From NCBI GenBank assembly GCA_049472355.1, contig JBLIRP010000074.1, forward strand, positions 1-18,186: a DNA stretch of 18,186 nt, read 5' to 3'. The notes below the pieces were generated by a model. The model was not told the DNA's origin. It searched no databases and saw nothing but the letters and a program-made list of their open reading frames with translations. Origin of the DNA: a bacterium (GTDB lineage Bacteria; SZUA-182; DTGQ01; JAFGSM01). Positions 1 through 18,186 of this stretch are shown one piece after another. A program made the translations under genes and the position numbers. The first letter of the stretch is position 1, and every line of letters begins with the position of its first letter.

Positions 1-98
1 AGCCTGCCGAACCGGCTGAAGAAGGGGGCCCAGGTCCGTGCGAGGCCCCGTTTAAGCAGGGAGAGTTCTTCTGCCTGATTCACGGGCGCTTGATTCAT
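1..98 (-). CDS. 5' end of a probable Lhr-like DEAD/DEAH-box helicase (partial, runs off the left edge; not in the ORF track)
   Basis: Minus strand from ATG 98 (or GTG 83) reads MNQAPVNQAEELSLLKRGLARTWAPFFSRFGR(L) with no stop to base 1. W-x-x-FF-x-RFG-x-L resembles the segment just before the Q-motif of Lhr-type SF2 helicases. It overlaps the 3' end of the upstream ATPase gene. Only 32 codons are visible. Confidence 0.6.
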   Translation of the reverse strand, partial: MNQAPVNQAEELSLLKRGLARTWAPFFSRFGR

Positions 99-1431
99 GG
101 GATACCAGGTGTGCCGGGTGTTTTCCCGGGTTGAAGCGGTGGAAGTCGAGGCACTCCACCATGGCCTTGATGAAGCGGCGCGTGGAATAGGAACTCGCCT
201 CCCGCGCCAGGTCGAATATGCGCCGGCGATACCCCTTCGGCACCTCGAACCGGTACACCCTCTCGTAGAGATCCATGAACCGGTAGAAGAGGTGTTCCAG
301 AAGGGATGCCGGCAGGGTTTCCAGGGTGATCTCGTAGATATTGTAATCCCTGGTGAGATACAGCGTGTAATCCGGGGTGAAGGCAAAGACCACCTTCAGG
401 AAGGAGGGCAACTGGTGCACATAGGGGATGCGAAGGTGGCCGGAATAGATAAGGGATGTCTTGGCCCCGGAGTAGCAGGTGGCCCCCTTCACCACCGCCT
501 CATCTGCAAGGTCGGGCTCGTCGTTTGCCACCATGGACAGGGCGTTGAAGAAATTGACCGCCCGCGACCATTCATAGGAGTAGCGGTAGGTGCGGGAGGT
601 CTCCGCCTCGTCGAACATGAGGATGATCCCCCTGAGGCCAAGCGCCCGGACCGCAAAGGCGCCCAGGCCGCTCAGGATGTTGCAGTATATGTTCGCCGCG
701 GTGGTGTGGTCGTAGAGGGTGCCGAATTCCGCGAAGCCGGTCTCCTGCCCCTCGATCCATTCCCACAGCTCCGGGGTGTCCCGCTCATCCCGGATCCTTT
801 CCAGTATCTTGCCAAGAAACCGGTGATCGGGAAGGGGATTCCGCTCGAGGTCCCTGCCGATGACGGTGAGCATCTCGTGAAGGGTATAGTACTGCCCCTG
901 AAAGGGAAAACGCAGGTTCCGGATGAGGTGGCGGTACACCCTCTTGGGGAACCCCGGCTGGGCGTCGCCCGGATTGATCCCTACCAGGCCCACCGCATAG
1001 TTCAGATCGAATCCGCTCGCGTGCAGGTACTCAATCAGGTGGCTCTTGCCGCTTCCGTATTCACCCCGGATGACCATGGTGCCGGATGTTTCGTCCTGCA
1101 GCCACTGCCGCACCCGGTCCACCTCCTGCTCCCTGCCCACGGTCCACTCCCTGATGGCCCGGACAGGCACGATCCCCATGCGGAATGCCTCGATCACCGA
1201 CCGGGCGTCCTCCGGTATGGGGGGTAAAATCTCCTTGGTGAGGGAGGGCCTGGGGAAGGGAAAGGGCTCTCCTTCTACAGGTTCATAGGCATCAATGAAG
1301 GTGAGGATGCTCCGTCTCAGCCACAACTGCACCGCGTGGGGGAACTGGACCAGGAACTCATGGCCGTGATGGCGCTGGTCGATGGCGATGCCCTCGCCGA
1401 ATATGGGGTGGCGCACCCTGGGGCATTCCAT
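52..1431 (-). CDS. DUF2791/BrxD-like P-loop ATPase with an N-terminal Tudor/SH3-like domain
   Basis: Family-type motif ARSVIEAFRMGIVP...TVGREQE, Walker A GEYGSGKS, Walker B IILMFDEAE. Start placed at ATG 1431 (GAAGGGG upstream) rather than TTG 1455; 459 aa. Confidence 0.85.
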   Translation of the reverse strand: MECPRVRHPIFGEGIAIDQRHHGHEFLVQFPHAVQLWLRRSILTFIDAYEPVEGEPFPFPRPSLTKEILPPIPEDARSVIEAFRMGIVPVRAIREWTVGREQEVDRVRQWLQDETSGTMVIRGEYGSGKSHLIEYLHASGFDLNYAVGLVGINPGDAQPGFPKRVYRHLIRNLRFPFQGQYYTLHEMLTVIGRDLERNPLPDHRFLGKILERIRDERDTPELWEWIEGQETGFAEFGTLYDHTTAANIYCNILSGLGAFAVRALGLRGIILMFDEAETSRTYRYSYEWSRAVNFFNALSMVANDEPDLADEAVVKGATCYSGAKTSLIYSGHLRIPYVHQLPSFLKVVFAFTPDYTLYLTRDYNIYEITLETLPASLLEHLFYRFMDLYERVYRFEVPKGYRRRIFDLAREASSYSTRRFIKAMVECLDFHRFNPGKHPAHLVSHESSARESGRRTLPA

Positions 1432-1444
1432 TACGTCATCCCCT

Positions 1445-2728
1445 TCATCCCTCAAGGAGCTTTATGGTCTGCTCCCGGCTGAAGGTCCCCGTGGGCTCCT
1501 TGCGCAGGATGTGGAAGGCCCTGATGATCCCCTGGACAAAGAGCCTCACGTAGCCGATGTCGCCGAAACGGCGCTCATAGGCCTCATGGGCCAGGCCCTG
1601 GATCACGGGTGCGATGTCATCCGGGAAGGCGATCTCGTAGGCCTGCTCGTAGATGGCCCTGAGCCGTGTGCCCACCTCCTCCAGGAAGGCGATGGGCTCC
1701 CGCTCCATCCCCTCCAGGCGGATCTTCACCCCTGAAGGGTTGTAGAAGTCGAAGATGCTCGATACGCGCTGTTTCAGGGCCTCGTACACATTCGATGCCC
1801 CCTCGAAGATGTTCTCGTCGGGAAGGGCGTAGAAGATCATCACGTTCTTGAACGAGGCATGCCCGCACTCGTCGATGATCTCCCGCAGATTGCTGAGCAT
1901 CAGCTCCCGCTGCTTGCTGCTCAGGCTGGGCACCTGCTCCGCCTCGTCGAAGAGGATCACCAGGCCCGCATACCCGATGTTCCTCACCCACTGGATCAGG
2001 GAGCGGATCATGGAAAAGGCGTTGCTTCGCTCGATGGGGTGAAGCAGGCCATACTCCTTGTGCACGTTCCTCTCATACCCCTCCAGCCGCAGCCACTGGA
2101 TGATGTTCCGGAAGTCCTCCTCGCGCTCGCGGTGCAGGGAGAGGAAGGCATTGGCAACCGCACGCGAAAAGTTCACGTTTTCGATGTTGTGCTGCACGGA
2201 CCGGGCATAGTCCTCGATCTCCCTATCCAGGGTCTCTGCCTGGAGCCCTGCCTGCCGGAAGATCTCCGCCTGCCGCTCGTACCAGGTGGCGATGAATGCC
2301 TCGACCCCCTTTTCCTGCCCCTTGAGGAGCTCTTCCGGGGTCATCGGGTACATGAGGTTGTTGACGATCGCCCGGTATACCAGCTCCAATCGGTAGAAGG
2401 GGGCCTCCTCGGAGCTCAGGTTCACGTAGCTCACCACGAAGTTCTCCTGCCAGGCGAGTTCCCTGATGTTGTAAAGGAAGTGGGTCTTCCCGCCCCCGTA
2501 AGCCCCGATGACCAGCTTGAAGGTCGATCCGCCGTCCTCCTTGATGAAGGTCTTCAGGTAGTCGTCATCGATGAGGTGCAGGTAGTCGTCGAGCCCCACC
2601 GTAAAGTACTGGAATCCCCATTCGGGCGGTGTGCCGAAGGAGCCCACCGTCTCGATGACCCGCCGTGCGATGTGTTTGTCGATCCGGTTATTCATGTCCT
2701 GTGTCTTTTCCAAGGGTTTATGGTCCAA
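1445..2728 (-). CDS. DUF2791/BrxD-like P-loop ATPase
   Basis: ARRVIETVGSFGTPP...FTVG N-terminal motif, Walker A GAYGGGKT, Walker B LVILFDEAE; 427 aa (start could be the later MNNR ATG); stop lies 13 nt before the next start. Confidence 0.85.
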   Translation of the reverse strand: MDHKPLEKTQDMNNRIDKHIARRVIETVGSFGTPPEWGFQYFTVGLDDYLHLIDDDYLKTFIKEDGGSTFKLVIGAYGGGKTHFLYNIRELAWQENFVVSYVNLSSEEAPFYRLELVYRAIVNNLMYPMTPEELLKGQEKGVEAFIATWYERQAEIFRQAGLQAETLDREIEDYARSVQHNIENVNFSRAVANAFLSLHREREEDFRNIIQWLRLEGYERNVHKEYGLLHPIERSNAFSMIRSLIQWVRNIGYAGLVILFDEAEQVPSLSSKQRELMLSNLREIIDECGHASFKNVMIFYALPDENIFEGASNVYEALKQRVSSIFDFYNPSGVKIRLEGMEREPIAFLEEVGTRLRAIYEQAYEIAFPDDIAPVIQGLAHEAYERRFGDIGYVRLFVQGIIRAFHILRKEPTGTFSREQTIKLLEG

Positions 2729-2750
2729 TTATTCCGTTCACCGGCGCACC

Positions 2751-3620
2751 CTACCGGGGTGCACGGGAGATGAAGCACACGGAGGCGAAATGGGTGCCGT
2801 CGCCGCGCGGGCTCTGCGGGACCCAGAGGTTTTCCTCCATCCGCTTGGTCTGCTCCCGGCTGGCGATGCCCAGGCGCAGCTCGTGGTCATTATACTGGCG
2901 CCGCTTCGTGCGGAAAAGGTCGTAGCTCAACTGCACCCGGCCGTAGCTTGTGAAGTGCTCCCTGCGGGGGTCCGCGAGAAATTTTGTGCCCTGCTTCTGC
3001 CAGGCGATCTCCCCGAGCCATCGGATGATGGGGAGGGTTGCGCCGGGGGCGAGCCCCTCCCGGATGATACACCGCCCATACGCATCAAACAGGAGCCTCA
3101 GGAATTCCTCTTCGTCCTTGAAGCTTGCACCCTCCAGGTCCTTGTACAGCGTGGTGACTGTGTCCGTGATCGAATCCACGGACAGCCTCGCCTTTCCCAG
3201 CAGCTCGATCCTGGGGCCGAACCAGATCCGGACCTGCCCCTGGGTGAGCAGAAATTCGAGGGTAAGAAGCCCCACCCGCAGCTCCGGAACATTGCCGGAG
3301 ATCTGCCATCCCTGCTCCCGGAACCGCCGGTCAAGCTCCGCCCCTAAATAATTCCTGAGTGTCTGTTTTGCAGGATCGAGGAGCCTCTTTTTCTCCTCCA
3401 CAAACTCCCGCACCCTTTGCAGGTCCTCACGCAGGTCCTTGAGGTCTTCGAATTGGGCGAGCCTCTCCTCAATCTTTCCAAGCCGCTCCTCAACCAGGTA
3501 GGCATTCTTCTCAATGTCCCTTTCCAGGGTCTCCCCCTCCTTGAGATACTTCTCCAACTGGGCGAGGTCCCGCCTTCCCTGATTCAGTTTTTTCCGCAGT
3601 TCCTGATACGTGGAACCCAT
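2751..3620 (-). CDS. Hypothetical protein: N-terminal coiled coil plus unknown globular C-terminal domain
   Basis: ATG 3620 preceded by GGAGG; first ~90 aa are heptad-like and E/K/R/L-rich; 289 aa; 22 nt gap to the first ATPase gene. Confidence 0.85.
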   Translation of the reverse strand: MGSTYQELRKKLNQGRRDLAQLEKYLKEGETLERDIEKNAYLVEERLGKIEERLAQFEDLKDLREDLQRVREFVEEKKRLLDPAKQTLRNYLGAELDRRFREQGWQISGNVPELRVGLLTLEFLLTQGQVRIWFGPRIELLGKARLSVDSITDTVTTLYKDLEGASFKDEEEFLRLLFDAYGRCIIREGLAPGATLPIIRWLGEIAWQKQGTKFLADPRREHFTSYGRVQLSYDLFRTKRRQYNDHELRLGIASREQTKRMEENLWVPQSPRGDGTHFASVCFISRAPR

Positions 3621-3764
3621 ATGGTTAAACCTCCGAAATAGACAGTTTACCAGAAACAGGGGAAAAATGCCAAAAAAAGGGGCATCCACATTATTCCCTG
3701 TCTTTTGGGAGGGGCCATGCCGCTATGGATGCGGATCAATCCTGTCAAACAACCCCCTGATTAT

Positions 3765-3793
3765 TCGACATCCATTCCTTCATGCCTTAGAAT
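3765..3793 (+). promoter_or_regulatory. Sigma70-type promoter for the WbqC-like gene (probably leaderless mRNA)
   Basis: TCGACA (3765-3770), 17 nt, TAGAAT (3788-3793); ATG begins 7 nt later at 3801. Confidence 0.55.
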
Positions 3794-3800
3794 ATGGTTT

Positions 3801-4493
3801 ATGAGAACGGTCGCCTGTCACCAGCCCATCTATATGCCATGGCCCGGATTCCTTTACAAGGCGCTCAAGGCGGATGTGGTCGTGCTCCTGGACAATATCC
3901 AGTTTCCCCTCGGGATCTCCTGGGTGAGCAGAAACCGGCTCAAGAACCACAACGGGGCATTCTGGCTCACCGTGCCCGTGTGGAAGAAGGGGAGGGGGAA
4001 GCAGCGGATCGACGAGGTCGCAATCTGCAATGATCGGGAGTGGCAAAGGAGGCAGTATGCGAGCATCACCCATGCCTACAAAAACGCCCCCTATTTTGGT
4101 GAACATGAGGAGTTCCTCAAGGAGATCTTCAACAGACGGTGGGAGCGCCTCGTCGATCTGAACACGGCGGTGCTCACGTATCTCTTTGACGCCCTGGGGA
4201 TTACCCGTGAGATTATCATGGGTTCGTCACTCGGAATCGAGGCCCGTGCCGAGGGATTGCTCATCGGCATATGCAGGAGGGTCAATGCCGGCTGCCTGGC
4301 AAGCCTCTCCTTCGGCAGGAAATACCTTGACGAAGCGACATTCAGAAAACAGGGGATCGAGGTGCGGTTGTATCGCTACACCCCCCCTGTGTATCCGCAG
4401 CTATGGGGTGATTTTCTTCCCAACCTCTCGACGCTCGATCTTCTGTTGAATTGCGGCGGCAGAAAAGGCCTGGAGATCTTGCAAAAGCGGTGA
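3801..4493 (+). CDS. WbqC-like family protein
   Basis: HQPIYMPWPGFLYK N-terminus, LDNIQF, WVSRNR, WLTVPV, AYKNAPYF, YPQLWGDFLPNLSTLDLLLNCG. The family N-terminus fits ATG 3801; 230 aa. Confidence 0.9.
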   Translation: MRTVACHQPIYMPWPGFLYKALKADVVVLLDNIQFPLGISWVSRNRLKNHNGAFWLTVPVWKKGRGKQRIDEVAICNDREWQRRQYASITHAYKNAPYFGEHEEFLKEIFNRRWERLVDLNTAVLTYLFDALGITREIIMGSSLGIEARAEGLLIGICRRVNAGCLASLSFGRKYLDEATFRKQGIEVRLYRYTPPVYPQLWGDFLPNLSTLDLLLNCGGRKGLEILQKR

Positions 4494-4585
4494 TCTTCCG
4501 GCGGACATTACCGCATGCCGCCTCCCCAGTGCCCATCAGTCGCATCCCCTGGCAATGCCTGCCTTTTCCAAGAAAAAGAGGCTAC

Positions 4586-4657
4586 TTGCTCACCCTACCG
4601 TTAAAGAGGGTATAAAAAGGAGGCGCATAAATAGTTATTTAACGGTAGGGTGAGCAA
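4586..4657. repeat. Perfect 20-bp inverted repeat with 32-nt spacer
   Basis: TTGCTCACCCTACCGTTAAA (4586-4605) / TTTAACGGTAGGGTGAGCAA (4638-4657). Confidence 0.9.
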
Positions 4658-4670
4658 ATCGCCTGCAGAT

Positions 4671-4731
4671 GGTTGCCGGATCCAGGAGGAAAGGGTATCT
4701 TCCGGGCATAAGGGGAAAGGATCAGGCAACC
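4671..4731. repeat. 13-bp inverted repeat (1 mismatch) with 35-nt spacer, followed by a T-run
   Basis: GGTTGCCGGATCC (4671-4683) / GGATCAGGCAACC (4719-4731), then GTTTTT. Confidence 0.75.
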
Positions 4732-4918
4732 GTTTTTCTACATATATACAGACGAAAAACGCATGCCTCAGATTACGTTCCTTCCTAAATACCCGAGGCA
4801 TTGTGTAACATGCCTGCCCATGAACAGTTTTTACAATACCTTGGATTTATTGAGTTTGAATCTTGCTCTTAAAAGGGCTGGTATGACTGAGCAGGCATGA
4901 AGGGGAGTAGTAACCATA

Positions 4919-4948
4919 TTGACATAATTGCTGCCCGGAGAATATACT
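4919..4948 (+). promoter_or_regulatory. Sigma70-type promoter of the HEPN-MNT pair
   Basis: TTGACA (4919-4924), 18 nt, TATACT (4943-4948); 80 nt upstream of ATG 5029. Confidence 0.7.
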
Positions 4949-5028
4949 TGTTTATAGAAACAGTAACTCTTTATAAAAGAGAGATTTTTATTCCATCGAT
5001 CAAATTTTCAAGACTCGCAAGGTGTTGT

Positions 5029-5418
5029 ATGAATCGAAGCAAGGATTGGTTGGAACAGGCGGAATTGGATTTACAGCATGCGGTGAATTCCAAAAAAAAT
5101 AAAGACTTCAACTGGGCTTGCTTCGCATCGCAACAGGCCGCAGAAAAGGCCATAAAATCACTCTACCTTTATCTCCACATGGAAGGCTGGGGGCACGTGA
5201 TAAAGAATCTGCTTGAGGAAATCAGTGAAGATATAGAAGTACCACATAATTTGTTTACCGCTGGAAAGAGATTGGATCAATACTATATACCAACAAGATA
5301 TCCAAACGGATTTGACGCAGGGAAACCTGCCGACTTTTATACCGAAGAGGATGCCCAAGAGGCCATCGATTATGCCAAAGAGATCATTGAATTCTGTAAA
5401 AACAAAATCAGTCCATAG
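5029..5418 (+). CDS. HEPN domain protein
   Basis: WLEQAELDL...ACFASQQAAEKAIK...WGH...LDQYYIPTRYP pattern typical of MNT-associated HEPN proteins; AAGGTG before ATG 5029; 129 aa. Confidence 0.9.
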   Translation: MNRSKDWLEQAELDLQHAVNSKKNKDFNWACFASQQAAEKAIKSLYLYLHMEGWGHVIKNLLEEISEDIEVPHNLFTAGKRLDQYYIPTRYPNGFDAGKPADFYTEEDAQEAIDYAKEIIEFCKNKISP

Positions 5419-5731
5419 GGATATAGTCATTAATCGACTGAAAGAATGGGCATATCAGATTACGGAAGAACATGAGGAAATCGTGAAAATTGGCTATTTT
5501 GGCTCATATGCGCGGGACGACTATACCCCATCCAGTGACCTGGATATTTTGATCGTCGTTAAAGAGTCACCAAAACCTCCCCATAAGCGTCTCCTCGACT
5601 ATTCCATAGATCATTTCCCAGTGGGTTGTGAGCTATTCGTATTTACCGAGGAAGAGCTGGAGAGAAAAAAGGCATTGAAAAGAGGATGGATGCATACGAT
5701 CCTCAAAGAAGTTCAGTGGATTTTATCCTGA
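5372..5731 (+). CDS. Minimal nucleotidyltransferase (MNT)
   Basis: YFGSYARDDYTPSSDLDILIV = hGS-x10-DxD Pol-beta superfamily motif; start uncertain (5372 or 5351); overlaps the HEPN 3' end; ~119 aa. Confidence 0.9.
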   Translation: MPKRSLNSVKTKSVHRDIVINRLKEWAYQITEEHEEIVKIGYFGSYARDDYTPSSDLDILIVVKESPKPPHKRLLDYSIDHFPVGCELFVFTEEELERKKALKRGWMHTILKEVQWILS

Positions 5732-6232
5732 GATAGGCTAACATTCCGTATCCAACCGCTGCCGTTAGGTATTTACATCGCAATAATAAATTCCTAAAAA
5801 TTGCCTCGATTAAAGTTCATCTTAGTCAGATGAAGTTTTGACAAAGCACAGCTGTGGTGAGCGTTTATTATGCTATGCAGTATTCCTATACTGTCCGGGA
5901 TGGAACCCTGAAATGATTCATTGGTACAAGTCACCCCGAAAACGTAACTCGCGTGGGGCACGTACCGTCAATTTTTTATCGAACACGGATCTTCTTTCTT
6001 TTCGTAGCGACCAAAGGGGCATGATTGTTTCATGATGCGGTCTCATTCCTGATATGGCCTCTTTGGAAGAACTTATCAGCCTCAATCACAAGGGTATGAC
6101 TATTTTCGGGCGTGTGCGTGCCTTTGTTCGAAGGGGGGGTGATCGGCTCTCGCTGGATCTATTCAAATAGTAGCATATCGCTTTCTCTCTCTATTCTTTT
6201 CCATTATTAATTTTACATAGGAAGAGATTGCT

Positions 6233-6418
6233 GTGAAATCAGTATCGTTTCGAGGATTACTCCTCGGCATTGTTCTCGTTGCATCCTTTGGTTTGATCTG
6301 TAGCACCGTGTCCGCGCAGTTTGGTCCTTCTTGGTATCAGACCGATATCCGCGGGCCCTCATGATACCAGAGCGGTGTGGGCGGCCCCTGGTGGTCGTCC
6401 CTTTTATCTGCCTTATAA
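6233..6418 (+). pseudogene. Small secreted peptide ORF with in-frame TGA at codon 44 (43-aa product, nonsense allele, or read-through to 61 aa)
   Basis: GTG 6233 after AGGAAGAG; MKSVSFRGLLLGIVLVASFGLICSTVSA-QFGPSWYQTDIRGPS*YQSGVGGPWWSSLLSAL*. Signal-peptide-like N-terminus; TAA 6416-6418 is followed by a plus-strand intrinsic terminator. Confidence 0.65.
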
Positions 6419-6455
6419 AAAAGGCACAGCGTGGGAAAGCGTCTTATCACATATA

Positions 6456-6485
6456 CCCGCGGGGGAAACCCTGCGGGGTTTTTTT
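6456..6485 (+). terminator. Rho-independent terminator
   Basis: CCCGCGGGG-GAAA-CCCTGCGGG stem (one G-U pair) followed by G and T7. Confidence 0.85.
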
Positions 6486-6511
6486 ATGTGCATCCGGCAG
6501 GGCGCACACAT

Positions 6512-6552
6512 AAAAAAGGGCCCCTTCCCGCAAAGGCGGGAAGGGGCCCTTT
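6512..6552 (-). terminator. Rho-independent terminator of the Gly/Tyr-rich gene
   Basis: AAAGGGCCCCTTCCCGC-AAAG-GCGGGAAGGGGCCCTTT perfect stem; A6 at 6512-6517 gives a U-run on the minus strand; 28 nt past the stop codon ending at 6581. Confidence 0.9.
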
Positions 6553-6580
6553 GGATGGACGTATGTTGCCTTAATAAGGT

Positions 6581-7219
6581 TTAATAAATTCTTGTTGGAT
6601 AGCCGCCAACGCCGTAGCCACCGAAGCCACTATAATAGCCGCCAAAGCCACCAAAACTGCTGGCACCGGTATAGCCTAAGCCGCCGCCGCCGGGATAGCC
6701 ATAACCGCCACCATAGCCACCACTCCAGAGCGACCTAAAGGGACCCAGCATAAATCCGGATCCTCCAAATCCAAGCCCTTGATACATAGAGGTCATACTC
6801 TGACTGCCAAAAAACGGGTTATAGGATTCGGAAGTAGAGTATTGAGGGGCCCCATACGTGCCCATCATATAAGAGAGTGGAGAAGTAGGGAATTGAAACA
6901 TAGGCCCCGTAAAAAGACCGCCGATGGCACTGCCTCTGGAGGATGACGAAACCGTTCCGGTCATTGCCCCCATCCAATCGGGCATTGCGTATGAAACGGT
7001 TACATTGGGGAAAATTTCTCCCCGCATCAAGTCATACTGGCTCGTGTATTGACGGCCGGTATAATAGCACATACCTCCAATGCAGGTCCTTTCTTCCTCA
7101 TAGGCCTTCCCCGATCTTGCAGGTTCCTCTGCAGCCTTGGCGGCGATTCCGTGAAATCCCATAACCAGGCAGACGGCGACAAGGCATATGAATATTGTGG
7201 TAAAAATCCTCCTGCTCAT
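6581..7219 (-). CDS. Secreted Gly/Tyr/Ser/Phe-rich low-complexity protein
   Basis: SD AAGGGAG; basic plus hydrophobic signal peptide ending AAKA; CIGGMC pair; C-terminal GGYGGGYGYPGGGG...GGFGGYYSGFGGYG; own terminator; 212 aa. Confidence 0.8.
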   Translation of the reverse strand: MSRRIFTTIFICLVAVCLVMGFHGIAAKAAEEPARSGKAYEEERTCIGGMCYYTGRQYTSQYDLMRGEIFPNVTVSYAMPDWMGAMTGTVSSSSRGSAIGGLFTGPMFQFPTSPLSYMMGTYGAPQYSTSESYNPFFGSQSMTSMYQGLGFGGSGFMLGPFRSLWSGGYGGGYGYPGGGGLGYTGASSFGGFGGYYSGFGGYGVGGYPTRIY

Positions 7220-7239
7220 AGTATTCTCCCTTCTTTTAA

Positions 7240-7317
7240 CTAAAAATCCTCTTTTTCAGGATTGTCCCTCTCTATCCCCAAAAGTTGCAAAAAGAAGTGG
7301 AACAAATCATATATCAA
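7240..7317 (-). CDS. Possible 25-aa small/leader ORF (MIYDLFHFFLQLLGIERDNPEKEDF)
   Basis: TTG 7317 preceded by a very strong SD-like GGGGAGGTGAT; stop ends 20 nt upstream of the Gly/Tyr-rich gene start. No family recognised. Confidence 0.3.
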   Translation of the reverse strand: MIYDLFHFFLQLLGIERDNPEKEDF

Positions 7318-7630
7318 GCAGTTACATCACCTCCCCTTGCGCCTCTCTTGCGATATCCTTTGAACCAGGATTATTGGCTTTTTATACGATCTTTCCTCAA
7401 TAGTTCTGTGATGGTTGAAGATCCAGTGATCAACGGGAAAGAACGAAGGTTATACTATCAATGAACGATTGCGAATAAGGGTAAAAATGTCAATGTGTTA
7501 CAGAAGATCAAACGAACGAGAACCGCTGGTGAAAAGCGAGTGAATACGCGTTTTTTTTGATTGTCGCACAATGCCCCGCTGTCAAGTCTTTGGAACAGGG
7601 ATTTTTAATATAAGATCTATATCTATTATA

Positions 7631-7659
7631 AGCATATCTTGTATGACAGTTCTTGTCAA
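7631..7659 (-). promoter_or_regulatory. Sigma70-type promoter with overlapping TGACA-N5-TGTCA palindrome
   Basis: Minus strand TTGACA (7659-7654), 17 nt, TATGCT (7636-7631); palindrome at 7644-7658. Confidence 0.5.
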
Positions 7660-8170
7660 ATGGAACGGACCTCACCATATCGGTTGGTTTAAGCATCTAC
7701 CGCGCCATATGTCTTTGCGGTATGATTGAATGGGGACCTGTATCGAGAATTTGAGGGCATTGATTATCGCGATATATCGAAGTCCTGTGAGCATAATCAT
7801 TGGAATAATGCAGGGCCTTCGAGGTCCAATGGATGCGGATTTCAGTCATGATCGACTGCCGAGCGAATATGCGCACGGCTTGATATGATGCAATGAAAAA
7901 AAATCCGTTATCTAAGGAGAACCATCCACATGCATGCTCACTGCGGGCTGCTCACGTGAAGCAGAGGCTCATCCCCGGATATGAACTCTTCACACGGATA
8001 TCCGCCATCCGTTCGATGAACGCCTCTCGATCATCACCGGTCCCTATGCATTCATGTCGCAGATCAGGAATCAGCAGATCAGGGATCGCTTTTATTTAAA
8101 GGCGGTTCTTGGTACACTAAGGATGGTTCATGCGCATATCGTACGGTATTGGACATCGAAGGGTATCACG

Positions 8171-9448
8171 ATGATTGACAAGGAAAAACCGATGGCATCG
8201 AGCGGCCTCACGGATGGCCCGTTTCGGCGGTCTCCGGACCGGCCGCAGGTGTATGTCTCAGCAGGGCAGGGGCCCTATGCAAACACCAGGGCGGTGCTGG
8301 CCCGGATGGACCTCTCCCCTGCCCGGGGCAAACGGGTCCTGCTCAAGCCCAATGCCGGACGGGTCGCGCCCCCCGGCTCGGGGATCACCACCCATCCCCG
8401 GGTGATCGCCGCTGCCATGGATGCGTTCATGGAGGCAGGGGCTGAGGTGGCGGTGGGGGAGAGCCCCATCGTGGGGGTAAGGGCGCTCGATGCATTCGAT
8501 TGCATGGGGCTCACCCGGATCGCGCGCGAGCGCGGGTGCCGTGTCATTGACCTGGATGTGCATCACTTTGTGGGGGTGCGTATTCCGGACGGACGCGCCA
8601 TCAAGTCCCTCAAGGTCTGCCCGGAGGTGCTCGAATACGATATCGTGGTGTCCGTGCCGGTCATGAAGATGCACATGCACACCGGGGTGACCCTTGCCGT
8701 GAAGAACATGAAGGGGTGCCTGTGGCGCCGGAGCAAGGTTCAACTCCACATGTTGCCCCCGGTGGAGGGGTGTGACGACAAGCCGATCGATGTCGCGATC
8801 GCCGACATGTCCTCAGTGCTTCGGCCGCACCTTGCGATCATCGACGGCACCGTGGGCATGGAGGGGCTCGGCCCGAGCGCCGGCAAGGCCAAGCCCTTCG
8901 ATGTGATCGTGGCAGGGGCGGACGCCTATGCGGCGGATGCAATAGCGTGCAGGTTGATGGGCACGCAGGCGGAAAGGATACCGCACCTTCGCATCGGCGC
9001 GGGCCGCGGGTACGGGGTGATCGATCCCGGTGCCATCCTGGTCGTGCCGGGGGACTGGGGCCAATGGATCTCCCCGTTTTCACCGCCCCCCGAGCATCTT
9101 TCCATTGAATTCCCGGGCATCACCATCCTGGACAGGAATTCCTGCAGCGCATGCCAGTCGACACTCCTCTTGTTCCTGAAGCATTACGGGGACCGGCTTG
9201 CCGACTATTTCCCGCAGAACAGGGGCATATGCATCGCCATCGGCAATGGGCATGAGAGCCTGCCGGAGGGCACCCTGTGCATCGGGAACTGTACGATCCT
9301 TCACCGGGATTGCGGCATCTTCATACCCGGATGCCCCCCGGTGAGCAGCCAGATCCTGACCGCACTCTCGGGCAAGCCGTCGGTGGACCGTATCGACGGC
9401 CACATGGAGGGGCAGGATACCAAAAAGGGCCCCCCTGATGGAGACTAG
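8171..9448 (+). CDS. DUF362 domain protein with C-terminal Cys-rich (putative Fe-S) region
   Basis: RVLLKPN, TTHP, VGESP, VPVMKMH...VTLAVKNMKG, IIDGTVGMEGLGP; C-terminal CSAC...CIGNC...PGCPP. Start ATG 8171 (GAAGGG upstream) preferred over 8054. Confidence 0.85.
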   Translation: MIDKEKPMASSGLTDGPFRRSPDRPQVYVSAGQGPYANTRAVLARMDLSPARGKRVLLKPNAGRVAPPGSGITTHPRVIAAAMDAFMEAGAEVAVGESPIVGVRALDAFDCMGLTRIARERGCRVIDLDVHHFVGVRIPDGRAIKSLKVCPEVLEYDIVVSVPVMKMHMHTGVTLAVKNMKGCLWRRSKVQLHMLPPVEGCDDKPIDVAIADMSSVLRPHLAIIDGTVGMEGLGPSAGKAKPFDVIVAGADAYAADAIACRLMGTQAERIPHLRIGAGRGYGVIDPGAILVVPGDWGQWISPFSPPPEHLSIEFPGITILDRNSCSACQSTLLLFLKHYGDRLADYFPQNRGICIAIGNGHESLPEGTLCIGNCTILHRDCGIFIPGCPPVSSQILTALSGKPSVDRIDGHMEGQDTKKGPPDGD

Positions 9449-11015
9449 TGCATCGTCAGTGGAGGCGCTCGCCCGCGTCATGTTCGAGTCCATTGCCCGC
9501 GACTTCCCTGTTTCCTGCGCAAGCGATGAGTTTTACTATTTCCCTCAACTGCGTCTTTCCGATCCCGACTGGGAGGTCTGGGACCGCTTCTCCCCGCAGG
9601 GGGTGGGGGATCTCGCCAACCGGCTCTCAGCCTGGGAGGATGCGTTTGCCCGATGTGCCGCCGCTGGTTCTGTTGACGCGGATACCCGGATCGACCTGCA
9701 CCTTCTCACCGGTTTCGCCCGCACCCTCAGGGAGCAGGTATCCGAGGTCAGGACCTGGCAAACCCAGCCCACGGTTCCCCTCACCCTTGTCTGCATGGGG
9801 CTTGCCGAGGCCATGGCATCGGAAGACCCGGACGCCAAATACGCCAGGGCCAGGGGACTTCCCGCGTTTCTTGATCAGGCGGGGGAGAACCTCGTCGATG
9901 TGCCGGTGCACTTTCGCGACCTCGGCCTGGAGATGGTGGAGGACACCCGGAATTATCTCCTCTTCCTGAAGGGGATGATCCCCGAGATGGACCCGGCCAT
10001 CGAGGCCCTGGACCGATTCGGGCGTACGCTCAAGGGTGCGTCGACCCGCCAGGGGTTTCTCCTGCCCCCTGCCATGGTGGAGCGCATCATCCGCTTCCAC
10101 ATCCATTGCGACATGGACATGCAGGAGGTAGCCCGCACCCTCGATGAGGAAATCGAGGAGATGCGCCGGGTGCTGGAAGGGGAGGCCGGGCATCTCGTAC
10201 CGGAACCTCGGGGAGGTTCCGATCCCCTGTGGAGGGAGGTGCTGGACAGCATTCCAGGGCCTGAGATCGGAGAGGCCGGGGTGATCGGCCTCTATGGAGG
10301 TGAGGTACAAAGGCTTGCCGATCACTGCCGGGGGCATGGATTGATCCCGAAAGGCATGGGTTCATCCTGCCCGGTCCGTGTCCTGCCCATGCCGTCCTAT
10401 CTTTCGGCGATTCGCACCGCCCCCAGTTACAGCATATCCCCCGGTCATCCCCCTTCGCAGGGGATATTCTACATCTTCGAAGACCAGGGGACGGACGAGA
10501 CACGGCAAAGGTATCACCGTGAATACAGGATGCTCGCCGCCCATGAAACCTATCCCGGGCATCACCTCCTGGATGCCGCACGCTGGGGCCTGGTCCGGTC
10601 CTGCAGACGACCTGTTGAGCGGCCCATCTTCTATGAGGGGTGGGCATGTTTCGCCGAGGAGATCCTGAGACGAACCGGGTATTTTGCAGGGCCCGCGGAT
10701 CGATTCCTGCTTGCCAAGCGGAGGCTCTGGCGGGCCATCCGGGGAAAGGTGGACATCGGTCTTCAGACCGGGAGGATGGATATGGAGGCGGCTGCGCAAT
10801 GCCTCATGGAGACGGGGATCGGCAGGGAACAGGCCGTGTCGTCGGCTCGTCGCTACCCGTTGAACCCGGGATACCAGTTGTGCTACACCATGGGGTTGCA
10901 CAGGTTTCTCCACCTGTGTGACCGGTTTGGAGGCGGCGATATACGGGGATTTGCCGGGAGGGTTTTGACGCAGGGAGAGATCGGTTTTGACGACCTTGAC
11001 AGGATAGTCGCGTGA
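9438..11015 (+). CDS. DUF885 family protein (putative zinc metallopeptidase)
   Basis: AAHETYPGHHL and FYEGWACFAE motifs, RYPLNPGYQLCY; overlaps both neighbours or abuts them; 525 aa. Confidence 0.85.
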   Translation: METSASSVEALARVMFESIARDFPVSCASDEFYYFPQLRLSDPDWEVWDRFSPQGVGDLANRLSAWEDAFARCAAAGSVDADTRIDLHLLTGFARTLREQVSEVRTWQTQPTVPLTLVCMGLAEAMASEDPDAKYARARGLPAFLDQAGENLVDVPVHFRDLGLEMVEDTRNYLLFLKGMIPEMDPAIEALDRFGRTLKGASTRQGFLLPPAMVERIIRFHIHCDMDMQEVARTLDEEIEEMRRVLEGEAGHLVPEPRGGSDPLWREVLDSIPGPEIGEAGVIGLYGGEVQRLADHCRGHGLIPKGMGSSCPVRVLPMPSYLSAIRTAPSYSISPGHPPSQGIFYIFEDQGTDETRQRYHREYRMLAAHETYPGHHLLDAARWGLVRSCRRPVERPIFYEGWACFAEEILRRTGYFAGPADRFLLAKRRLWRAIRGKVDIGLQTGRMDMEAAAQCLMETGIGREQAVSSARRYPLNPGYQLCYTMGLHRFLHLCDRFGGGDIRGFAGRVLTQGEIGFDDLDRIVA

Positions 11016-11026
11016 AAGGGGACCTG

Positions 11027-12418
11027 ATGGCGGAGCGGTTTTGGGGATATCATTCGGAATGGAACCTGGGAAGCCCGGGTGGCTGGGACTATCAACGGAT
11101 CACCCAGACCATCGGCAAGGCGGTGTGGCAGCGACTCTTTCGAAAACGATCCATCGATATAGACCTTGACTTCGACCATCCCTTCCTCCATCCGGTGAAC
11201 GGGTTTGTGGCCATGCTGCAGGAGGCGCACCGGTCGCGGGAGGGCTCCGGCCCGGGCTTGATCGCCGTGGTCGCCGAACAGGAGACCCTGGAGGTGGTGG
11301 TGGAAAACAGCAACCTGGTGGCGCACCTTAACGCCGTGGAAGGGCTCTCCGGCGCACTCATGGCGCCGCACGAGCTCGAGCTTCGAAACGGGCGCGTCTG
11401 CTGGAAGGGACAGCCGGTATCCATTATCTTCATGGACTTCAATACGGACGTGCTCCTCGACCTGCACCGCAGGCACGACCTGACCCCCCTGCTCCAGGCC
11501 GTTGGCGAGGGGAGGGTCATCAACCCGCGGGGCACCGAGCCGATCAATGCCAAGAGCATGTTCGAGGTGATCACCGATCCTCGCAATGCCGGGCGTTTTC
11601 ACCAGGAGACCATTCAGCGGACCCCCTGGACGCGGCAGTTCTATCCCCGAAAGACCTTCGGACCTCAGGGGGAAGAGATCCCGGACCTGGTCGAATGGAC
11701 CCGTTCGCACTGGGAGGGGCTGGTGCTCAAGCCCGAGCGCGGCTATTCCGGCAAGGGGGTGTGCGTGGGGGGGATTCACCATGATATCGACGATATCATC
11801 GAACGGGCGCTCCGGAAGGGCGACTATATCGTCCAGGAAAAGATCCCCCTGCATCTGTGGTCGGAGATGCTGCCGGAGCTCGATATGGCGGCCCGGACCG
11901 TCACCGAGGTCTCCTTTCAGACGGATTTCCGCTGCCTTTTCGGTGGACACGGCCTGTTCGGCTTTCTCGGACGCTATGGAGGGGTGCCGACCAATGTGGG
12001 AAGCGGGGGCGGGGTGCAGCCCCTGGGGGTGCTTCGCTCCACCATGGATGTGGGTGAGGCAACGCAGCGGATCAACGACGCGATCCTTGCCATGGACTTC
12101 GGCGACGTGCTGGAGGCGGTGGAGCACCAGATGAAGATGTCCATGGATCATCGGTTCACCTATCTTCTGGGTCCCATCAAGATGGCCCTACGGCCTCGGT
12201 TGATCACCCCCGGTCAGATGGAGGCCCTGGAGGCCTACTGCGCGGGCATCTGGTCCGACTGCCTCACCATGGAGGGGATGTGGCTGTCCGGCGACCTGGG
12301 GGTCAACGTCACCATCGAGCCCGAGGAGATGGCGATCATTCGCTCCCAGTCCTGGGGAGGGTCGCCGGCCATCTTTGCCTCGGACGGGTTGTTCAGCTTC
12401 GGCGCGCACAGGAGATGA
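11027..12418 (+). CDS. ATP-grasp ligase related to circularly permuted / glutathionylspermidine-synthase-like families
   Basis: VINP...AKSMFEVI, PWTR, LVLKPERGYSGKGV, YIVQEKI, TNVGSGGG, N-terminal EWN-x-x-SPGG. Start ATG 11027 (SD AAGGGG) or GTG 11012. Confidence 0.8.
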   Translation: MAERFWGYHSEWNLGSPGGWDYQRITQTIGKAVWQRLFRKRSIDIDLDFDHPFLHPVNGFVAMLQEAHRSREGSGPGLIAVVAEQETLEVVVENSNLVAHLNAVEGLSGALMAPHELELRNGRVCWKGQPVSIIFMDFNTDVLLDLHRRHDLTPLLQAVGEGRVINPRGTEPINAKSMFEVITDPRNAGRFHQETIQRTPWTRQFYPRKTFGPQGEEIPDLVEWTRSHWEGLVLKPERGYSGKGVCVGGIHHDIDDIIERALRKGDYIVQEKIPLHLWSEMLPELDMAARTVTEVSFQTDFRCLFGGHGLFGFLGRYGGVPTNVGSGGGVQPLGVLRSTMDVGEATQRINDAILAMDFGDVLEAVEHQMKMSMDHRFTYLLGPIKMALRPRLITPGQMEALEAYCAGIWSDCLTMEGMWLSGDLGVNVTIEPEEMAIIRSQSWGGSPAIFASDGLFSFGAHRR

Positions 12419-12422
12419 ACGG

Positions 12423-13232
12423 ATGATGGCCATGCATGTTGATGAGGACTGGTGGAAGGGGCTTTTCGATGAGGTCTATCTCCTGACCGATGCACGGTCC
12501 GTGTGCAACGATGCACTGACCGCACAGGAGGTCGATTTCCTCATCCGGGTGCTGAGGCCGGAAAGGGACGCACCCATACTGGATCTGTGCGGAGGGCAGG
12601 GGAGGCATTCCCTCGAGCTGTCCAGGCGCGGGTTCATGAACGTCACCGTGCTCGATTATTCACGCTGCCTCGTGGACCTGGGGAAAAGGAGGGCCAGGCA
12701 GGAGAATCTCGAGACCCGTTTCATTCAGGCAGATGCGAGAAATACCGGTTTGTCCGCACAGAGCTTCCGGCACATCATCATCATGGCCAGTTCCTTCGGA
12801 TACTTCGTGAACGATGATGAAAACAGACGGCTCCTCACCGAGGCCTTTCGGCTGCTCGAGCCACAGGGATTGGTGCTGCTGGACCTTCCCGACCGGGACC
12901 ATGTGGTGCGAAACTTCAAGCCCTTTTCCAGCCACGAGGTCGACGCGGACATCACCGTCACCCGCGAGCGGATATTGGGGGACGACATCATCTACAGCCG
13001 GGAGATGGTCATGTCCGAGAGCAAGGGGTGCGTGCGCGCCACCACCTACTGCACCCGCCTGTACACCGAGCAGAGGATCTCGGCCCTGTTGCGCTCTGCA
13101 GGGTTTTCCTCGATAGAGTGCACCAAGGGCTTCATGAATCGCGCCCGCCAAGGGGACTTCGGCTGCATGACCAACCGGATGATCGTCACCGCACATAAGG
13201 ATAGCGATAGCAATAATGCGATCCTGCAATGA
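12423..13232 (+). CDS. Class I SAM-dependent methyltransferase
   Basis: Motif I ILDLCGGQGRH, VTVLDYS, FIQADAR, SSFGYF, LLEPQGLVLLD; SD AGGAG before ATG 12423; 269 aa. Confidence 0.9.
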   Translation: MMAMHVDEDWWKGLFDEVYLLTDARSVCNDALTAQEVDFLIRVLRPERDAPILDLCGGQGRHSLELSRRGFMNVTVLDYSRCLVDLGKRRARQENLETRFIQADARNTGLSAQSFRHIIIMASSFGYFVNDDENRRLLTEAFRLLEPQGLVLLDLPDRDHVVRNFKPFSSHEVDADITVTRERILGDDIIYSREMVMSESKGCVRATTYCTRLYTEQRISALLRSAGFSSIECTKGFMNRARQGDFGCMTNRMIVTAHKDSDSNNAILQ

Positions 13233-13476
13233 GATCTCTCGTTCACAACAAAGGATACACGTTTACAAAAACGAATAATTGGCTTTGGGTTTTTACGTGA
13301 AGATAAAACGGATCTAAATTTCAAGCGGTTCGACGGCATCAACAGACAGGTTTCAAACAAATCCCCCCGGATTGTCGATAAAAAATTATAAATTTATACC
13401 AACGTGTTCGAGCAGCGAGCGACCGTTTTTGTATCTGTGCAACGGTATGATATCTTTGCCTTTGGAGACGGCTTCC

Positions 13477-13965
13477 ATGAATCTTGTTTCATTGACGGTA
13501 AGCGGAATTATATGTGTCATGTCGATCTTTCTCATCTTTATGGTGTACTGTTTCATCACTACGCATTTTCGTCCGAAACGTGAGAGCACCCTACAAATCA
13601 CGCTGCAGGAGAAAGACTGGGCGGAACGGCGGCAGGATCCGAGGATCGGCATCCAATGGCCGGTCCGGATAGAGACCTCCGAGGGGACCATAGATGGAGT
13701 GACAAGGGATATCAGCCTTGGCGGGGCGTTCATCTGCTGCAAAGAGCCGCTCCCCTTGCGTGAAACCTTCAGCCTGATCCTTGCCTCACCCAACTTCAGT
13801 TGGTCATTGGAGGTCACCGGAGAGGTGGTATGGTCCAATGCCAATGTACCGGCTGACAAGGTCGTCAACAGGGGGATGGGCGTCCGGTTCATCCATGTCT
13901 CCGAGCAGACGCGAGTGCTTATCAACCAGGCGATCTCGGACAGCCTCCATGCCGTCCGTTTCTGA
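13477..13965 (+). CDS. Membrane-anchored PilZ domain protein (c-di-GMP receptor)
   Basis: N-terminal hydrophobic helix; ERRQDPR (RxxxR) and DISLGG (DxSxxG) motifs, GEVVW, GMGVRF; GGAG before ATG 13477. Confidence 0.85.
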   Translation: MNLVSLTVSGIICVMSIFLIFMVYCFITTHFRPKRESTLQITLQEKDWAERRQDPRIGIQWPVRIETSEGTIDGVTRDISLGGAFICCKEPLPLRETFSLILASPNFSWSLEVTGEVVWSNANVPADKVVNRGMGVRFIHVSEQTRVLINQAISDSLHAVRF

Positions 13966-13978
13966 ATGGAAAAGCACG

Positions 13979-13996
13979 CCCGGAAGGGGCTCCGGG
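13979..13996. terminator. Short hairpin between the convergent PilZ and speD genes
   Basis: CCCGGA-AGGGGC-TCCGGG; only a weak U-tract on the minus strand. Confidence 0.35.
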
Positions 13997-13999
13997 ACC

Positions 14000-14788
14000 T
14001 CAGGGAACCTCGGGGATGTTTCTTCCGTAGAAGATCTCGATCATCTCCTTGTTCAAAAGCTTCTTGAGCTTCTGCTCTTCACCGGGGGGCAGGTCCCTTT
14101 TCGACCTTCCGAACAGATAGTTGTCAAGGTCGAATTCCTTCAGAATCATCTTGGTATGGAAGATGTTCTCCTGATAGATATTCACATCAACCGCCTGGTA
14201 GTTCTTCAGGAGATCCTCTTTGATAAAGTTTTGGATCGAGTTGATCTTGTGATCAAGGAAAACCTTTCTTCCCCGGGCGTCCCGGGTGAATCCCCTGACC
14301 CGGTAATCCATGACGATGATATCCGATTCAAAGCTGGTGATGAGGAAGTCTAATGCATTCAACGGGGATATCCTTCCGCAGGTGGATACGTCGATATCCA
14401 CCCGAAAGGTGGTGGTCCCGCTTGCCGGGTGTTTCTCCGGATAGGTGTGGACGCTCAGGTGGCTTTTATCCAGGTGGGCGACGATACCCTCGGTGCACTC
14501 CTCCACACCCTTTCTTTCTTCCGCGATCAATACGGTGACGCTTGCGCCGCGGGGGATATAGTCCTGACTGGCGATATTGAGGATGTTCGCACCGATGATC
14601 TCTGAGACGCGCTTGAGGATGTCGGTCAGCCTGTCGGAGTTGTATTTGTCGTCGATATACTGGAGGTACCCGCTCTGTTCCTCGGGATTCATCGCATAGC
14701 AGACATCATAGATATTAAAGCTCAGCATCTTGGTAAGGTTGTTGAATCCGTAAAGTTTTAACCGTTTTTTGATCGGCTTGATGTTCAC
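14000..14788 (-). CDS. speD: S-adenosylmethionine decarboxylase proenzyme (E. coli-type)
   Basis: [19 protein letters not shown], AHLDKSH self-cleavage site, [32 protein letters not shown] start; 262 aa. Confidence 0.95.
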
Positions 14789-14915
14789 TGTTTACCCTTT
14801 TCTGCGACGCTGCAACCGGTTTCGCGACATCCTGGGCAGGGGCAGGATTTTCCCTTCTTCATATGTTCCATGCCTGCGGTTATGCCGGGTAAGAATTTGT
14901 TTTACAATTAAGGAA

Positions 14916-14944
14916 AGTATAATCACGGGGAGGGGCGTTGTCAA
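14916..14944 (-). promoter_or_regulatory. Sigma70-type promoter of speD
   Basis: Minus strand TTGACA (14944-14939), 17 nt, TATACT (14921-14916). Confidence 0.75.
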
Positions 14945-14956
14945 TGAAGGGATTTG

Positions 14957-15157
14957 GACCACGCCGGGGTCGAAATGCTTCCCCTTATCGTTCAGAATGA
15001 TCTCCACCGACCTTTCGTGGGTGAATGCCTTTTTATACGGCCGATCCGAGGTGAGTGCATCGTAGAAATCGGCAAGGGCCACGATACGCGCAGAAAGGGG
15101 GATCTCCTCCCCCTTCAGTCCGTTCGGATATCCGGAACCGTCCCATTTCTCATGATG
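14957..15157 (-). pseudogene. C-terminal fragment of an HD-GYP phosphodiesterase
   Basis: [45 protein letters not shown]...GKHFDPGVV; lacks the HD motif and a credible start; resemblance ends abruptly on both sides. Confidence 0.85.
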
Positions 15158-15167
15158 GGGCGCATGT

Positions 15168-15548
15168 TCAGGCTCCCCCCTGCAGGACCGCTTCGATCGT
15201 CGCAATTACCATGCATGGATTAAAGGGCTTTTCAAGGCATACCGTTATGCCGTATGCCTCCATAAGCGCCCGGTGATTCTCTTTGTTAAGGACGCCCGTC
15301 ATTGCGATAATGGGAATCGGTGCGGTTGAGGGGACCCGCCGCAGCGACTGGGCGATCTGGAATCCGCTCATGCCATCCATTTTCAAGTCGAGGAGTATCA
15401 CATCGGGCTTCAGTGAGAACACGGTATCCAGGGCGGAGGTGCTCTCACTGATCGCAATCGCCTCATATCCCTTTAATGAGAGTGCCTCTTGAAGCTCCTC
15501 TATCAGGTCCTTGTCATCATCCACGATCACTACCTTCTTGACGGACAT
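15168..15548 (-). CDS. Stand-alone response regulator receiver protein
   Basis: [21 protein letters not shown] (phospho-Asp), AMTG, EKPF; SD GGAGGAGG before ATG 15548; 126 aa. Confidence 0.92.
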
Positions 15549-16090
15549 TTTCCCTCCTCCGGGCACTGGAACAATCACGTGAAATAGCGGGCATCAATGG
15601 CCAGGCAAATGCCCTTTCCCGATATCGCCGGGTCTCCGGCATGTCGTCGAAATGCCCTCAAGTACACATCCACATCCAGTAGCACATGTCGTTATTCACA
15701 TCACTGCATTCATTATAATAAAAGTGGGGGCGGACCGCCATACCTGAACCCTATACTGCCTTGGTCGAACAGCCATCTTTGCATTATCGCGGGTTCTGCC
15801 GCCACATGCGCGTATCGTTGCATGATGATCTGTTACCTGCCCCTTTCGCTCCTTTTAATAGACGAAGTGGTTTTTCATTTTCCCCATGCGAGACCGCATC
15901 CCATTATTCTCCCTTGCGATCTGCGCGTTCCGGAGCGATGAAAAATAGGGTGGTGAATTGCACTATTTGGGCTTAAGCGATTAGTAGTGCGGTGGGTCGG
16001 TCGATGGATTCACAGGGAGGAACATCAGGACATATGAGGAAGGGGAGGGACAGAACAAAAAAGTGCACATATGGGCGAGATCGTTTCCCT

Positions 16091-16471
16091 TCATGTACTT
16101 CCCTGTAACACCCCCTCGATTGTGGCAATCACATCGCGAGGGTTGAAAGGCTTTTCAAGACAGATCTTCATACCGCAAAGATCCATGAGCGCCAGGTGCT
16201 TTTCCTTGTTAAAGAAGCCGGTCATTGCGATAATGGGGATATCGGCGGTTGATGAGAAGCGTTTGATATGTTCCGCCACATCGAATCCGCTCATGCCATC
16301 CATTTTTATATCGAGGAGGATCACATCCGGTTTTGTGGTATACGCGGCAAATGGAGCAATGGTGCTCCTGGAGATCGGGATTGTCTCATAACCATGAGAG
16401 GTGAGTGCGTCTTGAAGCTCTTCCAGAAAGTCCCGGTCATCATCCACAATCATGACCCGTGTGTTTGCCAT
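16091..16471 (-). CDS. Stand-alone response regulator receiver protein (paralog of 15168-15548)
   Basis: MIVDDD, PDVILLDIKMDGMSG, AMTG, EKPF; G-rich SD before ATG 16471; 126 aa. Confidence 0.92.
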   Translation of the reverse strand: MANTRVMIVDDDRDFLEELQDALTSHGYETIPISRSTIAPFAAYTTKPDVILLDIKMDGMSGFDVAEHIKRFSSTADIPIIAMTGFFNKEKHLALMDLCGMKICLEKPFNPRDVIATIEGVLQGST

Positions 16472-16686
16472 TGGCCCCCCCTTATGACTCATTGTGAATA
16501 CGTGTAATGATACGAACTCTCTCCGCTGTCTCGATAACAGAATCCTGCAACGGATGCACTTGCCGTCTCAGAAAGAACGAACCCTGATATGTTCCGGTGT
16601 CGAGAGAATTCCGCGGCATCCTCGTCAATGGTAACGAATACCGTGGATGCCGGACGCGATCATCAGGGCTCCCTGAATGCATGTTT

Positions 16687-18186
16687 TTATTCTCGTGCAT
16701 GCTGCGTGGGCAGGGTCACGGTGACCGTTGTCCCCTTATCTTTTTGACTTTCAAGGTGTATACCGCCATCGTGCAGGTTGACGATCTGAAAACATACGGT
16801 GAGTCCCAGCCCCGTTCCCTTTGATTTCGTCGAGAAGAAGGGCTCGTACACCATGGTGAGATTTTTTTCGCTTATCCCTGAACCGCTGTCCTTGACGTAT
16901 ATACTGACGAACCCGTTGCCCTCATGCCGTATCCCCACATCTATTGTACCCCTTCGATCCTTCATGGCATCGCACGCATTGTTCAGGAGATTGTTGAATA
17001 CCTCCCGTATCTGAACAGGATCCCCCTCGATATAACACGTTCCGGGTATACCGAATTGTTTTCGAATCGTGATCCCCTTATCCTTCACCCTCTCGAGAAT
17101 GTCACCGATACATTCGTCAAGGGCATGACAGATATCCATAGGTTCAAAACAGGGCGTCTTGATGCGGGAATAGAAAAGGAGATTATTGATGATCTGGTTG
17201 CTCTCCGCTATCTGCTTTTCTATCTTTGTCAGATGCCTGTCGAGGGAGGCATCCTGTGTCTTGAATCGTATGTTATAGGTCGCGGTCTCGATGACGGTGA
17301 GGGGATTGCGCAGTTCATGGGCAACGGTTGCGGCAAGCATGCCAATGTCTGAAAGACGCTGTGCATCGGACAGCTTCTTTTGGACCCTCAGCAATTCCTC
17401 CGTCTTTTCATTCACCAGCCGCTCGAAGGTCTCCTTGTCCCTCTTGAGGACCATTTCAGCCTCCTTGAGCCTGGTGATATCGGTGACGATGCCCAGGATG
17501 ACCTTATCCCCCTCATAATCGATTAATCGTGTGGTGAGCATCGATTCTATTCGTCTCCCATCCCTGGTGATATTGACGAATTCGAATGGGGACACCTCTT
17601 CGCCCTGCATGTGCCTCCTAAAATTCCCCCTGACGATTTCTTGAAATTCCGGTGCAACCAGGGAAATGTAGTCGAAATCGGGTGCATAAAACTCCTCCTT
17701 TTTGTATCCCATGATCTCTTCACACCGCCTGTTGGCATACAACACCTTGCCCCGCTTGTTGATAAAGATCATGTTCGGCGAGTTCTCTGAAAGGGCCCTG
17801 AATTTCGCCTCGGAGTCACGCAAGGCCTGCTCCGCCTTCCGTTGTTCGGTGATGTCCCGGATGACGGTGACGATACTGACCACCCTTTTCCCTTCGAATA
17901 CGGGTATTTTGCGCGTCTCGGTGATGAATTCCTTCTCCCCGATTGTCTGGCGTTCCTCCGTAATGAGGGCCTCTCCGGTCTCGAATACCGTCCGGTATTC
18001 CCGGCGAACCCTCTCCGGTAAAAACGGAAAGACCTCGAACACGGTTTTCCCGATCACATCGGTTGGAATGCCCAGCCTCTCGTTCCACTGTTTGAAGGTC
18101 TTGTTGAAGAGAACGAATCGCAGGTCGGCATCAACAACATGGATGGCGTCCCCCATGGAATCCAGGGTGGAGCGGTACTGGATTTC
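16687..18186 (-). CDS. PAS-domain sensor histidine kinase (5' end outside the window)
   Basis: Frame open to base 18186 (EIQYRSTLDSMGDAI...); two PAS/PAC domains ending VIRDITE and IVTDIT; H-box VAHELRNPL, N-box NNLLNNACDA, G1 DSGSGI, F-box EPFFSTK, G2 GTGLGL. Confidence 0.93.
   Translation of the reverse strand, partial: EIQYRSTLDSMGDAIHVVDADLRFVLFNKTFKQWNERLGIPTDVIGKTVFEVFPFLPERVRREYRTVFETGEALITEERQTIGEKEFITETRKIPVFEGKRVVSIVTVIRDITEQRKAEQALRDSEAKFRALSENSPNMIFINKRGKVLYANRRCEEIMGYKKEEFYAPDFDYISLVAPEFQEIVRGNFRRHMQGEEVSPFEFVNITRDGRRIESMLTTRLIDYEGDKVILGIVTDITRLKEAEMVLKRDKETFERLVNEKTEELLRVQKKLSDAQRLSDIGMLAATVAHELRNPLTVIETATYNIRFKTQDASLDRHLTKIEKQIAESNQIINNLLFYSRIKTPCFEPMDICHALDECIGDILERVKDKGITIRKQFGIPGTCYIEGDPVQIREVFNNLLNNACDAMKDRRGTIDVGIRHEGNGFVSIYVKDSGSGISEKNLTMVYEPFFSTKSKGTGLGLTVCFQIVNLHDGGIHLESQKDKGTTVTVTLPTQHARE

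Follow-up and report, generated by a model that had tools for sequence, protein, structure and literature searches.

The window analysed here is the whole of contig C121, 18,186 nucleotides in length. The four co-oriented genes claimed by the first-pass annotation (referred to as A to D) were all found at its left end on the minus strand. The genes and features are as follows, the domains of A being those of a predicted model.

3644..3673, minus strand: site resembling the sigma-70 consensus, upstream of A, from pattern matching alone (9/12)
3620-2751, minus strand: gene A, 289 aa, unnamed family
Gene A, residues ~5-100: three-helix bundle (predicted)
Gene A, residues ~105-165: five-stranded beta-meander (predicted)
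Gene A, residues ~167-288: winged-helix-like domain (predicted)
2695-1445, minus strand: gene B, 416 aa, DUF2791/BrxD-family AAA+ ATPase with Walker A, Walker B, R310 and R384
1431-52, minus strand: gene C, 459 aa, second DUF2791-family ATPase
1282..1431, minus strand: PcrA/UvrD-type Tudor-like domain of ~50 aa at the N-terminus of C
98-1, minus strand: start of gene D, 32 codons running off the contig end, BrxHI/SngC-like (Lhr-like) SF2 helicase

The close spacing described earlier held for B and C (13 nt apart) and for C and D (overlapping by 47 nt), but the 22 nt given for A and B is obtained only with a TTG start at 2728. Because B of the relatives starts at the residue matching the ATG at 2695, the gap between A and B was taken as 55 nt. 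Five sigma-70-like sites were counted in the region versus 1.4 expected from shuffles. The remainder of D was absent from the contigs of this assembly, and when the contigs of four runs were searched, nothing was found past the left end of the window; in the closest complete relatives, the operon ends after D. Contigs from two metatranscriptome runs of one study cover parts of A to D, with small word shares and many differences, and they cover neighbouring DNA as well. Also within the window, 1.4 kb upstream of the operon, is a HEPN-nucleotidyltransferase pair.

Among the best 80 of 384 loci, the order A-B-C-D was seen in 50, in both bacteria and archaea, and since it is kept across domains of life, the arrangement is not a matter of chance. 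B and C were adjacent wherever both were visible (78/80 loci; locus L083 carries an insertion between them), and the pairwise identities of the four proteins co-vary (Spearman 0.77-0.84, 40 loci). A or D stood apart from B-C in 18/80 loci; in the genomes tested, the non-adjacent gene was kept elsewhere (A in 5/5, D in 4/5), and detached A and D sit among housekeeping-looking genes. A conserved fifth gene was rejected, as no neighbour cluster occurred in more than 7/80 loci, and no nuclease, methylase or toxin was found as a conserved member. A sister subtype (subtype II), which is Tudor-less, is homologous in all four genes, and the order is common to both of these deeply diverged subtypes. 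The carriers include many unrelated bacteria and methane-cycling archaea. Presence is patchy: the module was found in 4/19 other genomes of the same class and, for two other groups, in 27/201 and 74/301 genomes, the latter being one bacterial phylum. A search of a genome from the same genus, 97% complete, did not find it, and its flanks are not shared within the genus.

Two divergent ATPases of one family with intact Walker motifs had been reported, and this was confirmed. B and C matched PF10923 (E 1.8e-50 and 3.3e-19), share 21% identity, and carry the Walker A motifs GAYGGGKT and GEYGSGKS and the Walker B motifs LFDE and MFDE. In B, residues K70, D250, E251, R310 (arginine finger) and R384 (sensor-2) were invariant in 79/79 sequences; in C, K129, D274, E275 and R418 were invariant in 61/61, and Arg never exceeded 22/61 in any column from residue 354 to 366. 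Lacking a conserved arginine finger, C would probably not function as a homo-oligomer, and the heteromeric ATPase suggested earlier is plausible from this asymmetry in the aligned sequences. The doubling of the ATPase is real, and it is ancient and common to the sister subtype. A recent tandem duplication giving B and C was rejected because the C proteins of both subtypes lay together on one side (SH-aLRT 95) of a tree that was a quick one only and carries a long-branch warning. Anantharaman 2012 and Makarova 2011 are said to discuss DUF2791.

The best fold matches to the model of C were Orc1/Cdc6 proteins (1w5s, Z 16.3; 2qby, Z 16.1; 1fnn, Z 15.6), with an rmsd of 3.2 over 247 aligned residues for 1w5s; the matching spans C residues 76-450 of the model. 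For B, the sequence search found no solved relative. The modelled C has no winged helix, its chain ending ~25 residues past the helical lid and being strand-free there.

A was modelled with a pLDDT of 96, and sequence search gathered 735 representatives of its family at E<=1e-3. No Pfam family scored above cut-off, an Atlas search returned unnamed clusters only, a Foldseek search with the whole model gave no match at E<=1e-3, and a wider structural search gave helical bundles only. In the model comparison, residues 167-288 aligned to Orc1 winged-helix regions in seven entries (Z 5.3-6.7). These matches are middling (rmsd 3.4-4.5; Z-scores from re-aligning Foldseek's top 1000 chains), and profile searches of the two C-terminal domains against PDB sequences were empty, leaving the predicted winged helix without sequence support. 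The middle domain gave weak matches only (frataxin-like rows; Z 5.2-5.4), which were not relied on. The earlier reading of A as an unrelated coiled-coil protein fits its first ~100 residues, which form a coiled coil, but not the other ~190, which form two folded domains. That the TerB-like gene is replaced was upheld: no TerB or SngA match to A was obtained with Pfam and PADLOC profiles at E<=0.1.

D was called a helicase through its relatives, which share the N-terminus encoded by its 32 codons and match the BrxHI and SngC profiles at E 1e-68 to 1e-72. The protein is ~525 aa in relatives; the 50 subtype I helicases measured 518-546 aa with DExH in 50/50, and the GKT of Walker A was invariant in 43/43 relatives. 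The alignment of the relatives' D to the SngC profile reaches only position 538 of 720 (the window's own D being 32 aa), Domain 4 (PF08494) was absent from three D proteins searched with Pfam, and, set against five canonical Lhr proteins, subtype I D ends just past the beta-barrel preceding Domain 4. The assignment to the Lhr-like helicases was right as to family, through the relatives, but had overlooked the missing Domain 4, which, in the accessible part of PMC8301817, an archaeal Lhr needs for unwinding.

The N-terminal Tudor domain of ATPase C had likewise been overlooked. The best PDB matches to its profile were UvrD/PcrA C-terminal domains (E 3e-4 to 4e-3), PF21196 was detected in 11/40 C members, and the model of C shows a five-strand domain. 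The domain was present in 69/78 subtype I C proteins versus 0/57 of subtype II, and archaeal C members retain it. According to the accessible text of PMC5397179 and PMC8318588, the PcrA/UvrD Tudor binds RNA polymerase and UvrB. K712 of G. stearothermophilus PcrA is needed for RNA polymerase binding. The equivalents of His681 and Phe705 were invariant in 40/40 Tudors; the position counted as K712 was Trp in 38/40, in a register set at seven residues after the invariant Phe, as the HMM alignment ends before that position. A D-x-x-T/S-G hairpin pattern was found in 50/51 helicases encoded beside a Tudor-bearing C and in 8/12 subtype I helicases without a Tudor partner, versus 0/40 in subtype II, 0/5 BrxHI/SngC and 0/5 canonical Lhr; the pattern was defined after viewing the sequences, corresponds to a frequent kind of beta-turn, and represents essentially one clade contrast. 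The full published helicase interaction motif occurred in none of the D hairpins, and its key Glu in only 4.

The module had been proposed to be a distinct system, and indeed it is related to BrxD-BrxHI and to Shango SngB-SngC while being a full match to neither. As in Shango, a stand-alone operon places an upstream partner before a DUF2791 ATPase and an Lhr-like helicase, and the SngB profile matched the module ATPases at E 4.5e-30 and 2.2e-10. The first gene of Shango, however, is the TerB protein SngA (769 and 1023 aa at two loci), whereas A has 289 aa and is unrelated by profile; Shango has one ATPase, whereas the module has two, with B and C in their own clades apart from 2 SngB rows; and the Shango helicase has ~720 aa, compared with ~525 aa for D. 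The Tudor on C and the rarity on plasmids likewise set the module apart from Shango. Shango gives 10-100-fold protection, as stated in the accessible part of 10.1101/2022.11.11.516204.

BrxD and BrxHI of type 2 BREX belong to the same ATPase and helicase families as the module proteins, and the accessible text of PMC12839542 classes BrxD as ORC-Cdc6-like and proposes it as a loader of BrxHI. Against the BrxD model NCBIfam NF033438, B scored 143 bits and C 48.7 bits versus a cut-off of 350. Type 2 BREX also has PglZ, PglX, BrxC and PglW, which are not conserved partners of the module, and BrxHI has a C-terminal Lhr-type domain that D does not. The earlier remark that no pglZ or pglX was in view was borne out in relatives: with 141 of the 285 neighbours of subtype I scanned, PglZ, PglX, BrxC and PglW were all absent, while in the window itself the downstream side is unassembled.

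The likeness to Orc1/Cdc6 and ORC lies in the predicted fold of C, the predicted C-terminal domain of A and the unequal ATPase subunits. Orc1/Cdc6 carry the winged helix in the same chain, whereas that of the module would be on the separate A; the partner of ORC is MCM, whereas that of the module is an SF2 helicase, and the module occurs in a minority of genomes. With PcrA/UvrD, the module shares a homologous Tudor-like domain and a similar hairpin sequence in D, but the arrangement is reversed, with the Tudor on the ATPase and the motif-like hairpin on the helicase; moreover, the Tudor Lys is replaced by Trp and the hairpin Glu is mostly absent. As in the Lhr-like group of Lhr helicases (PMC8301817, whose accessible part does not mention the operon context of the module), the two RecA domains and the next region align with canonical Lhr and no Pfam Domain 4 was found, but subtype I D stops where that domain would begin. 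No paper describing the four-gene module was found in a literature search mostly outside subscription papers and the PMC12839542 supplements, so an earlier mention is possible.

Ranked among 1672 host ORFs, the codon usage of the operon lies at the 94th-99th percentile and is native; recent acquisition by this host was rejected. The flanks are fixed within several clades, at chromosomal sites. Subtype I had no match in plasmid, phage and viral-contig collections, of which the plasmid and phage ones hold few of these host lineages. Subtype II had no member in the phage or viral collections and was found on two plasmids, behind pglZ-brxD-brxHI (Aulosira) and beside AbiEi/AbiEii (Desulfomonile); it also lies within BREX loci, and it adjoins BrxL, PglW/PglX, McrBC or RM genes in 8/47 scanned loci. 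The expected association with defence islands amounted to a modest excess: RM or OLD-type genes occurred in 6/141 subtype I neighbours versus 0/129 of the control (p 0.03), and when candidate systems were added, defence neighbours numbered 8/141 versus 2/129 (p 0.11). The subtypes did not differ significantly (12/127 in subtype II versus 7/141 in subtype I, p 0.16). In this branch, the inheritance of the module is that of genes resident on the chromosome, and its role may therefore be in maintaining the genome and not in defence against phages. The anti-phage function suggested at first was not established, given the native codon usage, the fixed sites, the genes retained after splitting of the operon and the modest defence enrichment.

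The reading that we favour, tentatively, is that A to D form one module, an ORC-like heteromeric loader that recruits and activates the shortened D, probably for upkeep of the host chromosome here. The arginine finger of B would complete the ATP site of C, and C would end the oligomer. The DNA-binding winged helix, which in Orc1/Cdc6 is part of the ATPase chain itself, would be supplied in trans by A, and the Tudor of C would grip the D-x-x-T/S-G hairpin of D. The loader may substitute for the missing clamp domain of D, so that D would unwind only where loaded; by analogy with Lhr-family biology, such sites might be damaged or stalled DNA or RNA:DNA hybrids, the substrate being a guess. Against this reading, the two relatives that have been characterised, BREX type 2 and Shango, are anti-phage, and the patchy distribution resembles that of defence systems; the persistence of the hairpin in 8/12 Tudor-less loci speaks against the Tudor-hairpin tether. 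A bolder version, which we regard as rather unlikely, is an 'ORC in pieces': two unequal ATPases of Orc1/Cdc6 type, a separate winged-helix subunit and a Tudor-hairpin tether would load a monomeric SF2 helicase without a clamp domain of its own, as resident maintenance machinery in bacteria and methane-cycling archaea, a domesticated (or ancestral) form of the ATPase-helicase pair that BREX type 2 and Shango direct at phages.

The same loader could instead act against phages or plasmids, with A, B and C sensing invading DNA and loading D to block its replication; the module would then be a free-standing cousin of both Shango and the BrxD-BrxHI pair. This is a serious possibility, in keeping with the closest profiles (BrxD/SngB and BrxHI/SngC), the protection given by Shango (10.1101/2022.11.11.516204, accessible part), the subtype II plasmids and 8/47 loci with defence genes, the patchy presence, the RM or OLD neighbours of subtype I and the HEPN-nucleotidyltransferase pair. 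However, a nuclease, methylase or toxin is never a conserved member; native codon usage, fixed sites and post-split retention are unusual in mobile cassettes; and the neighbour excess falls to p 0.11 once candidate systems are counted. A loosely associated gene set, in which B and C are separate homo-oligomers and A or D is co-transcribed without being part of one machine, would accord with the 18/80 loci where A or D is off B-C; it is highly improbable given C without a conserved arginine finger, the retention of detached genes in the genome and the order common to two deeply diverged subtypes.

A variant of the favoured reading concerns the partner of the Tudor, which might bind RNA polymerase (or UvrB) and make the module a transcription-coupled loader sending D to stalled elongation complexes or R-loops. 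A 1330-aa ORF on host contig C101, which we take to be RpoB, carries the full motif. Against the variant, archaeal members keep the Tudor, although one would not look for the bacterial beta-subunit insert in archaea. The closest solved relatives of the domain bind RNA polymerase and UvrB (PMC5397179 and PMC8318588, accessible parts), and the His681 and Phe705 equivalents are invariant, but the Trp at the K712-equivalent, in a register inferred by offset, tells against this variant, which we consider improbable.

The module has the core of BrxD-BrxHI and SngB-SngC but no methylase, no nuclease and no TerB protein, and the parts it has in addition offer mutants for tests of the favoured loader: R310 of B, both Walker B motifs, a Tudor deletion, the hairpin Asp and the winged helix of A. 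If it is anti-phage, it would be a widespread system without a PADLOC 2.0 model. Should it instead be machinery for resident maintenance, methane-cycling archaea and about one quarter of 301 genomes sampled from one bacterial phylum would have an undescribed DNA-processing pathway, and the module would exemplify exchange between housekeeping and defence.

The window spans the entire contig C121, part of a host draft genome of 3.49 Mb, and four co-oriented genes (A to D) were located in it as follows:

3620-2751, minus strand: gene A, 289 aa
2695-1445, minus strand: gene B, 416 aa, PF10923 match
1431-52, minus strand: gene C, 459 aa, PF10923 match
98-1, minus strand: gene D, opening 32 codons only

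The first-pass annotation had described four co-oriented genes with two divergent DUF2791 ATPases, and these are present: B and C share 21% identity, and Walker A and Walker B are kept in both. The remainder of D, an Lhr-like helicase gene, was not found in the host assembly, in which the best matches elsewhere were other helicases (21-27% identity); therefore, all statements on D rest on relatives.

Several other genes were observed in the window. A WbqC-family gene (3810-4493, plus strand) is oriented divergently to A and is not common to the flanks of the closest relatives. Genes for a HEPN protein and, behind it, a minimal nucleotidyltransferase (5032-5731, plus strand) look like a toxin-antitoxin pair; they are located 1.4 kb from A in a stretch of 42% GC, with a sigma-70-like site at 4919-4948 (11/12 matches). 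A 212-aa ORF (6581-7219, minus strand) begins like a signal peptide and ends in a tail rich in Gly, Tyr and Ser. Four overlapping genes of 62% GC (8054-13232, plus strand), encoding a DUF362-like protein (weak NF052623 match), proteins of 525 and 468 aa for which no NCBIfam family was found, and a SAM methyltransferase, possibly form a cluster for peptide or amine modification. At 14000-14788 there is a gene for S-adenosylmethionine decarboxylase.

A locus scan with the B alignment confirmed 384 loci, and architectures were counted in the best 80 of these. The four-gene order, whose conservation the first-pass annotation had proposed checking, was found in 50 of the best 80. The others were A-B-C without adjacent D (12), A-B-C truncated by the end of the contig (8), B-C lacking both A and D (4, and one more in which A was undetermined), B-C-D lacking A (1, and two more cut) and cut A-B (2). 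As for a fifth conserved gene, no neighbour cluster occurred in more than 7 of the 80 loci. Record titles among the loci included Desulfobacterales, Myxococcota, Chloroflexota, Poribacteria, Ca. Brocadia, Ca. Methanoperedens and ANME archaea, and the archaeal Methanobacteriota rows fell on a single well-supported FastTree branch together with two bacterial-labelled rows. The pairwise identities of A, B, C and D co-varied (Spearman 0.77-0.84, 40 loci), which indicates co-inheritance only, because kin are not independent. The A family is unnamed and large (735 representatives at E<=1e-3). At L217:11332-12180 and L218:5390-6862 lie distant homologues of A, and the stretches fetched around them hold neither B nor C nor D. 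The four-gene module A-B-C-D is real and widespread, has no name, and is of the DUF2791 ATPase-Lhr-like helicase kind.

When plasmids were searched with B, a related operon, subtype II, came up in Desulfomonile tiedjei and Aulosira laxa; each of its four genes has its homologue in the window's branch, subtype I (for A, E about 1e-16). The subtype II A family yielded 116 metagenome loci, and the A-B-C-D order also occurs there (best 80 of 116). A Tudor domain on C was found in 69/78 subtype I and 0/57 subtype II sequences. The subtype II helicase has ~700 aa and the nearest 50 subtype I helicases have 518-546 aa; a more distant subtype I branch has both the Tudor domain and a helicase measuring about 670-740 aa. 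A quick IQ-TREE was computed for 73 ATPase rows, including BrxD (3 rows) and SngB of Shango (2 rows); in this tree, the B and C ATPases of each subtype, BrxD and SngB formed six separate clades. Since the two C clades lay on one side (SH-aLRT 95, with a long-branch warning), the ATPase doubling is probably old. At five loci (L157, L158, L177, L150, L093) subtype II lies inside or against BREX-type loci, adjoining BrxL in three and, in another, arranged back to back with PglW/PglX. On the Aulosira plasmid it lies directly behind pglZ-brxD-brxHI, so that this plasmid encodes three ATPases of the DUF2791 family together with two related helicases.

The predicted structure of C (pLDDT 90) gave Orc1/Cdc6 as top fold matches (1w5s, Z 16.3; 2qby, Z 16.1; 1fnn, Z 15.6), and the model, which stops beyond the helical lid, has no winged helix. 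In B, K70, D250, E251, R310 and R384 were invariant in 79/79 sequences; R310, at which Arg also occurs in the subtype II B, BrxD and SngB rows, is read as the arginine finger. In C, the Walker A, Walker B and sensor-2 Arg residues were invariant (61/61), and the segment expected to hold the finger varied in length with no conserved Arg (<=22/61 in any column), the window's own C having one unconserved Arg there. In AAA+ ATPases, the arginine finger of one subunit completes the ATP site of its neighbour. A finger in B and no conserved one in C argue for a B-C heteromer, in which B would complete the ATP site of C and C would be unable to complete another.

The model of A (pLDDT 96) consists of a three-helix bundle, a beta-meander domain and a C-terminal alpha/beta domain. 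When Foldseek's top 1000 chains were re-aligned with VIA, Orc1 chains of seven entries aligned, through their C-terminal regions, with residues 167-288 of A; 8s0e was best (Z 6.7, rmsd 3.4, 78 aligned), followed by 9gm5, 5v8f, 7jps, 9gjp, 5uj7/5ujm and 7jk5 (Z 5.3-5.9). These Orc1 regions are winged helices. Since the Z-scores are middling and sequence searches with A added no support, residues 167-288 likely have a winged-helix-like fold, and a specific relationship with Orc1 is only possible.

The profile of the initial 50 residues of C best matched UvrD/PcrA C-terminal domains in the PDB (E 3e-4 to 4e-3), and PF21196 matched 11/40 members. The Tudor domain of PcrA recognises, as its beta-hairpin motif, [VIL]-D-x-x-T-G-E-[VIL]-[VILT], in RpoB and UvrB (PMC8318588), and binding requires H681, W684, K712 and L714 (PMC5397179). 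A comparable hairpin is present in subtype I D, equal in length to that of five canonical Lhr proteins. A relaxed pattern, defined post hoc in a contrast of essentially one clade, occurred in 50/51 helicases beside a Tudor-bearing C (misaligned L044 left out) and in 8/12 subtype I helicases without Tudor; it was found in 0/40 subtype II, 0/5 BrxHI/SngC and 0/5 canonical Lhr sequences. A stricter pattern gave 33/52 for helicases beside a Tudor-bearing C and 6/12 for subtype I helicases without Tudor. The four Tudor-less exceptions to the relaxed pattern have Asn for the hairpin Asp; in these archaeal loci, an acidic, repeat-rich N-terminal region of 500-700 residues replaces the Tudor domain of C, and the operon occupies a common site adjoining a gene read as isoleucyl-tRNA synthetase. 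The open frames of C with this region are:

L200:7000-10236
L201:6998-10009
L210:7410-10007
L211:8812-11868

The full PcrA-binding motif was never present in subtype I D. The C Tudor has Trp (38/40) at the position that probably corresponds to the PcrA Lys, and its hairpin partner Glu is mostly absent, which is compatible with a putative private Tudor-hairpin interface. A transcription-coupled variant of chromosome upkeep appears improbable. Among relatives, D lacks Domain 4, ending where it starts in Lhr; PMC8301817 describes this domain as essential for unwinding by Thermococcus aLhr2.

The module would work like the BrxD-BrxHI pair of type 2 BREX, which PMC12839542 proposes to act in loading, and like Shango (10.1101/2022.11.11.516204, 10.1101/2022.05.11.491447). 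By the membership tests for type 2 BREX and for Shango it belongs to neither, in agreement with the earlier view of a distinct system. The accessible portion of 10.1101/2025.09.30.679545 does not mention the module, and no description of it was found in a literature search that covered openly available main texts.

A role in defence is a real though lesser prospect. Presence is patchy (4/19 other genomes of the host's class; 27/201 and 74/301 elsewhere, both counts taking in the centre genome and a single weak match), and flanks are not common within the window's genus. Neighbours within three genes were scanned with PADLOC at 1e-25 (141 of 285 for subtype I) against genes of one genome, the window's host (129 of 150), with generic matches (kinase, UvrD, sigma-54 activators, ABC, RsmB, RT) set aside by judgement. 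RM or OLD-type neighbours numbered 6/141 versus 0/129 in this one-genome control (p 0.03), and with candidate systems added 8/141 versus 2/129 (p 0.11). Pfam defence neighbours numbered 12/127 for subtype II (127 of 150 scanned) versus 7/141 for subtype I (p 0.16). An association with defence genes does exist, but it is modest and leaves the role undecided. In single cases, a UvrD helicase gene directly follows D (L039:14293-16299) and a MutL gene directly precedes A (L070:7291-9069).

Chromosome upkeep has a chance a little short of even. Operon codon usage lay at the 95th, 99th and 94th percentiles of 1672 host ORFs, most genomes carry a single copy, and searches of plasmids, phages and viral contigs did not find subtype I. 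Common flanks were shared by seven Myxococcota loci, by three Methanoperedens loci, by the L200/L201/L210/L211 group and by the L205/L206/L213/L214 group. In genomes with a split operon, A turned up at another place in 5/5 and D in 4/5 of those tested (17 loci lack an adjacent D), with 45-69% identity over full length and neighbours that look like housekeeping genes (names read by eye). In L224-L227, which have a lone B-C pair, A occupies a common place directly after genes read as hexulose-phosphate synthase and isomerase. Chromosome upkeep and defence are close to even as roles; as to mechanism, the module would most likely act as an ORC-like heteromeric loader.
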